Assembly (NCBI GenBank): GCA_964570625.1
Contig: CAZMYW010000019.1
Coordinates: 11,842 to 75,841 of the forward strand
Origin: an uncultured Nitrospirota bacterium
GTDB taxonomy: Bacteria > Nitrospirota > Nitrospiria > 2-01-FULL-66-17
Length of the DNA: 64,000 nucleotides
Direction: 5' to 3'
Translations under genes and position numbers: made by a program
The notes under the pieces: model-generated
The model's input: the letters and a program-made list of their open reading frames with translations, nothing else
Told to the model about the DNA's origin: nothing
Databases searched by the model: none
Shown here: positions 1 through 64,000 of the stretch, in pieces
How positions within the stretch are numbered: the stretch's first letter is position 1
How the letters are laid out: each line of letters begins with the position of its first letter

Positions 1-483
1 CTGCAGGCGGAACACGGCGACCGCGGGCTCCTCTCCACCCACATTCACGCAGACGGGTCGTTGTGGGACTTCATCCACGTTCCGGGCGGGGGATCTCGTC
101 ACCCGCCCTCGGAGGACACCCTCAACCGTCGCCTCCAGTTCCTGCGCATGAAGGGCAGCGAAACCTTCAAGGTCGCGGTACGGACCCTAGAGGACACGGC
201 GGGGGAAGCACTCAAAGCCAACGGACTCTCGATCGCCGACATCCAGTGGTTCATTCCCCACCAGGCCAATCGCCGCATCATCGAAGCGGTCGGCGCCCGG
301 CTGGGTCTGGCCGGTGAGCGCGTGGTGGTCAACCTCGAACGCGTCGGCAATACCTCCGCGGCGTCGATTCCCATCGCCCTGGATGAACTCGTCCGGGCGG
401 GTCGCGTCTCCCCCGACCATCTCTTGCTGTTCGCCGCATTCGGCGCTGGACTGACGTGGGGATCTGCGATCGTACGGTGGTAA
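1..483 (+). CDS. fabH: 3-oxoacyl-ACP synthase III (KAS III), C-terminal part; gene starts upstream of the window
   Basis: The frame is open from nt 1. The C-terminal FabH-like sequence (..HQANRRII..NLERVGNTSAASIPIALDE..) sits directly upstream of fabD-fabG-acpP-fabF. Confidence 0.85.
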   Translation: MQAEHGDRGLLSTHIHADGSLWDFIHVPGGGSRHPPSEDTLNRRLQFLRMKGSETFKVAVRTLEDTAGEALKANGLSIADIQWFIPHQANRRIIEAVGARLGLAGERVVVNLERVGNTSAASIPIALDELVRAGRVSPDHLLLFAAFGAGLTWGSAIVRW

Positions 484-564
484 ATCTGCCGTCCGTAAGC
501 TTGACAAGCGAAGAGGTTTTCAGCAATATCAGGCCACTGTTTTCCATGGAACACTAATCCGACC

Positions 565-1530
565 GTGACGGCACTCCCAAAGATCGCGTGGCTGTTTCCC
601 GGCCAGGGCTCCCAGGCCATCGGCATGGGAAAGGCTCTGTACGAGCACTGCCCCGAAGCCAAACTGGTCTATGCCGAAGCCGCGGAAGCGCTCGGGTGGG
701 ACGTGGCGGGGATTTCGTTCAACGGTCCCGAGGAAGCACTCAACCGCACCGCGGTCACTCAGCCCGCGCTGCTCACCGCAAGTGTGGCGGCCTGGCGTGT
801 CTTGAGCCGCAAGCCCACCGCTGCGGCATTCGTCGCCGGACACAGCCTGGGAGAATATACGGCGTTGGTGTGTGCCGGAGCGGTTCCCTTCGCTGAAGCC
901 GTTCGGCTGGTCCATCAACGAGGCCGGTATATGCAGGAGGCGGTGCCGGAAGGGACGGGAGCGATGACGGCCGTGCTCGGTCTCGATCGGGAGGCCGTCC
1001 TCGCGGTGTGCCGAGAAGCGTCGGCACTCGGCGTGGTGGAACCGGCCAACTTCAACGCGCCGGGCCAGATCGTCGTGTCCGGTGAACGTCGAGCCGTCGA
1101 ACGAGCGGCGGAACTCGCCGGGGCTGCGGGTGCCAAACGGGTGGTGTCGCTGCCGGTCAGCGTTCCCTCGCACTGCCGGCTGATGCGCCAGGCGGCTCAA
1201 CGGCTGGAATCGGATTTGCGACACGCGACGTGGACCGCGCCCGCCGTCTCGGTGGTCACCAATGTGGACGCCACACCGATCGCGTCGCGCGATGCGATCG
1301 TGCCGGCCCTGGTCCGACAGCTCTCTTCTCCGGTGTTGTGGGAGGACTCGGTTCGATTCATCCTCCGTCAGGGAGTGACCACGTTCATCGAGGTGGGACC
1401 CGGCCGCGTGTTGTCCGGGTTGACGAAAAAGATCGAACGTTCGGCACGCACACTGCAAGCCGACTCGCCGGACACGATCGAGGCCGCGTGGGCCGAGATC
1501 GAGCGTGTCGAAGTTGGAGCCTCGTCGTGA
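565..1530 (+). CDS. fabD: malonyl CoA-ACP transacylase
   Basis: It has the LFPGQGSQ and GHSLGEYTAL (active-site Ser) motifs and lies in the fab cluster. GTG start at 565. Confidence 0.9.
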   Translation: MTALPKIAWLFPGQGSQAIGMGKALYEHCPEAKLVYAEAAEALGWDVAGISFNGPEEALNRTAVTQPALLTASVAAWRVLSRKPTAAAFVAGHSLGEYTALVCAGAVPFAEAVRLVHQRGRYMQEAVPEGTGAMTAVLGLDREAVLAVCREASALGVVEPANFNAPGQIVVSGERRAVERAAELAGAAGAKRVVSLPVSVPSHCRLMRQAAQRLESDLRHATWTAPAVSVVTNVDATPIASRDAIVPALVRQLSSPVLWEDSVRFILRQGVTTFIEVGPGRVLSGLTKKIERSARTLQADSPDTIEAAWAEIERVEVGASS

Positions 1531-1550
1531 GCGACGCGACGCCGACCCTG

Positions 1551-2300
1551 ATGCCGTTTAACGCCTCAAGTCTGGCCGACCGTGTGGCATTGGTCACCGG
1601 TGCCGCGCAGGGCATCGGATGGTCGATCGCGCGACAACTCGCCGGGTGCGGGGCGTCGGTGGTCCTCGCCGACGTCGACGCCGACAAGGCGCAGGAGGCG
1701 GCCAAAACGCTCGGCAAACGGACCTTGGGCCTGGCGATGAACGTGACGAGCAGCGAGGCGGTCGCCGCCGGCATCGAGCGCGTGATGGCGGAGTTCGGTC
1801 GGCTCGACGTGTTGGTCAACAATGCGGGAATCACCCGCGACGGCCTGCTGATCCGGATGAAGGATGAGGACTGGGATCGCGTCATGGACGTCAATCTCAA
1901 CGGGACGTTCCGCTGTACCAAGGCCGCGCTGGGGGTCATGATCAAACAACGACGCGGGCGGATCATTAGTATCGCGTCGGTGGTCGGCGTCATGGGCAAC
2001 GCGGGGCAGGCCAACTACGCCGCCTCCAAGGCCGCCATCATCGGGTTTACCAAAAGCGTCGCGCGCGAGTACGCGAACCGCGGCATCACGGCCAACGCGG
2101 TGGCGCCAGGTTTCATCAAGACCGCCATGACCGACCAGTTGTCCGAAGAGGTTCAGACGCGGCTGCGCGAACAGATTCCGTTGGCGAGGCTCGGCACACC
2201 GGAGGACGTGGCCCACGCCGTGACCTTCTTGGCGTCCGACGCAGCGGCATACATCACGGGGCAAGTCGTCCACGTCAACGGTGGGATGTGGATGGGGTAG
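1551..2300 (+). CDS. fabG: 3-oxoacyl-ACP reductase
   Basis: An SDR with the VALVTGAAQGIG Rossmann motif and a NNAG..YAASKAA catalytic region. The track ORF 1230.. runs through fabD. ATG 1551 is the likely start; GTG 1527 is an alternative. Confidence 0.85.
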   Translation: MPFNASSLADRVALVTGAAQGIGWSIARQLAGCGASVVLADVDADKAQEAAKTLGKRTLGLAMNVTSSEAVAAGIERVMAEFGRLDVLVNNAGITRDGLLIRMKDEDWDRVMDVNLNGTFRCTKAALGVMIKQRRGRIISIASVVGVMGNAGQANYAASKAAIIGFTKSVAREYANRGITANAVAPGFIKTAMTDQLSEEVQTRLREQIPLARLGTPEDVAHAVTFLASDAAAYITGQVVHVNGGMWMG

Positions 2301-2307
2301 CCCGTCC

Positions 2308-2336
2308 CTGACGGTCCGCGGACGTCGGACCGTCAG
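2308..2336 (+). terminator. perfect 11-bp stem / 7-nt loop hairpin between fabG and acpP (CTGACGGTCCG-cggacgt-CGGACCGTCAG)
   Basis: The inverted repeat was read directly. There is no T-tract, so it could be an attenuator or an RNA-processing stem rather than a terminator. Confidence 0.35.
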
Positions 2337-2380
2337 TCACCGACATCACGGGACAGAGAGAACAGGAGGTGTGAGAGAGT

Positions 2381-2611
2381 ATGGGTGCTGAGGATCGCGT
2401 CAAAAAAATCATCACCGAGCAACTAGGAGTCGACGAAGAGGACGTCACGCCCGAAGCCAACTTCGTGGAGGATCTCGGCGCGGACTCGCTCGACACCGTC
2501 GAGCTGGTCATGGCGTTTGAAGAGGAATTCGGCATCGAAATTCCTGATGAGGATGCCGAAAAGATCCTGACCGTCCAGCAAGCCGTCGATTATATCAACG
2601 AAAAACTCTAA
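2381..2611 (+). CDS. acpP: acyl carrier protein
   Basis: 76 aa with the DSLDTVEL phosphopantetheine-attachment motif. A strong RBS (aggagg) lies upstream. Confidence 0.93.
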
Positions 2612-2617
2612 GTCTCG

Positions 2618-3853
2618 ATGACCCGTCGCGTCGTCATAACGGGGTTGGGCCTCATTACGCCTTTAGGCCTCACCGTGGAAGACACGTGGACGGCGCTCTG
2701 CGAGGGTCGTTCCGGCATCGGGCCGATCACACGCTTCGACACCACCGATTTCCCCGTCACCATTGCGGGCGAGGTCAAAGGGTTCGATCCCGCCAAGTAC
2801 GTCGAAAAAAAAGACGTCAAGAAGATGGACACGTTTATCCACTACGCCTGTGCAGCCGGACAGGCGGCGTTTGCCGACGCGGGCCTGCGGATGGAACTTG
2901 TCGGCCCGGAACGCGTGGGGGTGTACATCGGATCGGGCATCGGGGGGCTGCAGGCGATCGAAGAGTGGCACGACGTCTTGCGAGAAAAGGGACCCAAGCG
3001 CATTACGCCATTTTTTATCCCGATGTCCATCATCAACATGGCGTCGGGACAACTCGCGATCCTGCTCGGCGCCAAAGGCCCTAACTCTGCGGCAGTTACC
3101 GCGTGTGCCACCGGCAACCATTGCATCGGAGACGCGTTTCGTCTGGTCCAGCGCGGGGACGCCGACGTCATGATCGCAGGAGGCACTGAAGCCGCGATTA
3201 CCCCGCTCGGCGTGGCCGGCTTCGCGGCCTCGCGGGCGTTGTCCACGCGAAACGACGATCCCACCCACGCCTCCCGGCCTTTCGATCGGGACCGCGACGG
3301 ATTTGTCATCGGCGAGGGAGCCGGAGTCGTGGTGCTCGAGATCCTGGAGTCGGCCCGCCGGCGCAACGCCAACATCTACGCGGAGATCGTCGGGTACGGC
3401 GCCTCCGCGGACGCCTACCACATCACGGCTCCACCCGATGACGGTGAAGGCGCGGTGCGGTGTATGCGCACCGCCTTGAGCGACGCGGATACCAAACCCA
3501 ACGAGGTCGGGTATATCAACGCACACGCCACGTCGACCATGGCGGACGCCATCGAGACCCGCGCGATCAAGACGGTCTTCGGTTCCACGACCACGGTTGC
3601 GGTCAGTTCGACCAAATCCATGACCGGACACTTGTTGGGCGCGGCCGGCGGGATCGAAGCGGTCTTCTCCATTTTGGCGATCCAGCGGGAAATCCTGCCC
3701 CCGACCATCAATCTGGAACACCCCGACCCGGCATGCGATTTGGACTACGTGCCCAACACGGCGCGTCGCACGAGGGTGGAGGTCGCGATGTCCAACTCCT
3801 TCGGTTTTGGCGGGGTCAATGCGTGTCTGGTCTTCCGCCGCTTCAACGGCTAG
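2618..3853 (+). CDS. fabF: 3-oxoacyl-ACP synthase II (KAS II)
   Basis: 411 aa in the condensing-enzyme family (..ACATG.., [13 protein letters not shown] motifs), immediately after acpP. Confidence 0.9.
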
Positions 3854-4051
3854 AAACGCGCCTGTCCATGAGCGGTCATCTGCGGCGTTGCTGCTGCGCT
3901 TCCGGTCCTCACGTACAGACTAGTACGCTCCGGTCAGGGTCTCGCGGCGCCTTGCGACCTACCTTCAAAAATCGAAACGCCGGAAGTCCCCGAAGGGGGC
4001 ATCTGACACACTCCTGAACAGGCTTTCTCAGGAGCGTATCAGCCCAACAGC

Positions 4052-4759
4052 ATGCCTACTGATTTACCCATCGACCTTCTCGCCGATCGTCTCGGCTATC
4101 ACTTCCAGACGCGGCGCCTGTTCGAAGAGGCGCTCACCCACAAGTCGTACCTGAACGAATGCCCGAGCTCCGAGCGACGAGACAATGAGCGGCTGGAGTT
4201 TCTGGGCGACGCGGTCCTCGATCTGATAGTCAGTGAACTCTTCTTGTTCCGGTTTCCAGAAGCCCCGGAGGGTGAGCTGTCGAAACTCAAGGCCAAAACA
4301 GTCAGCGAGACGGCCCTCAGTCATGTCGCTCGACGGCTCGATCTCGGCAGCGCATTGGTCCTGGGCCGGGGCGAGGAACTGACCGGAGGGCGGGATAAAC
4401 CCTCGCTCTTGGCCGACGCGCTGGAAGCGGTCATCGCCGCGGTGTACCTGGACGGAGGACTCGCCGCCGCGCGGCAGGTCGTACTCACCGCGTTTACCGA
4501 TCTCTTCGACAACCTCGGGCGCTCGGACGTCGCCGACTTCAAAACCGAATTACAGGAACTGTGTCAGCGCGACTTTTCGGTGCTACCCGTGTACCGCGTG
4601 CTCCGGGAATCCGGACCCGACCACCACAAACAATTCGACGTGGAACTCTCGATCCGCGACGAGGGCTACGGTGTGGGCACGGGGCGGAGCAAGAAAGAAG
4701 CTGAACAACAGGCGGCGAGGACCGCCCTGGAACGGCTCAAACAGGCTCACCGTCCATAA
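4052..4759 (+). CDS. rnc: ribonuclease III
   Basis: It has the ERLEFLGDAVLDL RNase III signature and a C-terminal dsRBD (KKEAEQQAA). Confidence 0.9.
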   Translation: MPTDLPIDLLADRLGYHFQTRRLFEEALTHKSYLNECPSSERRDNERLEFLGDAVLDLIVSELFLFRFPEAPEGELSKLKAKTVSETALSHVARRLDLGSALVLGRGEELTGGRDKPSLLADALEAVIAAVYLDGGLAAARQVVLTAFTDLFDNLGRSDVADFKTELQELCQRDFSVLPVYRVLRESGPDHHKQFDVELSIRDEGYGVGTGRSKKEAEQQAARTALERLKQAHRP

Positions 4760-5490
4760 CGTGTCGGATCGCGCACCCCCGCGTCGGCAAACGCCTGTCG
4801 CCGCTCCGCGCATTTGTTGCATCGACCGCAGTGTCGACCATTCGCGGGGTGGATACAGGAGAAGGTGAGGCTCCACGGAAGGTGGCGATGTCCGGCGATC
4901 ACGTCGGCTTTGTGAAAATTCCGAAACGGTGTGTGGAGGGTGATCGGCGCGTCGAGGCCTAGACGAATGGCCCGGCCCATCGCGTCGAAAAAGGCGGGGG
5001 TCGCGTCCGGAAACGGGTTGGTTTTGAGCGGGCCGAGCACCACGGCCTCCAATCCGTGAAGCGACGCGTAGACCGCGGCCTTGCTCAGCAGCAACAGGTT
5101 ACGCCCGGGCAGGGACACCGCGGAGTCCGGGCTGGAGGCATCGGGCACCCCCCGCCCAGTCAGGCCCCAATGTTTCCCGTAGAGATCCCGAACCGAGACG
5201 TCGAGCACCACCGGCGAGACCAGCCGCGCATTGCCAAGCCTCACGACCAGCTTGCGTAACCAACGAAGCTCAACGGCCTCCCACCGAAGCCCGGCGCGAA
5301 CGTAGAGAGGGGTCACCAACCGGTATCGTTCCAGCGCCCACACCACCAGCGCGGCGCTCTCCACGCCGCCGCTCGCCAGGACACCGGCGCCCCCGCTGCG
5401 CGCCTCGGGCTTCGCGCCCACCCCCGCTCTCACCCGCGGCCAGCCGGCCGCGGCCGCTCGTACGTGGCGTACGACGTTTCGGTTTCCCAC
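4747..5490 (-). CDS. queC: 7-cyano-7-deazaguanine synthase (QueC); true start probably internal to the track ORF (around 5400-5420)
   Basis: It has the SGGVES PP-loop motif and a C-terminal CxxC..HCGRCNKC zinc motif. The 3' end overlaps rnc convergently by 13 nt. Confidence 0.8.
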   Translation of the reverse strand: MGNRNVVRHVRAAAAGWPRVRAGVGAKPEARSGGAGVLASGGVESAALVVWALERYRLVTPLYVRAGLRWEAVELRWLRKLVVRLGNARLVSPVVLDVSVRDLYGKHWGLTGRGVPDASSPDSAVSLPGRNLLLLSKAAVYASLHGLEAVVLGPLKTNPFPDATPAFFDAMGRAIRLGLDAPITLHTPFRNFHKADVIAGHRHLPWSLTFSCIHPANGRHCGRCNKCAERRQAFADAGVRDPTRYGR

Positions 5491-5852
5491 AATCGGATCT
5501 GCCGCAAGGGGAACCCGCGGGCCTCCGCAAAATCGTAGACTAGCCGCGCAATCGCTTCCGCGGTCGGGTTCTCATCCATGACGACGAACGGTTCGCGCAT
5601 GCGCTGCAACACCTCGACCAGCGGATCGTCTTTCCTGAGCAACATGCGGTGATCGAGCTCTTGATCCAGCCACGTTTGTACCGCGGATTTGATCTCGCTG
5701 AAGTCATACACCATCCCGCGGTGATCGAGTCCCTCGGCTTCGAGCTCGATTTCCACCACCCCGTTGTGACCGTGCGGCACCCGACACTTGCCGTCATAAT
5801 CCATCAATCGATGGCCGTAACAAAACGTCAGTCGTTTGGTGACTTTATACAT
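5430..5852 (-). CDS. queD: 6-carboxy-5,6,7,8-tetrahydropterin synthase (QueD / PTPS family)
   Basis: A 140-aa T-fold protein with the CRVPHGH (Cx3HGH) motif and ..FCYGHRL... Confidence 0.8.
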   Translation of the reverse strand: MYKVTKRLTFCYGHRLMDYDGKCRVPHGHNGVVEIELEAEGLDHRGMVYDFSEIKSAVQTWLDQELDHRMLLRKDDPLVEVLQRMREPFVVMDENPTAEAIARLVYDFAEARGFPLRQIRLWETETSYATYERPRPAGRG

Positions 5853-5874
5853 ACAGCGTTAGCTCCGAATGCCG

Positions 5875-6633
5875 TTACGATGCAATGAACCGACCGCCGT
5901 CGATCAGATACGTCCCCCCGGTCGCAAAATCGGTCCCTTCGATCAGAAAGAGCACGATCTGCACAATGTCCTCCGGCGAACCGATGCGTTTCAGCGGTGT
6001 GGCGCGGACGACCCGCTCCCGTTCACCCTCGTCCATATCTTCGGGCAACAGAATCGGTCCCGGCGCAATGCAATTGACCTGGACGGCGGGGGCGAGCTCC
6101 TGGGCCAGCGCCTGTGTCAGCGCGATCACCCCCGCTTTGGAGACGCAGTACGGCAGGTACTCCGGGTACGGACGCATCCCCGCCCAGTCGGCGAAGTTGA
6201 TGATTTTTCCGTCACCTCGGGCGCGCATGTGGTCCGCCACCGCTTTGGCGCATAAAAAACTGCCCTTCAGATTGATCGCGAGCGTGAGATCCCATTCGCT
6301 CTCCGTCACTTGAGCGAACGGGGTTTTGAAGTACACCGCGGCGTTGTTGATCAACACGTCGATCCGCCCGAACCGCTCCAGCGCGCTCGCCGTCAGACGT
6401 TGCACGTCGGCGGCCACGGACACGTCGCCCTGCACCGCGAGCGCCTCGACCCCGATCTGTTTCAACTCACGGACCACCGCTTGGGCGTCGGCGCTCGAAT
6501 AGCGATAGTTGATGACCAGGTTGGCGCCGCGATGAGCCAGCGCCCGCGCCAGATGGCTCCCGATCCGCTTGGCTCCCCCGGTAATCAACACGGTCCGGTG
6601 GTCGAGGCGCATAGGCAGCGATCTTAAAGACAA
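5875..6633 (-). CDS. short-chain dehydrogenase/reductase, pteridine-reductase-like (FolM/PTR1/sepiapterin-reductase-type)
   Basis: It has the TGGAKRIG motif, an NNAA motif and a YCVSK catalytic Tyr/Lys. It is first gene of the SDR-queD-queC operon. Confidence 0.6.
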   Translation of the reverse strand: MSLRSLPMRLDHRTVLITGGAKRIGSHLARALAHRGANLVINYRYSSADAQAVVRELKQIGVEALAVQGDVSVAADVQRLTASALERFGRIDVLINNAAVYFKTPFAQVTESEWDLTLAINLKGSFLCAKAVADHMRARGDGKIINFADWAGMRPYPEYLPYCVSKAGVIALTQALAQELAPAVQVNCIAPGPILLPEDMDEGERERVVRATPLKRIGSPEDIVQIVLFLIEGTDFATGGTYLIDGGRFIAS

Positions 6634-6741
6634 GCCCTCGAGGTGTCAACCCGCATGGGTACGCAGACTCGCCTGGGCACCCACATCCAGATAGCGCCTT
6701 CGCTTTCAACGCGAGTAAAAGTTCCGTTCGCATTGGCTCGA

Positions 6742-6763
6742 AAATGGCGTATTGACGCCATTT
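6742..6763 (+). promoter_or_regulatory. 9-4-9 palindrome AAATGGCGT-attg-ACGCCATTT upstream of purM
   Basis: Read directly. It lies in the divergent SDR/purM intergenic region, upstream of the probable purM start. Confidence 0.3.
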
Positions 6764-6826
6764 GCTAAAATTGATCTTTTGGGGATGTTCTTGTATCATG
6801 CCTCCTGCGCAGGGCAGCCCCCACTC

Positions 6827-7858
6827 GTGACCAAGCAAACCTACCGCAACGCCGGCGTGGATATCGAGGCCGGCAACCGTGTCGTCGAACTGATCAAACC
6901 CCTTGTCAAAGCCACATTTCGTCCCGAGGTACTCACCGATCTGGGCGGATTCGCGGGCTTGTTCCGACTCGACGCGGGCCGTTATCAGGAGCCGGTGTTG
7001 GTCTCCGGAACCGACGGGGTGGGAACCAAGCTTAAGATCGCTCACCTCATGCGACGCCACGACACCATCGGGGTTGATCTGGTGGCGATGTGTGTGAACG
7101 ATATCGTGGTCTGCGGCGCAGAACCGCTGTTTTTTCTGGACTATTTCGCCACCGGGAAACTCAACCCGGAACACGCGCGCGATGTCATCGCCGGGATCGC
7201 CGACGGGTGTCGCCAGGCCGGGTGCGCCCTGATCGGCGGTGAAACCGCGGAAATGCCCTCGATGTACGCGGAAGGCGACTATGACCTTGCGGGGTTTGCG
7301 GTCGGCGTGGTCGACCGGCCGCTGATCATCGACGGACGCTCGATTGTGCCCGGCGACGTGGTGGTCGGACTAGCTTCGAGCGGGCTGCACAGCAACGGGT
7401 ACTCCCTCGTCCGCAAGCTATTGTTCGAGGTCGAGGGCCTGGCGGTGGACGATCGCCTCCCGGAGCTGGGCGAGCCGCTCGGCGCGGTCCTGTTGAAGCC
7501 CACTCGGATCTACGCCAAAACGGTTCTGGCCCTGATGCGAACCACGACACTCAAGGGGATCGCGCACATCACCGGCGGCGGGATCACGGAAAACCTTCCC
7601 CGAATTCTGCCGGAGGGGTGCGCCGCCGTGATCGAACGCGGGGCGTGGGCTCCGCACGCCATCTTCTCCGTCCTGCAGTCCCGAGGGGCCATCTCCGACG
7701 ACGAGATGCTCCGGACCTTTAACATGGGGCTCGGCCTGCTGCTCGTGGTCGGCGCGGACAAGGCCGAATCCGTGCGGTCCGCCGCCGAAGCGCTGGGGGA
7801 ACGAGCGTTCATCGTGGGGAAAATTGAATCTGGAGACCCATCGGTTCGTTATGCCTAA
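6827..7858 (+). CDS. purM: phosphoribosylformylglycinamidine cyclo-ligase (AIR synthetase)
   Basis: It has [12 protein letters not shown] and [11 protein letters not shown]. The track ORF starts at 6752. GTG 6827 gives an N-terminus that aligns with the canonical PurM start; ATG 6785 is an alternative. Confidence 0.85.
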
Positions 7859-8501
7859 CCGAACTATCGCGCTCGGCGTCCTGGCTTCGGGACGCGGCAG
7901 TAATCTCCATGCGATCCTGGACGCGATCGCGGCCGGACGCCTCGACGCCAAGGTCGCGGTCGTGCTCAGCGACCGCGAAGACTCCCCGGCACTCGAACGG
8001 GCGCGGGCAGCCGGCCTCCCGTCCAGGTTCTTCGACCCCAAAACGTTTCCGAACCGCGAAGCGCACGATACCGGCCTGGCCCAGTTCCTGAAGAACGCCG
8101 GCGTGGACGTGGTGGTATTGGCCGGCTATATGCGTATCGTGACGCGCGAATTGCTGTCCGCGTTTCCAGACCGAATTATCAACGTACATCCCTCCTTGCT
8201 GCCCGCGTTTCCGGGGATGCGCTCGCAGCGACAGGCCGTGGACTATGGGGTGAAACTCTCGGGATGCACGGTGCATTTTGTCACCGAACGCGTCGACGAT
8301 GGCGCGATCATCTTACAAGCCGCGGTTTCGGTGCACGACGACGACACCGACGCGTCGCTCGCCGACCGGATCCTCGACCAAGAACACCGCCTGTTGCCGG
8401 CGGCCCTGCAACTCTACGCCGAGGGACGACTGACCCTCGTGGGGCGGCGCGTGATGATCGCGCCGCCGGTTCGATCAACGGCACATCCGACGGAGACGTG
8501 A
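7851..8501 (+). CDS. purN: phosphoribosylglycinamide formyltransferase
   Basis: It has [14 protein letters not shown], a VVLAGYMRI motif and [11 protein letters not shown] 7851 overlaps the purM stop. Confidence 0.85.
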
Positions 8502-8505
8502 CGCC

Positions 8506-8973
8506 ATGAGTCAAGAAATGCGCCCGAAAGACTACGTGGAACTCGGCATGCTCTACGTCCGTGAAGGACGCTACGAAGAGGCCTTCCGCTCGCTCCGGCA
8601 GGCCATGTTTCGCTACAGCGAACAGAACACCCACGACCTGCCGTACCCCTTGATGTCGTATTACGGCCTGTGCCTGGTCATACTGCGCCAGGACCCATCG
8701 CTGGGGATGACGCTGTGCAAACGCGCGGTCAACGAAGCCGGCAATAAGTCTGAGTTCTATTGGAACCTCGGAAAGGCCTATCTGGCATTACGAAACAAAG
8801 CGCAGGCCATCACCGCATTCCAGCACGGTCTTCAGATCGACGACGATCCCCGCCTCATCACCGAATTGAAGCGACTGGGGGTCCGCGGTCGGCCCCTGCT
8901 CCAGTTCCTCCCCCGTCAGCATTTTATCAACCGGTGTCTGGGGCGCTGGCGAACCAAAAGTCGCGCGGCTTGA
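8506..8973 (+). CDS. hypothetical protein (TPR-like helical)
   Basis: A 155-aa ORF with no recognisable catalytic motif. Confidence 0.4.
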   Translation: MSQEMRPKDYVELGMLYVREGRYEEAFRSLRQAMFRYSEQNTHDLPYPLMSYYGLCLVILRQDPSLGMTLCKRAVNEAGNKSEFYWNLGKAYLALRNKAQAITAFQHGLQIDDDPRLITELKRLGVRGRPLLQFLPRQHFINRCLGRWRTKSRAA

Positions 8974-9551
8974 TCCGAACGGTCATTGCGTTCACCCTCC
9001 TGTTGGGCACCGCGAGCGCCTCGTCGGCCGCGCCTCGCGACGGCGCATGGTGGCTCACCGCGCCGGAATCGTTCAAACTCGGGTACGTGGCCGGTTATCT
9101 GGCCGGGCGCGAGGAACAAGCGACTCGGTGGGGCCAATTGGCCGATGACGCGGCCGCGCAACTGCCCCCAGAGGCTCGCGAGCAGTTTGAGCCCGTGCTG
9201 GACGCACTGCGCGAGAGCAACGCGGCGTTTGCGGACGTGACGTACGCACAACTGATCGAACAACTCGACGGGTTTTACCGCCCGGAGAAGAACCGCCGGA
9301 TTCCGCTGGAACAGGCGCTGACCGTGGTTCGCCAAGCGCTCGCGGGCATCGACCAGCAATACCTCTACTGCCAGGTCGAGTACTTCCGCCTCGCCCATGA
9401 CTCCGCCGTGCCGATGAAGGAGCGTTTGGAAGCCCTCGGGAAAAAGGCCTCGGAGTGCGCCAACATGAGCCCGTACAAAGACGCCAGCCCTCCGGGAGGA
9501 GTCGACGAACGCTACGGGCTTCCCGAAGGACATCCCAACACGAACGAGTAG
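8970..9551 (+). CDS. hypothetical secreted protein
   Basis: A TTG 8970 start overlaps the previous stop (TTGA). It has a signal peptide LIRTVIAFTLLLGTASASSAA. The track ORF 8760.. runs across the upstream gene. Confidence 0.4.
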   Translation: MIRTVIAFTLLLGTASASSAAPRDGAWWLTAPESFKLGYVAGYLAGREEQATRWGQLADDAAAQLPPEAREQFEPVLDALRESNAAFADVTYAQLIEQLDGFYRPEKNRRIPLEQALTVVRQALAGIDQQYLYCQVEYFRLAHDSAVPMKERLEALGKKASECANMSPYKDASPPGGVDERYGLPEGHPNTNE

Positions 9552-9568
9552 GTCGCGGCGACTCGGCG

Positions 9569-9597
9569 TTGCGCGCCCGGGTGACTTTTGCTATGAT
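9569..9597 (+). promoter_or_regulatory. sigma70-like promoter for tRNA-Ala (TTGCGC-17bp-TATGAT)
   Basis: A -35/-10 pair with a 17-bp spacer lies about 20 bp upstream of the tRNA 5' end. Confidence 0.4.
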
Positions 9598-9616
9598 CCG
9601 TCGGCCGCTAGCACGT

Positions 9617-9692
9617 GGGGGGTTAGCTCAGTTGGGAGAGCGGCTGGTTCGCAATCAGCAGGTCACCGGTTCGATCCCGGTACCCTCCACCA
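9617..9692 (+). tRNA. tRNA-Ala (anticodon CGC)
   Basis: Hand-folded to 76 nt. Acceptor GGGGGGT/ACCCTCC with the G3:U70 Ala identity pair. D-arm GCTC-AGTTGGGA-GAGC. Anticodon stem GCTGG/TCAGC, loop TTCGCAA. T-arm ACCGG-TTCGATC-CCGGT. Encoded CCA. Confidence 0.85.
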
Positions 9693-9841
9693 TCCCGAGC
9701 TTGCTGAGCCGAACGGAGGCGCGCAGTCCAGCGCCGAGGCTGGGAGAAGTTCTTGACCCTGCCTTCTCCATTCCTCGCTTGCATGGGAAGTGAATCCGGC
9801 CCCTTTCCGATCAAACATCCACACCATCTGCTGAGATTTCT

Positions 9842-10729
9842 TTACAGGCGGGCGAGGCGTGTTTCGAGTTCGGCGAGACTGTCGACCACATCAAGATGGT
9901 GGGACGTCAAGATTCCCTGGATCGTCGCGCTGGCCTGGCCGCCGACCCAGACTGGACAACGCGGTTTGACATGGGAGACCAGCTCCCTCGCCAGGGTGTC
10001 GGCCTCGGTCTCGCCGATCGTAACCGTCAACGAGACCAGCGCCACGGCCGCCGTCACACCGTGACACATCGCAGCCAACGCTGGAACGGGAACCCTGGCG
10101 CCGAGGTAGTGCACCCGATGGCCCCGAAGCTTGCATAGATACGCCACGACGTGGGCGCCCATCTCGTGCAACTCCTCCGGCGCGCAAGCCACCACGACTC
10201 GCAGACCAGCTTCATTGTCCGGCAACTGGTTCATCGCCGCGAACAGCTTATGCTGGACCTGTTTCGTCACATAGTGCTCCACCGAAACATCCAGCTTCGA
10301 CTCGGCCCACAGCTCCCCCACTCGGATCTGCAGCGGCACTAAGATTCCCCTTAACGCCTGGTCAAAGGGAATCACGGCCACCGCGCCGTTGAGGCGCGCC
10401 TCAAACGCCGCGGGATTCAAGGGGGTGAGAGCCGACTCGAGCTCGGCGAGCACTCGGGCGTAGATTCCCGGCGGCGCGGCGGGGATGGACGCACGGCCCT
10501 GAGCCCGCAGCTGTTCAGGCCCCAGCGCAGCCAGCTCACCAATGGATCGCCCCTTATCCAATTCTTCTTTGACGTAGCGTAGTAGCGCTACGTCGTCATC
10601 ACTATAGAGGCGGTATCGGTTGGCGCCTCGAATGGGCCGGACCAGCCCGAACCGCCGCTCCCAGACACGGATCACGTCCCTGGACAAGCCCGTAAGCTTG
10701 GCAACCCGATGGATTCTGTGTTGGTTCAC
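9842..10729 (-). CDS. MerR-family transcriptional regulator with C-terminal cobalamin (B12)-binding domain (CarH/LitR-like light-responsive repressor)
   Basis: The N-terminal MerR HTH is HRVAKLTGLSRDVIRVWERRFGL. The C-terminal region has an E-x-H-x-x-G B12-binding signature (EELHEMGAHVV) within a Rossmann-like stretch. Confidence 0.7.
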   Translation of the reverse strand: MNQHRIHRVAKLTGLSRDVIRVWERRFGLVRPIRGANRYRLYSDDDVALLRYVKEELDKGRSIGELAALGPEQLRAQGRASIPAAPPGIYARVLAELESALTPLNPAAFEARLNGAVAVIPFDQALRGILVPLQIRVGELWAESKLDVSVEHYVTKQVQHKLFAAMNQLPDNEAGLRVVVACAPEELHEMGAHVVAYLCKLRGHRVHYLGARVPVPALAAMCHGVTAAVALVSLTVTIGETEADTLARELVSHVKPRCPVWVGGQASATIQGILTSHHLDVVDSLAELETRLARL

Positions 10730-10779
10730 GTCAACATAATATACTGATAACTAATGAATGTCAAAACAAATTATAAATA

Positions 10780-10860
10780 ACTATTGACACATTAGACAAC
10801 GCTGTGGTAACGTCCGGCATAACATTGGACAAACATAGGTCTCAAAACGAATGTCACCAA
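10780..10860 (+). promoter_or_regulatory. AT-rich divergent control region with repeated (C)ATT(A/G)GACAA elements and TTGACA -35-like hexamer
   Basis: ttgacacATTAGACAAcg ... acATTGGACAAacat was read directly. It lies between the B12-MerR gene and the FGE operon. Confidence 0.35.
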
Positions 10861-10879
10861 CCACGAAGGAGGCCGCACC

Positions 10880-11839
10880 ATGAACCGCAGAGCACGCAAC
10901 GTTCAACGAGTCTTGATCGCAACCCTGACACTCCTCGCCGGCGCCGCCGCGGGGGTCTATGCCGGGGACATCGAGGAAATGGTCTTGATCCCGTTCGGCG
11001 AATTCACGATGGGAGCGAGCCTGGAAGGCGACGACACCACCCATCAGGTCGTCCTGAATTCCTTCTATATCGATAAACACGAAGTCTCCAACGCGCGTTA
11101 TCAACGGTTCGTCGCGGCCACCGGGCATTCCCCTGCAGCGTACTCGGACGATCGGCGCTTGAACCTCCCCAACCACCCGGTGGTCGGCGTCAACTGGCAC
11201 GACGCCAAGGCATTTTGCGAGTGGGACGGAAAACGCCTTCCTACCGAAGCCGAGTGGGAGAAGGCAGCGAGGGGTCCCTCGAGCAACCTGTATCCATGGG
11301 GCAACGCGTTCAACGACAAGAATGCCAACTGCTGCAACATGAACGACTCGACCATGCCGGTGGACTCCCACCCTGAGGGCGCCAGCGAATATGGTGTCTA
11401 CCACATGGCAGGAAACGCCTATGAGTGGGTGCAGGACTGGTACGACCACCAGTACTACAACACAGTAAAGACAGTGCTGAACCCGCAGGGACCCAAGAAG
11501 GGCTACAACTGGGGCGCCTTGGGCGAAATGAGGGTCATCCGCGGCGGCTCATGGTTTGCGCCCAGCGGCTCGCTGACTACGACACACCGATTCTGGAACC
11601 AGCCCGAGAACAACTCTTATGGGATCGGGCTGGGATTTCGTTGCGCGAAAGATGCCGACAATCGATTCGACCAGACCAGTCGCGCGGCCTACAACAAGGC
11701 ACTGATCAAATTCGCGACCGAGAACTACCCGGAGGCCTTGGCGGCCATCGACGAAGCACTCAAGTCCGAGCCAGGAAACCGGGGGTACCTGGAGCTCAAG
11801 ATGGAAGTCACGAAGAAAGCAGCCCGCAAGCAGAAATAA
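10880..11839 (+). CDS. FGE-sulfatase (formylglycine-generating enzyme / SUMF1) family protein, secreted
   Basis: It has a signal peptide, NWHDAKAFCEW..KRLPTEAEWEKAARG, RGGSW and GFRCA motifs. Confidence 0.8.
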   Translation: MNRRARNVQRVLIATLTLLAGAAAGVYAGDIEEMVLIPFGEFTMGASLEGDDTTHQVVLNSFYIDKHEVSNARYQRFVAATGHSPAAYSDDRRLNLPNHPVVGVNWHDAKAFCEWDGKRLPTEAEWEKAARGPSSNLYPWGNAFNDKNANCCNMNDSTMPVDSHPEGASEYGVYHMAGNAYEWVQDWYDHQYYNTVKTVLNPQGPKKGYNWGALGEMRVIRGGSWFAPSGSLTTTHRFWNQPENNSYGIGLGFRCAKDADNRFDQTSRAAYNKALIKFATENYPEALAAIDEALKSEPGNRGYLELKMEVTKKAARKQK

Positions 11840-11900
11840 CGGTACCGAGCCGGAGGGGTCTTTACGACCCTCCGGCCCGCTTCAAGAGGAGGACTCTTTC

Positions 11901-12260
11901 ATGTACGCGCTCGCAAGCCCTGCTGTGAAGGCCTGGCTCCTAGCCTGGTGCATCGTGGCGTCGGCACCCGTCAGTCTGACGTATGCGCTGGATCCGGAAC
12001 GCCTCGCCTCAATCCAGGAGGCCCGGGCGGCGGTGAACCACGCTTGGGAGGTGTATCACCGTGCCGCGCTCTCCGGCACCCTGAAGTCCCCGGCGCTCCA
12101 AGTCAGCATCGAGAAGGACCTGCGCGCAGCCCGAGCGCTGCTCGCTGAAGTCGAGGCGACGGATGACCCCGTCGCAGTCGGCCTCTCCAACGGTTGGCTC
12201 AACCAGATCTACGATCTGACGGACCGGATCATGACCGAGAGCCAAAGGCCCAAACAGTGA
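11901..12260 (+). CDS. hypothetical small secreted protein
   Basis: 119 aa with a signal peptide. It sits between the two FGE paralogs. Confidence 0.4.
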   Translation: MYALASPAVKAWLLAWCIVASAPVSLTYALDPERLASIQEARAAVNHAWEVYHRAALSGTLKSPALQVSIEKDLRAARALLAEVEATDDPVAVGLSNGWLNQIYDLTDRIMTESQRPKQ

Positions 12261-13081
12261 ACACACGAGCGACACCGGTCCTGGTTCTCGTGGTCTTCGC
12301 GGCCGTGATGGCCGTCGCGCCGCCCCACACTGTGGCGGACCAGGCTCAGTCCCGACTTGGGCGCGACCCGGTGACCATGGTTGTGGTGCCGGCGGGCTGG
12401 TTTCTGATGGGGAGTTCGGACCCGGTGGATCAGAGCGACGAGCGCCCGCAACGAAAGGTGTATCTCGACGCTTTTTCCATCGACGCGGTTGAGGTGACAA
12501 CCGAACGCTACGGAGCCTTTGTCAGGGCCACGGGTCACGCATGGCCACCCAATCCCTACGGCCAAGGGACTATCGCGGACTCGGACGGGATCGGGGCGCT
12601 TCCCATCGTTCAAGTCACCTGGCACGATGCATTCGACTACTGCCGCTGGGCCGGAAAACAACTCCCCACCGAGGCGGAATGGGAAAAGGCCGCCCGCGGC
12701 ATCGATGGAAGAAGGTTCCCCTGGGGCAACGCACCACCCAATCCCGAACGGGCAAACTTCGCGCGGGAGTGGGACGGAAATGGCACCATGCGCTCAGTCG
12801 GAACGACGCCGGAGGGGCGCTCGCCGGACGGCGTCATGGACATGGCGGGAAACGTGCGGGAGTGGGTGGCGGATTGGTACCACCCCGAATATTACGCCGG
12901 CGCGCCCGAGCGGAACCCTCAAGGCCCGGGCGACGGGATCCTCAAGGTCATTCGCGGTGGATCGTGGCACAACGGGGCGAACGAGCTTCGAGTCACCGCC
13001 CGCCAGAAAGGCGGGTTCGCCCTGAAGACCGACGGCGTGGGATTTCGGTGCGCCAGGAACATCGAGGCGTCCCAGCGGTAG
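12257..13081 (+). CDS. FGE-sulfatase family protein, paralog 2
   Basis: It has VTWHDAFDYCRWAGKQLPTEAEWEKAARG, RGGSWHN and GFRCARN. The track ORF starts at 12194 (TTG), overlapping the previous gene. GTG around 12257 precedes the signal peptide VLVLVVFAAVMAVA. Confidence 0.75.
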   Translation: MNTRATPVLVLVVFAAVMAVAPPHTVADQAQSRLGRDPVTMVVVPAGWFLMGSSDPVDQSDERPQRKVYLDAFSIDAVEVTTERYGAFVRATGHAWPPNPYGQGTIADSDGIGALPIVQVTWHDAFDYCRWAGKQLPTEAEWEKAARGIDGRRFPWGNAPPNPERANFAREWDGNGTMRSVGTTPEGRSPDGVMDMAGNVREWVADWYHPEYYAGAPERNPQGPGDGILKVIRGGSWHNGANELRVTARQKGGFALKTDGVGFRCARNIEASQR

Positions 13082-13175
13082 CGAGCAGGACCGGAGTGTG
13101 ATGCGTAATGGATGTTCGATGCACGGTACGGCGGTTCGGTTTGCCGGAAACTTTTAACCCGTTCAACGGTGACGT

Positions 13176-13715
13176 ATGCGCCCAACCCTGATGGCTCACT
13201 TGATGCTCACTGCGCTGTTCCTCGGAGCTTGCGCAGGCATCCCGAAACATGTTCAACCCGTGGAGCGATTCGATCTGGCGCGCTACCTGGGCACCTGGTA
13301 CGAGATTGCCCGGCTCGATCACCGATTCGAGCGCGGGCTCACTAACGTCAGCGCTGCCTATACAATGCGCGACGACGGGGGCGTGCGGGTGGTCAACCGA
13401 GGGTTTCGCCCCGCCACCGGGGAATGGGAGGAAGCGATCGGCAAGGCCTATTTCGTCGGCGCGCCGAGCGCTGGAAGCCTCAAGGTGTCGTTCTTCGGCC
13501 CGTTTTATGGCGGGTACAACGTTATCGACCTGGATCACGACGGGTATCAATACGCGCTGGTCTGCGGGCCTTCGCGGTCGTATCTCTGGATCCTCGCACG
13601 GCAGCCCACACTGGAGGATGCCACGGTGCGCGCGTTGGTCGACACGGCCAGGGCCATGGGATTCGAGGTCGACAACCTTGTCTACGTGGCACAGGACAAG
13701 GGCGGAATGCCGTGA
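13176..13715 (+). CDS. blc: bacterial lipocalin (outer-membrane lipoprotein Blc)
   Basis: It has the lipocalin motif GTWYEIARL and a lipobox LGAC. Confidence 0.8.
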   Translation: MRPTLMAHLMLTALFLGACAGIPKHVQPVERFDLARYLGTWYEIARLDHRFERGLTNVSAAYTMRDDGGVRVVNRGFRPATGEWEEAIGKAYFVGAPSAGSLKVSFFGPFYGGYNVIDLDHDGYQYALVCGPSRSYLWILARQPTLEDATVRALVDTARAMGFEVDNLVYVAQDKGGMP

Positions 13716-14662
13716 GTACCGAACGTATTCGCATCGGCATCTCCAGTTGCCTCCTCGGGGAAGAGGTGCGTTACGACGGAGGCCACAAGCACAACGGCTA
13801 CATCACCGAAACCCTGGGGCAGTATTTCAGCTTCGTGCCCTATTGCCCCGAGGTGGCCATCGGGATGGGAGTCCCGCGCCAGCCGATTCGTCTTGTGCAG
13901 ATTGGCGGCAGCCCGCGCGCCCGTGGCGTTACCGACCCGAATCTGGATGTGACCGACGTGCTTGAGGCGTACGCGGAGCTCGTGGCGGTGACGCTGGGAG
14001 CGATCAGCGGGTATATCTTGAAAAAAGGGTCGCCGAGCTGTGGGATGGAGCGGGTCAGGCAGTACAGTCCCAAAGGGATGCCTGTCGCCAGCAGCGCCGG
14101 GATTTATGCACGCGTCATCATGACACGGCTCCCCGAGCTACCCTTCGAAGAAGAAGGGCGTCTGATGGACCCGGTCTTACGTGAGAACTTTGTCGAGCGG
14201 GTGTTCGTCTACCATCGCTGGCAGCAGCTGGTGGTAGACCGCCTCACGCCCAAAACGCTCGTCGAGTTTCACACCCGGCACAAGTTATTGGTGCTGGCGC
14301 ACGACGAACCGGCCTATCGCGCCCTGGGCCGGCTCGTGGCCGCGGCCGGAACAGACCCTATCGTGAACCTGGGCACGCGCTACATCAGGCGCCTGATGGA
14401 GGCCCTCAAGAAGCCGGCGACCCGCAAGCGCCACGCCAATGTCCTTCAGCACGTATTCGGTTTCTTCAAGAGCCAACTCGATGCAGCGGACAAGCGCGAG
14501 ATCGTGGACCTCGTCAACGCCTACCGACGCGGACAGGTGCCGCTGATCGTGCCGATCACCTTGCTTCGGCATTACCTGCGGCGCTTTCCCGATCCCTATC
14601 TCGCAAGCCAACACTATCTCGCCCCGCACCCTGACGAGTTGATGCTGCGAAACCAGATCTGA
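13712..14662 (+). CDS. DUF523/DUF1722 fusion protein (TudS-/YbgA-like)
   Basis: GTG 13712 overlaps the blc stop. The N-terminal DUF523-like part (GISSCLLGEEVRYDGGHK.., CPEV) is followed by a DUF1722-like helical part. The track ORF 13424.. runs through blc. Confidence 0.6.
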   Translation: MSTERIRIGISSCLLGEEVRYDGGHKHNGYITETLGQYFSFVPYCPEVAIGMGVPRQPIRLVQIGGSPRARGVTDPNLDVTDVLEAYAELVAVTLGAISGYILKKGSPSCGMERVRQYSPKGMPVASSAGIYARVIMTRLPELPFEEEGRLMDPVLRENFVERVFVYHRWQQLVVDRLTPKTLVEFHTRHKLLVLAHDEPAYRALGRLVAAAGTDPIVNLGTRYIRRLMEALKKPATRKRHANVLQHVFGFFKSQLDAADKREIVDLVNAYRRGQVPLIVPITLLRHYLRRFPDPYLASQHYLAPHPDELMLRNQI

Positions 14663-14812
14663 CTACCGGACCTCTTGCACCGCGAACCGCGCCTGCGCGG
14701 TGTCGAGCTGCTCATTGGTCGCGGCCTTTTGCGCCGAAATCAGGCGCAAGGTGTCCTGCGGTACGCCTTGGCCACGCCCAGGATCACGTATTGCTGGGCC
14801 AGGAGCCGGTGA

Positions 14813-15346
14813 CTATTTTGATCCGGCCGCGGAACCCGCCATGGACCCCGCGATCACGCCGGCAACTACCCCGATGGCAATGGCGGTCGCGGACGCCGCG
14901 CTGGCCCTCTGCTTACTGATCGCGGCTCTCTGTTGGATCGCAGACATCTCATAATGAGGATCCGATTCGATTGAAATCGTCTGCTCGCGATCCACAAACC
15001 GCAAGAATTGCGCGTTGACCCCATAACAGGAGGTCCACACGTAGTCCGGTTGCTTCTCTCCTACGACGTTGATGACATCGGCGTTCAAGGCACATGCGTC
15101 AGCGATGACCGTCTTGAAGACGGCCCCTTCATCACATTGGTTAGGCATGAATTTGTCATGGATTTCTATATTGCCGAGCACGTGAATTTCTTGATCGGAA
15201 AAATGGAAATCTCTTTTTATGGGAACGTCACAAGATATCCCAACTTGGGAGGGATCCAGCACGTAACCATGCCTCGACACTTCCGCCGCACAGCCGCACA
15301 GGACAATAACGAGGCCGACATGAAGGGCTCGACTGATCTTCTTCAT
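14813..15346 (-). CDS. hypothetical lipoprotein
   Basis: It has a signal peptide plus a lipobox LCGC, Cys-rich. Confidence 0.45.
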   Translation of the reverse strand: MKKISRALHVGLVIVLCGCAAEVSRHGYVLDPSQVGISCDVPIKRDFHFSDQEIHVLGNIEIHDKFMPNQCDEGAVFKTVIADACALNADVINVVGEKQPDYVWTSCYGVNAQFLRFVDREQTISIESDPHYEMSAIQQRAAISKQRASAASATAIAIGVVAGVIAGSMAGSAAGSK

Positions 15347-15453
15347 AATCTTCGCCTCCTGGCAGACGCGTCATGGGCGCCACTCATGGCGGGATACCAA
15401 CAGCAGTCTGGACGGGGAGAATCTTCAATCTTTAGCTCCGCCGATTCATGATA

Positions 15454-15483
15454 TTGACAGAATTCTGTACAGTCACGTATAGT
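15454..15483 (+). promoter_or_regulatory. putative sigma70 promoter of TA operon (TTGACA-18-TATAGT)
   Basis: Read directly upstream of the antitoxin start. Confidence 0.35.
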
Positions 15484-15510
15484 GGTATCGTTTCGATCAG
15501 AGGCCTATCG

Positions 15511-15792
15511 ATGGCGATCTCCCCCAAAGACGTGATTCCTCTCACCAAAGCCCGTGCCACCCTCACGGAACTGTGCGAGCAAGTCCGCCGCACGCGGGGC
15601 GAGAAGCTGATCACCAAGAACGGCGAGAGCTGTGCGGCGCTGATCGACGCCGACCTCCTGGACCACTACCACCGCCTCGAACGTGAGCATATCCATCTCA
15701 CTCTGTTGGAAGAGGCCGTCAAGGGGATGACGGATGCGGCGGCTGGCAAGACCGTCTCGCTGAAGGCCCTCAAAACCCGGTATGGCCGATAG
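15511..15792 (+). CDS. type II antitoxin, Phd/YefM family
   Basis: About 93 aa (MAISPKDVIPLTKARATLTELCEQV..), overlapping the toxin gene by 11 nt. Confidence 0.65.
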   Translation: MAISPKDVIPLTKARATLTELCEQVRRTRGEKLITKNGESCAALIDADLLDHYHRLEREHIHLTLLEEAVKGMTDAAAGKTVSLKALKTRYGR

Positions 15793-16156
15793 GCGGTTCG
15801 CCTCGGTCTTTACCGACAACTTTCTCTCTAATCTGGACGCGATCGAGACCTTCCTCAAACCGGGGGGGATTGCGGCGTTTCGGCGTCTGATGGATCGACT
15901 CTTCGGCGATATTGTTCCGATGCTCGCCCGCTTTCCGGACAGCGGGCGACCCTTCCTCCACCATCCCGTCCGATCCCGCGAGGCGCAGACGCTCGTGCGC
16001 AAACTTCGCTCGCTGATGTCACCGACCGACCAAATCCGGGAGTTTGTCTTGGACGATTACCTCCTTCTGTATCTTCGTCGCCGAAGGAAGCTCTTGTTTC
16101 TGGCGATCAAACATCACCGCCAGTTGTCCTTTGACCTTCGGAGATTCTGGGCGTAA
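15782..16156 (+). CDS. type II toxin, ParE/RelE family
   Basis: 124 aa. The C-terminal ..EFVLDDYLLLYLRRRRKLLFLAIKHHRQL.. is typical of ParE. Confidence 0.6.
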   Translation: MADRRFASVFTDNFLSNLDAIETFLKPGGIAAFRRLMDRLFGDIVPMLARFPDSGRPFLHHPVRSREAQTLVRKLRSLMSPTDQIREFVLDDYLLLYLRRRRKLLFLAIKHHRQLSFDLRRFWA

Positions 16157-16172
16157 GCGGGGCAAGAAGGGA

Positions 16173-16574
16173 TTAGGCATCGACGGCCGTGTAGTTTGCA
16201 ATATCTGCTTCGATTCCCAGTCGCGCGAACAGTTCTTGCGGTTTGAATCCGCTCTTGGCGTGGGCGGCCATCACCACCGCCTTGGCCGCTTCCATGGCGG
16301 ACTGGCTCTGCCACTCGACCAGCGTGACGACGTTGAATCTGCCCGGACCGGATGTTTGTTCGAGCACGACATCGCGAACAAACCCCGGCTGCACAAACCG
16401 ATAGGAAAAAGCGAGTACACACGCGTGGGACATGGGTTGGCCCATCGGCGGATACACCTCGGTGGCGTGCAGCACGGCGTCGATGGCCACCGCGGGAATG
16501 ATGTTGGTGAGCATCCCCGCCAACACCGCGGCAATGCTTCTAGGCCAGGTTTTCTTTGTCGCGGTCTTGTTCAT
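16173..16574 (-). CDS. hypothetical protein (N-terminal TM helix; C-terminal ABM/Dabb-like?)
   Basis: The track ORF is 16173..16655. The probable start is MNKTATKK at 16574. Confidence 0.35.
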   Translation of the reverse strand: MNKTATKKTWPRSIAAVLAGMLTNIIPAVAIDAVLHATEVYPPMGQPMSHACVLAFSYRFVQPGFVRDVVLEQTSGPGRFNVVTLVEWQSQSAMEAAKAVVMAAHAKSGFKPQELFARLGIEADIANYTAVDA

Positions 16575-16868
16575 CGCTTGGCCTGCACGCCGCCAATAAC
16601 TTGCTCCAAGTTTCCCAGCTCGTTCTCCCAACCCATGACCGCCCGTTCCGTCCACTCCTCGTCGTGCATGGCGCCGAATGTTAGCGCCATCCGTACACTC
16701 TGCCCGTTTTCAGGTCGTCGCCGGCGCACTCCTTGCGTCGAGGAGCGCGCCGGCTTTTGCCAGCTCCTCGTGGTACGTGGCCATAGCGGCCATGAGTTCC
16801 TCCCCCGGATTCGGGATGACTTCGGCTTCCGATTCCTTGGTGGCTTTGACGATGATCATGAATCGCAT
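16571..16868 (-). pseudogene. YciI-like (DGPF domain) protein gene, frameshifted
   Basis: A 52-aa N-terminal ORF MRFMIIVKATKESEAEVIPNPGEELMAAMATYHEELAKAGALLDARSAPATT* matches the YciI-like N-terminus. A weakly matching C-terminal half runs in another frame and ends at TGA overlapping the next ATG. The total would be about 99 aa. Confidence 0.45.
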
Positions 16869-17021
16869 GGGCTCTCCTTGCTATTGGGATGCGTGAATTG
16901 CCGTCTACGCCCTCTAGTCGTTCGGGGGAACCTGAGATCGACAACGAAACTCAGAAAAAATTGCTTCGTCGGAGTAGTCGCGATCCGCGATCAGGGAGGA
17001 AACCCGGAGACCTCACGCTCG

Positions 17022-18257
17022 TCAGAATTCCACGCCCAACGACAAACTGGAGCGCAAATCGTTCTTTTCGGGTGTGGTGCCGTCGGCAGCCGTCTGTGGA
17101 TCTGACACATGATCCCACACTACCGCAAGGTCCACGTCGAGAACCTTGGTGAGCTCGAATTCGAGCGTCGCCACCGTGTGATGCAGCGCGCCTCCAGCCT
17201 CTTCGCTGACGAATTGGCCGGTGTACGAGAGATTCAGGTCCACCCGTTTGGTGAGGTCCGCCTCTGCGCTGGTGCCGATTGCGACGACCATGGTGTCCTC
17301 CGATTCGGCTTGTCCTGTCTCCACGGTCTCGAACCTGGTCCGCTGATACCCCGAACCCATGAAAATATCCCACTCCAGATTCTGCCGGTATACGATGTCA
17401 TAGCCCAGCCCGATAACGCCGGTGACCCGGTAGGCCACATTGCTGAAGGGGTCGCTGAAGTATTCCAAGACAGGAGCACGGACGTACACACGGCGGGACA
17501 GCCAATAGTCGAACACGGTCGTCACACGATGGTTGTTGGCTGACTCCACGCCGTTGAGCTCTTCCATAGTCCCCAAGTAATCCAGGGCCAATCTGGTGGT
17601 AGGAGTGCGCCGGGTCAGATCGGTTGTGATGTTCAGTCCGGTGCTTTCGGTGTTGCCGGTGAGTGTGGTCAGGCCGATGCTGATCTTGCCCGACCAGTAG
17701 TCGATCTCGTGAGAGCCCGCGGGCGTGATGGCAATGAGTCGAGCGCGGTCGAACACGATCGGACCTTCCCCGCCTTGCACGGTGACCTTGTCCCTTGATA
17801 CGTGTAAGGTGCCCTCGACTTTGACCCGCTCATCCGAAAAGGCCAAGAATTCGTTGAAGTAAGGCAACAGCGCGACGTCTCGATGCGGCGCCCCCTCCCC
17901 TGGTGTTCCATCCAACAACACCTCATGGCGGTGCGGCGAACGAACCTGATAGACGTCTTCCCAATCGAATTCCTGCCATTCAAGCTCCTCGCTATCGAAC
18001 TCCAAGCTGTAGTCCTGCATCGACTTGAGGCTTCCTTTGAGCCATTCGCCGGACTTCAACTGGATCCAGTCGAATCCATCTGCCCCCGGCTCCAGGGGTC
18101 GCCAGGGCACCGGGGTTGCGGACGGGGTGGAATAGCCGGCGTCAGACGAATCCTGGCCGTCCATGGCGAACACGGGAACGCTCACGGGCATCAGCAGGAT
18201 AAGCCCCGCACCCATTACCTTGAGGCTCATCACCAGCACGCGTGGCAGAGGCGCCAT
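17022..18257 (-). CDS. outer-membrane beta-barrel protein with N-terminal periplasmic domain
   Basis: It has a signal peptide MAPLPRVLVMSLKVMGAGLILLMPVSVPVFA, an alternating beta-strand pattern and a C-terminal ..LGVEF. The track ORF is extended upstream across glsA. Confidence 0.5.
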   Translation of the reverse strand: MAPLPRVLVMSLKVMGAGLILLMPVSVPVFAMDGQDSSDAGYSTPSATPVPWRPLEPGADGFDWIQLKSGEWLKGSLKSMQDYSLEFDSEELEWQEFDWEDVYQVRSPHRHEVLLDGTPGEGAPHRDVALLPYFNEFLAFSDERVKVEGTLHVSRDKVTVQGGEGPIVFDRARLIAITPAGSHEIDYWSGKISIGLTTLTGNTESTGLNITTDLTRRTPTTRLALDYLGTMEELNGVESANNHRVTTVFDYWLSRRVYVRAPVLEYFSDPFSNVAYRVTGVIGLGYDIVYRQNLEWDIFMGSGYQRTRFETVETGQAESEDTMVVAIGTSAEADLTKRVDLNLSYTGQFVSEEAGGALHHTVATLEFELTKVLDVDLAVVWDHVSDPQTAADGTTPEKNDLRSSLSLGVEF

Positions 18258-18310
18258 TCGGCGCCCCTGCCACGGTCCGCAGACCCAGCGCTTGGTAGGA
18301 AGTCGTTGGA

Positions 18311-19339
18311 TCAGCGCGGTTTCACCGCATACGGGTTGCCGCCGAGCGCGTTCGAGATGTCCGCAATCGCTTTCTGGGCCCGTACACTGTTGCCCGCCTT
18401 GTCGAGGGGCGGCGAGATGACGGCGATGCCGAATTTGCCGGGGGATACGGCGATGATCCCGCCTCCCACCCCGCTCTTGGCCGGCAGGCCGGTGCTGAAG
18501 AACCACTTGCCCGAGTCGTCATAGAGTCCTGCGGTCGCCATCACGGCCAGCACCTCGGGGACGTTGTCGCTCTTCATCACCTGTTTGGCCGTTACCGGGT
18601 TCTTCCCGCCGTTCGCCAGGGTCGCGGCCATCATAGCCAGGTCCTTTGCGTTGACGCTCACCGAGCACTGTTCGGTGTAGATGTCTGTGGCCTGCAACGG
18701 GTTGTCCTTGATGTGGCCGTAGGCGTGCATCAGCATGGCGATCGCCTGGTTGCGCTGGTTGGTGTCGGCTTCGGACTTGAAGACCTCCTGGTTGACCGAG
18801 AGCCCCCGCCCGGCAAAGTCACCGTACCAGCCCAGGATCTTCTTCCAGATCTCGTCTCGGCTCGCCCCCTTGACCATACTCGTGGCGGTGATGGCCCCGG
18901 GATTCACCATGGCGTTCATCTCCGCGCCCTTGTGTTGCTCCACGGCCACGATGGAATTGAAGACCTGGCCGGTGGCATCGACGCCCATGTTGCGTTCGAT
19001 GGCCTCCGGGCCCTGCTCCTCCATGACCTTCGCCATGGTGAACACCTTGGAGATGGACTGGATCGACACCTCGGACTTCACGTCTCCCGTGGTGTAGACC
19101 TTGCCGTCCACCGTCACCAGCGCGATGCCGTAGATGTTGGGGTCGACTTTCGCAAGTGCCGGGATGTAGTCGGCGTTCGCGCCTTCCTTGAGCGTCTTGT
19201 ACTTGTTGTGCGCAGCTGTCAGTGCGGCGTCGATGTCGGCTTTGGCCGGAACCTGCGCATGAGCGGTTGTCAGCGACGCGCCCATTACCACGGCCGAGAT
19301 CAACACCAGCGCCGTCTGTCTGTTGTGGATGATTCGCAT
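18311..19339 (-). CDS. glsA: glutaminase A, secreted
   Basis: It has IPALAKVDP, SIQSISKVF and GVGGGIIAV motifs plus a signal peptide. Confidence 0.85.
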   Translation of the reverse strand: MRIIHNRQTALVLISAVVMGASLTTAHAQVPAKADIDAALTAAHNKYKTLKEGANADYIPALAKVDPNIYGIALVTVDGKVYTTGDVKSEVSIQSISKVFTMAKVMEEQGPEAIERNMGVDATGQVFNSIVAVEQHKGAEMNAMVNPGAITATSMVKGASRDEIWKKILGWYGDFAGRGLSVNQEVFKSEADTNQRNQAIAMLMHAYGHIKDNPLQATDIYTEQCSVSVNAKDLAMMAATLANGGKNPVTAKQVMKSDNVPEVLAVMATAGLYDDSGKWFFSTGLPAKSGVGGGIIAVSPGKFGIAVISPPLDKAGNSVRAQKAIADISNALGGNPYAVKPR

Positions 19340-19398
19340 GGACGTTCTCCCCTCTTGTTAGAGTGACCCGAGCTTACACCTCTCCACCCCGAGCGGAT

Positions 19399-20475
19399 TC
19401 ATCGGACGTTGGCTTTCTCCCAGGCTCGCACCTTGACGCGGGCCGCATCGAACAGCCGTTCGTAGTTACCTTTGCGGACTTTCTCACTCGCCTCGGGAGT
19501 GAGCTTCGCAAAGAGCGGCGCGTACATGTCGTAGACCTTCAGATAACTCGCCTGGTCTTTCGGCGCGACTTCGTCCGTGCCGAACAGGAAGCGATCGGGG
19601 TGCCGGTTGATCAGGTCGGCGGTCGCCTGGATCGTCTCGGGAGTCGCCACGACGTACTTAGCGACCTCGTCCCAGGAAATGTCGATATACAGGTGATTGA
19701 GTTCGGGGTTCGAGAGCGCGCGATCGATCAGCCCGATCTGGTCCTTGACCGGGCGCACCACGCGGCCGAGCCCGCAGTGCGCCCAGATGATCGTAGTCTT
19801 CGGATGGCGCTTGAACAGGTCCCGGAGCTGGACCAGCTGATACGGGTCCTGACCGGGCTTGGGATACGGCATGTCGATGTCGTTGTGCAGGAGCGCGACG
19901 AGTCCGGCTTCACCCGCAAAATCGAGGATCCGATCGAGCGCCGGATTGGTGAGGCTCGCGGTCTCGCCAGCCACCTTCGAGGACACAAACTCCTTATGGA
20001 TGGTGAACTCGCCGATGCCGGAAAACACGCCGGGGAACGTCTGCAGGACGCGCTTGATGTGGTCGGCCGCGTACATGTCGGCGGGGTTGAAGCCCGTGAT
20101 CATGGGATCGAACCGTGCCCGCTCCGCCGGTGTGAGCGATTTGTACGCCGTCGCAATATACGCATCGGTGAACGAGTAGTAGTAGAGCGGCGCGTCGGTC
20201 TGCGTATAGTACCATGGCGCGAAGTCGCCAGAGTTCCCGTAGTCCCACGTCTGCTGCAGCGGAATTCCGAAGAGGGTGGAGCGGCCGACCTTGGTGCCCA
20301 TGATCTTCAGGAAGTTCCGGATGTCGGTGCCCTCCTGAATGTAGTTCGTGAGGTGAAAGTGCGAGTCGTGTACGACCGGGGCGCTCTGCGCGGTTGCCGC
20401 AACAGGAGCGACCGAGAGGGCGACGCCGGTCCAGATCGCGACAGCGGCGCGACAATTGATCCGGCGACTCAGCAT
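19399..20475 (-). CDS. amidohydrolase-2 (PF04909-type TIM-barrel metal hydrolase), secreted
   Basis: It has HDSHFHL, ..WAHCG.. and a signal peptide MLSRRINCRAAVAIWTGVALSVAPVAATAQS. The track ORF starts 27 codons upstream. Confidence 0.6.
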   Translation of the reverse strand: MLSRRINCRAAVAIWTGVALSVAPVAATAQSAPVVHDSHFHLTNYIQEGTDIRNFLKIMGTKVGRSTLFGIPLQQTWDYGNSGDFAPWYYTQTDAPLYYYSFTDAYIATAYKSLTPAERARFDPMITGFNPADMYAADHIKRVLQTFPGVFSGIGEFTIHKEFVSSKVAGETASLTNPALDRILDFAGEAGLVALLHNDIDMPYPKPGQDPYQLVQLRDLFKRHPKTTIIWAHCGLGRVVRPVKDQIGLIDRALSNPELNHLYIDISWDEVAKYVVATPETIQATADLINRHPDRFLFGTDEVAPKDQASYLKVYDMYAPLFAKLTPEASEKVRKGNYERLFDAARVKVRAWEKANVR

Positions 20476-20623
20476 GGACCTTCCCCCCTCATTCGACCTC
20501 GCTGCATGGAGGCGTTTCTGGGTCAAAAACCAGAGATTGGAGGTGGCGTCAACCACACGTGTCGTGAGACGGACGTCACCGTGTAAGATCAGAATATTAG
20601 AGATTTCTGAAACCCCGCGACTA

Positions 20624-20639
20624 CTCGTAAATCTACGGG
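20624..20639 (+). promoter_or_regulatory. conserved motif CTCGTA-AATC-TACGGG (copy 1 of 2)
   Basis: A 24-nt block ctactcgtaaatctacgggatttt matches 22/24 with 38729..38752. Confidence 0.3.
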
Positions 20640-20763
20640 ATTTTGAAGAAACTCCTACCAGGACCGAACGCGAGGCACGCGTCGGCGGAGCGCTTGTCGG
20701 TTCGATGCATCACGACCGTCGGTAGTGGTAACATGCCGGAATTCATCTCCCGGGTAACCGATT

Positions 20764-23124
20764 GTGAAACGGACTACACTCTGGATTCTCATTCTCCTTG
20801 TCCTGACGCCACTGCTTTTCGTCGGCCTCACGATCCTGGCCGCGAGGCTGATCAATCACGAGGCGATCAAGAATCGGATTGAAACTGCGGTCTCTCGGGA
20901 CCTCGGTGGCCAGCTCCAGTACGAACGCGTGGCACTCGCGATTCTCCCGCGGCCGCAGGTCGTGATCACCCGCCTATCGGTGACGATTCCTGGAAGCGTG
21001 GTCGGGACGTCCGAATCCCTGAAGGTGAGGTTCGAGCTACTTCCTCTGCTCGTCGGAAAGGCGCGGCTTGCCGACGTGCGGCTCAGTCACCCCGACATCA
21101 CGCTCATGTTGAAAGACGCCCCGACGGCGCCATCAAGCCCAGGCAACGCGTCTCCCGATCGGCCCTTGCCCGCCGTCTTGGGATGGCTGGCCGCGACCAT
21201 GCCACATCTGACGGTGCAGATCGACCACGGACACCTGGTCTTCATCCGGCAGCAGGAACGCGTCTTCGCCCTCGAGGATGCCGCGATCCGGCTCGCGTTG
21301 TCGCCCGAGAACACCGCGCCGACCGGGGCGGGCGCGGCCGACTCCGGCCAGCCGTTTCTGATCACGGGTGAAGCGCGGGCCGTTCTCGCGAATCCGGCCT
21401 TCCCGGGACCGGTCCGGCTTCGGATCGGACGGTTCGAAGCCCTCCCCCACACCCTCTCCTTCTCCGACACCGAGGCGCAAGCCCTCGACGCAGAGGGAAC
21501 CTTCTCCGGCCAATTCGATGCTTACCTGACGCCTCGCCCCACCGCCGACGTGGTGTTCGCCGGGTCCGTCGGACCCCAGATGATGCAGTGGGTTCACACC
21601 GCCTCCTCGGTGCCGGAGGAGCTGCTTCTCCGCGCGCCGCTGTCGATTTCGTCGACACATGTGGTCTGGACATCGGACCGCACCGCGCGGGTCACGGGGT
21701 CGGTGTCGGTCCCGCGCGATGTCTCAGTCACATTCAACATCCAACGAACTCCGGATCGCCTCACCGTCAAGGAACTGACGGTGAGGGAGAAGGGCTCGCA
21801 GGCGGCTCTAACCATGGACCTCCGCGACCGAGTGTTGAACCTCTCGTTTAATGGACACCTCGCGCACTCGACGCTGGCCCAGATCTTCGCGCAGCAGCGC
21901 GTGACGTTCGGTTCGCTGAGCGGCGATTTCCGAACGCGAATTGTGCTGGACCGTCCACGCGACTCGACCGCGCAGGGTCGACTGGAGGGAGACCGGCTGG
22001 TTCTTCCGCTCCAGACCCGCCCCCCCGTGTTCATCGACCGGGTCGTCGCGCAAGCCGCGAAACAAACGGTCTCGGTGGATCCGCTCATCGTCACCATCGA
22101 CGGCACCCAACACACGGTTCGCGGCGGGGTCACCGCCGCCGCCGACCGATGGCTCCTGGATCTGAGTATTGACCGACTCGACTGGAAAACGATCGACTCA
22201 TTGTTCGGTTCCAAGACCGCCGGCTCCGACACCACCGGATCGGAGCCTCCCAGACCCGTTCCCGCGACCATCCGCGTGGCAGCCGGCTCGTTCACGGCCG
22301 GAGGATGGACCGCGGCCCCGGCGCGCGCGGACATCGCCATCGGACCCGAGCCACCCCACATCACGCTTCATGAAGCAGTGGTATGCGGCATCACGGTTGC
22401 GGGATCGGCCACCATCGCGGGGGACGCAACGCGGATCGCTATCACGTCATCGACCAAGGGTCAGAACCTCGAGCCAACCCTGACGTGCCTGGTCGGCAAG
22501 CCCATGCAGGTGACCGGCACGTTCGATTTGTCGGGAAAACTGGACTCGACGGGGACCGGCAAGACCCTGGTGGACAACCTCGGCGGCACCGTCGCGCTCT
22601 CAGTCAAGGGTGGGCGCTTCTACGCAGATTCCGCCGTCGTCCGAATCCTCTCGTACCTCAACCTCACCGAGCTGCTGCGAGGGGCCTTTCCCGACCCGGG
22701 ATCAGACGGCCTTCCCTACAAGAGCGTGGTTGTGCGTGGCACCGCGCAGCAAGGTCGCCTGGCGATTAACGAGGCGGTGGTGACCAGTTCGACAGCGCAA
22801 ATGGCGGCAACGGGATCACTCGACCTGCGAAAACAAACGTTCGACATCACCGTGCTCGTCGCACCGTTGACGACGGTGGACGCCGTGGTGAAAAGAATCC
22901 CTCTCGTGCGGGAGATCCTGGGGGGCTCGCTAGTGACCATTCCGGTTCGCGTGACCGGTCCATTCGACGATCCAAAAGTGGACGCGGTTCCACCGGCAGC
23001 GGTCGCCAAAGAGCTTGGCGGAATCATGACGCGCACCCTGAAACTCCCGTTCAAGATCATGGCCCCGGTGATCCCGGGAGGGAAGAAGCCGAAAGAGGTC
23101 GAGGGCGCTCGTGGTACCGATTGA
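20764..23124 (+). CDS. AsmA-family protein (large periplasm-spanning, TamB/YhdP-like)
   Basis: 786 aa with an N-terminal TM anchor and a long beta-rich repetitive body (GTVALSVKGGRFYADS.., VLVAPLTTVDAVVKRIP). Confidence 0.65.
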   Translation: MKRTTLWILILLVLTPLLFVGLTILAARLINHEAIKNRIETAVSRDLGGQLQYERVALAILPRPQVVITRLSVTIPGSVVGTSESLKVRFELLPLLVGKARLADVRLSHPDITLMLKDAPTAPSSPGNASPDRPLPAVLGWLAATMPHLTVQIDHGHLVFIRQQERVFALEDAAIRLALSPENTAPTGAGAADSGQPFLITGEARAVLANPAFPGPVRLRIGRFEALPHTLSFSDTEAQALDAEGTFSGQFDAYLTPRPTADVVFAGSVGPQMMQWVHTASSVPEELLLRAPLSISSTHVVWTSDRTARVTGSVSVPRDVSVTFNIQRTPDRLTVKELTVREKGSQAALTMDLRDRVLNLSFNGHLAHSTLAQIFAQQRVTFGSLSGDFRTRIVLDRPRDSTAQGRLEGDRLVLPLQTRPPVFIDRVVAQAAKQTVSVDPLIVTIDGTQHTVRGGVTAAADRWLLDLSIDRLDWKTIDSLFGSKTAGSDTTGSEPPRPVPATIRVAAGSFTAGGWTAAPARADIAIGPEPPHITLHEAVVCGITVAGSATIAGDATRIAITSSTKGQNLEPTLTCLVGKPMQVTGTFDLSGKLDSTGTGKTLVDNLGGTVALSVKGGRFYADSAVVRILSYLNLTELLRGAFPDPGSDGLPYKSVVVRGTAQQGRLAINEAVVTSSTAQMAATGSLDLRKQTFDITVLVAPLTTVDAVVKRIPLVREILGGSLVTIPVRVTGPFDDPKVDAVPPAAVAKELGGIMTRTLKLPFKIMAPVIPGGKKPKEVEGARGTD

Positions 23125-23147
23125 AGGTCTACCCCGGGGCGTGACGA

Positions 23148-23945
23148 TCAGAACGACGCGGACACGTAAGCCAGGAATCCCGTGAAGGCACTGCGCTCCG
23201 TCAACACGACATTGTCCCCTTCATACTCCAATCCGTTGGCGTAATGATTGAGACCGATACCCGCGCCAAAGTGCCGGGTGAATCGATACTCGGTCGCGAG
23301 GATAGCGTCCGTCTGCAGCCCCCTCAGGCCGAAGGCGTTGAAGAAGAAGTACTGCGCGGATACTTTCGAGGTCCAGCGCGGGGTGATGTGATATTCCATC
23401 AGGAAACCGATCACCGGCAGCGGGGCGGTGACATTCTCGGCCTCGGATTGCCCCCCCGAATCCGACAGCGACGCCCGGACGGCGGAGGTATGTAGGCCCA
23501 CCGACACGCCGAGTTCCACCTCCTCATTGTGGTAAAACGAGTGCGTGTACCCGACCTTGACGACGCCGGTGTCGATCTCGCTGTTGACCACGTCGTTGAA
23601 GGAAAAGGACTGGTCGCCAAATTGGATGTCGACATCCAAGACACGCGAGCCTCGACGATGGATACTGTAATACGACGCGTCCAGGCGGTGCCGCGGATTG
23701 AACCGATAGTACGCATCGAATCGCGCCACGTTGGCGCTGACCTCGCCGCCGAGCGTGTCGCTGAAATCAATGGTCGCGCCCACCGGCAACCCGGCCGAGT
23801 CCAGGCGGATCGTGGTGTCGTAGTTGCGCACCAAAAAACCTCCGGCTCGAACCGCCCACTTATCAGGAAATTCCTCCGCCCACGTCTCATTCGCCGCCAG
23901 CCCGATCACCGCGGCAACCATCACGATCCACAGTCCTCTTGCCAT
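23148..23945 (-). CDS. outer-membrane beta-barrel protein, hypothetical
   Basis: It has a signal peptide MMARGLWIVMVAAVIGLAA, amphipathic strands and a C-terminal ..YVSASF. Confidence 0.5.
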   Translation of the reverse strand: MARGLWIVMVAAVIGLAANETWAEEFPDKWAVRAGGFLVRNYDTTIRLDSAGLPVGATIDFSDTLGGEVSANVARFDAYYRFNPRHRLDASYYSIHRRGSRVLDVDIQFGDQSFSFNDVVNSEIDTGVVKVGYTHSFYHNEEVELGVSVGLHTSAVRASLSDSGGQSEAENVTAPLPVIGFLMEYHITPRWTSKVSAQYFFFNAFGLRGLQTDAILATEYRFTRHFGAGIGLNHYANGLEYEGDNVVLTERSAFTGFLAYVSASF

Positions 23946-24065
23946 CATCGCCCCCTGATTCAGCCAGTAGTTGCATCGTTCGCACGCCTTGCCCATTTCG
24001 TCACGTCAACCTCACGGGCAACTGCCATCGTCTGCTGTCGTCGCTTATCGTTCGATTGCACGCCC

Positions 24066-24407
24066 TCAGGGCGGCGAGGATACCGACGTGCACTTTCGGA
24101 ACAAGACCTCGCTGTCAGACTCAACAAGGGCCTGGTTGCCCTTCATCCACAGGACCTTGCCGCCATCGGTGAAGGTCGCGCCGCTTGCGGACACGGTCCG
24201 CTTCATCGTCCACTCCTGGTCGTCAAACTTCGTCACCGCCGAGTTCTTGTCCGGGGCCACAGTCACATCGAACGTCTTCCCACCCTCGCACTGGTACCGA
24301 TACGAACCATGGGTCGGGTACGGCTTTGGCTGGGCGCAACCGACCAGTACCCCACCGATGAGAGCGATGGCCAGAGCGTGAATCCATTGTCGCCTGTGCT
24401 GAAGCAT
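24066..24407 (-). CDS. MliC-like lipoprotein (lysozyme inhibitor fold)
   Basis: It has a lipobox LVGC, YQCEGGKTF.. and ..SASGA.. resembling MliC. Confidence 0.4.
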   Translation of the reverse strand: MLQHRRQWIHALAIALIGGVLVGCAQPKPYPTHGSYRYQCEGGKTFDVTVAPDKNSAVTKFDDQEWTMKRTVSASGATFTDGGKVLWMKGNQALVESDSEVLFRKCTSVSSPP

Positions 24408-24480
24408 TCGAGACTCCTTGTGTGAGATAGTCGGCCCGTGCTCCGTCACGGTGGACCGCAGGAGAGATCCTTCGGCGCAA

Positions 24481-25386
24481 TCAGAACCAGAGCACCTGCC
24501 AGACCACCCCCATCGTATCGAAGTTGGACCCGATACGGGTGGAGACTCCCCGTGCCCAGGTGAGCTTCACGGATTGGCTGAGCGTCACCGGGACCGAGAG
24601 CGTGACTCCCCCGCGCGAATTGTTTTGTCGGTCGTCCTGGACCGCGCCGTCGACCGTTGTCGACCCGCCCGAGTAGTAGGTGAAGTCGAAGGCCAGCCAC
24701 AGACGCGGACGGACCGTGTATACCACATGAGTCTGGAGCGAGGCAAGCGGATCTTGTTTTCGCACCTGGCCACCGAAGAAATCGCGATTCTCCGTGAACA
24801 GCCAGACCCCAGCGTAGAATTCGAAGCCCCAATTCCCGAGGGGGTACGAGAGTCCCAACTCCGGCTTGAATGCCCAGCGGTTGGTGCCCAAATTGATCAG
24901 CTTTGAGGAGTCGTATTCACCAAAGGGAGCGACGACAATGAGGCTCGTGCCCAGGGTGGTGACGTGTTGGTGCCGTTGGAACTCCTGCGGCGTCAGCGCT
25001 GGGCCGCCGATCAAATTCACACTGAGCCGAAATTGCGGGTCGCCGAATCCGGACCGATCAACGGTTCGATTCACCTCCTGCACGTCGCCGGAAACCGCGG
25101 CCCACGCGTACGGCGTCGTCAATGTCACACTGGCTTGCCGACCGAAGAGACCGAATGTCCGTCCGTAGTACGGCACCGTGCTGTGGACCCTGGCATGGAT
25201 GTTTGTGATCGGCACGGAGGAATCCGTGACTGCGCCCCCGCTCTGATACAAGTAGCCCATGCCGACGAAGTTCGCGCCCACCGGCGACGGCGAATACGCC
25301 CGGGGTTCGAGCTGCTGGGCCGACGCCGGCCCTACGCTGACGAGCAGCGCCGTGAGGACAACGAGCCATACGGTATGTGCGATCAC
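24481..25386 (-). CDS. outer-membrane channel protein (MetA-pathway/phenol-degradation-like transporter family)
   Basis: It has a signal peptide, QLEPRAYSPSPVGANFVG and a C-terminal ..WQVLWF. Confidence 0.45.
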   Translation of the reverse strand: MIAHTVWLVVLTALLVSVGPASAQQLEPRAYSPSPVGANFVGMGYLYQSGGAVTDSSVPITNIHARVHSTVPYYGRTFGLFGRQASVTLTTPYAWAAVSGDVQEVNRTVDRSGFGDPQFRLSVNLIGGPALTPQEFQRHQHVTTLGTSLIVVAPFGEYDSSKLINLGTNRWAFKPELGLSYPLGNWGFEFYAGVWLFTENRDFFGGQVRKQDPLASLQTHVVYTVRPRLWLAFDFTYYSGGSTTVDGAVQDDRQNNSRGGVTLSVPVTLSQSVKLTWARGVSTRIGSNFDTMGVVWQVLWF

Positions 25387-25531
25387 CTACCGTTCACGAC
25401 GGGCAAAATAGAAGTACACGCCGACCGTGAAGAAATTGGTCGCCACCGCAACGACATTCCAAAGAAGACAGGCAACCGCACCTCCATGCCCTCGAATTGC
25501 CCCTCATGAGACGGCCTCATCGCGCATCTCG

Positions 25532-28399
25532 TCAAACCTTTCGGGCTTTGTCCTCCTCCGCCTTGTCAGCCGCCTTCATTGCCTCTAGCTCGATCGTCAC
25601 TTCGCCTTCCTTGTTGGCGTCGGTCACGTTGGTAGCCTTGTTCACGCCCCCAGCATCCGGGGTGCCATTCTTGAACGCGGCCTGCTTGCCGCCCTCCAGG
25701 GCCCGCTTGGAATCCAGAAGGCCGTACAGCTGAATGGTCTTGGCCACGAGTCCGGTCCACCCTGTCTGATGGCTTGCGCCCAGCCCGGCGCCGTTGTCGC
25801 CGTGGAAGTATTCGTAGAAGAGGAGATGGTCGCGCCAGAGGGGATCGGTCTGGAACTTTTCCGTGCCGCCATAGACTGGCCGCTGACCCTGTTCATTACG
25901 CAGGAAGATCCGGCTCAGCCGATCCGCGATCTCCTTGCTCACCTCGAACAGGTTCATCATGTTGCCGGACCCCGTGGGGCATTCGATTTTGAAGTTGTCG
26001 CCGTAATACAGGTAGAAATTCAGCAGCGCCCGGATGATCATCGCGTTCACCGGCATCCAGACCGGGCCCCGCCAGTTGGAGTTACCGCCGAACATGCCGG
26101 TGTTCGATTCGGCCGGCAGATAGTCCACCCGGTACTCCTGGCCGTTCACGTGAAAGACGAACGGGTGCTGTTCGTGGAACTTGGAGAGCGAGCGGATCCC
26201 GTAGGGGCTCAGAAACTCGTTCTCGTCGAGCATCTTCGTGAGGATCCGGCGCAGCCGCTCCGGGTTGACCAAGGCCAAGATCCCGCGATCCGCCACACCG
26301 AGATGACCCGGGCCGGTGGGATGGATGGTCTTCAGCAGTTCGGGCATCCGGCGCCAGCGTTCCGAGAGATGGGCCATCGCCTTCGGGACGCGCTCCCGCT
26401 GCCATGCCTCGGTGACCGTGGTGGCGCACAAGGGCAGAAGCCCCACCATCGAGCGCACCTTGAGCCGCGTGGCGCTACCGTCCGGGAGCTGCAGCAGATC
26501 GTAGTAGAAGCCGTCCGCCTCGTCCCACATGCCGTCCTGCCCGGGCTTGTTCATGGCTGCGGCGATATAGTAGAAGTGCTCGGCGAACTTCATGACCATA
26601 TCTTCGTAAGCGGGATCGTGGACGGCGAGCTCTACCGCGATCTCCAACATGTTTTGACTGAACAGCGCCATCCAGGCCGTGCCATCCGCCTGTTCCAGGT
26701 GGCCGCCGGTGGGCAGTGGGGCGCTGCGGTCGAAGACGCCGATGTTGTCGAGGCCGAGGAAGCCGCCCTCGAACACGTTCTTGCCGAAACGGTCCTTGCG
26801 GTTCACCCACCAGGTGAAGTTCAACAGCAGCTTGTTGAATGCCGACTTGAGGAAATCCACGTCCGTCTCGCCACGCAGGGCCTGCTCCGTGCGGTGCAGG
26901 AACAGCGTCGCAAAGGCGTGGACCGGCGGATTCACGTCGCTGAAGTTCCACTCGTACGCGGGCATCTGGCCGCTGGGGTGCAGGTAAAGGCCGCGCAGCA
27001 TCAGCTCCATCTGCTCCTTGGCAAAGTCGGGGTCCACGATCGCGAGCGGGAGTGTGTGGAACGCCAGGTCCCAGGCCGCGTACCAGGGGTACTCCCACTT
27101 ATCCGGCATGGAGATGATGTCCTCGTTCAGCATGTGGAACCACTCCGAGTTCCGAGAGATACGATATCCGGTATGCAGAGGGTTGGAGTGGTGCTCCTCC
27201 AACCAGCTATCACCGTCGAAGAAGAAGAACTGCTTGCTCCACAGCATGCCGGCGATGGCCTGGCGCATCACGTTGGCCGCGTCCGGGGAGACCGAGGGCG
27301 GGGTCACCGAGCGATAGAACTCGTCCGCCTCCTGCAACCGTGCCGCCAGGGTCGCGTCAAACGCCGGCCCGAAGGGCACGGCAGCGCCTTTGGTGGTTGT
27401 GCTTTGCGCGGCGGATCCACGCGCGGTCAGGCGCAGCCGCACGGTCGCCGACTGGCCTGAGGCAATCGTCACACGATAGTGCGCTGCAACCTTGGTGCCC
27501 TCCTTTTCGGGGTTCACCGCAGCCTGATCGCCCTGTACCACGCAGTTGTTGATGCCGTCCTTGACGTATGGGCCGGCATTGGGCTGACCGGGAAAGAGCC
27601 GGTCGTTGTTCGTGGTGTTATCGGTGAAGAGCAGCGGTACCTCGCCTTCGCAGGAAAAGATGAATTCACCCAGGAGCCGATGCGTTGCCGCGACCGTGCT
27701 CGCGCCCACCGCTGCCTTGATCTGCTTGAGGTGTGGTTTCTCGGGAGCTCGGTTGGATTCGGCGATCCACGTCGCCCAGTCGTTCCGGAACCACAGCGTC
27801 GGCAGGAGATGCAGTTCGGCCGCTTCCGGCCCACGGTTGAAGGCCGTGATCTTGACGAGAATGTCCTCGGCCCCGCCCTTGGCATACTCCACGAAGACGT
27901 CGAAGTAACGGTCGTCATTGAAGACGCCGGTGTCGAGGAGTTCATACTCCATGTCGTTCCGGGTGCGACGACGGTTTGTCTCGACCAGGTCCGCGTAGGG
28001 ATAGGCCGCCTGAGGGTACTTGTAGAGATACTTCATGTACGAGTGGGTTGGCGTGCTGTCGAGGTAGAAGTAGTACTCCTTGACGTCCTCGCCATGATTG
28101 CCTTCGCTGTTGGTGAGGCCGAAGAGCCGTTCCTTGAGGATCTGGTCCTTCCCATTCCACAGGGCCAGGCTGAAGCAGAGGCGCTGCTTGTCATCGGAAA
28201 TGCCGGCGATGCCGTCCTCACCCCAGCGGTAGGCGCGCGAGCGCGCATGATCGTGGGTGAAGAAATTCCAGGCGTCGCCTCCTTCGCTATAGTCCTCGCG
28301 CACCGTTCCCCACTGTCGCTCACTGAGGTACGGTCCCCATTTCTTCCAAAGAGCGTTCTGTCCCCGCACTTCATCGAGGCGGTTCTTTTCGGCGCTCAT
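25532..28399 (-). CDS. GH63-like glycoside hydrolase (glucosidase / mannosylglycerate-hydrolase-type)
   Basis: 955 aa. The N-terminal LWKKWGPYLSERQWGTVREDYS..GDAWNFFTHDHARSRAYRWGEDG is characteristic of bacterial GH63. It has an (alpha/alpha)6-type core and a K/E-rich C-terminal tail. Confidence 0.65.
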   Translation of the reverse strand: MSAEKNRLDEVRGQNALWKKWGPYLSERQWGTVREDYSEGGDAWNFFTHDHARSRAYRWGEDGIAGISDDKQRLCFSLALWNGKDQILKERLFGLTNSEGNHGEDVKEYYFYLDSTPTHSYMKYLYKYPQAAYPYADLVETNRRRTRNDMEYELLDTGVFNDDRYFDVFVEYAKGGAEDILVKITAFNRGPEAAELHLLPTLWFRNDWATWIAESNRAPEKPHLKQIKAAVGASTVAATHRLLGEFIFSCEGEVPLLFTDNTTNNDRLFPGQPNAGPYVKDGINNCVVQGDQAAVNPEKEGTKVAAHYRVTIASGQSATVRLRLTARGSAAQSTTTKGAAVPFGPAFDATLAARLQEADEFYRSVTPPSVSPDAANVMRQAIAGMLWSKQFFFFDGDSWLEEHHSNPLHTGYRISRNSEWFHMLNEDIISMPDKWEYPWYAAWDLAFHTLPLAIVDPDFAKEQMELMLRGLYLHPSGQMPAYEWNFSDVNPPVHAFATLFLHRTEQALRGETDVDFLKSAFNKLLLNFTWWVNRKDRFGKNVFEGGFLGLDNIGVFDRSAPLPTGGHLEQADGTAWMALFSQNMLEIAVELAVHDPAYEDMVMKFAEHFYYIAAAMNKPGQDGMWDEADGFYYDLLQLPDGSATRLKVRSMVGLLPLCATTVTEAWQRERVPKAMAHLSERWRRMPELLKTIHPTGPGHLGVADRGILALVNPERLRRILTKMLDENEFLSPYGIRSLSKFHEQHPFVFHVNGQEYRVDYLPAESNTGMFGGNSNWRGPVWMPVNAMIIRALLNFYLYYGDNFKIECPTGSGNMMNLFEVSKEIADRLSRIFLRNEQGQRPVYGGTEKFQTDPLWRDHLLFYEYFHGDNGAGLGASHQTGWTGLVAKTIQLYGLLDSKRALEGGKQAAFKNGTPDAGGVNKATNVTDANKEGEVTIELEAMKAADKAEEDKARKV

Positions 28400-28537
28400 A
28401 CGATTCCTCCCTTGGCTCGGTCAGATAGCAGGTAAGGGGTCGTGCCGAGGCCACGCGACGCCTCAACTCGCTGATTCTCGCCTGAACGATATCGGCTGGC
28501 CGCCCACTTATCCATCTCCCAAGTGGGGAGTTAGGTA

Positions 28538-30208
28538 CTACTCCGGCTGCTTCCGATCGTCGTTCCTTTCCGGTCGGACCGCCGCCGGCGCCATGTGCCA
28601 CTGCGCCTTCGGCACCACTTTGGGCTTCTCGGGATCGCCCTCGTAGGCTGGGGTCATGATTTGCACGTCATATTCGTTGAACACATCCAGAATGTTCCGG
28701 TGCATGCCCGTATACAGCACTCCCATCGCCTTGACGTCGTTGCAGTAAACATTGAGCTCATACGTGACGCAGAAATCACCGAGCGACAGCTGTCGAATAA
28801 ACGGCTCCGGGTCCTTGAGTAACCCCTCGGTGCGCTCCGCTGCCATTCTCAGCATCGCCTCGACCTGCCGCCAGGGCGTTTCGTAACCGATCCCCACGGT
28901 AGTGTGGAGAATGAGGCCCCGGGTGCGGGCCAGGGAGCTGTAGTTCACGATGTCGCTGTTGAGGATCTTCGAGTTGGGAACGATGACCTCTTCGTTCTTG
29001 ATCGTGTGTAGGTGCGTGACGAGCAGTCGGACCGTCATCACATAGCCAATCACGTCATCGATCTTGACTCGGTCGCCGACTTTGAACGCTCGGCGGTACG
29101 TCAGGGTGTATCCGGCGATGATGTTCGAAATCGCCGAGGACGAACCGAGCGACACGAGGATCCCGAGAAAGAGCGACAGGCCTTTGAACGCCGGAGACTC
29201 GGATCCTGGAATGTACGGATATGCGACCACCAGGCCGAAGCCCACCACGAACAGCCGAACGATCTTGTAGGTCGGCTGGGCCCAGTCCGCGTCGAACCCC
29301 GAAAGCGTCACGGTGCCGCGTTCGACGCCGATGAAGAACAACCTCGTTACCTTGAGCGCGTAGCGGATGACAATAAAGAGGATCGCGAGAAACAAGAGAT
29401 TCGGCAGATACGACACCACGCCGCGGCCCAGCGTGACGACGGGGTCGAGCACCCAGGCGCCCAGCTTAGCCGCGACGGGTCGCGTCCAAGGGAAAAACGC
29501 GAACGAAAATTCCACATACACGAAGAGCAGTACCAGGACGACGAGCGCGCGCAGCGTTTTGAGCCCGCTGGTCAGCGAGCCCCAGACCCGTTCGGCGTGG
29601 ATCACTTCGAACGACTTGATGGTCAACCCCTGGACTCGCGCCTTGTACCGTACCTCGAGGGCTCGCTCGGCGCGGCGAAGCGCGCGCAACACGAGCCAGA
29701 TCGAGAGGACCAGTACGACGGTCGCGATCCCGGCCGCCGCCGCGCCTTTCATCAGGCTCTCCGGGCTGCGGTCTCGGCGGTATTGCTCGATCGCGGCGCG
29801 AATCATGGCCATGTGTGCGCCCGCGACCACCTGGCGTTCCAGCCCTTCCAGTCTGGCGTCCGCGTCGAACACCGACATGAGGAACCGATCACCGGCCATG
29901 ATATCCGTGCTCGCTTCGGCCTCCACCATTCGCACGGCTTCAGGACGAACCTCCGCGTCCCGCGCGACCGCCTCGAGGCGTTTGCGAATCGCGAGCGCCC
30001 GCTTCTCCGCCGGGAATGACGTCGTACCCCGCACGGGAAACAAGACCACGCCGTCGAGCTCGACGGCCGCCATCGATTCCGCAGCCTCGAGCGCTTCGCG
30101 TGACACCTCAGCCGACTCGCCGGCGGCAGGTTGCGCCACCGGCGCCTGCCACGCCATCAGGGCCGTCGCGAGCGCGAGCGTTGCGAAAAAAACCAAGATC
30201 TGTCCCAT
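28538..30208 (-). CDS. mechanosensitive ion channel, MscS family (large, N-terminal periplasmic extension)
   Basis: The MscS core is ..GDRVKIDDVIGYVMTVRLLVTHLHTIKNEEVIVPNS.. with preceding TM helices. Confidence 0.75.
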   Translation of the reverse strand: MGQILVFFATLALATALMAWQAPVAQPAAGESAEVSREALEAAESMAAVELDGVVLFPVRGTTSFPAEKRALAIRKRLEAVARDAEVRPEAVRMVEAEASTDIMAGDRFLMSVFDADARLEGLERQVVAGAHMAMIRAAIEQYRRDRSPESLMKGAAAAGIATVVLVLSIWLVLRALRRAERALEVRYKARVQGLTIKSFEVIHAERVWGSLTSGLKTLRALVVLVLLFVYVEFSFAFFPWTRPVAAKLGAWVLDPVVTLGRGVVSYLPNLLFLAILFIVIRYALKVTRLFFIGVERGTVTLSGFDADWAQPTYKIVRLFVVGFGLVVAYPYIPGSESPAFKGLSLFLGILVSLGSSSAISNIIAGYTLTYRRAFKVGDRVKIDDVIGYVMTVRLLVTHLHTIKNEEVIVPNSKILNSDIVNYSSLARTRGLILHTTVGIGYETPWRQVEAMLRMAAERTEGLLKDPEPFIRQLSLGDFCVTYELNVYCNDVKAMGVLYTGMHRNILDVFNEYDVQIMTPAYEGDPEKPKVVPKAQWHMAPAAVRPERNDDRKQPE

Positions 30209-30227
30209 AAATCAGCGTCCTCCCCGG

Positions 30228-30971
30228 TCAGTCCCGCGTCGGTGTCCTCTCGCTGTCCGGGTTCGGCTCCATGACGTAGCGGCTCACGAGCCAGGCAATC
30301 ACAATGGCGATGTAGAACTGCCCGATCACCGCCTCCAGCGCCGCGAGGATCTGCGGAAGCGGCAACTGCGGCGTGATATCCCCGTAACCCAGCGTGGCGA
30401 TGGTGACGAAACTGAAATACAACAGCGGCGAGGGCAACGGCGCACGGTCATCAAAGCCTGGGCGGTCGGCCACGTTGAACGCCTGGGGGTCGAGCCCCAA
30501 CAACATGGTGTAGAGCAGCGCGAAGCCGACGCCGATTAGCAGGTAGGCCACCACCGCGGCGAAGATTGTGTCCAGGCTCGCACGGCGGGTCGTGATGACG
30601 TACCGGAACGTGGCCACCACCCCGGTCATGATCAAGATGAGGTACGCACTCTGGCCCGCAAAGACCGCCAGCCGATCGAACCCCTCGCCGACGTGAATCT
30701 CCCCCCACGCCATGCACAGCGTGCCGATCACCCATACGCCAACCAGAGTTCGGCCCACCATCGGCCCATGGCCCACCGCCGACAGGGTGACGAACAGGGT
30801 GTTGAGAAACATCAACGACACCAGGGAGCGCACCAGCAGCGCGTGGGGGAAGATCGCGTTGACTAGCAGGAGGACCACAACGAACACCGCCAACTGCAAG
30901 AACCGGAGGTGTTCAAACCGCGTCGGGACCATCCATCTCATCGCGAAACTCACCCCATCCACCATCACCAC
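30228..30971 (-). CDS. potassium channel family protein
   Basis: It has the K+ selectivity filter TLGYGD within FVTIATLGYGDITP. Confidence 0.75.
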   Translation of the reverse strand: MVMVDGVSFAMRWMVPTRFEHLRFLQLAVFVVVLLLVNAIFPHALLVRSLVSLMFLNTLFVTLSAVGHGPMVGRTLVGVWVIGTLCMAWGEIHVGEGFDRLAVFAGQSAYLILIMTGVVATFRYVITTRRASLDTIFAAVVAYLLIGVGFALLYTMLLGLDPQAFNVADRPGFDDRAPLPSPLLYFSFVTIATLGYGDITPQLPLPQILAALEAVIGQFYIAIVIAWLVSRYVMEPNPDSERTPTRD

Positions 30972-30989
30972 GCGCGTCGTGATCGTTTT

Positions 30990-32078
30990 CTAATGCGCCA
31001 CTTCGGGAATGAAGTAGAACATCAGAGCGATAATCACATACACCGTGGTGAGCTGCACGCCCTTGAACCAGTTCGATTGACCGTCGCCGCAGACCAAGGT
31101 TCCGATTAACACGGCGAGAAACAATGAGCCGACCTCCGCGCGATTAAACGAAAGGTCGAACGGCTGCGGCGCGATCACGTAGCTCATCAACACCAGCACC
31201 GGGGCGACGAACAATGCGATCTGGATACAGCTCCCCAATGCGATACCCACCGACAGATCCATCTTGTTCTTGCGAGCCATCGCAATCGCGGAACTGCTTT
31301 CCGCCGCGCCGCCGATGATGGCGAGGAACACGATGCCAATGAACGTCTGGGACATGCCCAGCGCCTTTCCGGTCTCCTCGGCCACGCCAACGAGAATTTC
31401 ACTCATCCACGCGGCAAGCACGGCCGCCGCCAGCAGGCCGCCGATGGCCCGCGGCAGGCTCCATGGCGGACCCTCGTGGTGCGCGTCCCCCGTGCCGTCC
31501 GCGCTGGCGAAGACGCGTGGATGCGTGACGAGCGAGAACACCAAATACAGACCGTAGGCCAGCAGGAGTACCACCGCGATGCCGAGGTTCAGGAGTTGCT
31601 CCTGTGGAATCGTGCCTTCCGGCGCAAAGTACCGGCTGAAGGCACTCGGAACAATCAGGCTGATGACCGCGAGCAACATCATCGTACTGTAGGCGTGCGC
31701 GGCGGCGGGGTTGAATTGCTGGTCGCGGTGACGAAAGCCGCCGAGCAAAAAGGCGATGCCCAGGGCGAGCAGCAGGTTGGCCAGAATCGCGCCGATGAGC
31801 GCTCCCCGCACCATGTCCAGGTAACCCGCCTTCAACGCCACGAATGTGATGATCAGCTCCGGGGCGTTGCCAAAGGTCGCGTTGAGCAGGCCGCCGACGG
31901 AATCGCCGGTGCGCGTGGAGATCTGCTCCGTGGCCATGACGATGAGCCTCGCGATGGGAACGATGGCGAGCGCGGCCGAAAAGAACACGGCGGACGCCGG
32001 CATCGTGCCCGCGTGTTCCGCCACCACGGTCACGGGAATGAACACGAAGAGCCAGTTGAGCGACGGCTTCAGTGTCAT
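30990..32078 (-). CDS. Ca2+/H+ antiporter (CaCA/CAX family)
   Basis: It has GNAPE (ATFGNAPELIIT) and a second GGAAE alpha-repeat motif, with about 10-11 TM helices. Confidence 0.75.
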   Translation of the reverse strand: MTLKPSLNWLFVFIPVTVVAEHAGTMPASAVFFSAALAIVPIARLIVMATEQISTRTGDSVGGLLNATFGNAPELIITFVALKAGYLDMVRGALIGAILANLLLALGIAFLLGGFRHRDQQFNPAAAHAYSTMMLLAVISLIVPSAFSRYFAPEGTIPQEQLLNLGIAVVLLLAYGLYLVFSLVTHPRVFASADGTGDAHHEGPPWSLPRAIGGLLAAAVLAAWMSEILVGVAEETGKALGMSQTFIGIVFLAIIGGAAESSSAIAMARKNKMDLSVGIALGSCIQIALFVAPVLVLMSYVIAPQPFDLSFNRAEVGSLFLAVLIGTLVCGDGQSNWFKGVQLTTVYVIIALMFYFIPEVAH

Positions 32079-32159
32079 GGCCTGAGCATCGACGGTCCGA
32101 TCTCCTTTGGTAACCCCGTCGCCCCCCCCGGTATCCCGCCGACGACGGAAGGCCGGCGG

Positions 32160-33635
32160 TTAGGGCGAGGATGACGCGGCTTGCTGCTCGGGGCGCGTCT
32201 CGAAGCTCCCGCCGAGCGCAAGGTGCAGGTTGACGCGCTGGCTCAATTGCTCGCTCTGCACGCGCAGCAGCACCAGCCGCGCGGCATGGACGTTCAACTG
32301 CTGCTGCTGCACGCTCCGCAGGTCCTGCCGACCCACACGGTAACCGATCTGCGCCAGCTCCAGGCCGCGTTCGCTGTCCGTGACGACCTGGCGCAACACG
32401 GTTTCACGCTCAGCCAGATTTTGACCGGCGGCAAGGGCGTTCTCGACGTCGCCGATGGCGCGCAACGCCATGCCGGCGTATTGTGCGACGGCTTCCTTCT
32501 GCTCCAAGGTGCGAATCTCGACTTGGGTCGTCAATGCGCCGCCCGTGTAAATAGGAGCGATGAGCCTGCCTCCGACACCGGCGGTGGGGTTTTCGAAGTC
32601 CTGCTTCAACTGCAAGATGTCGCTGCTGATGGCCGCGATGCTGGTGTTGAGGATGATCCTCGGCAACCGCGCGGCTTTGGCCTCGCCGACGCGGTTGAAC
32701 GCGGCGGCGACCCGGCGTTCGGCGGCCACCATGTCGGGACGGCGCTCCAACATGTCGAGCGGCATGCCGGCAGGTACGGCACCGGGAAACCCCGGGAGGT
32801 CGTGTCGCGCCTGCAACTCAGCGGCGGGATAACGACCCAGCAACAGTTCGATCCCGCGGAGCGCCTGTTCGTGGGCGAGTTTCACCTGCCGCGCGGTGTC
32901 TTCGAAATTGCCGCGGTTGGCGCGCGCCACCGCCACGTCCTGCTCGCTGCCGGAACCGACCTGGCGGCGCTTTTCAGCCAGCGTCACGAGTTCCTTTGCG
33001 ATGGTCACCATGTCATCGGCCAACTGCTTCTGGAGCCAGGTCTCGGTGGCCATGAACCAGTTCTTCGCGGTGGTGGCGGCAAGTGACTGGCGGGCGAATT
33101 CGAAGTCGGCCTGCACCGAGGCGTGCGCGGCCTGTGCCGCGTTGCGGCCGTAACGCATCCGTCCCCAGAGGTCTGGTTCCCACGATGCGCCCAGGGAGAT
33201 GCCTTGCAGAGCGGAGCTGACGTCGCCGCCGCCCATGTTGAGACCGCCGGTGCCCAAGACATTCACGGTCGGGCGCAGCGCGGCCTTGGCAAGGTTCACG
33301 TATGCAGCGGCTTGCTCGACGCGCACAGTCGTGACGCGAAGGTCGGGATTGTTGGTGATCGCCTCGGCCACGAGCGCGTTGAGTTGCGCATCGTCGAAAC
33401 CGGCGAGCCACTGGTCCTGGACACCATCGGACGATCCGCCGGCCTTCCAAGGCTGAGTGAGTGTGAGATTCGCGAGCGCCTGCCGCTGGAGTTCCTCGCG
33501 AGAGGGAGGAGACAAGGTTTGGCAGCCGGCCACGAGAATCGCGGTACCGATCAGGACCACCAGACCCAGTGGCGCGCTCGTTCGTCCGACTGTTGCGATA
33601 GGTGAGGTGATCGTCGGCCAGCCAGGGTTATTCAT
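32160..33635 (-). CDS. efflux outer-membrane factor lipoprotein (TolC/NodT family)
   Basis: It has a lipobox LVAGC and long coiled-coil/beta-barrel OMF repeats. The track ORF is extended upstream by 50 codons. Confidence 0.75.
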   Translation of the reverse strand: MNNPGWPTITSPIATVGRTSAPLGLVVLIGTAILVAGCQTLSPPSREELQRQALANLTLTQPWKAGGSSDGVQDQWLAGFDDAQLNALVAEAITNNPDLRVTTVRVEQAAAYVNLAKAALRPTVNVLGTGGLNMGGGDVSSALQGISLGASWEPDLWGRMRYGRNAAQAAHASVQADFEFARQSLAATTAKNWFMATETWLQKQLADDMVTIAKELVTLAEKRRQVGSGSEQDVAVARANRGNFEDTARQVKLAHEQALRGIELLLGRYPAAELQARHDLPGFPGAVPAGMPLDMLERRPDMVAAERRVAAAFNRVGEAKAARLPRIILNTSIAAISSDILQLKQDFENPTAGVGGRLIAPIYTGGALTTQVEIRTLEQKEAVAQYAGMALRAIGDVENALAAGQNLAERETVLRQVVTDSERGLELAQIGYRVGRQDLRSVQQQQLNVHAARLVLLRVQSEQLSQRVNLHLALGGSFETRPEQQAASSSP

Positions 33636-33797
33636 GAAGGTTCGTTGCGAAACGGTGCAGACGCCCGCGAAACGGGCGTTCGGAGCCGTGAAGGCGGGAG
33701 GCGTACTCTCTGCGGTACGTTGACCGCCTGAGCGGCGAGACCGCCCGTTACAGCGGCGTATCCACGGTTGCAGCAGAAGGTTCATGAATAATCCGGG

Positions 33798-34979
33798 CTA
33801 GTGGAGTTTGAGGATCAACCAGTCCATCTTGGAGCCGACGCGGAGGATGACCTTGCGGATAATGTGAACGATGTGACCGCTGTTGGTGTAGATCGCGCCC
33901 TGTCCGCGCGCGCCGGCCGCCAGGAACAGGGCCTTGTCCTTCTCGCCGACCGCGAGCCTGACGACGAGGCTTCCCTCCGGTAGAGGCGCGACGGCTTGGT
34001 TGGGGAGGTTTCCGCCGATCGGCAACTGACCGCCGGCCGTGGCCCAGACGACCGAGTCGACCGTGCACTTGATGATGCGGTTGGGATACATGCGCATCGC
34101 GATCTCGGCCTCGTTGCCCGGCTCGACCTGGCGCACCTCGTTCTGGTGAAAGAGCGCGACGACCCATTGCTCGCTCTCCACGAAACTCATCACCGGGGCC
34201 ATCACAAGTTGCGACGCCACCGCGCCCGGACGCAGTTGCAGGTTGATGACCGTCCCGTCCGCCGGCGCGTAATAGACGGTCTGTTCGAGGTTCCATTTCG
34301 CGTCAGCCACCTGCGCCTCGCCCTGGGCAATCTGCGCCTGGACCTGGGCAACCTCGTCCTGCTCGCCTTTGGTGTTCTTGGCGGCCAGTTTTTCCTTGAC
34401 CTGCCCTTCGGCGGCGGCCAGGGACGCGAGTTCATTCTCGAGGTTTTGCACGTCGGCCTGGGCCTGCTCCAGGTCGAACTTGCTGCCTGCTCCGGTGTCC
34501 GCGAGCTCTTGGAACTGCTCGACCCGCTTGTAGGCCAGGGTCAGTTTGGCGCTGAGCGCCTGCTTCTTGCCGATCGCGCTCTTGAGCTGTTCGTCGAGAC
34601 TGCGGGTATTGGCCTGGGCGGTCAGTAGCTTCGCGTTCAGCATCGCGAGATTGGCCTCCGCAGCCCGCACATCGATTTCGAAGGGCACGGGGTCGATCTT
34701 GAAGAGCACGTCGCCTTTCTTGACCGCCTGATTGGGCTCAACCGGCACCTCAATGACCCGGCCGGTGACTCGGGGCACCACGGCCACGGAGTAGTTGATC
34801 ACGCGAACGTCGTGCGACGACGGCGCCACGATATTGAGGACCAGGATGAGCACCGCCATCCCGATGATCGGAAGGGTAACGACGATGACCTGGCTGACGA
34901 TATTCCACGGAAGCCACTTGAACTTGAAGAAGATCAGCCACACGAAAAACGAATAGATAAGTAGTAGCAGCAATTCCAT
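33798..34979 (-). CDS. HlyD-family membrane-fusion protein (EmrA-like periplasmic adaptor)
   Basis: It has an N-terminal TM, a biotinyl-lipoyl-like VKKGDVLFKIDP motif and long coiled coils. Confidence 0.75.
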   Translation of the reverse strand: MELLLLLIYSFFVWLIFFKFKWLPWNIVSQVIVVTLPIIGMAVLILVLNIVAPSSHDVRVINYSVAVVPRVTGRVIEVPVEPNQAVKKGDVLFKIDPVPFEIDVRAAEANLAMLNAKLLTAQANTRSLDEQLKSAIGKKQALSAKLTLAYKRVEQFQELADTGAGSKFDLEQAQADVQNLENELASLAAAEGQVKEKLAAKNTKGEQDEVAQVQAQIAQGEAQVADAKWNLEQTVYYAPADGTVINLQLRPGAVASQLVMAPVMSFVESEQWVVALFHQNEVRQVEPGNEAEIAMRMYPNRIIKCTVDSVVWATAGGQLPIGGNLPNQAVAPLPEGSLVVRLAVGEKDKALFLAAGARGQGAIYTNSGHIVHIIRKVILRVGSKMDWLILKLH

Positions 34980-34982
34980 GGG

Positions 34983-35390
34983 TCAGGCGTCGCCTCGTTT
35001 TAGACGCGTGTCCGCGAGTTGGAGTTCGAGTGCCGCCACTTTGCGGCGCAGCCGTTGGAGTTCGTCGTCAGGCGCGACGCCCTCGTCGGCGTCCGCCGTC
35101 CCCTCGTGACCGTGCTCCTCGGCCACGTCGGTGCCGTAGGCCAGTTTGTACAGGACAGGCTTGGTGTAGGCCCAGATCCAGGCCAGCGGCCAGAGCAGTC
35201 CGCCGAAGGCCAACGACAGCAGGCAAAGCGTCTGAATCGCTTTGGCCTGCGGATGTTTTCGCTTCTCAGCGATCTTCTCCGGCAGGATGTGGACCAACCA
35301 GAAGATGACGATGGCAGCGACGGGCGCGACCACGAGCACCACCCACGAAATCACGTTGGCGACCGTGTCGAGCGCCTCGCCCTGGAACAT
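34983..35390 (-). CDS. DUF3302 small membrane protein (HlyD-associated)
   Basis: It has IFWLVHILPEKIAEKRKHPQ..LCLLSLAFGGLLWPLAWIWAY and is adjacent to HlyD. The start is uncertain (35390 or 35441; the track gives 35615). Confidence 0.55.
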   Translation of the reverse strand: MFQGEALDTVANVISWVVLVVAPVAAIVIFWLVHILPEKIAEKRKHPQAKAIQTLCLLSLAFGGLLWPLAWIWAYTKPVLYKLAYGTDVAEEHGHEGTADADEGVAPDDELQRLRRKVAALELQLADTRLKRGDA

Positions 35391-35677
35391 GGAGGCGCGG
35401 GCGGTGGAGGGCACCACAAGACCCAGCGCAAGCCACGACATCGGCCATGCGCGGCGGCACGATCTTAGGGTGAGCCGCACCGCCCGAGGTACGGTCGTTG
35501 ACCAGTCCGGCCGAGTGGACGACGGGAACCATGCCGAGAGGACCCAAAACGCCGTCGCAGCGACAAGCCAAGCTCGTCGCTGCGACAGGGAAGAGTTGCT
35601 TATCACGTTCATCATGTTGGCAACTCAGATCCGGGATGGTCCATCCCTGGGTCCGACCATCGACCCTCGACCACCCT

Positions 35678-36283
35678 CTACCAGGCGATCCCGAGTTTCA
35701 AGGTCCAGTACGTGAGCGTCGAGTCTGAGGCCTCAAAGCCGTAGTTGTACCTCAGAGCAAGGAGCGCCCGCACGTCGTAATCAATCTCGTACGACACCCC
35801 GACCTCCGGCGCGACGCCCCAATGCCACTGCTCTTCGTCGAACGAAAAGATCCCGATGTCGAAGCGCCGCTCCTCGTAGTAGACCCCCCCACCGAGCCCG
35901 GCGAAGAACCGGTTCTCCGGGCCCATGTAATAGTGGCCGGTCACGAGGATGGGAAACGTGTTGATGGTTCGATCCTGCGTCCCCGACAGCGTGACGTTGT
36001 TCACGGTGATAGCATCGCCGGTTTTATCATGGAGCACGTTCCAATCAAAGGAATACCCGATCGACGTGTTCCGGGAGTTGAACCATCGCCCCTCAAACCC
36101 AATGCCCCGGAAGCTCGTCTCGTCGACGAAGTCGGAGGTGTCCGACGTGGGGAGCGAAATCTCGTAGTTGAACACGCCCCACGAGTCCTTCGCCGAGGCG
36201 TCCGAACTGGGCAGAAGAACCGTTGTTAGCAGGGTGATTGCCGTGACAATCACCCACAAAAATCTCACGCGCGTGGTTCGCAT
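35678..36283 (-). CDS. small outer-membrane beta-barrel protein (OmpW/OmpA-barrel-like)
   Basis: It has a signal peptide, alternating strands and a C-terminal ..LKLGIAW. Confidence 0.5.
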   Translation of the reverse strand: MRTTRVRFLWVIVTAITLLTTVLLPSSDASAKDSWGVFNYEISLPTSDTSDFVDETSFRGIGFEGRWFNSRNTSIGYSFDWNVLHDKTGDAITVNNVTLSGTQDRTINTFPILVTGHYYMGPENRFFAGLGGGVYYEERRFDIGIFSFDEEQWHWGVAPEVGVSYEIDYDVRALLALRYNYGFEASDSTLTYWTLKLGIAW

Positions 36284-36293
36284 CGAATCCTCC

Positions 36294-36959
36294 TTACGGC
36301 AGTGTGTTCAGATAGGGTGACTGATTGAAGGCCGCATTGATCGCATTCCGGGCCCTCGAGGCAGTCGCGGACGGGGTGTCGGTGCCGGTAATCCCATTGA
36401 TGCCGGCAATCCAGAGCGGCTCAGAATTCGGGGGGAGAAGGGGATCGGGATCAATCATCGGAACAATGACCGAGCCGGTGGTGTACGAGTAGTACACCGG
36501 GTAACACCACCCGTATCCTGAGTAATACCAATCGTAATAGTAGGGATAACACGAGCCGCCGACCCACGTGCTCTGAACGGCGAACGGCGTGATTTGCACG
36601 TCGACGCCTGCTGGCGCAGTGCCATCAGGATTATTCGCCACCCGGGTGTACCCCAGAGCCTGCATGTTGGTGGCAATCGCGCCAAGAATGGCGGATTCAA
36701 CAGTGGCGTTGATCCGGTCTGCCTGGTCCGGCGGCGTGTCGGGATCCGTCACCTCGACAATCTCGTCCGGCATGGCGTAGGTGCTCAGGTTGGCAAAGAC
36801 GACATTCGGATCAAAAGTTGTGGCGATGACGTCGTAGTCCGAGGTGGACTCGCGATCGTACGGGTAGCAGCCCCCGAGTATCGGGAGGAGCCCGACGATC
36901 AGCAGGGCCACTCGTACGGACGAGCGCGCCAGCGATTGGCGTCTGCCTTCATGGTTCAT
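36294..36959 (-). CDS. lipoprotein with Tyr/Trp-rich low-complexity segment
   Basis: It has a lipobox ILGGC and GGSCYPYYYDWYYSGYGWCYPVYYSYTTG. Confidence 0.45.
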   Translation of the reverse strand: MNHEGRRQSLARSSVRVALLIVGLLPILGGCYPYDRESTSDYDVIATTFDPNVVFANLSTYAMPDEIVEVTDPDTPPDQADRINATVESAILGAIATNMQALGYTRVANNPDGTAPAGVDVQITPFAVQSTWVGGSCYPYYYDWYYSGYGWCYPVYYSYTTGSVIVPMIDPDPLLPPNSEPLWIAGINGITGTDTPSATASRARNAINAAFNQSPYLNTLP

Positions 36960-37062
36960 GGTGTGACCGTCCTTTCTCTGATGGTTTCTCTCTTGCCACC
37001 CGCAGTCCGTGCGACACTAAGCCCCGTCGCAACCCGGACCGCGCGTCTATGGACTCTCAGTC

Positions 37063-37632
37063 CTACTTCTGCGGCGCTTGAACGGAAATCGCCGTCGTCT
37101 CCGTGTAGCTCACGTAGACTTCGTCGCCCTTCTTGACGTTGTCGAACCGCTTGGCGTCCGGACCGACCTTCAGTGTTCGGCTGTTGCCCTCGGGGCCCTT
37201 GAGCGTGACCGTCCGCGCCTTGTAGTCGATCGCCTCCACCGTGGCGACAATCTCGCGCGTATTCACCTCGACGGCGCGCGGCTTTTCACCGAGCTTCGCC
37301 ACTTCCAGTGAACTGGAGCTAGCCTTGGCCAAGGGCGCCTCGCCTTTCGGCACCACCAGCAGCGCGAGGGATTCCACCTGCTCCACGACGAGCACGTCAC
37401 CCTTCTTCACCTGCTTGAAGTTCTTGACCTCGGGGCCCACGTCCATCGTCGTCGTGCTCTTCCCATCCTCGCTCCGGAGCACTACGGTCCGTTTGTCGTA
37501 GTCAATGGCGTCAACCGTGGCCTTAATCGTCGTCGACGACGCGATGATACCGGCCGGTTTGTCGGCCGGGTCCCCGGCGAGTACGGGAGAAGTCATCGCA
37601 AGCACTGCAGCAATCAATATGAGATGAAACAT
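37063..37632 (-). CDS. secreted protein with two tandem ~75-aa repeats
   Basis: It has a signal peptide MFHLILIAAVLAMTSPVLA. The repeat IKATVDAIDYDKRTVVLRSEDGKS..KKGDVLVV parallels IVATVEAIDYKARTVTLKGPEGNS..KKGDEVYV. Confidence 0.5.
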   Translation of the reverse strand: MFHLILIAAVLAMTSPVLAGDPADKPAGIIASSTTIKATVDAIDYDKRTVVLRSEDGKSTTTMDVGPEVKNFKQVKKGDVLVVEQVESLALLVVPKGEAPLAKASSSSLEVAKLGEKPRAVEVNTREIVATVEAIDYKARTVTLKGPEGNSRTLKVGPDAKRFDNVKKGDEVYVSYTETTAISVQAPQK

Positions 37633-37681
37633 GGGAATACCTCCTTGTGAGTGTTGAGTTGAACGTCTATGGATAACCCGG

Positions 37682-38554
37682 CTAAAACCGGATGCCCACA
37701 CCCGCGTAAAACCCGTGCATCGCCATCTCCCACACGAACCCGTCGTCGGAATAGTCCTGGAAGAGCGCGCGATACCCGCCTTTGGCCACGAACCGCTTGG
37801 TGATCTCCCAGTTGATGCCGGCCAGCGCTTGCCCAGTCACGTCCGAGCCCACGCCGAAGCCCCCGAGGTCCGCGTACCCTACTGCCGTCCAGCGCTCCGC
37901 GAACGGGAAGAGGAGCCGGAAACCGAAGATCGGATCCCACCAGCTCTGCTGGTCGCTGACGCTGCGCGAGCCACCCGGCAGCGTCCCTCCGGTGGTCGTG
38001 GTCAGCGTGAGATGGGAGTCAAGGCTGGTGTAGCGCGTTCCGAAGATCAGATCGACCATGGAGCCATCATCCACGACGCGTTTTGCCAGAGACAGTTGGA
38101 AGATCTCGTCGGTCACATCCGCCGCAAGGTCGCCGGTTGCGGTCCCGATACCTCCGGGTCCCTGCCACGCTCTGGTGCCTTCGCCCTTGAGGTGAAAATA
38201 CACGCCGTCGAAGAGCAGCCCCCAGGATCCCTTCCGCGCCTCCACCGCCCCCATAAACGCGCTGTCGAGTCGATCCAGGATGTCTCCGACCCCCATGTCC
38301 ACGTCGGCCGTCACGCCGGCCACCCCCGCAGTACCGTCAAGACCCGCGGCGACGAAATACGGGGTGACCTCGAACTGCCACTTTTCGGGGGCCGGAGCTG
38401 GGGCTGGAGTCGTGGTTGGAGCCGGAGTCGTCGCTGGAGCCGGCGCTGGGGTCGGGGCTGGTACCGGTTCCTGCGCCTCGACGGAGCCGGAGGGAATGCC
38501 CACCCAGGCAACTGCCAGCAGCAGCGCCAGCCCCACACAAACTATTTCACGCAT
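37682..38554 (-). CDS. outer-membrane beta-barrel protein with Pro/Thr/Ala-rich linker
   Basis: It has a signal peptide, a PAPTPAPAPATTPAPTTTPAPAPAP linker and a C-terminal ..GVGIRF. Confidence 0.5.
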   Translation of the reverse strand: MREIVCVGLALLLAVAWVGIPSGSVEAQEPVPAPTPAPAPATTPAPTTTPAPAPAPEKWQFEVTPYFVAAGLDGTAGVAGVTADVDMGVGDILDRLDSAFMGAVEARKGSWGLLFDGVYFHLKGEGTRAWQGPGGIGTATGDLAADVTDEIFQLSLAKRVVDDGSMVDLIFGTRYTSLDSHLTLTTTTGGTLPGGSRSVSDQQSWWDPIFGFRLLFPFAERWTAVGYADLGGFGVGSDVTGQALAGINWEITKRFVAKGGYRALFQDYSDDGFVWEMAMHGFYAGVGIRF

Positions 38555-38731
38555 GCGTGTCAGTTCGATGACACCCGCACGATCAGGCGCTTCGCACTTC
38601 ATTGTGCGTCCCATAACCGTCTCCTTTGCCACGGGACAAGCGCGACCCGCACCACGCGGGTCGTCCCAAAACGCTGTCCCGTTAAACTGAACCGCCATAA
38701 TATTAAAATGAGTTCTAAAGATCCAGGGCTA

Positions 38732-38747
38732 CTCGTAAATCTACGAG
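38732..38747 (+). promoter_or_regulatory. perfect palindrome CTCGTA-AATC-TACGAG (copy 2 of 2)
   Basis: Read directly in the intergenic region between OMP genes. Confidence 0.3.
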
Positions 38748-38992
38748 GTTTTCGGCACGATGCTTACGAGCCCGCTCTCAGGACGCCGTCAGTTTCTGAG
38801 GCAGCCCGCTCCAAAGCTCCGCGAAGCCGCCCCACAAGAGCTGCACTCCGATACAGATCAGGATGAAGGCAAACAGACGCGACAGAACATCGGAGCCGGT
38901 TTGCCCCGGGCATTCGATCACTCAACCCCGCGTGAACGACTGGACCACCCCGGCGACTGGAAACCAGGGTGATCCAGTCGAGAGACCTTTCA

Positions 38993-40204
38993 CTAGAAAT
39001 TGTATTTCGCCGAGAATTGCAGGCGCGTATCGCTTGCGTCCGCGCCGTTCTTGTTCTCGCGCTGACCCCAGATCAGCTCGCCGCCGACCATGACGTTTTG
39101 AGCCGGGTAGTGCAACAGGTTGGCGGAGGCGTAGCTGCCCTTGGCCATGGCGGTCGCGGTCTGTCCGTCGGTGGTGTCCTGATCCACCGCGCTGTATCCG
39201 ATCGAACTGCTCCATTGATCGCTCCAGTAATGATCGTAATAAAGGAGCCAGCCCAGCAGCGGCACGGCTTCGCCGTCGTTGAGCGCGGCGTTGGGCGCCA
39301 CGTCCACACAGCAATCGTTGATGTAGCTGGCGATGCCCTCGCCATAGGCCACTTGGAACAGCACTTTGCTCTTGCCCATGGTATTGAAACTGCCCGCGAG
39401 ATTGCCGCCCCACCCGATCACGTTGTCCGAGGGTTCAGAGTCGACGGCTGTGGGTGTTTCCCAGCCGATCCAGCGCAGGATGCCAGAGGCCTGAATGTGT
39501 CCCCAACTCTGGTCCATGCGGTACTGAGCGGTCACGTCAGGGTACTTGGTATAGCCCTGGATGTTTGCGGCAATGGGGGGGGCCACGTTGGCGATATTCC
39601 CGGAGTCCACCGCCGACCCCGGCGCCTCCAGCGCCACGGCGAATTTCGAGCCGTCCCGATTGACCGGCGTCCAGCGCGCCTGGATGTTGCGGTAGAAGAT
39701 CATGCCCACCGGCCCCCAGTATTCGATGGTGTTCGGGAACACGTCAATGTCCATGAACAGGCTGTTGGTCTGGCCGGCAAGGAACGATCCGACCTCCCCG
39801 TACGCGTGCCGCAACCGCATCGTGGTCTGGCCGGCATCGGGGCCGACGCCGAACATATCGATCTCGACCTTGGTGTTGAGCTCGCCCATGGACGTGGGGA
39901 CCGCGGCTTTGACGCCGAGCCGCGTCTGGCGGACGCTGAAAATCATCTCGCCGTCCTTCCCGCATCCCACGTCTCCCGGGCAGTTCACGGGGATCTTGGA
40001 CGGACGCAACGCGGCGTTCCAACTCGGGTCCATGGTGTTGAAATCGTAGATCGCATCCATTTGGGCGAACCCGTAGACTTGCACACGTGACTCTTCCGCC
40101 GCCTCCGCCGACGTGGGTGCAGCGGCCAGCGCCACCGCGAAGATTGCCGCCATCACCGCGACCAGCGCAGTTGCTCTCCCTTTGAACCCCGTGTTCATCA
40201 ACAT
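38993..40204 (-). CDS. porin-like outer-membrane protein
   Basis: It has a signal peptide MLMNTGFKGRATALVAVMAAIFAVALAAAPTSAEA, is about 400 aa, beta-rich, with a C-terminal ..FSAKYNF. Confidence 0.55.
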   Translation of the reverse strand: MLMNTGFKGRATALVAVMAAIFAVALAAAPTSAEAAEESRVQVYGFAQMDAIYDFNTMDPSWNAALRPSKIPVNCPGDVGCGKDGEMIFSVRQTRLGVKAAVPTSMGELNTKVEIDMFGVGPDAGQTTMRLRHAYGEVGSFLAGQTNSLFMDIDVFPNTIEYWGPVGMIFYRNIQARWTPVNRDGSKFAVALEAPGSAVDSGNIANVAPPIAANIQGYTKYPDVTAQYRMDQSWGHIQASGILRWIGWETPTAVDSEPSDNVIGWGGNLAGSFNTMGKSKVLFQVAYGEGIASYINDCCVDVAPNAALNDGEAVPLLGWLLYYDHYWSDQWSSSIGYSAVDQDTTDGQTATAMAKGSYASANLLHYPAQNVMVGGELIWGQRENKNGADASDTRLQFSAKYNF

Positions 40205-40331
40205 GATCGTCTCCCTATTCTCCTGACGGTTGATGGTGGTCGCACCACGAATCACCCTACTCCAGACGAATAAAATCTTTCTACCATAAAGAAATATAGA
40301 AACGCGTTGTCTACTGGTAAAAATACGAGGA

Positions 40332-40970
40332 CTATCCCACCTGAAACCGCAACAACACCATGAAGCTCCCCCACATGGTGAGCAGAATGCTGGCCAACGC
40401 ATAGGGCACCGTGTACCCCAGGACCGGGGTCTGGCTCTCCGCGATTTTCTGAACCGCTGCGAGAGCCGGGGGGTGGGTTTGGGCGCCGGCCATGGCGCCG
40501 ATCAGCAGCATCGGAGGCATCCGGAGGACGTAACGCCCGAACACGAAGGCGACGACCAGCGGAACCATCGTCACCACCACCCCGCCGAGCAGCAGCCACG
40601 GCCCGGCCGACAGGCCGATATCCAACCCGAGCAGTCGGGCCATGGCATACGCCACGCCGAGACCCGCGCCGCAGTGCACGATCGTGAACGCCAGCGCGCG
40701 CAAGCCGTCGCCCTTCAGGGAACGGAAGAACTGCGGGCCCACCGAATACCCGGTGCCGAACAGGAACAGCATGAACAGGACGGTCTTGACCAGGCCCGGC
40801 ACTTCGATGTCGAGTCGACCGATCAGCAACGCCGCGAGGAGGGATCCGGTCACAGCACCCAGGCTGAAGCTGCCGAACTTCCGGGAGCCGAGCCAGAACC
40901 CGAGGCCGATGGCCAGGAACAGCGCGAGTTCCGGATTGCCACGTAGCGACGAGACGAACCACTCGATCAT
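40332..40970 (-). CDS. membrane transporter-domain protein (YidE/YbjL/AspT 'Asp-Al_Ex' half-domain)
   Basis: It has about 6 TM helices and Gly-rich helices typical of the AAE duplication domain. Confidence 0.45.
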   Translation of the reverse strand: MIEWFVSSLRGNPELALFLAIGLGFWLGSRKFGSFSLGAVTGSLLAALLIGRLDIEVPGLVKTVLFMLFLFGTGYSVGPQFFRSLKGDGLRALAFTIVHCGAGLGVAYAMARLLGLDIGLSAGPWLLLGGVVVTMVPLVVAFVFGRYVLRMPPMLLIGAMAGAQTHPPALAAVQKIAESQTPVLGYTVPYALASILLTMWGSFMVLLRFQVG

Positions 40971-41023
40971 CTGTTTAGCCCTCAGCGTTCAATTAGTCAC
41001 GACGCCTGATGTCACGCTCTGGA

Positions 41024-41647
41024 TCAGAACCGCATCACCAAACCGGCGGCCAGCTCTCCCTGAATAAAACCACTGCTCTGCACGCTGATCGCGCAGCCGC
41101 CCGAGCAGAAAACCGCACCACTGGAGCTGAGCGCCGTGAAGATCCCACGCGCATCGAGTCGAAGGCCCAAGTGGTCCGTGATGAAGAATTTGGCGCCACC
41201 GCCGATGGCCAGCGAGAAACGAGTCTCGGTGCTCAGGCCGTCGCCTTGCGGGTTCATCCGGGTGATACCCAAGGTTCCAGACACAAACGGTCGGACGCGC
41301 TCGTTCTGGATGTCGATGAGATACAGGCCGCCCACGTGGTAGTACTCGACGGTGAGGTCGAAGAGCGGGTTGCCGGTGAATGTCCCATCCGCTGACAGTG
41401 TGGTGCTCTGGCGGCTCAGGTAGATCTCGATTTGTTTGTCGGGTTCGAGGTCCACGTCGACCACCAGTCCATAGCTGCCGGACTCGTCGAGCGAGATCTG
41501 ATTCCCGGTATTCGTGTCTTCAAACGAGCCGCCAAAGCGAAGCCCGGCAAACGGCGTGACTTCGACACCGGCGACCGCCGGTGTCGCGGCGGAAAACACG
41601 CCCAGAACGCTCCCGAACAGGAAGATCCATCCGCATCGCCACGACAT
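41024..41647 (-). CDS. outer-membrane beta-barrel protein (OmpA-like barrel)
   Basis: It has a signal peptide and a C-terminal ..GLVMRF. Confidence 0.5.
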   Translation of the reverse strand: MSWRCGWIFLFGSVLGVFSAATPAVAGVEVTPFAGLRFGGSFEDTNTGNQISLDESGSYGLVVDVDLEPDKQIEIYLSRQSTTLSADGTFTGNPLFDLTVEYYHVGGLYLIDIQNERVRPFVSGTLGITRMNPQGDGLSTETRFSLAIGGGAKFFITDHLGLRLDARGIFTALSSSGAVFCSGGCAISVQSSGFIQGELAAGLVMRF

Positions 41648-41756
41648 TCGACGCTCCGAGTGTGTGATGCCGGTTACGGCGTTCATTGCGCCAAGTAAGA
41701 GCGCGATCCAGAACCGCCAGCCCTGTCGAAGTCGGCTCACCTCACTACCTGGCCAT

Positions 41757-43181
41757 TCACCGAGCTTCCAGAAACGCCCGGATCTTCGGTTCATTCTGGG
41801 CAACCACCTTCGCGGCCGCGGTCACGATCAGGTCTCGATCACAGGTTGATTTCAACCAGAGCCGCGTGACAATCCCGGACAGGTGCTCGCCGACCTCCTT
41901 TGGTGATTTCCATTTGACATCCTCGTCGCGGCAGGACTCCGGTAGATCGCTCAAATCTTCCTTCCACACCGCATCGGTGTGCCGGAGGTGGACAAACGTC
42001 AGGGTGCGTTCATCCGGCAAGAGCCCCTCGCGCTGTCCGACGCGGAAGAAAAAGGTTCGATACGCATTGGACCGCTCTTCCATGATGCTCGGAATCCGCG
42101 AGTAGTCGTAGGTGAAGAGGCTGAACCCTTCGGAGCGGAAACTCAGAGACTTGCCGCCGACGTCGAACGGAAACGAGCTGTCCAGCGAGATGATGAGGAC
42201 ACGCCGCGCCTTCCCTGCTTGCAGGTTCTTCAGGGCCACCATCAACAAGGATTCGGCGCCCGAGTTGTCTGACAGCCCGCCGTCGCCGGCGTGCCAGTAC
42301 GGGTCTTCGTCACCCACGCGAAACGTGATCGGACCGATCACGGGCGGGAAGGACATGGACGCCGCCACGGCGCTGGCGACTTTCATCGAACAGACATCGA
42401 GATGAAGGTCTCTGGGGGTCCGGGACTGCAGGGTTTCCCATCGGGCGTGGAGCAGGCGTTGAACCTCCTCGTTCAGTTCCACTTTTCCGGGAGAGCGCTC
42501 CAACTCGCCGACAAAGTCATATCGGAGTTCATCGGGATCAAGTGTGGTCACCACGAAGCGGCGTGCGTCGTTATAGAGCGTGGTGTTGACGAGCAGATAG
42601 GGACTGTCGCCTTGCGCTTCCCGGCGCGCCAGCGCAGAGAAATTCGCGTCGCTGAGATACTCTTCATTGAGGACTTCGGCGAGGGAACGCGCGGTCCAGG
42701 AGGGATTGAACCAGCGAAGGCGAAAAATTTGCCGCCATAACAGCGGGCCTTCGTAGTCCTTCGCCATCGCATCTTTGAAGCCCGCGAAAAACCGCTGGTA
42801 CTCCTCGCTGATCTCACCGTCCTCGGTGAGGACCCGGGTCGCGTGCGAGGGCTTCTTGAGGACGTAGTACGCGGAAGCCATGCTCCCACCGGACACACTG
42901 GAGATATAGGAGACCTGCTCGAGCACGGACCGGTGGTCCGGCCCGGCCTGAAGCCGGCCCAGCGCCTCCAGCCCGCCCGCCGCGAACAGCGCCGCCCTGC
43001 TGCCTCCGCCGGACACGGACAGGCCGACAAGCACGTCCTGGTCGGGCGCGTGCGTCGGCCTCACACAGCCCGGTTGTTGCGTAGTGGGTGCCACGCGATA
43101 GACCGGAGACGTCACGCATCCTGACGTCAGGATCGCCACGAAGACGATCAGTGCCCGGAGCGGCCAAGATATCCTAGACAT
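41757..43181 (-). CDS. patatin-like phospholipase, lipoprotein
   Basis: It has an oxyanion GGGSRAA motif (GLSVSGGGSRAALFAAG), a GxSxG motif (SGGSMAS) and a lipobox LTSGC. Confidence 0.7.
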   Translation of the reverse strand: MSRISWPLRALIVFVAILTSGCVTSPVYRVAPTTQQPGCVRPTHAPDQDVLVGLSVSGGGSRAALFAAGGLEALGRLQAGPDHRSVLEQVSYISSVSGGSMASAYYVLKKPSHATRVLTEDGEISEEYQRFFAGFKDAMAKDYEGPLLWRQIFRLRWFNPSWTARSLAEVLNEEYLSDANFSALARREAQGDSPYLLVNTTLYNDARRFVVTTLDPDELRYDFVGELERSPGKVELNEEVQRLLHARWETLQSRTPRDLHLDVCSMKVASAVAASMSFPPVIGPITFRVGDEDPYWHAGDGGLSDNSGAESLLMVALKNLQAGKARRVLIISLDSSFPFDVGGKSLSFRSEGFSLFTYDYSRIPSIMEERSNAYRTFFFRVGQREGLLPDERTLTFVHLRHTDAVWKEDLSDLPESCRDEDVKWKSPKEVGEHLSGIVTRLWLKSTCDRDLIVTAAAKVVAQNEPKIRAFLEAR

Positions 43182-43612
43182 CAATTTGCTCTCCCTGTTG
43201 ATCCTGGTGATAGTTGGACGCCATAACACCAACGCGTTCACGCTCATAGCTCTCCGAACCCGAGGTTGCGTGCTGTTTCTCAAAACGGGCTCTCGATCGG
43301 CATTTCAGGCGCCGGGACGTGGTGCCGGACCGCTCCTTGAATTCGACGCGGAAGGCATTCCCCCGTGCGGTCTGATCGAAATCCTCCGCGAACAGGTCCC
43401 CGGCCTCCGGGCTCGCGAAGAGAACTCCGATTGGGGATCGCATTATGCCGACTTTCGATATGTCTTTCAATCACGGTCGACGCCACGCCCGTGATCACGC
43501 ATCAAGCGACCAGCGTCAGGCCGAGGATTGACACCAGGTCAGCACTGGTGGAGAATGGCCGCAAATCAACGTCCGCCCGACCACAGTACGGCGACGTAAC
43601 CCGGAGGAGATT

Positions 43613-44218
43613 GTGAACAAAACCGCTCTCGCAACCATCGCTCCACTGATTGTTCTATCAGTCCTCATGGGATGCGCCGCTACGAAGGTGACGTCGACAT
43701 GGAAGGATGAGGCGTACAAGAAGAAACCGCAGAAGGTGCTGACCGTCGCCATCCTGAAGAGCAATACCAACCGACTCGTGTTGGAAGACGAGTTCACCGT
43801 CCAACTCAAGCAGAAGGGCCTTGACGCCACGGCCGGTCATACCGTGCTCTCGGAAAAGGAACCCGCCACCAAAGAGACGCTGGCGGCAACCCTCCGCGAG
43901 ACAGGGTTCGACGCGCTCCTGGTCGTTCGGCTCGTGGACCAGCGAAGCCAACAGACCTATGTTCCCGGCGCCGTGTACCCGGCTGGAGCGACGTGGCCCG
44001 GCGCCTACGGAGCCGGGTACAACACGATGTACGCGCCCGGCTATGTCGTGGAGGACAAGTTCGCAATTGCCGAGGCGAACCTTTACGACGTCGAAACCGA
44101 GAAGCTCATCTGGACCGCGGCGACCGAAACCTGGATCAACGCGGCGGAGCGCAAGCTCCTTCAGGAGTACGTCGGCCTGATGATGCATGAAATGCAAGAA
44201 GCCGGTATCGTCCGGTAA
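43613..44218 (+). CDS. hypothetical lipoprotein
   Basis: It has a lipobox LMGCAA and is about 200 aa. Confidence 0.45.
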   Translation: MNKTALATIAPLIVLSVLMGCAATKVTSTWKDEAYKKKPQKVLTVAILKSNTNRLVLEDEFTVQLKQKGLDATAGHTVLSEKEPATKETLAATLRETGFDALLVVRLVDQRSQQTYVPGAVYPAGATWPGAYGAGYNTMYAPGYVVEDKFAIAEANLYDVETEKLIWTAATETWINAAERKLLQEYVGLMMHEMQEAGIVR

Positions 44219-44253
44219 CAGCCCACATCGCGCGCAATGTAGACCCTGACTCA

Positions 44254-44826
44254 GTGACAACGGAGGATCGCGTGAAGAAGAAGCCGGTGCTCGATACGAG
44301 AACGATCGTCATCCCCGCCGGCCTGCTGTGCGCCGCGCTCGTAATGGCCTTTGTGGTGGAGCCCTTCGCCCGGGCGGACGCGGCCGAGGTGGGCGCGAGT
44401 TTCAGCCAAGGACGCTCGCGTTTCTCGGTTGTGGGTGGCAACGGGTACGCGTTTAACGAAAGCTACTTCGTGCTGGGCGTGGGCGCGGGCTACTTCGTGG
44501 CCGACGGGCTCAGCGCGGGCTTGGACGTCGAGTGGTGGACCGGCGGCGACCCCGGAATCGTGAAGGTGTCACCCTCGCTGCTGTACGTGTTCTATCAGGT
44601 GCCGCGGGTGGCTCCGTACGTCGGCGCGTTCTATCGCCGCAGTTACCTGCAGGACCTCGAGGACCTCAACTCCGCCGGCGGCCGAGCCGGCGTGTACATT
44701 TCCGCCGGACGGAACACCCACGTTGGATTGGGGATGGTGTACGAGTCCTACTTTGATTGCGACGAGTCGACATATGTCTCCTGCTCGGACACCTATCCCG
44801 AGGTGAGCTTCACCGTCGCGTTCTAA
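44254..44826 (+). CDS. hypothetical exported beta-rich protein
   Basis: It has a hydrophobic N-terminus and a C-terminal ..FTVAF. Confidence 0.4.
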   Translation: MTTEDRVKKKPVLDTRTIVIPAGLLCAALVMAFVVEPFARADAAEVGASFSQGRSRFSVVGGNGYAFNESYFVLGVGAGYFVADGLSAGLDVEWWTGGDPGIVKVSPSLLYVFYQVPRVAPYVGAFYRRSYLQDLEDLNSAGGRAGVYISAGRNTHVGLGMVYESYFDCDESTYVSCSDTYPEVSFTVAF

Positions 44827-44863
44827 CCCCGCGGTCCGCAGGTCGGCTCGTCATCGGGTGGCC

Positions 44864-47053
44864 CTACCGCCGTCGCCCTCCTCCCCCTCCACCTCCACGC
44901 GGCGCCGAATGCATTCGCTCTTGCGAGGCGCCTGATTGCCGCGCTTGATACGAGCGATTCAGGTCCGCCCGGTCCGCCGACGGTTGCGACGCCGAGGGCG
45001 GAGCGCTCGCGGGGCGATTGTCGCGCGCCGGCGCTTGGGATTCGCGAGCCTGAGGCGTCGCCCGGTCGCCCACGGCCGACTCGGGTTTCCAGGCGCCCTG
45101 GTCGCGCGTTTCCCATTGATCGCCCGTGCGCCGCGCCACGTTCCCGTTGCGGTCCGCGTATACGTTATTGTCTCGTCCGGGCGCGGCGCCAGCCTGCGTG
45201 AGGTCGCGGGATCCGGCCGCGCGGTCGGCCGTGCGCGCGCGGTTCTCCGGCCGGTTATACAGATTGGTCTGGCTGGGACGGCTGCGGTCGCCCCCGGCCG
45301 AGGCATCCATCCTGTTGCCAACGTTCGCCCGATTGCCGGCATTGACCGTGTTGCCGATATTGATGTCGCCGGTGTGAACCACCATCGGCGGACGATACCC
45401 GCCACCGTACCATCCGCCGCAACAGCCGTGGGGGGGATGGGGCCCGTAGCCCCCGCCCCAACTCACGCCGACGCTCAAGAAGCCGTTGCTCCAGCTCACG
45501 CCGTAGTTCCAGCCGGTCCACGGGTTATACCCGACGTGGAAACCCCACGTGGGCGGCCGCGGGTAGTAATAATAGGAGGGGCCCCAGTACGGCGGGTAGT
45601 ACCAGCCGGTGCCATACACCGGCACGCCGTAGTACGGATACGACCAAAGATAACCAGTGGTATAACCCACGTACACGACCTCGGGCGTGGAGTCGTAGAT
45701 AGTAACGTAGGTGGTGTTGTAGACCGGGGAGCTCGGCGGAATCTTGTCGATCTCCTCCTTCGGAATCTTGTCCGCGATGGTCCACGGGCCGGTGGCCGAC
45801 GCGGCCGTGAACCACACCCCGTTGTCCACCGCGTAGTAGCGCGTGTTGATCTCGAGCACCTGCGCGCCGGTGTTGACGGCGTAAGCCACGTTCGTACCCG
45901 CGATCTTCTCGAACTTGGGCGCGCCGTCGTACTGGACCTCCAGTTTGGCTTCGCTGCGTTTGATCGCGGCGGTCTGCGGAATCGCGGCGGCCAGCACGGC
46001 TTCCTCGGCTTCCGGCGTTCCCGCGACCGAGGTGCGTACACCCCCGATCGCCGAGTCCGGGGGGATGTCCTGGAAGCTGGCCGGAAGTTGATCAGGCCGC
46101 ACGAACGACCAGGGGCCCTTCTGCGCCTTGGCCCGATACCAGCGGCCTGAGAGCAGCACGTACAGTTGCTGGTCCGAGATCGCGCGCAGCCACGGCGTTT
46201 CGGTGTTCTCGACGTAAAGGAGCTTATCGCCCGACAGCGGTTTCCAATTCGGCTTGCCGTCGGTCGCGATCAGCTCGGTCGGCTTGGTCGCGACGATGAT
46301 TTTCGGCGGCACGTTGGGTACCGGGATGTCCTGATCGGGCGGCGGCAGCATCTTGACCAGATCGTCGGGCGGCGGCGCTGGGGTAAATGGTCCCAGCGGA
46401 TCGTCGGCGCTGTACCAGAGGGTTCCGCTGCTCAGGTAGACGCGCTTCGTGTTCTTGTCGCGGGCCACCGCGAACGGCGTATTTAGCGCCCGCTCGTACG
46501 AGCTGTTCTCGACGGCTTTGAAACGCGGCGCGCCGTCGTAGAGCAACAGCACCGCGAGTTCTTCTTTGAAGACAATGGCGGGCGGATCGTTTTTCAATGC
46601 GGCGAGACTTCGCTGTTCACGCTCCGCGGTCGCCAGACTTGCGGAAAGCCGCTCGAGCGACACCTCGAATCCCGCCTTGGGCACGGCGTTGTTCACGACG
46701 TCGGTGAACCGCGCTTCACCCTCGTCCGACGAGTCCGGCCATCGCACCTTCGTCACCTGCAGATCGCGAACCATCACCGTCCCCTCGTCCTGATCCGTAT
46801 CGATCTTCGCAGAGAACCAGAACGCCCCGAAGACCGGCTCCGGCGTGTTCGTGAGTTCGAGCGCCATCGCGGCCCGTCCGGTCAACACGTTGCCGCTGAG
46901 CTTTTCCGGCTGGAGTTGGTAGACGAGGATTTTCCCCTCGGGAATATCGATCTGCTGCGGCCAGTCGATGGCGAGGGCTCGAAACGGAACCAAAAACAGG
47001 ATGAGCACCGCGGCACAGCTCAGGGCGACCAGCGCGCTACGACCTTGCCTCAT
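44864..47053 (-). CDS. large secreted repeat protein with Tyr/Trp/Gly/Pro-rich low-complexity region and Arg/Ala/Ser/Asp-rich acid-base tail
   Basis: It has a signal peptide. There are three repeats of the motif G.W[YF]...(GP[FW]): SGTLWYSADDPLGPF, SGRWYRAKAQKGPW and NGVWFTAASATGPW. It also has YPYYGVPVYGTGWYYPPYWGPSYYYYP.. and terminal GGGGGGGRRR. Confidence 0.55.
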   Translation of the reverse strand: MRQGRSALVALSCAAVLILFLVPFRALAIDWPQQIDIPEGKILVYQLQPEKLSGNVLTGRAAMALELTNTPEPVFGAFWFSAKIDTDQDEGTVMVRDLQVTKVRWPDSSDEGEARFTDVVNNAVPKAGFEVSLERLSASLATAEREQRSLAALKNDPPAIVFKEELAVLLLYDGAPRFKAVENSSYERALNTPFAVARDKNTKRVYLSSGTLWYSADDPLGPFTPAPPPDDLVKMLPPPDQDIPVPNVPPKIIVATKPTELIATDGKPNWKPLSGDKLLYVENTETPWLRAISDQQLYVLLSGRWYRAKAQKGPWSFVRPDQLPASFQDIPPDSAIGGVRTSVAGTPEAEEAVLAAAIPQTAAIKRSEAKLEVQYDGAPKFEKIAGTNVAYAVNTGAQVLEINTRYYAVDNGVWFTAASATGPWTIADKIPKEEIDKIPPSSPVYNTTYVTIYDSTPEVVYVGYTTGYLWSYPYYGVPVYGTGWYYPPYWGPSYYYYPRPPTWGFHVGYNPWTGWNYGVSWSNGFLSVGVSWGGGYGPHPPHGCCGGWYGGGYRPPMVVHTGDINIGNTVNAGNRANVGNRMDASAGGDRSRPSQTNLYNRPENRARTADRAAGSRDLTQAGAAPGRDNNVYADRNGNVARRTGDQWETRDQGAWKPESAVGDRATPQARESQAPARDNRPASAPPSASQPSADRADLNRSYQARQSGASQERMHSAPRGGGGGGGRRR

Positions 47054-47136
47054 CCCTCACTCCTCCGACGGAAAGACCTTCTTCCAGTCCCTCTTGATGT
47101 CCACGACCGTCCGGCACCATGACCTGCCGCGGTGCG

Positions 47137-47835
47137 TCACGACCGATCAGAGCCCAGCCATTTGTAAAACCAGCCCGCGCCCAGGGCTCCGAGCATCGGC
47201 GCGACCCAGAACAGCCAGAGCTGGCTGATCGCCCATCCGCCGACGAACACGGCCGGGCCGGTGCTGCGCGCGGGATTCACGGATGTCTGAGTGACTGGAA
47301 TGCTGATCAAATGGATCAGGGTCAGCCCCAAGCCAATCGCAATGGGCGCAAACCCTTTAGGCGACTTGGGGTCGGTCGCACCGAGAATGATGACGAGGAA
47401 CATGAAGGTGAACACCACTTCCGCCATAAAACCGGCTTGCAGGCTGTACCCGCCCAGAGAATGCTCCGCATATCCGTTCGCGGCAAAGCCTCGGCTGGGG
47501 TCAAAACCCGATGCGCCGCTGGCAATGAGATATAAGACGCCCGCGCCCAACACGCCTCCCACGACTTGCGCCGCGATGTAGGGAGGCAACTCAGCCGCCG
47601 GGAAGCGGCCCCCCGCCCAGAGTCCGACTGACACCGCGGGATTCAGATGACAGCCCGAGATGTGGCCGATGGCGTATGCCATGGTCAGCACGGTCAACCC
47701 GAACGCCAACGACACCCCCAGCAGCCCGATCCCGATGTCCGGGAATGCCCCGGCCAGCACCGCGCTCCCGCATCCGCCCAACACGAGCCAGAACGTGCCC
47801 ACCGACTCTGCGACCGACCGTTTCACTAACGACAT
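47137..47835 (-). CDS. aqpZ: aquaporin Z
   Basis: It has two NPA motifs ([18 protein letters not shown]) and 6 TM helices. The start is at MSLVKR. Confidence 0.85.
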
Positions 47836-47923
47836 TGGCTCCCTCCCTCGCGATGAAAAGCTCCACACCACCCCATGTCATACAACGACCAACCCCGCGT
47901 CTATCTCCATTGGTAACTGGTGC

Positions 47924-48226
47924 TCAGCCGGTTTTTCTGAACACGATGCGATACACGAGCAGAATCAGCATGGCGCCGACCACCGCGGCCACGAATCCGG
48001 AAAACTCCCCGGCGCTGGAAAGCTTGAAATAGTGCCCGAGATAGGTCGCCAGGCTCGATCCGGCGATGCCGAGCAGCGGTGTCACGATCAGCCCGCTGGG
48101 ATCATCACCCGGCATGATGAGGGTGGCCGCGATACCGGCCACCGCTCCGATGACAATGGTGCCCACGATGCCCATGGCGCCGAGCGACTCCAGAATCGAC
48201 TGGACCTGTTCCATATGCGTCTCCAT
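47924..48226 (-). CDS. GlsB/YeaQ/YmgE-family (transglycosylase-associated) small membrane protein
   Basis: 100 aa with Gly-zipper TM helices (IVGTIVIGAVAGIAATLIMPG). Confidence 0.6.
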   Translation of the reverse strand: METHMEQVQSILESLGAMGIVGTIVIGAVAGIAATLIMPGDDPSGLIVTPLLGIAGSSLATYLGHYFKLSSAGEFSGFVAAVVGAMLILLVYRIVFRKTG

Positions 48227-48310
48227 AAGGAAATACCGCCGTTGCTTGGCTCCTAACGCTCGCCCACATCCGCGAGAAACTACTCCTTCGGTGCGATGTT
48301 CTGCAAGTGT

Positions 48311-48604
48311 TTACTTCGGGAAAATCGTGTTCCAGTCCTTCTTCATGTCCACCACCGTCCAGCCCTTGGCCTTCGCCTCGTCCAGCGCCTTGTCGAGTTG
48401 ACCGATGTGTGACTTGCGGTCGTAGGCCCATTCGCGCTCGGCATCGGTGTGGTGAACGACCAGGGCGAAACGTGGGCCGCTCCCGGAGGTCGCCCATTGG
48501 AGCATCTGCAAATCGCCGTCGGAGTTGCCGAAGGCCGCGATCGGACGGCGGCCGATGTGCATGAATTCGGCCTTCCCGAAGTTCTTATGCCCTGGCAGCA
48601 TCAT
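48311..48604 (-). pseudogene. 5'-truncated HAD-hydrolase gene fragment (C-terminal 97 codons), paralog of 49974..50984
   Basis: The protein ..IGRRPIAAFGNSDGDLQMLQW..DAEREWAYDRKSHIGQLDKALDEAKAKGWTVVDMKKDW aligns with the C-terminus of the full-length HAD protein. Nucleotide identity to the full gene is about 80%. Confidence 0.6.
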
Positions 48605-48660
48605 ATCCAGTTACCAGAACCAGGAAAAACATGAGTTAGACTCCCGATTTTCATGGTAAT

Positions 48661-49830
48661 ATGCAGGCCATGCTCGAGCGTTCCGGACACTTGGCCATCC
48701 TGCAGCGCCTGCTCCGGCAGTTTCCGGTGGTGGGTTTGATCGGCGCGCGACAGGTCGGCAAGAGCACGCTCGCACGCGCGTTGGTCGAGCGGGCCGGCGG
48801 GCGAGCGGCGTTCTTCGATCTCGAGGACCCCCGAGCGCTGGCGCGTCTCGACGCGCCCATGCTCGCCCTTGAAGGGCTCAGGGGCTTGGTCGTGCTCGAC
48901 GAGATCCAGCGCCGGCCCGACCTCTTCCCGGCGCTGCGCGTGCTGGCGGACCGACCCCGTCGCCCCGCGCGCTTCCTTGTGCTCGGCAGTGCTTCGCCGC
49001 CGCTCTTGCGTCAGAGCTCCGAGACGCTCGCCGGGCGCATCGCCTACCACGAACTCTTCGGGTTCGATCTGTCCGAGGTCGGACCGCGGGCGCTCGAGCG
49101 GCTGTGGCTTCGAGGCGGGTTCCCGCTGTCGTTCACCGCCAGAACGGAGGCGGCAAGCTTCCTCTGGCGCCGACAATTCATCGCGACGTTCGTCGAGCGG
49201 GAGATTTCGGAGCTGGAGCTGCGTCTCTCGCCCGCCGTCATCGGGCGCTTCTGGAACATGCTCGCTCACTATCACGGGCAGACCTGGAACGCGGCCGAGC
49301 TCGCTCGGGCTTTCGGCGTGTCGGAGAAGACCGTGCGTAGCTATCTCGATTTTCTGGTCGCGACGTTCGTCGCGTTTCGCCTGCCTCCCTGGCACGAGAA
49401 CGTCGGCAAACGCGAGGTCAAGGCGCCCAAGGTTTACCTCTCCGACAGCGGGCTGCTGCATGCCATGTTCGGCGTGAGTACGCGCGATGATTTGCTCGGA
49501 CATCCGAAACGCGGCGCATCCTGGGAAGGCTTCGCGATCAGCCAGGTCATCAGCCGCCTCGGCGCCCATCCCCGGGAGTGCTTCTTCTGGGGTCTCCACT
49601 CCGGAGCGGAGCTCGACCTTCTGGTGATGCGCGGGCTGGTGCGCCTGGGCTTCGAGGTGAAACACACGGATGCACCCGAGGTGACGCCCTCGATGCGCTC
49701 CGCGCTCGACAACCTGCGACTGTCCCATCTCTACGTCATCCATGCGGGCAAAGAAACATTCTCGCTGGGACCGAAGATCACGGCATTGCCCCTCGGTCGC
49801 GTGTGGACGGACCTCGGCGAGATCAGGTGA
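48661..49830 (+). CDS. AAA+ ATPase with C-terminal DUF4143 (PD-(D/E)xK-like) domain, copy 1
   Basis: It has a Walker A GARQVGKST, Walker B VVLDEIQ, and ..KAPKVY.., GFEVKHTD (E-x-K). Confidence 0.75.
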   Translation: MQAMLERSGHLAILQRLLRQFPVVGLIGARQVGKSTLARALVERAGGRAAFFDLEDPRALARLDAPMLALEGLRGLVVLDEIQRRPDLFPALRVLADRPRRPARFLVLGSASPPLLRQSSETLAGRIAYHELFGFDLSEVGPRALERLWLRGGFPLSFTARTEAASFLWRRQFIATFVEREISELELRLSPAVIGRFWNMLAHYHGQTWNAAELARAFGVSEKTVRSYLDFLVATFVAFRLPPWHENVGKREVKAPKVYLSDSGLLHAMFGVSTRDDLLGHPKRGASWEGFAISQVISRLGAHPRECFFWGLHSGAELDLLVMRGLVRLGFEVKHTDAPEVTPSMRSALDNLRLSHLYVIHAGKETFSLGPKITALPLGRVWTDLGEIR

Positions 49831-49973
49831 GAGCGCGCGAGGCGCGTCACCTGTCGCCCGGAATCGAGAGCATCCCCTGGACCGAAATTGCCTCCGGTCA
49901 GGTGGACGTGTTCTGACATCGTCGTCATTGACTTCCGTCCGGTAAGCCGTGCTCCACCGTTGTTCCAGCTTCC

Positions 49974-50984
49974 TTACTGCTTTTCGAACGCGAACACGCG
50001 TTTCCAATCCGCCTTCATGTTCACGACCGTCCAGCCCTTCGCCTTCGCCTCGTCGAGCGCCTTGTCCAACTGCCCGACGGATGACGCGCGGTCGTACGCC
50101 CATTCGCGGTCGGCATCGGTGTGGTGGATCAGCCCCATAAAACGCGGCCCACTTCCCGCAGCCGTCCACTGCAGCATCTGCAGGTCACCGTCGGAGTTGC
50201 CGAAGGCCAAGATCGGACGCCGCCCGATGAACTTGTGGATGCCCACCGGCTTGCCGGCCTTGTCGTCGATGAAGTCGATCTCGGGCAGACGCATCAGCAC
50301 CGGCTTGCCGTCGCGTAGATCAAGCTTGGTCTTGATGCTGCTGCCGACCACCTGCTCGGGCGGGATGCCATACACTCTCTCCGTCCACGGCCGCATGAAC
50401 TCGATGCCGCCCCCGGACACGATGAAGGTCTTGAACCCGTTGGCCCGGAGATAGGCCAGCAGGTCAAGCATGGGCTGGTACACCATTTCGGTGTAACGGC
50501 GTTTGGTCTTCGGATGCCGGGCGATCATGATCCAGTCCGTGACAGCCTGCTCGAACTCCTGAGTGGTCATGCCCGCGTGCGTGGCCATCACGATTTCGAG
50601 GATCGCTCGTTCACCACCCGCAAGCGCGCCTTTCACGTCGCCTTTCAGCAGCGAGGCGAACGGCTCCTTGTCCTTCCACTCCGGGTGTTGCGGCGCGAGC
50701 GCCTTGACCCGGTCGAGCGCGAACGCGAGCTGAAAATACATGGGCTGTTCGGCCCAGAGCGTGCCGTCGTTGTCGAAAACCGCGATGCGTTCGGCAGGCG
50801 GGACGAAGTCCGGCGAGCCGTCCTTGGTCACCTTCGCAACGAATTGAGTGACGGCCTTCTTGGCCGCCCCGTCGTTCCACGAGGGAAGCGGATCGGCCGT
50901 CTGCGCGTGTGCAGTCGTCGCAACGGCGCCCATCAGCATGTACGCGAGGGCGGCGATGAGGTTTCGCGTACGGGTGGTTTTCAT
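49974..50984 (-). CDS. HAD-superfamily hydrolase (HAD-IB/PSP-like phosphatase), secreted
   Basis: It has motif I VFDNDGTLW, a C-terminal GNSDGDLQML motif and the signal peptide MKTTRTRNLIAALAYMLMGAVATTAHA (shared module). Confidence 0.65.
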   Translation of the reverse strand: MKTTRTRNLIAALAYMLMGAVATTAHAQTADPLPSWNDGAAKKAVTQFVAKVTKDGSPDFVPPAERIAVFDNDGTLWAEQPMYFQLAFALDRVKALAPQHPEWKDKEPFASLLKGDVKGALAGGERAILEIVMATHAGMTTQEFEQAVTDWIMIARHPKTKRRYTEMVYQPMLDLLAYLRANGFKTFIVSGGGIEFMRPWTERVYGIPPEQVVGSSIKTKLDLRDGKPVLMRLPEIDFIDDKAGKPVGIHKFIGRRPILAFGNSDGDLQMLQWTAAGSGPRFMGLIHHTDADREWAYDRASSVGQLDKALDEAKAKGWTVVNMKADWKRVFAFEKQ

Positions 50985-51203
50985 CGTTGTGTCCTCTCGG
51001 GGTTGGTTGTTACTCGGTTTCTTCGTGCACTTTTTTCCAATCGGTGTTTCATTGCTCCCGATCATGGTGGGGGAATATGCCTTGAAAAGTCGGTGGGATC
51101 AACCGAGTTTTCAAGGTCCAATTTCGACCGAATATGGCATGTCGTTACCCCCACCGCACGCGAAGGCGAGCGCGACGGCGTCGAAGCATGGCCCTGACCG
51201 TCG

Positions 51204-51929
51204 CTACTCTTTCAGCTTGATCGGCTTCACGCGAATGACACCCGCGGTGACGGTGGCTGACACGCCTGCGTCGGTGATGAAATGGACCGAATATCCCTTA
51301 TCCGTTCCAACGTCACCGCTCCCCGCGCCGCCCGCAGCACCTGTCTCTCCAACCTTGGCGGCCGCTTCTGCGCCGGCCTGCGCCTCCCATTCACCCTTGA
51401 TAAAATGCTTGAACTTCTTTTCATCCTGAAAGATCAACACAGGCCGTACGCTTCTCGCTCCCCAGCCTCCACCGATATCGAACCGCTCCATTTTGATGTA
51501 GGTCTTTTCTTCGGTCTTCGTCTCGATCGCCACGCCGTATCCGCTGCCTGCTCCGACAACCGGGATCTTCGTGATCTTGTTGTTCATGATCGCGTAGCCA
51601 ACGGACCTCTCTATCGCTTCCTTGGTCTTCGGTTCCTGCGTGTACAAGTCGGACAGCGTTCGCTCGACCAGCTCGTCGATCGTTTGCTCCTGCTCCGCGC
51701 CTGTTTTGCCGGGCACGCCGGCACAGCCGAACATGCCGACGACAAGGAACCACAGGCTAAAACCGGTCAGTGCGGTTGATCTCAGGTACAGCCTCCTCTG
51801 AGTGGGCGTTAAAGCCGGCACACCCACAAGCGCAGCGGCGATGAGGTCATACTTGTGTGCGGTTTTCACCGTTGTGTCCTTTCGCCAACGAGCGGTGGCG
51901 ATGAGATTTTGTGTGCAGGCGATTTTCAT
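51204..51929 (-). CDS. hypothetical lipoprotein (Gly-rich; SYLF/Ysc84-like?)
   Basis: The 5' end carries a tandem duplicated signal-peptide module; the second start is GTG 51870, [19 protein letters not shown]. It has a lipobox FGCAG. Confidence 0.45.
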
Positions 51930-52357
51930 CGTTGTATCCTTTCGGTGATGTTTCGTGACCTACTTTCCACCGCTCGCATTTCCCGCTCGTTCCGAAGGCC
52001 CGCCATGCACCAAACGGCCATCGCCGCGTGAAGGACCACGGCCGGCCAGAGGCCGATGCCGGAGAGCCCCAAGCCGGTGCCGGTATAACCGAGCACCGCG
52101 ACGGCGCCGGTGTTGTAGAGCAACATGGCCGCGACCAATCCTCCCGCTACGCGGTTCTGCGCGTCGTTGCGCGCCAGCCAGCAGGCGAGTGCCAGCGCCA
52201 GCAGCGCCGCGCCGGCCAACCGGGCCACCACCAAGCCGCCGGGCGTGTCGAGAGATGTACCGAGCAGCACCGACGCCATCACCGATGGCGCGATCATCAG
52301 CCCCAGGCCGGCGCCCAGCTCAATCAGGGCCGTCACGATGAGCAGCGTTCTCATCAC
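51926..52357 (-). CDS. small 4-TM membrane protein (paralog of 53434..53883)
   Basis: 143 aa, hydrophobic. Its stop overlaps the next start (ATGA). Confidence 0.5.
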
Positions 52358-52502
52358 ATCATACTCAACCTATCGCCCCGTGCCCCTCGAACATCTCGAA
52401 CTTCGGGAGGCACTCAATGGTCATCCTGTGAATTCCAACGGACACTTCCCTTGCCAATTGCCAAATCTCAAGCTTCTTATAGCTCATCACCCACCCTCAT
52501 TC

Positions 52503-52655
52503 GGGATTCGTGATCCGGGATGCGAGATTCGCGATCCGAGATTCGAGATTTGCAGTGCTTGATCCGAGATGCGTGATTCGCGATTCGGAATATCTCGCAT
52601 CCCGCATCCCGTTTCTCGCATCTCGCAACTCGCATCCCGTATCTCGTATCTCGAC
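52503..52655. repeat. ~150-bp imperfect palindrome built from ~11 tandem 7-bp units per arm (GAT[T/C/G]CGN ... NCG[C/T]ATC)
   Basis: Left arm: gattcgt gatccgg gatgcga gattcgc gatccga gattcga ... gatccga gatgcgt gattcgc gattcgg. Right arm: cgcatcc cgcatcc cgtttct cgcatct cgcaact cgcatcc cgtatct cgtatct. It lies immediately 3' of gene 52658..53437. Confidence 0.7.
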
Positions 52656-52657
52656 AG

Positions 52658-53437
52658 TTACTTTGTGAGGGTCAACGGCTGCGTCAACGTCACGTCCGCC
52701 ACCGTACCGGCAGGAACCTTGAGGTTATTTCCTGGTCCCAGCAGCCCCACGCCGGCGCCGATCATGGCCCCTTTGCCGGCGCCAGACCCCCCGTCAACAG
52801 CTCCCCCGATGAGCGCGCCGGCAGCGGCTTTCCGAACAACCTTGCCCCCCTCGCTCTCAGCGCCGATGTGGCCGGTCGCGATCGGCACGAGCTGGTCGTT
52901 GATACTCAAATCGGTGAAGGTCATCATGATCGCCGCCTTGCCGACGCGCCTTCCGCCGATTGATTCCGTCACCGTGCCGAATACCTTGGTCCCCTTGGAG
53001 ACGATGACTGATCCGCCGCTCGCGAGATCGGTGTCCAAGACGCCGGTCACCCGGCTCCCCTTCTTGTGCGACGCCGTGCTCACGTCATGATCCAGCTTGA
53101 CCATGAGCCGCGTGCCCACCGGCAATGTCCCTGCCGCAGTCTGCGCCCCCGGAGCAGGGGTAGGCGCCGCGGGGGCTGGCGCCGATGCGGCGCGAGGCGA
53201 GTTGAAGGTGACGGACATGATGTCGGTGATGGCATAGGTCTGAACCACGCCCCCAGCCTCGACGACGACCGTCGCGTCGTTTCCGCCCTTGAACAATCCC
53301 TGCACGACCCGGCCGTCCTTGAGCATGATGGTATCGGCGCCGGCGGGTCCGGCTGCGAACAGCACTGCGACCAGACCGGTTTGCACAATAGTCCTGATTC
53401 TTTTCCTGTCATAAGCTCCGAGAGAGAACCGGTTCAT
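52658..53437 (-). CDS. hypothetical secreted protein (Gly/Ala-rich C-terminal half)
   Basis: It has a signal peptide and a [11 protein letters not shown] linker. Its start overlaps the upstream gene's stop. Confidence 0.45.
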
Positions 53438-53883
53438 GGCTGTGCTCCTTTCATGTGGTTCATTCGGTCGCGTTCACCCGCGTGCCGAAGGCACGCAACG
53501 CACCAGCCGGCCATCGCCGCGTGAAGAAGTACTGCCGGCCAAAGACCGACGCCGGAGAGTCCCAAATCTAGACCTGCAAAACCGAGGACCGCAACAGCGG
53601 CCGCGTTATAGAACAGCATGGCCGCGACCAGCCCCATGGTTGCGCGGCTCTGTGGGTCGTTACGCGCCAGCCAGCAGGCGATGCCCAGCGAGAGCAGCGC
53701 CGCCCCCGCCACACGGGCCACCACCACTCCGGGCGTGTCGAGCGATGTGCCGAGCAGCACCGGCGCCAGCACCGACGGTGCGATCACGAGCCCCAGGCCG
53801 GCTCCCAGCTCAATCACTGCGGTCGCGATGAGTAGCGTCCTCACGGGAATATCTGTTTCCAGTCTTGCTTCATATCCCACCAC
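53434..53883 (-). CDS. small 4-TM membrane protein (paralog of 51926..52357)
   Basis: About 70% aa identity to the 51926 ORF (..[32 protein letters not shown]..). Confidence 0.5.
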
Positions 53884-53913
53884 GGTCCCGGCGTTCGCCG
53901 TCGCTTCGCGCGA

Positions 53914-54207
53914 CTATTGGGCCGGAATGGTGATCAAGGGCAGCTTCTCGTTGCCGCCGGTGTCCGCCAGCGTGAAGAAAAACATGATCGCTGTCATCGC
54001 GCGCTTCGTTTGCCGGGCTTGAGCCGCTCCGGCTCCTTCCGCCACTACATCGGGGAATCCTGGACCGTCGGTCCGGCGACGCTGGCGGAGGGCGTTGGCG
54101 GAAAGGGCAACACGGAGCCGTCGTCGGCTGCCTGAGCTACGTCCGCTGTGAGCCAGCACGCAAGCGAGCGCGGCGGCGATGAGGATCGGCGTGTGGGTGG
54201 TTGTCAT
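53914..54207 (-). pseudogene. chimeric gene remnant: shared signal-peptide module + unrelated Arg-rich middle + last 33 codons of the 57009..58133 lipoprotein gene
   Basis: The C-terminal KRAMTAIMFFFTLADTGGNEKLPLITIPAQ is identical to the 57009 gene's C-terminus. About 100 nt are near-identical, including the downstream non-coding region. Confidence 0.6.
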
Positions 54208-54243
54208 GGTTCTGACCTTTCGGTGGTTGGCAGGATTTTCCCA

Positions 54244-55398
54244 TTAGGAGACTCCACGAAGGTGTTTTATCTTTTCAAAATCACATATTGAAATGACCTG
54301 AATGCGTTCACCCAAGTCATAATTTTCTTTCCCAGGGTAAATAACGAATAATTTTTCTAACTTTAAATCATGCACGGCAATTCGCATGGATGGTGTGAGG
54401 CTTGGACGATCACTGAGCTTGATCTCAAAGCCAATTTTTCTTCCATTCTTAAGAAAGAGAAGATCCAATTCCGCCCGATTATGGGTTGCCCAAAAATAGG
54501 CGGCATCCGGTTGTACCTGTTTGAATAAGTCCTCAATCACATATCCCTCCCAGGACATCCCGCGCTTCGAATGATCTCTAAAGTCTTTCTCGTTTTGAAT
54601 TCCAAGCAGCAAGTGTAAAAGTCCTGAATCACGGACATACACCTTGGGCGCCTTCACCTGTCGTTTGCCAAGATTTTCGTGCCATGGCTGAAGCTGACGC
54701 ACCATCAAAAGATGATCCAGATAATCCAGATATTTTCGTACCGTCGGCTGGCTCACTCCGAGCGATGACGCGGGATCAGCCGCGTTCCACATCTGACCAT
54801 GGCTGTGAGCCAGCATCGTCCAAAATCGGCGGAACATTGGCGCCGGTATGTTGAGTCCCATCTGTGGGACATCCCGCTCAAGAAACGTTTGAACAAATTC
54901 CTTACGCCAGGCGTAACTGATTGCATTGGTGCCGGCAAGAAATGACTGTGGAAATCCCCCACGGAACCAATGTGTTTTTAGTTTGCGATGCGTCGCCTCT
55001 TTGAGCGAAAAACCGCTCATGAAAATCGTTTCAACCCTTCCGGCAAGGGACTCGGACGACTGTTTTAAAAGCGCCGGACTTGCACTGCCTAAAATTAAAA
55101 ACTTGGCAGGCAATGGTTTGCGGTCTGAAAGCACGCGCAATAATGGGAACAGCTCCGGTTTACGATGAATTTCATCAATCACGACAAGTCCGCGAAGCCC
55201 CGCGAGCTCCGATTTGGCGTCTTCAAGACGCACCAAATCATCCGTGTCTTCCAAATCAAAATAATTCTTCTTCTCCGCAGATAAAAACTGCCGAGCAAGG
55301 GTTGTTTTGCCGCATTGACGCGGCCCCAGCAACACCACAACTCGGCTACGCTGAATCGCTTTTTGAACGTGTTCGATCAATTGTGGCCGTTTAATCAC
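54244..55398 (-). CDS. AAA+ ATPase with DUF4143 domain, copy 2 (low-GC, probably horizontally acquired)
   Basis: It has a Walker A GPRQCGKTT, Walker B VVIDEIH, KAPKVY and GFEIKLSD. Local GC is visibly about 45-48% against about 62% in the flanks. Confidence 0.75.
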   Translation of the reverse strand: MIKRPQLIEHVQKAIQRSRVVVLLGPRQCGKTTLARQFLSAEKKNYFDLEDTDDLVRLEDAKSELAGLRGLVVIDEIHRKPELFPLLRVLSDRKPLPAKFLILGSASPALLKQSSESLAGRVETIFMSGFSLKEATHRKLKTHWFRGGFPQSFLAGTNAISYAWRKEFVQTFLERDVPQMGLNIPAPMFRRFWTMLAHSHGQMWNAADPASSLGVSQPTVRKYLDYLDHLLMVRQLQPWHENLGKRQVKAPKVYVRDSGLLHLLLGIQNEKDFRDHSKRGMSWEGYVIEDLFKQVQPDAAYFWATHNRAELDLLFLKNGRKIGFEIKLSDRPSLTPSMRIAVHDLKLEKLFVIYPGKENYDLGERIQVISICDFEKIKHLRGVS

Positions 55399-55704
55399 GA
55401 CGGGAGTGTACCATGAAATATGAAACTATATATTTCAATTTTCATTATGTAATTTCACGGACCTGAAACAGCCCCGATCAGAAATCAAACCCCAATGCCA
55501 AATTCAGGCGGACATCATTTTTCTTCGGCACCACGCCGTCGGCCCCCGGGTTGTGGATATGCGGTGCGATCCCAGATTAACGACATGTCGAAATCGAACA
55601 CCCGGGTCAAGGCGGTCAACGCGAAGTTCCCAATCAGCAGAACCGCAGCGAGGCTCGCACGGGTCTTCGTGACATTCGGCAGTTCTTCGCCCTGGCCACC
55701 GCGA

Positions 55705-56895
55705 TCAGAACAATAGGACCTTGATCAGGTAGTCCACGACCTTCTCGAGCGGAACCATCGTCAGCGTGAGCGGCAGCAACGGCGCGGCCGTCACCACGGC
55801 GAGCCGCAGCACCACCTCTTTCCCGAACGGCACCCGCCGCATCTCGCGCACCACCGCGTAGCTGTTCCCGAGGTCGGCCAGCGACTGGATATCGCTGCTG
55901 CCCAACAGGCCCTCGTCCTTCGGCGCGCCTCCGCGGATCCACTTCGCCTCGAATTCCCGCACGTACCGGTTGACCAGCGAGCCGTACTCGCGCCGGCCCT
56001 GCCGCCACGCGCGCGTGAGGTGCGGCGTGAACAGGACAAGCGGGCTGAGGATGACCAGCACGAAGAAGGACACAAAGGCGACGATGTCGAGCTTGAAGGC
56101 CAACAGGCTCTGTCCCTCGAAAAAAATCCGGTTGGCGATCATCCCGGCGAGCAGGACGCCGTGGGCGAACAGGATTGCCTCAAAGGCGTAGGCGGTGTTG
56201 TCCAGAAACCCCATTCCACCGGTTCGATCCGCGTGGGTCGGTACGAGGTGCAGGTTCAATCGCGAAACGCGCCACACAAACCATATCCAGACGAAGAACC
56301 GCAGATACCACTGAAAGAAGATGAACTGAAAAAGCGGAATGCTCACAAAGACGTACCAGGACCCGGCGAGCGTCAGGGTGAGGCCCGCGCCCTCCGGGTG
56401 TGCAGACCAGGTCGCGGAATCAAGCGCGACTTGGGTTCTCCACAGCCACTGTCCCACCGTATAGACGAATACCGCCAACCCGCTTTGCACGATGACCGAG
56501 TTGACCACCCGCATGACCGAGTCGATCGCCGCGCGGAACGCCGGTCGATCTTCGGGAATCACGATGCCCCGGTCCACGAGCTGGTGGACCACGGATTGGA
56601 GCCGATTATGGGAGATCCGATCGGCGATGATCAGCACCGGCAGTGCAAGCAGATATCGGAGGTGCGCCTCGAAGTCGTACAGGAACGGAACCGTGATGGA
56701 GCCGCCCAGCGCGTGACCTTCGAGCGCCGACAGCAGCAGCAGCGGTAGCCACGCGATCAGGGCAATAAGTGCGACTCGTCGCCCCGCACGCCCTAGTTGG
56801 GGATCGGCGACCCCCGTCCGCAGGCACAGCCGATAGAGCGGCCCCTGCACCAGCGAGAACTCGGGCAACTCCTGGGAAGGCTCAGGATGAGTCAT
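55705..56895 (-). CDS. hypothetical polytopic membrane protein
   Basis: It has about 8 TM helices. Its start lies 3 nt downstream of the 57009 gene, so they are probably co-transcribed. Confidence 0.45.
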   Translation of the reverse strand: MTHPEPSQELPEFSLVQGPLYRLCLRTGVADPQLGRAGRRVALIALIAWLPLLLLSALEGHALGGSITVPFLYDFEAHLRYLLALPVLIIADRISHNRLQSVVHQLVDRGIVIPEDRPAFRAAIDSVMRVVNSVIVQSGLAVFVYTVGQWLWRTQVALDSATWSAHPEGAGLTLTLAGSWYVFVSIPLFQFIFFQWYLRFFVWIWFVWRVSRLNLHLVPTHADRTGGMGFLDNTAYAFEAILFAHGVLLAGMIANRIFFEGQSLLAFKLDIVAFVSFFVLVILSPLVLFTPHLTRAWRQGRREYGSLVNRYVREFEAKWIRGGAPKDEGLLGSSDIQSLADLGNSYAVVREMRRVPFGKEVVLRLAVVTAAPLLPLTLTMVPLEKVVDYLIKVLLF

Positions 56896-57008
56896 TCGCG
56901 GCTCCACACACGGTAGGTGATATCGTCCATCATTGATGCAGGTGCCCCCAGGGTCCCGCCTTTCACCGTCGCTTCGCTCGGCACATTCATCTGGTGTGGT
57001 TCGCACGC

Positions 57009-58133
57009 CTATTGCGCCGGAATGGTGATCAAGGGCAGCTTCTCGTTGCCGCCGGTATCCGCCAGCGTGAAGAAAAACATGATCGCCGTCATCGCGCGTT
57101 TCGTTTTCCAGTCGCCGTCATCGATCCAGAACCAATAGTCGCGGTAATACACAGCGGCAAACGCGTCTACCGGCTTGTCCTTTCCGCTGTGAATTCGCAC
57201 CACGTCCCGCCGGGTCTCCGCGGAGGCGTTTTCGAAGTTGGGCAGCGCGCGGTGGGCCTTCAGGTGCGCCTCGGGCACGTCCAGATAGCTGGCGAACGCT
57301 CCCATGATTTGTAGCATCGAGCGGCTGTTGACAGCCAGTTCGCCCTCCGCCCCACGCCCCGGCGAATAGGTGAGCACGAACTTTTGCCCCTCGGCGGGCA
57401 TCTTGAGCAACCGCCGGACTTCTGCCGCCTTTTCCAGGATGTCGGCGGGCACGTCCTCACGCCGGAAGAACACGACGCCGGTTGAGCCTTTGGCCTTGTC
57501 CTCCTCCACGCGCATCCCGACAGCGCCAGCGGCCTGCACCTCGCGCAGCAATTCCAGCGCGCGCACAAACTCCGGGTCCGCCTCCCGCACCGCGCCGCCC
57601 GTCGTCGAACGATTGCGCACCCCGTTGAGCGACTCGACGGTCAGGCCCAGAATGAAGTTCGCCGGGTAACCCGATTGCAGCATAAAGAAAATGTTCTTCG
57701 GATCAATCGGCGTGATCAACCCGCGCAAAAACTTTTCCCCGGTCATCGGCACGTAGGTGATGGTGGGCCGGTCGGTGTAGATGGCCTGCGCCCCCGCCGA
57801 CATAAAATTGCCCTGGATCGCATTTTTGGACGAGACGGTGCCGCCGACGTTCACGCCGGTCTGCAACGAGTAGCCGGCGACGATGGACGCCACGTCCACA
57901 AACACCGGCAGGTCCATGTAGCGCAGCTTGACGATGTTCAGCAGCGTCTGCTGTTTCCACGAATCGGCGATGGCCGTGCTGTAGTCGAAACGGTCCACCG
58001 TCATGGTCTTGGGACCGAGGTGCGTGCAGCCGGCGAACAGCGCCGCCGCGAGACACAGGCTCAGTTTCGTTGCAGCGAGGCCATGGAAGCGGCGCGCGTC
58101 GGCCAGGAGGTTTGGTGTGCGTGTGGTTTTCAT
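57009..58133 (-). CDS. hypothetical lipoprotein
   Basis: It has the shared module MKTTRTPN.. and a lipobox LFAGC. It is about 375 aa. Confidence 0.5.
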   Translation of the reverse strand: MKTTRTPNLLADARRFHGLAATKLSLCLAAALFAGCTHLGPKTMTVDRFDYSTAIADSWKQQTLLNIVKLRYMDLPVFVDVASIVAGYSLQTGVNVGGTVSSKNAIQGNFMSAGAQAIYTDRPTITYVPMTGEKFLRGLITPIDPKNIFFMLQSGYPANFILGLTVESLNGVRNRSTTGGAVREADPEFVRALELLREVQAAGAVGMRVEEDKAKGSTGVVFFRREDVPADILEKAAEVRRLLKMPAEGQKFVLTYSPGRGAEGELAVNSRSMLQIMGAFASYLDVPEAHLKAHRALPNFENASAETRRDVVRIHSGKDKPVDAFAAVYYRDYWFWIDDGDWKTKRAMTAIMFFFTLADTGGNEKLPLITIPAQ

Positions 58134-58170
58134 GGTTGTGTCCATTCAGTTGTTGATTGGTTTGGCCATT

Positions 58171-59589
58171 TCACTTCGGCGGAGTGTAAGGATCAGGCGT
58201 GCCCATCGGAATGAGCGGATACTTTTTCACGCTCTGCTCGAACGCGCCCACGATTTTCAGAACCGGACCAACCACCCACGAATCCGCCGTTGGCTTCTCT
58301 TCGCGCGGATCGGTGTAGAGGTTGTAAATGGTCGGCGTAGGGTTCTTGACCGGCGGATCGAACATGGTGTCCTGGCGCATGAAATGCAATTTCCAGTTAC
58401 GCCACTTCACTGCTTGCAAACGTTCTGCTCCCCAGACTGGGAAACCTTCCCGCGCCGACTTTTCGGTCTTGCCGAGGAAAAAGGCAGACTGATCAATGCT
58501 GTCGAACGGCCGATCCATGGGTACTTTGGCACCGCTGAATCTGGCGAGTGTCGCAAATAAATCCACGCCATGCACAATCTCGTTGCTTACGCGTTCGGCG
58601 GCGATCTTACCGGGCCAGCGAATCAGGAAGGGCACGCGAATGCCGCCCTCGAGTGCGGTGAAATACGCGCCACGCCAAGGGCCGGCCCAACCGTCCCAAG
58701 GCTTGAGGAATTAGGCCCCATTGTCGCTGGTGAAGATGAAGATCGTGTTGTCGCGCACGTTCGCCTTGTCTACCGCGTCGAGAATCTGGCCGACGTTGGC
58801 ATCCATTTCGGCAAGCATGTCCGCCCAGTCCCCGTTGCCGGTCTTGCCGGCGAAGGCAGGATTCGGCAGTGTGGGCAAGTGCGGCTGAGTAAGCGCCACA
58901 TAGGCGAAGAACGGCTTGCCGGACTTGGCCCCCCGCTCGATGAACGCGACCGAGCGCCGGGTGATTTCCGCATCAATGAGTCGCCGCTGCACCACATCGT
59001 AAATTCCCAACTCGCGGCTCTTCTCGCTCTTCTTGCCTTCCATCATGTGTTCCGCCGGCATAATGTCGGAGGACCATCCGGGCGAAGTTGGCCAGAGCGA
59101 TTCATCCGTCGTGCGCGGGATGCCGAACCACTCGTCGAAACCCTGGTCGTTGGGCAACCGTCCGTCGTGACTGCCGAGATGCCACTTACCGTAGTAGCCG
59201 GTCGCGTAGCCCGCGTCCGACAGCGCCTCGCCGATGGTCACTTCCCACTGCGTGAGGCCGTCGGCCACACCGCCAAACGGCACGGAATGGGTGCCCGAGC
59301 GGATCGCCCACCGGCCGGTCATCAGGCTGGAACGGCTCGGCGTGCACTGCGTCTCCATGTTCATGTTCAGCAGGCGTAGGCCCTCTTTGGCGAGACTGTC
59401 AATGCGCGGGGTGGCTGCGCCGCGTGTGAGTCCCCCGCCGTAACTGCCGATTTCGCCGTATCCAAGATTGTCGGTCAGGATGAAGACGATGTTGGGTTTG
59501 TCCGCTGCGTGGGCAGCGGTCGAGGTGATGAACGCCAGCACGCCAACGAGCGCGGCGGCGATGAGGCTTTGGTCGTTTTTGGTTTTCAT
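58171..59589 (-). pseudogene. arylsulfatase gene interrupted by a single in-frame TAA (plus-strand TTA at 58711..58713)
   Basis: The N-terminal ORF 58711..59589 carries the CTPSRSSLMTGR formylglycine motif. The C-terminal ORF 58171..58635 is in the same frame. The frame reads ..FTSDNGA*FLKPWDGW.. whereas the intact paralog reads ..FTSDNGGEFVKPWDGW... Confidence 0.7.
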
Positions 59590-59677
59590 GGTTGTGTCCT
59601 TATCAGTGATTGATTGGTTTGTTCACTTCACCTTTTCGATGTCCGGTGGCGGCCAGCGCGTTGTCGCACCACGGCGT

Positions 59678-60919
59678 TCATAGCTGTGACCACGGCAGGG
59701 CAGTCACCCGGTCGGTGAGCGCCAGCGGGGCAGAGCAGCGGCAAATGACGTAGCCGTGCCGGGCACGTTTCGGGTGTTCGTCCAGAAACGTCAGCAGATG
59801 TCGCGCGTCGCCGGACGTAGGGTGCTCGGTCCATTTCACTTCGATGGGAATGAGCCGGCCGGCGCGGGCAATGATGAAATCCACTTCCGCGCCCGCCTTG
59901 GTGCGCAGGTAATGCAGTTTGCCGCCGCCCAGATATTGCAGACGTTTCCACAACTCAATGCCCACCCATTGCTCAAACACGGGTCCGGGATTCGCTCGGA
60001 TCGCGGCGGCTTCCAACGGCAAATCGGCAGCGGCATTGCGAACGCCGACGTCGAAAAAGCAAAACCGCTCCGTGGACAGCAGGCTCTTGCGCGGACTCCC
60101 AGAAAATGCCGTCACCCGAAACCCGAGGAACATGTCTTCGAGCAACTGATAGTAGGTCTTCACCGTCGGCAGGCTGACCCCGGCCTCGCGGGAAATCCCG
60201 GCGTAGTTGATCATCCGGCCGGACTCGGCGGCGGCCAGTTGCAGGAACCGGGAGAAGGCCGGCCAGTTTTTCACCAGCGCCTCGCGCCGCAGCTCCTCCT
60301 CCAGATACACCACCGTGTAGGCGCGCAAGAGATCGGCGCGATGAGCATGAGTGGCGGTCGCCACGCCGGGCAGCTCGCCAAATGTGAGCCGCTCGAACAA
60401 GTCGGCGGCGGCGAACCGACGCTCATCCACCGCCCCGCGCGCGGGCATCGGCAACGGCGACTCGGCCCGCATCTTCCCGGCGCCGGCCGGCGGGCGCTCC
60501 GCCAGCAGCAGCGGATACAAATGATGCAGGAAACTGCGCCCCGGCAGCAGGTTCGCGCCCGTCACGCGTAGCTTGCGGGCGGAACTGCCACACAACACAA
60601 AACGCCACCGACGCTTGTCGGAATCGTAGAGATGCTGCACCGCGTCGAAGATCGCCGGCACGTTTTGCGCCTCGTCCACCACGACCGTCGCGGGGCGTCG
60701 CGATTTCGGCAGCGCCCGGCACCGCTGGACGAGCAGATCGGGGTTGCGCAGGTATTCGGCGCGTTCGGCGGGCCGGGAGAAATCCAGCCAGACCGGCGGC
60801 TCCGGCAGCAGTTTGTGCAGCAACGTGGACTTGCCGGTCTGGCGCGCACCGAACACGAGATGCACGTATGGCGCGGCAAGTTTCTTCTTCCACAGCGGTT
60901 CGACCCAGCGACCAAACAT
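59678..60919 (-). CDS. AAA+ ATPase with DUF4143 domain, copy 3 (divergent subfamily)
   Basis: It has a Walker A GARQTGKST, Walker B VVVDEAQ and ..DFIIARAGRLIPIEVKWTE (D..E-x-K). Confidence 0.7.
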   Translation of the reverse strand: MFGRWVEPLWKKKLAAPYVHLVFGARQTGKSTLLHKLLPEPPVWLDFSRPAERAEYLRNPDLLVQRCRALPKSRRPATVVVDEAQNVPAIFDAVQHLYDSDKRRWRFVLCGSSARKLRVTGANLLPGRSFLHHLYPLLLAERPPAGAGKMRAESPLPMPARGAVDERRFAAADLFERLTFGELPGVATATHAHRADLLRAYTVVYLEEELRREALVKNWPAFSRFLQLAAAESGRMINYAGISREAGVSLPTVKTYYQLLEDMFLGFRVTAFSGSPRKSLLSTERFCFFDVGVRNAAADLPLEAAAIRANPGPVFEQWVGIELWKRLQYLGGGKLHYLRTKAGAEVDFIIARAGRLIPIEVKWTEHPTSGDARHLLTFLDEHPKRARHGYVICRCSAPLALTDRVTALPWSQL

Positions 60920-60980
60920 ATTGCCTGCTTTATAAACGCCCGACTATTCTAATGTCAACAATCTGATCGGTCCGCTCGCT

Positions 60981-61052
60981 TTAGACGACAAGGAGCGCCA
61001 ACGCGCCAACGAGCGCGGCGGCGAGGAGGGTTGGTCTGACCGTGGCTTTCAT
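60981..61052 (-). other. orphan copy of the shared RBS+signal-peptide module encoding only MKATVRPTLLAAALVGALALLVV*
   Basis: ggaggaaacagacATGAAAGCCACG..CTCCTCGCCGCCGCGCTCGTTGGCGCGTTGGCG is followed by a stop. It lies between ATPase 3 and the 61079 gene. Confidence 0.5.
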
Positions 61053-61078
61053 GTCTGTTTCCTCCGCTTCAGACTGAT

Positions 61079-61894
61079 TCACTTCGGGAACAGAAACGTG
61101 ACGCCGGCGCGAAGGCCGAGACCCTCCGGCCCGTTGTCCGGCGACTCGACCCAGTACCGCGCGCCCGCAAAAACCTGGAGGATCTGCGGGCCGACTTTCA
61201 GCAACTGCGACACCGTCGCATTCACCGGCACCGACCATTGGTCGTTCTCCCAGTCGTAGGTGGACTCCGTGTTGAGACCGAGAGTGGTTTTGGTCTTCGT
61301 GATGTAGGAGATAAACGGCTGTACGAAACTCAGGCTGATGTCTGCGCGGTCATCCTGGCCCGTGAGCGACCAGATCTGATTGGCCAACAGGCCGTAGGTC
61401 CAGCCGTTCTTCTGTTGCAGCGCCAGCACCGTCGGCCCCGCGCCCCACTTGCCGCCGCCGAGCACGTCGTCGGACGCCGTGGGATAGAGTCCCACCGGGC
61501 CGACCGCCAGAATCCACCCGCCGACCGGTTGCTTGGGAGAGAAGAAGAAACTCTGCACGATGTCGCCCAGGCCCGACTCACTGGAGCCCGGGGGCACGTT
61601 ATCGGCGTTCACCAACGGCACAATCGTCCGCGTGATGAGGTTCCAATCCTCGTTCAGCGAAAACGGCCAGACCGGCTGGACATTCAGCACGGACTTGGAT
61701 CCTTCATCGTTCGGGCCGATGTTCTCGTCGTAGTTGTACTGTAACGGCACGCTGATGAGCGCCGCCACCGGGTTCGCCAGTTTCTTCGCCAGCTCCGCCG
61801 CCTCGTCCCCCTCCTGCGCCTCTGCACCGGCGGCGACGGCCAGCACGCCAACGAGCGCGGCGGCGATGAGGTATTTTATGCGTTTGGTTTTCAT
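61079..61894 (-). CDS. exported/outer-membrane protein, hypothetical
   Basis: It has the shared module [26 protein letters not shown] and a C-terminal ..GVTFLFPK. The track ORF is extended to 62059. Confidence 0.5.
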   Translation of the reverse strand: MKTKRIKYLIAAALVGVLAVAAGAEAQEGDEAAELAKKLANPVAALISVPLQYNYDENIGPNDEGSKSVLNVQPVWPFSLNEDWNLITRTIVPLVNADNVPPGSSESGLGDIVQSFFFSPKQPVGGWILAVGPVGLYPTASDDVLGGGKWGAGPTVLALQQKNGWTYGLLANQIWSLTGQDDRADISLSFVQPFISYITKTKTTLGLNTESTYDWENDQWSVPVNATVSQLLKVGPQILQVFAGARYWVESPDNGPEGLGLRAGVTFLFPK

Positions 61895-61922
61895 GGTTGT
61901 GACTTCTCCTTGGTCGATTGTT

Positions 61923-62444
61923 TCAAAATGCAGCGACGCGTTGGATGACCCAGAACATGGCGACACTGCCGATGGCATACGGAGGAATGCGCCAGGCCCA
62001 CGCCGGCTGGAAGAAGTCGGTGAACATCCCGATGACGTTCGGCGGGGCATACACGACAAGTGGCCCGGTTTCCTTGAGGTCGAGGTAACTCATCGAGTAA
62101 ATCACGTCGCAGTTCGGCGTGGGTACCCAGGTCTTGGCGTTCATCCGGTCTTTCCAGATCGGCAGCACGTTGTAGCCTTTGCCGAACTTCGCCTCCGAGC
62201 CGTCGCGCATGCCGATGGTATTCAAGATGGGCAGCGTCTGCATGTAAGCCTCTATGCCCCGCTGCTGGAGGCGCTCTTGATTCAACTGCTCGACGGCCGC
62301 CCGATCCGGCCAGGTGCCGTTATACATTTGCTTCACGAGCGGTGGCATGTCGCCTTGCGCCTGCACAACGGTGGTTGTGAAAGCCAGTGCGCTGACGAGC
62401 GCGGTGACGAGGAGAGTTTTTGTTTTCATTTTTGTGATTTTCAT
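61923..62444 (-). CDS. DUF1254-like secreted protein (short; possibly truncated)
   Basis: It has a signal MKITKMKTKTLLVTALVSALAF and YNVLPIWKD..KTWVPTPNCDVIYSMSYLDLKETGPLVVYAPP. Confidence 0.4.
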   Translation of the reverse strand: MKITKMKTKTLLVTALVSALAFTTTVVQAQGDMPPLVKQMYNGTWPDRAAVEQLNQERLQQRGIEAYMQTLPILNTIGMRDGSEAKFGKGYNVLPIWKDRMNAKTWVPTPNCDVIYSMSYLDLKETGPLVVYAPPNVIGMFTDFFQPAWAWRIPPYAIGSVAMFWVIQRVAAF

Positions 62445-62504
62445 TGTTGTCTCCTGTCTTTGGTTGATTGGTTTGGTCATTTCACTTTCACTCGGTTTGC
62501 ACAT

Positions 62505-63929
62505 TCACTTCGGCGGCGTGTAAGGGTCCGGCGTGCCCATCGGGATGAGCGGATTGTCTTTCATGGTCGCATTGAACGCGCCCACTATTTTCAACATCGG
62601 AGTCACCACCCAAGTATCCACGGTCGGCTTCTCCTCGCGCGGGTCGGTGTAGAGGTTGATGATGAAGGGAATCCCAAGCTTCACCGGCGGATCGTACATC
62701 GTGTCCTGCCGGTAGAAGTGCAACTTCCAGTTGCGCCACTTCACGGCGGTCAGGCGGTCCGCGCACCAGATGGGGAAACCCTCGCGGGCCGACTTCTCGG
62801 ATTTGCCAAGCAGGAAATCGGACTGATCCACGCTGTCCATGGGCCGATCGTTGGGCACCTTGGCGCCGCCAATCCTCGCGAGTGTCGCGAACATGTCCAC
62901 GCCATACACGATCTCGTTGCTGACGCGCCCGGCGGGCACCTTCCCCGGCCAGCGGATCATGAACGGCACGCGAATCCCGCCTTCCAGCGCGGTGAAATAC
63001 TGGCCCCGCCACGGACCCGACCAGCCGTCCCACGGCTTGACGAATTCCCCGCCGTTATCGCTGGTGAAAACCACGATGGTATTGTCGGCGATGCTGAGTT
63101 TGTCCACGGCATCAAGCATCTGCCCGACGTTGCTGTCCATCTCGGCCAGCATGTCCGCCCAATCGCCGTTGCCCGTCTTGCCTTTGAAAGCCGGGTTCGG
63201 TTCGGTGGGCAGATGCGGCTGGGTCAGGGATGCATACATGAAGAACGGCTTGCCCGCCTTGGCCTGCCGCTCCATGAACGCCACCGAGCGCTTGGTGATT
63301 TCGGCATCGATGAGCCGGCGCTGAACGATGTCGTAGTCCTTCAAGGCAACACTCTTCCCGCCTTTTTTGCCCTCCATGATCTTTTCCAGCGGCACAATGT
63401 CCGGCGAGTAGCCAACCGAGGATGACCACAACGCCTCATCCGTCGTGCGCGGGATGCCGTACCACTCGTCGAAACCCTGATCGTTCGGCAGACGGCCATC
63501 GTGGCTGCCAAGATGCCACTTGCCGTGCAACGCCGTGGCGTAACCGGCCGCAGAAAGTGCCTCAGCCACCGTAACTTCCCATTGGGTCAAGCCTTCGGGC
63601 ACGCCACCAAATGGAACCGCATAGGTGCCGGAGCGGATGGCAAAGCGGCCGGTCATGAGACTGGAGCGGCTCGGCGTGCATTGCGTCTCCATGTTCATGT
63701 TCGTGAGGCGCAGTCCTTCACTGGCGAGCTTGTCGATGCGCGGCGTAGGCGCTCCCCGCGTGGCTCCGCCGCCGTAGACGCCCAATTCGCCATAGCCCAG
63801 GTTATCCGCCAGGATGAAGAGGATGTTGGGTTGCTTGTCCGCTGCTTGGGCCGGAGCGAGGATGCCGAATACTGCCAGCGCGCAAACGAGCGCGGCGGCG
63901 ATAAAAATTCGGGTATGGAGGGTTTTCAT
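62505..63929 (-). CDS. arylsulfatase (formylglycine-dependent), intact paralog
   Basis: 474 aa with CTPSRSSLMTGR, GKWHLG and the shared signal module MKTLHTRIFIAAALVCALA. Confidence 0.85.
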   Translation of the reverse strand: MKTLHTRIFIAAALVCALAVFGILAPAQAADKQPNILFILADNLGYGELGVYGGGATRGAPTPRIDKLASEGLRLTNMNMETQCTPSRSSLMTGRFAIRSGTYAVPFGGVPEGLTQWEVTVAEALSAAGYATALHGKWHLGSHDGRLPNDQGFDEWYGIPRTTDEALWSSSVGYSPDIVPLEKIMEGKKGGKSVALKDYDIVQRRLIDAEITKRSVAFMERQAKAGKPFFMYASLTQPHLPTEPNPAFKGKTGNGDWADMLAEMDSNVGQMLDAVDKLSIADNTIVVFTSDNGGEFVKPWDGWSGPWRGQYFTALEGGIRVPFMIRWPGKVPAGRVSNEIVYGVDMFATLARIGGAKVPNDRPMDSVDQSDFLLGKSEKSAREGFPIWCADRLTAVKWRNWKLHFYRQDTMYDPPVKLGIPFIINLYTDPREEKPTVDTWVVTPMLKIVGAFNATMKDNPLIPMGTPDPYTPPK

Positions 63930-64000
63930 CGTCGGACTCCTCAGTTAATTTCAAAAATCATCAGACCGCACCCGCCGATGCGACACCCCGCGGAAGGCTT

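Follow-up and report, generated by a model that had tools for sequence, protein, structure and literature searches.

Heptamer arrays next to a truncated PF05635 gene: a bacterial operon palindrome as a probable relic of an IVS-type cassette

In this study, we found that a large palindrome of 7-nt units, lying within an operon on a 64-kb stretch of DNA (the whole stretch analysed, hereafter the window), is followed at a distance of 12 nt by a short ORF resembling the N-terminus of PF05635 proteins. Judged from its sequence and from related loci, the palindrome appears to be a decayed member of a widespread and little-studied cassette family related to the rRNA intervening sequences (IVSs). That it belongs to the family of PF05635 cassettes with heptamer arms is very probable. 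The overall explanation, in which it is the pair of arms left by a decayed IVS-type cassette and probably acts as an RNA stem, is the one we favour with moderate confidence, while an RNA-processing mechanism is proposed only tentatively and by analogy. The window copy is of modest interest in itself, and the more interesting result is the family-wide rule: nearly all PF05635 genes (IVP genes) have inverted heptamer arrays on both sides, in many phyla and in distant subfamilies. This rule holds in rRNA, in housekeeping operons (dxr–rseP) and in cas operons (cas6–cas4), and it ties together the rRNA IVSs, the Xanthomonas GGGAATC "G-quadruplex" repeats, the Geobacter "global regulator sites" and the IVP genes reported as CRISPR-associated. 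It also gives an experimental handle on the dominance of 7-nt units in long bacterial repeats.

The two arms of the palindrome are contiguous, with zero loop sequence separating them (Table 1). Read on the plus strand, 52499-52591 consists of 13 units of ATNCGNG, that is GATNCGN shifted by one base, with two degenerate units at 52548-52561, while 52592-52654 contains nine units of the reverse-complement type ATCNCGN. On the minus strand the units of the G-rich arm are GATACGA, GATACGG, GATGCGA, GTTGCGA, GATGCGA, GAAACGG, GATGCGG, GATGCGA and GATATTC. Tandem Repeats Finder reported a period of 7 at 52499-52587 (12.7 copies) and again at 52592-52653 (8.9 copies, 80% matches). The lag-7 autocorrelation was 0.66 in the left array and 0.79 in the right one, compared with a window mean of 0.257 (sd 0.062), and values of at least 0.6 were reached nowhere else in the 64-kb window. 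Each arm carries an 8-unit GATNC chain, and the only other chain of at least four GATNC-type units in the window was a chance-level 4-unit run at 35618. An earlier note, made from the letters of the window, had placed about 11 plus about 10 units at 52503-52655; this description was essentially right, and the periodicity survived re-registering.

Table 1. Features around the palindrome, with positions counted from the first letter of the window
Feature	Position	Strand	Remark
149-aa membrane protein	53883-53434	(-)	paralog of 143-aa gene
259-aa protein	52658..53437	(-)	signal-peptide-like N-terminus, Gly-zipper C-terminus
G-rich 5' arm	52592..52654	(-)	9 units GATRCGR as read on gene strand
C-rich 3' arm	52499..52591	(-)	13 units NCGNATC as read on gene strand
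Leader GAGGGTGGGTG, 11 nt	52488..52498	(-)	3' arm to remnant ATG; Shine-Dalgarno-like GAGGG
Remnant ORF, 40 codons + stop	52365..52487	(-)	PF05635 / TIGR02436-type N-terminus
143-aa membrane protein	51926..52357	(-)	downstream of remnant ORF
241-aa SYLF lipoprotein	51929-51204	(-)	after 143-aa gene

The imperfect hairpin that the earlier note had drawn from these arrays was likewise borne out. An inverted-repeat search found arms of 49-55 nt with 71-78% complementarity, and in an ungapped register the arms were only about 70-76% complementary. Folded as minus-strand RNA, the region formed an imperfect hairpin of about 65 bp at -76.6 kcal/mol, while shuffled sequences gave -55.1 ± 3.9 kcal/mol (z -5.6; 0 of 200 as good). 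The DNA fold reached -38 kcal/mol (z -4.2). The GC skew was +0.49 in the G-rich 5' arm and -0.25 in the C-rich 3' arm. The GC content of the 300 bp around the hairpin was 0.52, compared with 0.62 in the window and 0.66-0.70 in the adjoining genes; this is a foreign composition, which we count in favour of the cassette. A search of the whole window against Rfam at the gathering threshold returned tRNA elsewhere only and no rRNA, and the palindrome region at E<=1 gave two chance-level matches only.

All genes neighbouring the palindrome are carried on the minus strand. The stop codon of the 259-aa gene occupies 52658-52660 and the 5' arm begins 4 nt past it, which agrees with the earlier placement of the palindrome directly 3' of a secreted-protein gene and between a duplicated membrane-protein pair. 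The 149-aa and 143-aa paralogs share 74% amino acid identity and about 80% DNA identity. Starting from this arrangement, the earlier note had suggested a recombination hotspot underlying the local duplication, and indeed the palindrome is situated between the two paralogs, heptamer arrays gain and lose units, and at one locus of the family (L057) the modules are 97% identical direct repeats. We regard this explanation as very improbable, since the paralogs are old, they share no DNA homology upstream of the start codon and the other paralog copy has no array. Moreover, the partner genes of the two copies are unrelated (259-aa Gly-zipper protein versus 241-aa SYLF lipoprotein), and one relative has the membrane-gene and SYLF pair beneath a different upstream sequence.

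An intrinsic terminator is a short GC-rich stem-loop followed by a U-run. The earlier note had offered "a strong terminator or RNA structure", of which we retain the RNA structure as the best functional guess and give up the terminator. A Rho-independent terminator or attenuator after the secreted-protein gene would agree with a very stable hairpin right after a stop codon, and transcripts of Xanthomonas often end at such repeats (PMC4692102). Against it, the stem has no U-run, the trailing sequence being CCCGAAUGAGGGUGGGUG, and a consensus scan for sigma-70-like promoters and intrinsic terminators found none at the hairpin (52490-52660). The genes after the hairpin run in the same direction, spaced by 0-12 nt, the consensus scan showed no promoter-like site for them, and elsewhere the cassette lies within conserved operons, for example dxr–rseP and cas6–cas4. 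A terminator function is therefore hardly to be expected.

The ORFs within about 4-5 kb encode membrane, SYLF, HAD and DUF4143 proteins or proteins of no family, and among named relatives, those closest to the neighbouring genes are Acidobacteriota/Aminicenantes-like MAGs. Both the 40-aa protein and the 259-aa protein were singletons. In the metagenome scan and protein search, relatives of the 259-aa protein were at most 51% identical and were found in other contexts only. Contigs with a 90%-identical SYLF protein carried a different upstream sequence, with the contig end 160 nt upstream, and neither an empty nor a full orthologous site was found in the sequence collections scanned. Locus L001 is identical to the window.

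The earlier note had missed the ORF that adjoins the hairpin. Its ATG (52487) lies 12 nt past the hairpin on the minus strand, and an array-to-ATG spacing of about 11 nt is common among intact cassettes. In Pfam the ORF matched PF05635 positions 1-30 of 106 (E 0.031). A search of 5.8 billion sequences yielded five homologues that were 64-79% identical (E 2e-9 to 7e-6), all five of which carry PF05635, and full-length family members aligned to the window by tblastn over amino acids 1-38/39 with E about 1e-12. No second IVP fragment was found by tblastn in the 64-kb window. The ORF represents the N-terminal third (about 35-38 residues) of a PF05635 four-helix-bundle protein, Avd-like and of the 23S rRNA IVS type. 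The homology fades around 52371-52386, near codon 35, and the ORF ends 8 nt short of the 143-aa start codon. Since the similarity stops near codon 35 and the ORF ends so close to the next gene, it is a truncated pseudogene whose 3' two-thirds, together with any downstream arm, have been deleted, and the position of the 143-aa start 8 nt after the remnant stop places the end of the deletion just upstream of that gene. Proteins of this family were originally discovered within 23S rRNA IVSs, and we know of no catalytic activity of PF05635.

To describe the family to which the palindrome is assigned, a set of 80 loci was collected by an alignment-based scan with one genome per species, and the family was characterised from 80 + 9 loci in all. 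The 80 loci come from Ignavibacteriota, Bacteroidota, Desulfobacterota, Marinimicrobia, Planctomycetota, Armatimonadota, Verrucomicrobiota, Fibrobacterota and Rhodothermales. In two homologue contigs (L002 and L003) the gene is bracketed by inverted heptamer arrays, and the cassettes occupy the space from the stop codon of a host gene to the ribosome-binding site of the gene that follows. At least three consecutive GATNC units were present in the 5' flank of 76/80 loci and, as the reverse complement, in the 3' flank of 73/80; 69/80 had them on both sides, while the control rate for such runs was 2% (698 control segments from the same loci). The autocorrelation of the flanks peaked only at lags 7, 14 and 21 (0.48 vs 0.25), and the unit logo was G.96 A.87 T.90 N C.83 T.80 N. 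Arms had a median of 6 units (range 3-15), and the polarity was G-rich in the 5' arm of 69/80 loci and C-rich in the 3' arm of 67/80.

An intact cassette is about 510 bp long (512 bp) and contains a PF05635 gene of about 124 codons, with the complementary C-rich array after the gene's own stop. The upstream neighbour was co-directional in 69/73 loci, at a median distance of -2 nt from its stop codon to the array. Downstream neighbours were of two kinds: co-directional genes, for whose ribosome site about 25 nt remained, and convergent genes, which stop where the array ends. The palindrome shares most of these characters: an ORF homologous to PF05635, of which only the N-terminal ~35-38 residues are left; arrays of more than three GATNC-type units, arranged as a G-rich 5' array and a complementary C-rich 3' array (9 + 13 units); and an upstream gene that reads in the same direction and whose stop codon the 5' array abuts at 4 nt. 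Its unit is also that of a Rhodothermales cassette (L049; GATGCGG / CCGCATC).

One character differs. In the majority layout the gene sits between the two arms, whereas in the window the remnant lies outside the hairpin, beyond the 3' arm. There is a minority layout, seen in 2-3 of about 85 loci, in which the gene lies between two complete hairpin modules, each composed of a G-array, a loop and a C-array. At L093, which encodes one of the proteins most closely related to the remnant, the two modules are 78% identical over 76 nt; at L057 the modules are composite and form direct repeats, 97% identical over 230 nt. The window layout matches this hairpin-gene-hairpin form. On the simplest reading, the window retains one module (9 + 13 units), the leader and the first ~35 codons, followed by a deletion that reaches the next host gene. 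We also considered the loops of the hairpin modules as IVP remnants; blastn gave no support for this, though the two modules of L093 are mutually homologous.

Distant members of the family, 28-44% identical and located on cyanobacterial plasmids, are also flanked by heptamers, with other units. Anabaena sp. 90 has GTGACAG / CTGTCAC at a cas6–cas4 junction and Nostoc edaphicum has GGGAGTA / TACTCCC at an nrdB–nrdA junction. The IVP gene is flanked by AAAGGGA / TCCCTTT arrays in Geminocystis and by GCAGARG / CYTCTGC arrays in Nostoc 7120 and Stanieria. In the genuine 23S IVS of Azospirillum lipoferum AZO_p2 (L096), the arms read CAGAGGA.CGGATGA / TCCGTCC.TCTGTCT. Across these sequences the constant of the family is the 7-nt period and not the unit sequence.

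The pairing of the arms was examined in the family set. Arms from the same locus paired better than arms from different loci (residual -7.8 kcal/mol, 0 of 10,000 permutations), and the 5' array paired with the 3' array in 73/79 minimum-energy folds of the whole cassette. These predicted folds give a topology in which a stem encloses the ORF, as in the rRNA IVS. The variable positions of the units were barely mirrored (0.70 in own arms vs 0.66 in arms of other loci), and among the non-Watson-Crick pairs there was no excess of G.U over A.C (172 vs 154, p 0.35). With no G.U bias and such weak mirroring, selection for pairing in the sense RNA is not demonstrated, and a role at the DNA level or in protein binding fits equally.

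The arrays could also be seen, in line with the protein-binding array offered in the earlier note, as a platform on DNA or RNA for a protein, perhaps a pentameric four-helix-bundle protein acting in trans, with the hairpin as a by-product. The 7-nt period is conserved across subfamilies while the unit sequence is not, the inter-arm pairing is imperfect with its variable positions unmirrored, and in Pseudanabaena (L100) the arrays are direct rather than inverted, all of which would suit such a platform. On the other hand, the unit sequences differ completely between subfamilies and even between arrays of one genome, which is an argument against a sequence-specific reader, and both the above-chance match of own-locus arms and the closure of the cassette in most minimum-energy folds speak for pairing. 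We therefore hold the binding platform to be unlikely.

As regards the favoured reading, an arm pair that acts as an RNA stem, the following course is conceivable. The palindrome is presumably transcribed inside the operon mRNA, because no promoter or terminator consensus was found there and the co-oriented genes are separated by tiny gaps. In that mRNA the arrays would pair into the imperfect ~65-bp stem, and by analogy with the rRNA IVSs the stem would serve as a substrate for double-strand-RNA processing of the RNase III type. Cleavage would split the transcript into an upstream and a downstream half, and the upstream message would keep a hairpin that protects its 3' end. The palindrome itself is probably what remains of a selfish or commensal cassette, and it predicts a dsRNA processing site inside an operon.

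The closest known counterparts are the IVSs of 23S rRNA, which are inserted at helix 9, 25 or 45. IVSs with an S23p/PF05635 ORF occur in Leptospira, Coxiella burnetii, Brucella and Azospirillum lipoferum AZO_p2. The window element resembles them in its protein family, in a long closing stem made from inverted repeats with tandem heptamers in the arms, in a GC content below that of the host and in an ORF that is often decaying. It is not a 23S rRNA IVS proper, as the window contains no rRNA and the flanks are protein-coding; unlike the rRNA IVSs, it lies between protein genes of an operon and its truncated ORF is outside the hairpin. In the Coxiella IVS, two or three tandem GACAGAT units stand just upstream of the S23p ORF, and the 5' cut by RNase III falls at the first heptamer repeat (PMC4990558). 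Excision of IVSs by RNase III in Salmonella, Leptospira and Alphaproteobacteria is cited in the same paper (PMC4990558). Such cutting has been shown for rRNA IVSs, and for the window element it is inferred only.

Paired heptamer arrays are also known from earlier papers. Rehm et al. (2015) reported ~185 GGGAATC arrays (reverse complement GATTCCC) per Xanthomonas genome, 70 or more of them in convergent pairs that hug the upstream stop codon, with transcripts starting or ending at the arrays on either strand, and interpreted them as G-quadruplexes (PMC4692102). In Geobacter metallireducens, paired heptanucleotide arrays between adjacent operon genes were taken as putative sites of a global regulator (Aklujkar et al. 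2009, PMC2700814). The palindrome is like these Xanthomonas/Nostoc and Geobacter pairs in having 7-nt units (~4 to >20 per array) in convergent order with the G-rich array first, in standing a few nt from an upstream stop between mostly co-directional genes, and in a variable unit number. The other strand of the Xanthomonas unit, GATTCCC, shares the GATNC core with it. Rehm et al. described heptamer arrays, often convergent, within ~50 nt of a stop codon, which is what the palindrome shows; they also described at least four consecutive units with a G-tract of at least 3, which the palindrome does not have. GGG occurs in 3/9 of its G-rich units, non-consecutively, and since most units are without a G-tract, the G-quadruplex interpretation of the Xanthomonas repeats does not transfer and was rejected for the palindrome unit.

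Both papers proposed G-quadruplex formation or regulator binding and made no link to a four-helix-bundle gene. Repeat #15 of Rehm et al. abuts XCC0516, a gene that PMC4692102 does not connect with the IVP family. XCC0516 is PDB 2GSC, and it is a homologue of the PF05635 family (E 1.4e-8). A literature search found no paper linking the IVP family in general to heptamer arms, which is not proof of absence, and the general link between PF05635 and heptamer arrays appears to be unreported.

These gene-less arrays raise the question whether the palindrome is an independent "solo" inverted pair beside which an IVP fragment landed by chance. Inverted heptamer pairs with gaps of 21-67 nt are common between adjacent genes in Xanthomonas, for example groES–groEL, atpA–atpG and gltB–gltD (PMC4692102), and similar pairs are found at proB–proA and elsewhere in Geobacter metallireducens (PMC2700814). 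Solo heptamer hairpins with unrelated units are also present near the IVP loci L023, L026, L055 and L074. For the palindrome, however, the GATNCGN unit, the G-then-C polarity and the placement right at the upstream stop agree exactly with the arms of IVP cassettes, and the remnant only 12 nt away is the sole IVP fragment in 64 kb, as the palindrome is the sole array. The variant of this idea that invokes a G-quadruplex meets three GGG runs in the arm and a majority of units without a G-tract. A chance association is thus improbable, and the decayed cassette is preferred.

Several other classes of element were considered and rejected. CRISPR arrays consist of direct repeats of 23-50 nt with unique spacers of similar length, while the units here are 7 nt long, head to tail and without spacers, as had been noticed earlier. 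A REP is a fixed palindrome of ~20-40 nt in many dispersed copies, and its associated gene, RAYT, encodes a tyrosine transposase. Like REP/BIME/REPIN elements, the palindrome is intergenic, stands just after a stop codon and has hairpin potential in mRNA, and like REP/RAYT systems the family combines an associated gene flanked by repeats with dispersed gene-less copies. Unlike them, it is built from tandem heptamer arrays, goes with a PF05635 gene, is a single copy in the 64-kb window and has no Rfam match, in keeping with the earlier statement that it is no typical REP. The context of Avd in a diversity-generating retroelement is an adjacent reverse transcriptase with a template/variable repeat pair. 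Among the annotated ORFs within ~4-5 kb of the palindrome there was no reverse transcriptase or other DGR-type gene, and this class was set aside. Avd itself is a homologue, a pentamer of four-helix bundles with affinity for nucleic acid and for a reverse transcriptase (compare PMC10053308).

A survey of cas loci came upon 18 IVP genes lying between cas genes, and its authors proposed that the two are functionally connected (PMC3936711). Since the cas6–IVP–cas4 loci carry heptamer arrays, opportunistic insertion after stop codons is an alternative reading of these genes. More speculatively, the IVP gene and the heptamer arrays might constitute a two-part system like RAYT/REPIN, in which the protein, acting on nucleic acid at a 7-nt period, generates, spreads, maintains or reads the arrays; we consider this a long shot. 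If it were true, the gene-less operon hairpins of Xanthomonas, Geobacter, cyanobacteria and this window would be footprints or landing pads, and this could explain both why heptamers are over-represented in the long simple-sequence repeats of bacteria, as has long been noted, and the sightings of "CRISPR-associated" IVP genes.

With respect to mobility, IVP proteins found on 17-32 contigs were all at one site, dxr–rseP. As identical IVP proteins occur at one genomic site only in many samples, recent mobility is not shown, and phage records contained no IVP match. At the same site, the dxr–IVP–rseP cassette of Ignavibacteria exists in two strain variants; the difference amounts to exactly 28 nt and lies in the 3' array, the flanks being otherwise near-identical. 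Considered as DNA, the arrays act like simple-sequence repeats, with the whole unit as the step of change.

Damage in the form of an internal deletion, premature stops or frameshifts was present in all of the closest relatives (loci L090/L091, L092, L002, L003 and L093) of the fragment in the window, a 40-codon remnant of a PF05635 four-helix-bundle gene. Only 7 candidates were recovered with the 40-aa sequence as query, so this sample may be biased.

An unannotated PF05635-like ORF was found within a 23S rRNA gene on plasmid AZO_p2 of Azospirillum lipoferum 4B (L096). This locus is a true intervening sequence (IVS), and its arms are heptamer-periodic too. Cassettes consisting of the IVS four-helix-bundle protein (IVP) gene and its flanking heptamer arrays were also located between protein-coding genes. 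In Ignavibacteria metagenome contigs (L103-L122) the cassette occupied the identical site at the dxr/rseP junction in dozens of samples, and the first GAT unit of the cassette included the dxr stop codon TGA. Two variants of this cassette were observed; their flanks are near-identical, and the 3' array of one is longer than that of the other by 28 nt, precisely 4 heptamer units. At the cas6/cas4 junction, four-helix-bundle genes with heptamer arrays were present in Anabaena sp. 90 pANA02 (L098) and Pseudanabaena galeata pPg_01 (L100). The arrays of the latter were direct, not inverted (upstream AAAAGCT x14, downstream AAAAGCC x10), making it the sole clear exception to the inverted-array rule.

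In a Saprospiraceae MAG (L057), a composite module was present in two direct copies, one on each side of the IVP gene, with 97% identity across 230 nt. Each module comprised a heptamer array followed by 3 tandem copies of a unit of about 68-81 nt, formed by a loop plus a complementary array. The direct copies suggest either a recent duplication or recombination-mediated integration at a hairpin module. Heptamer-periodic hairpins without a gene also occurred no more than a few kb from IVP cassettes, at about 1 per 30 kb of flanking sequence, and the units of the four listed in the table were unrelated to GATNC.

Positions of features at the compared loci and in the window
Locus	Feature	Position	Strand	Detail
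L096	region of PF05635-like ORF and arms	1100-1620
L103	dxr/IVP/rseP cassette	1338-1884
L114	dxr/IVP/rseP cassette	1338-1912
L057	IVP gene with duplicated modules	2100-3170
L023	gene-less hairpin	792-883		AAGGAAA
L026	gene-less hairpin	2729-2843		AGAGTGC
L055	gene-less hairpin	561-702		CAATTA
L074	gene-less hairpin	1262-1435		AAATTCG
Window	low-GC island	54200-55500		GC 0.40-0.52
Window	DUF4143/AAA_14 ATPase gene	54244-55398	minus	coincides with island
Window	tandem repeat	34309-34354		period 21 nt
Window	tandem repeat	38397-38461		period 18/12 nt

Elsewhere in the window, the low-GC island (window-wide GC 0.62) was probably acquired horizontally together with its DUF4143/AAA_14 ATPase gene. 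The two tandem repeats detected by Tandem Repeats Finder are probably in-frame coding repeats.

Follow-up and report, generated by a model that had tools for sequence, protein, structure and literature searches.

On the minus strand of the window (the whole 64,000-nt stretch of DNA that was analysed), three gene relics stand one behind the other, immediately upstream of an intact membrane-protein gene at 53844-53434. A 97-aa open reading frame (ORF) runs through parts of the first two relics, and an intact lipoprotein gene, denoted copy B, carries the counterpart of the second. The features of the locus are as follows.

57009..58133, minus strand: intact lipoprotein gene (copy B); the lipoprotein relic corresponds to its last 33 codons (57012-57110)
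56926..56980, minus strand: sequence 3' of copy B that is homologous to the lipoprotein relic's flank (75% to 53858-53912, past a 27-nt indel)
54244..55398, minus strand: low-GC ATPase gene with AAA_14 and DUF4143 domains (from Pfam and the GC profile)
54231-54012, minus strand: relic (i), from an ~800-aa arylsulfatase gene, comprising its 5' module, its signal peptide and the first ~38 codons of the mature part
54208..54231, minus strand: upstream part of the shared 5' module, with a Shine-Dalgarno-like GAAAGGTCAGAACC before the ATG (72-78% to 50934-51006, 59534-59612, 61839-61914 and others)
54152..54207, minus strand: ATG and the n- and h-regions of the signal peptide (MTTTHTPILIAAALACVLA), the coding part of the 5' module, resembling the N-termini of neighbouring genes
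54129..54153, minus strand: 25-nt interval holding a net +1/-2 nt frameshift from the signal-peptide frame to the sulfatase frame (three-frame translation)
54012..54127, minus strand: arylsulfatase mature N-terminus in the +1 frame (DDGSVLPFPPTPSASVAGPTVQDSPM*WRKEPERLKPG, the asterisk being a stop), read as an "Arg-rich" linker in the ATG frame; 84% nt identity to L161
54045..54047, minus strand: TAG nonsense codon in the sulfatase frame, AAG (Lys) in intact homologues (nt alignments to L160 and L161)
54012..54014, minus strand: sulfatase/lipoprotein junction, where the partners share GG(C) as microhomology and the sulfatase frame is lost (three-way comparison of the window, the L161 sulfatase and copy B)
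54014-53914, minus strand: relic (ii), what is left of a second lipoprotein paralogue, its last 33 codons (~341-374, QTKRAMTAIMFFFTLADTGGNEKLPLITIPAQ) and its TAG stop, 93.6% to 57000-57109
53912-53841, minus strand: relic (iii), ~70 nt remaining from the 3' end of a HAD-like hydrolase gene and interrupted by a 1-nt indel, 77% to 48317-48380 (E = 3.4e-7)
53434..53844, minus strand: intact gene for a 136-aa membrane protein, downstream of the remnant (paralogue at 51926-52357)

The 97-aa ORF (53914-54207, minus strand, from the ORF list) leads from the copy of the shared 5' module into the lipoprotein tail, which is read in its native frame. The first ~80 nt of the ORF are part of this module, a combined ribosome-binding and signal-peptide element that occurs in 11 or more copies in direct orientation, with about a dozen secreted-protein genes. 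The module consensus GGACACAACSATGAAAACC is found eight times in the window against 0.03 occurrences expected by chance, and 54152-54229 is 72-78% identical to at least six other gene starts. The first-pass annotation had described an in-frame fusion behind a copy of this module; the fusion is there, and the module is real. The source record lists the ORF as a gene (P0138), Pfam and NCBIfam hold no family for it, and the fused ATG-frame product matches nothing except itself in a database of 5.8 billion proteins. No promoter-like site lies upstream of the remnant, where a promoter and terminator scan stays at background level, and Rfam finds only a tRNA, far off.

Between the module and the lipoprotein tail, the ATG frame encodes a basic linker (SGRSSGSRRRLRVALSANALRQRRR...) that was at first taken for a junk Arg-rich segment. 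That description has to be replaced, as the segment is the out-of-frame 5' end of an ~800-aa arylsulfatase and its Arg-rich look comes from reading the sulfatase in the wrong frame. In three-frame translation, the +1 frame of the minus strand reads ...LACWLTADVAQAADDGSVLPFPPTPSASVAGPTVQDSPM*WRKEPERLKPG. A tblastn search with this peptide, run on the loci around lipoprotein homologues, gives significant matches only at the N-termini of ~795-aa arylsulfatases, and those in L022 (VLPFPPRQSGSIAGRTIQES) and L047 are the first residues past the arylsulfatase signal peptide. An HMM made from seven big-sulfatase N-termini has its top six-frame match of the whole window at the 54012-54127 site. Among the 5.8 billion proteins, the frame-corrected peptide has 16 matches at E<=0.02, the best at 5e-14; the sulfatase-like protein matches are P0121-P0137, P0122 and P0124 (...ADGSILPFPPVPSASVAGPTLQESTMKWRKEPERLKPGAPNVLIVLIDDVGFG...) belong to them, two bear the JGI name arylsulfatase, and those at E = 5e-14 to 1e-8 run on into ...LKPGAPNVLIVLIDDVGFG. 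The short database entries that match the peptide are frameshift-split calls of full-size sulfatases (L160, L161).

The nucleotide alignment gives the same identification. Over 116 nt, 54127-54012 is 84% identical to the 5' end of the split ~790-aa sulfatase of L161, and the alignment stops exactly at the junction (...AAGCCCGGC / ...CTCAAGCCCGGC). Twelve of the 18 nt differences fall at third positions of the sulfatase frame, with a dN/dS of 0.12, which means that the DNA of this segment evolved as sulfatase coding sequence. In an intact homologue, the catalytic domain PF00884 (Sulfatase) starts one residue past the end of the fragment, at the next residue but one (APNV...). The fragment is therefore a signal peptide plus a ~38-residue pre-domain leader and nothing further.

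The middle of the remnant is thus homologous to the signal peptide and leader of the ~800-aa arylsulfatase class, which is marked by PF00884 and the N-terminal motif VLPFPPxPSxSxAGxT. Unlike these enzymes, it ends one residue short of the catalytic domain and carries both a frameshift and a nonsense mutation; it is no sulfatase. The remnant's TAG stands where P0121-P0124 read MKWRKEP or MTWRKEP. A search for a functional arylsulfatase was likewise negative, with no Pfam match for the 97-aa ORF and a fragment that ends ahead of PF00884 position 1. The length of the frameshift interval was compared with the paralogous module at 59589 by direct reading of the sequence. It is this frameshift, in the c-region of the signal peptide, that brings ATG and tail into one reading frame, the tail's native one, and so gives rise to the 97-aa ORF. 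The single-base frameshift could be an assembly error, and the sequence is probably from a metagenome-assembled contig.

The two partners meet abruptly. Sulfatase homology stops at 54012 (...CCCGGC) and lipoprotein homology starts at 54014, so that sulfatase codon ~66 is joined to lipoprotein codon ~341 through 2-3 nt of microhomology, and 340 of the 374 lipoprotein codons are missing from the remnant. Around the junction, the remnant reads GGCAAACGAAG, copy B GGAAAACGAAA and L001 TGGCAAACGAAA, the last showing TGGCAAACG at the corresponding lipoprotein position. Reading across the joint in the sulfatase frame gives ...LKPGKRSAR*. The partners have GG or GGC alone in common, which is the signature of illegitimate joining.

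Two other ways of making such a joint can be weighed here. The source is apparently a 76-kb contig from an uncultured organism and the region is rich in repeats, which would suit a chimeric join during metagenome assembly. However, misjoins induced by repeats fall inside the shared repeats, whereas here 2-3 bases are shared between unique sequences, and the other lesions of the region are of the substitution type and are not assembly errors; a misassembly is highly improbable. The second is recombination between two of the shared 5' modules with deletion of the gene interior, as the first-pass annotation had proposed. Modules in direct orientation are numerous, and a deletion is indeed the simplest origin of the remnant. 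The novel joint, however, lies outside the module, at ~190 nt past the ATG and in unrepeated sequence, and exchange between modules does not explain a breakpoint in that position. After the module comes ~115 nt of its own sulfatase gene, with the frameshift alone in between. In addition, the remnant's module is just 72-78% identical to the others, and no other module in the window exceeds 78.5%, which gives no sign of recent exchange between them. There is scarcely any likelihood that module recombination produced the remnant.

The lipoprotein tail is a near-copy of the end of copy B. A blastn search within the window aligns 53905-54014 with 57000-57109 over 110 ungapped nt at 93.6% identity (103/110, E = 1.4e-43), and a repeat search of the window pairs the same intervals at 94%. 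Compared base by base, they differ at 7 positions and are identical over stretches of up to 41 nt; the two copies are spaced 3095 nt from start to start. The repeat holds codons ~341-374 (the last 33-34) of the lipoprotein gene, its TAG stop and a further 9 nt 3' of the gene, and by tblastn the relic tail is 97% identical in amino acids to lipoprotein residues 343-374. The repeat is followed by a 27-nt indel and then by ~55 nt of flank at 75%. The first-pass annotation had noticed this near-identical recurrence of ~100 nt, and seen in it a chimeric remnant whose 3' end comes from the family of the 57009-58133 lipoprotein gene, to be given up if identity fell below about 85% or the sequence proved to be of low complexity. 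With 93.6% identity in sequence that is not low-complexity, its reading of the repeat is confirmed.

Nor does the repeat reflect general conservation. Over the last 99 nt, identity averages 76% in 2926 inter-genome pairs of lipoprotein genes, and only 0.03% of them reach 94%. The window copies are each other's best match over this interval, at 95%, and the runners-up are L002 (90%) and L001 (88%). The repeat surpasses family-level conservation and is no family-level artefact.

The first-pass annotation took near-identity as the mark of a recent event, which holds for one part of the history. Outside the two junction codons, the tail of the remnant (tail A) and copy B differ by 4 synonymous and 0 non-synonymous changes in 31 codons (NG86 dS 0.195). 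Had the tail been neutral since the split, ~7-20 non-synonymous changes would be expected in its ~72 non-synonymous sites; none is seen. Because the flank is only 75% identical and bears a 27-nt indel while the coding changes are all synonymous, the tails come from paralogues that diverged under protein-level selection. The lack of non-synonymous change further indicates that both tails belonged to functional genes during most of the time since they split, and that the truncation came late. Only the truncation is recent, and the two tails are diverged paralogues, not fresh duplicates. The corresponding values for the paralogous pairs of the window are given below.

Lipoprotein tail A and tail B: dS 0.195
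Membrane proteins of 136 and 143 aa, a paralogue pair: dS 0.52
HAD-like gene and its relic: dS 0.86, dN/dS 0.2

The third relic lies directly behind the lipoprotein tail. The flank of the remnant begins TAGTCGCGCGAA, likewise that of L003, where a full lipoprotein gene stands ahead of the membrane-protein gene. In a four-way alignment, 53912-53841 is matched by two other 3' ends, one from the HAD-like gene at 49974-50987 and one from the HAD relic at 48311-48604, and the HAD 3' end with which it was compared reads ...WTVVDMKKDWNTIFPK*. The TGA of the relic shares bases with the GTG at which the 136-aa membrane-protein gene starts (GTGA). The flank of copy B is the same HAD relic in a more decayed state, from which it follows that the joint between lipoprotein gene and HAD relic is older than the duplication that yielded the two lipoprotein copies.

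The lipoprotein belongs to a widespread family, with at least 3749 homologues at 70-85% aa identity across phyla, including Gammaproteobacteria (Steroidobacteraceae among them), Verrucomicrobiota, Acidobacteriota, Planctomycetota and Burkholderiales. Neither Pfam nor NCBIfam has a family for it or for the membrane proteins of 396 and 136 aa. Profile searching against the PDB sequences gives no match, and a search of a plasmid database finds the family annotated only as "hypothetical protein". AlphaFold models the lipoprotein with a pLDDT of 87.6 when 90 diverse sequences are supplied and 39 with a 32-sequence alignment. In a Foldseek search against the PDB, the model has no match at E<=0.001, the matches being local ones to long beta-hairpins.

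Across genomes, the lipoprotein is accompanied by the same set of genes in varying order. The 136-aa membrane-protein gene is elsewhere the native downstream neighbour of lipoprotein, HAD or sulfatase genes, and the following arrangements bear on the locus.

Big sulfatase followed by lipoprotein: L002, L009
Full-length lipoprotein followed by the 136-aa membrane protein: L003, L010, L018
Big sulfatase followed by the membrane protein: about ten metagenome loci
HAD-like gene followed by the membrane protein, in native arrangement: L085, L120

The adjacencies of sulfatase with lipoprotein and of lipoprotein with membrane protein occur separately, in relatives of ~80% aa identity. At L006, the order is lipoprotein, big sulfatase, decayed lipoprotein tail and membrane protein (ATGA overlap), and the tail relic there holds residues 332-374 with an in-frame TGA and several replacements; L006 is thus an independent parallel to the remnant. 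Lipoprotein tail relics with other breakpoints are also present in L029 and L033, so that the relics start at residue 281 (L029), 327 (L033), 332 (L006) or ~341 (window). No conspecific or congeneric relative that retains the intact arrangement was found; the nearest loci are CAVYZN010000014, DATBVX010000144 and CAYYQQ010000053. Exact look-ups of the lipoprotein (two start choices), the 97-aa ORF, the low-GC ATPase and P0001 matched no contig, and a metagenome scan with the downstream membrane protein gave 80 loci, none closer than 76% aa. The idea that tails are retained as expression signals for the membrane-protein gene was dropped, as a tail-only relic lies upstream of that gene in just 1 of 66 homologous loci.

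Given the identities of the pieces, the abrupt GG(C) junction, the frameshift, the change of AAG to TAG and the selection signature of the tail, the remnant is probably a non-functional composite pseudogene of a known kind that arose by microhomology deletion. Each of its pieces is homologous to an end of an intact family, the joint has minimal homology, and the pieces carry disabling lesions or have lost essential parts. The order of events is inferred, and the mosaics of more distant genomes suggest what the deleted state would have been. The ancestral order would have been sulfatase, lipoprotein, HAD-like gene and membrane protein. Most of the HAD-like gene would then have been lost, and the lipoprotein gene, together with the HAD relic, would have been duplicated to give the copy upstream of the 396-aa membrane-protein gene. 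Just before the deletion, the order would thus have been sulfatase, lipoprotein-2 (with the old HAD relic) and membrane protein. A single illegitimate, microhomology-mediated deletion of ~3.3 kb, from sulfatase codon ~67 to lipoprotein-2 codon ~340, would have fused the ends, and point lesions would have followed. The loss of lipoprotein-2 was presumably tolerated because the copy at 57009-58133 remained.

As in deletion-fused pseudogene remnants generally, the joint is an abrupt one of 2-3 nt, lesions have been added and an intact paralogue is nearby. The locus differs from them in that an accidental ORF reads the 3' piece natively behind an intact signal peptide, and in that a third and older relic, the HAD-like 3' end, is stacked behind.

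An unlikely alternative to deletion is a duplicative insertion, in which a segment from lipoprotein codon ~341 to sulfatase codon ~66, circularised through illegitimate joining, would have entered a resident lipoprotein gene by one homologous crossover within that gene's tail and flank. The segment would span the 396-aa membrane-protein gene, with the ATPase joining later, and the ~160-185-nt homologous segment would be left as a direct repeat on either side. The final structure is identical to that from deletion. A layout of full gene, insert and the gene's own 3' tail fits this model and recurs in L006, L029 and L033, with the relic of L006 and L029 closest to the neighbouring full copy; the window's own HAD-like gene has it as well (49974-50987, an ATPase and the relic 48311-48604). 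Insertion, however, needs two events where deletion needs one. The repeats have diverged (flank 75%, dS 0.2), so the donor must still have been a paralogue, and the HAD pair, at dS 0.86 and dN/dS 0.2, consists of old paralogues, unlike a target duplication. That relics lie beside full copies is also partly an effect of ascertainment, since the loci were fetched around full copies.

The direct repeats of a gene 3' end lie on both sides of a ~3-kb segment, part of which is low-GC DNA. This also brings to mind attL and attR of a site-specific integrative element that targets the lipoprotein 3' end and carries a surrogate 3' end. Integrative islands with such 3'-end duplications generally show, as here, a full gene, an insert of deviant GC and a displaced direct copy of the 3' end. 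In contrast to them, no integrase or recombinase lies between the repeats according to Pfam and NCBIfam, the segment containing only the membrane protein, the AAA_14/DUF4143 ATPase and the sulfatase stub. The relic breakpoints vary from genome to genome (codons 281, 327, 332 and 341), and the left end of the repeat, its inner boundary, is a fusion to an unrelated coding fragment of a sulfatase. The probability of an att origin is minute.

Mycoplasma vlp/vsp are multigene families of lipoproteins or surface proteins that share a 5' UTR and signal peptide, and Neisseria pilS are silent partial cassettes. In layout, which is the level of this comparison, the locus resembles them in having a ribosome-binding and signal-peptide module shared across neighbours and a partial copy nearby. 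It differs in that the genes with the module are unrelated enzymes, the one partial copy is fused to a broken sulfatase, and no conserved recombination flanks, inverted repeats or invertase are seen. A test for a silent-cassette or phase-variable system found a single partial lipoprotein copy in the 64 kb, and a repeat search around it found no paired inverted repeats beyond chance-level 20-25-mers.

The 97-aa ORF is most likely an accident of high-GC sequence and no gene. The intact tail, open ORF, intact module and intact signal peptide would also fit a young functional fusion, a small secreted protein composed of the signal peptide, the basic linker and the conserved, hydrophobic helix in which the lipoprotein family ends. 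Its tail has no non-synonymous change and no indel, residues 342-358 are predicted to form a confident helix in the AlphaFold model of the full-length lipoprotein, and the source record treats it as a gene. On the other hand, the 50-aa linker is the wrong frame of a sulfatase and its substitutions follow the sulfatase frame; the fused protein has no homologue but itself; tail-only relics upstream of the membrane-protein gene are rare and, where present, decayed; and the upstream sequence has no promoter-like site. Such a function is very unlikely, and the composite pseudogene is the preferred reading.

The stretch from 48 to 64 kb is crowded with broken genes.

48311-48604: HAD 3' relic, 84 nt from the second DUF4143 ATPase gene (48661-49830)
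58711-58713: in-frame TAA in a sulfatase gene
61052-60981: orphan module and signal-peptide ORF, 61 nt from the third DUF4143 ATPase gene (60919-59678)
61923-62444: chimeric ORF with a DUF1254 N-terminus and, fused behind it, the final 28 residues of a protein of the HupE/UreJ type

The low-GC ATPase gene has a GC content of 0.42-0.52 against 0.60-0.68 around it. The first-pass annotation had set the remnant beside this gene, which does end 36 nt upstream of the ATG of the 97-aa ORF. It lies, however, between the 396-aa membrane-protein gene (55705-56895) and the remnant's intact 5' module, upstream of the module and off the breakpoint. DUF4143 has been placed in the PD-(D/E)XK superfamily, with unknown function (PMC3424549). 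Three AAA_14/DUF4143 genes, with a domain predicted to be nuclease-like, are present within 12 kb, and two of them sit 61-84 nt from breakpoints of truncated genes. At least two chimeras of a 5' fragment with a 3' tail occur in the cluster (53914-54207 and 61923-62444). There is only a slight chance that genes of this cluster are being actively shuffled and that the remnant is a visible outcome of this.

The pseudogene itself is of little importance. Annotation pipelines will call it a hypothetical protein, as the database entry P0138 illustrates, and flagging it prevents a spurious family of "Arg-rich secreted proteins". Its by-products are more noteworthy, namely the pattern of decay, the very conserved uncharacterised lipoprotein family and the DUF4143 ATPase genes clustered at breakpoints. 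The remnant documents the stepwise erosion of a sulfatase, HAD-like, lipoprotein and membrane-protein cluster by microhomology deletions, in a gene set that recurs across several phyla. If the DUF4143 ATPases were selfish, break-inducing mobile genes, or if the chimeric ORFs were expressed, the locus would show the assembly of secreted proteins from parts.

A 5' module of ~60-80 nt, homologous among its copies, heads unrelated secreted-protein genes on the minus strand between 50930 and 63935 of the window. It comprises the ribosome-binding site and the first ~20 codons, and the copies share 72-85% identity. The genes behind it, which include those for sulfatases, a HAD-like protein, the lipoprotein and a DUF1254 protein, among others, start at 50994, 51879, 51939, 54217, 58143, 59599, 61052, 61904, 62454, and 63929 (all minus strand). 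Related loci have modules like it too: L003, where one precedes a DUF3604 gene, L091, and L127. Further broken or chimeric genes in the window, and the ATPase genes of the same region, are as follows.

Broken or chimeric genes and DUF4143 ATPase genes (window positions)
48311-48604, minus strand: 3' relic of a HAD-like paralogue (last ~87 codons)
48661-49830, plus strand: AAA_14 + DUF4143 ATPase gene
54244-55398: AAA_14 + DUF4143 ATPase gene
58171-59589, minus strand: sulfatase paralogue with an in-frame TAA, 77% amino acid identity to 62505-63929
59678-60919: AAA_14 + DUF4143 ATPase gene
60981-61052, minus strand: orphan 5' module and signal peptide without a gene body, MKATVRPTLLAAALVGALALLVV*
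61923-62444, minus strand: second chimeric ORF, DUF1254 N-terminus and HupE/UreJ_2 C-terminus

The sulfatase copy at 58171-59589 is probably a pseudogene; its TAA (58711-58713) takes the place of a GGC codon for Gly in the intact paralogue. The first part of the second chimeric ORF consists of the module, a signal peptide, and the N-terminal ~145 residues of a DUF1254 protein, with a domain match to only model positions 2-60 of 133. Its last 28 residues match the very end of the C-terminus in those HupE/UreJ_2 membrane proteins that in other loci (L147 and others) sit before the small membrane-protein gene. The HAD-like relic is 77% identical in nucleotides to the matching part of the intact gene at 49974-50987, with a dS of 0.86 and a dN/dS of 0.2.

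Three ATPase genes of the AAA_14 + DUF4143 type fall within 12 kb, one with a GC content of 42-52% in surroundings of 60-68%. Truncated genes are found 61-84 nt away from two of the three: the orphan module ends 61 nt before the high-GC gene at 59678-60919 begins, and 84 nt separate the HAD-like relic from the start of the plus-strand gene, which stands between relic and intact HAD-like gene. In L016, L038, L051, L062, and L096, this set of genes likewise has similar ATPases nearby.

The ~135-residue membrane-protein family is represented in the window at 53434-53844 and 51926-52357 (both minus strand) and in metagenome loci L080-L159, and has no Pfam match. Across 66 loci, the gene immediately upstream of a family member usually encodes a secreted enzyme; the upstream neighbors include the big sulfatase (11), a 474-residue sulfatase (9), HupE-like proteins (3), the lipoprotein (2), and HAD-like proteins (2).

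Between the genes of a 259-residue Gly-zipper protein and a 143-residue membrane protein is a heptamer-repeat array (52499-52653) of ~13 copies of ATTCGAG followed by ~9 copies of the near-complementary ATCTCGC. The array can fold into a long imperfect hairpin and has no match in Rfam.

The lipoprotein family (57009-58133, minus strand; related-genome loci L001-L079) matches nothing in Pfam, NCBIfam, or PDB sequences, and its members from several phyla share 70-85% identity in protein and 75-84% in DNA. Modelled with AlphaFold from a 90-sequence alignment (pLDDT 87.6), the protein shows a long beta-hairpin at residues 79-129 and, at 342-358, a C-terminal helix; Foldseek finds no fold match for it in the PDB at E ≤ 0.001. 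The gene often adjoins that of a ~400-residue membrane protein, likewise without a family. Three other genomes carry C-terminal relics of the lipoprotein gene, each with a full-length copy 0.8-2.7 kb upstream of it.

Lipoprotein C-terminal relics (locus positions)
L006, 13733-13861: in-frame stop; a big sulfatase on one side, the small membrane-protein gene on the other
L029, 6462-6728
L033, 3712-3855

These relics are independent, and their breakpoints are not the same.
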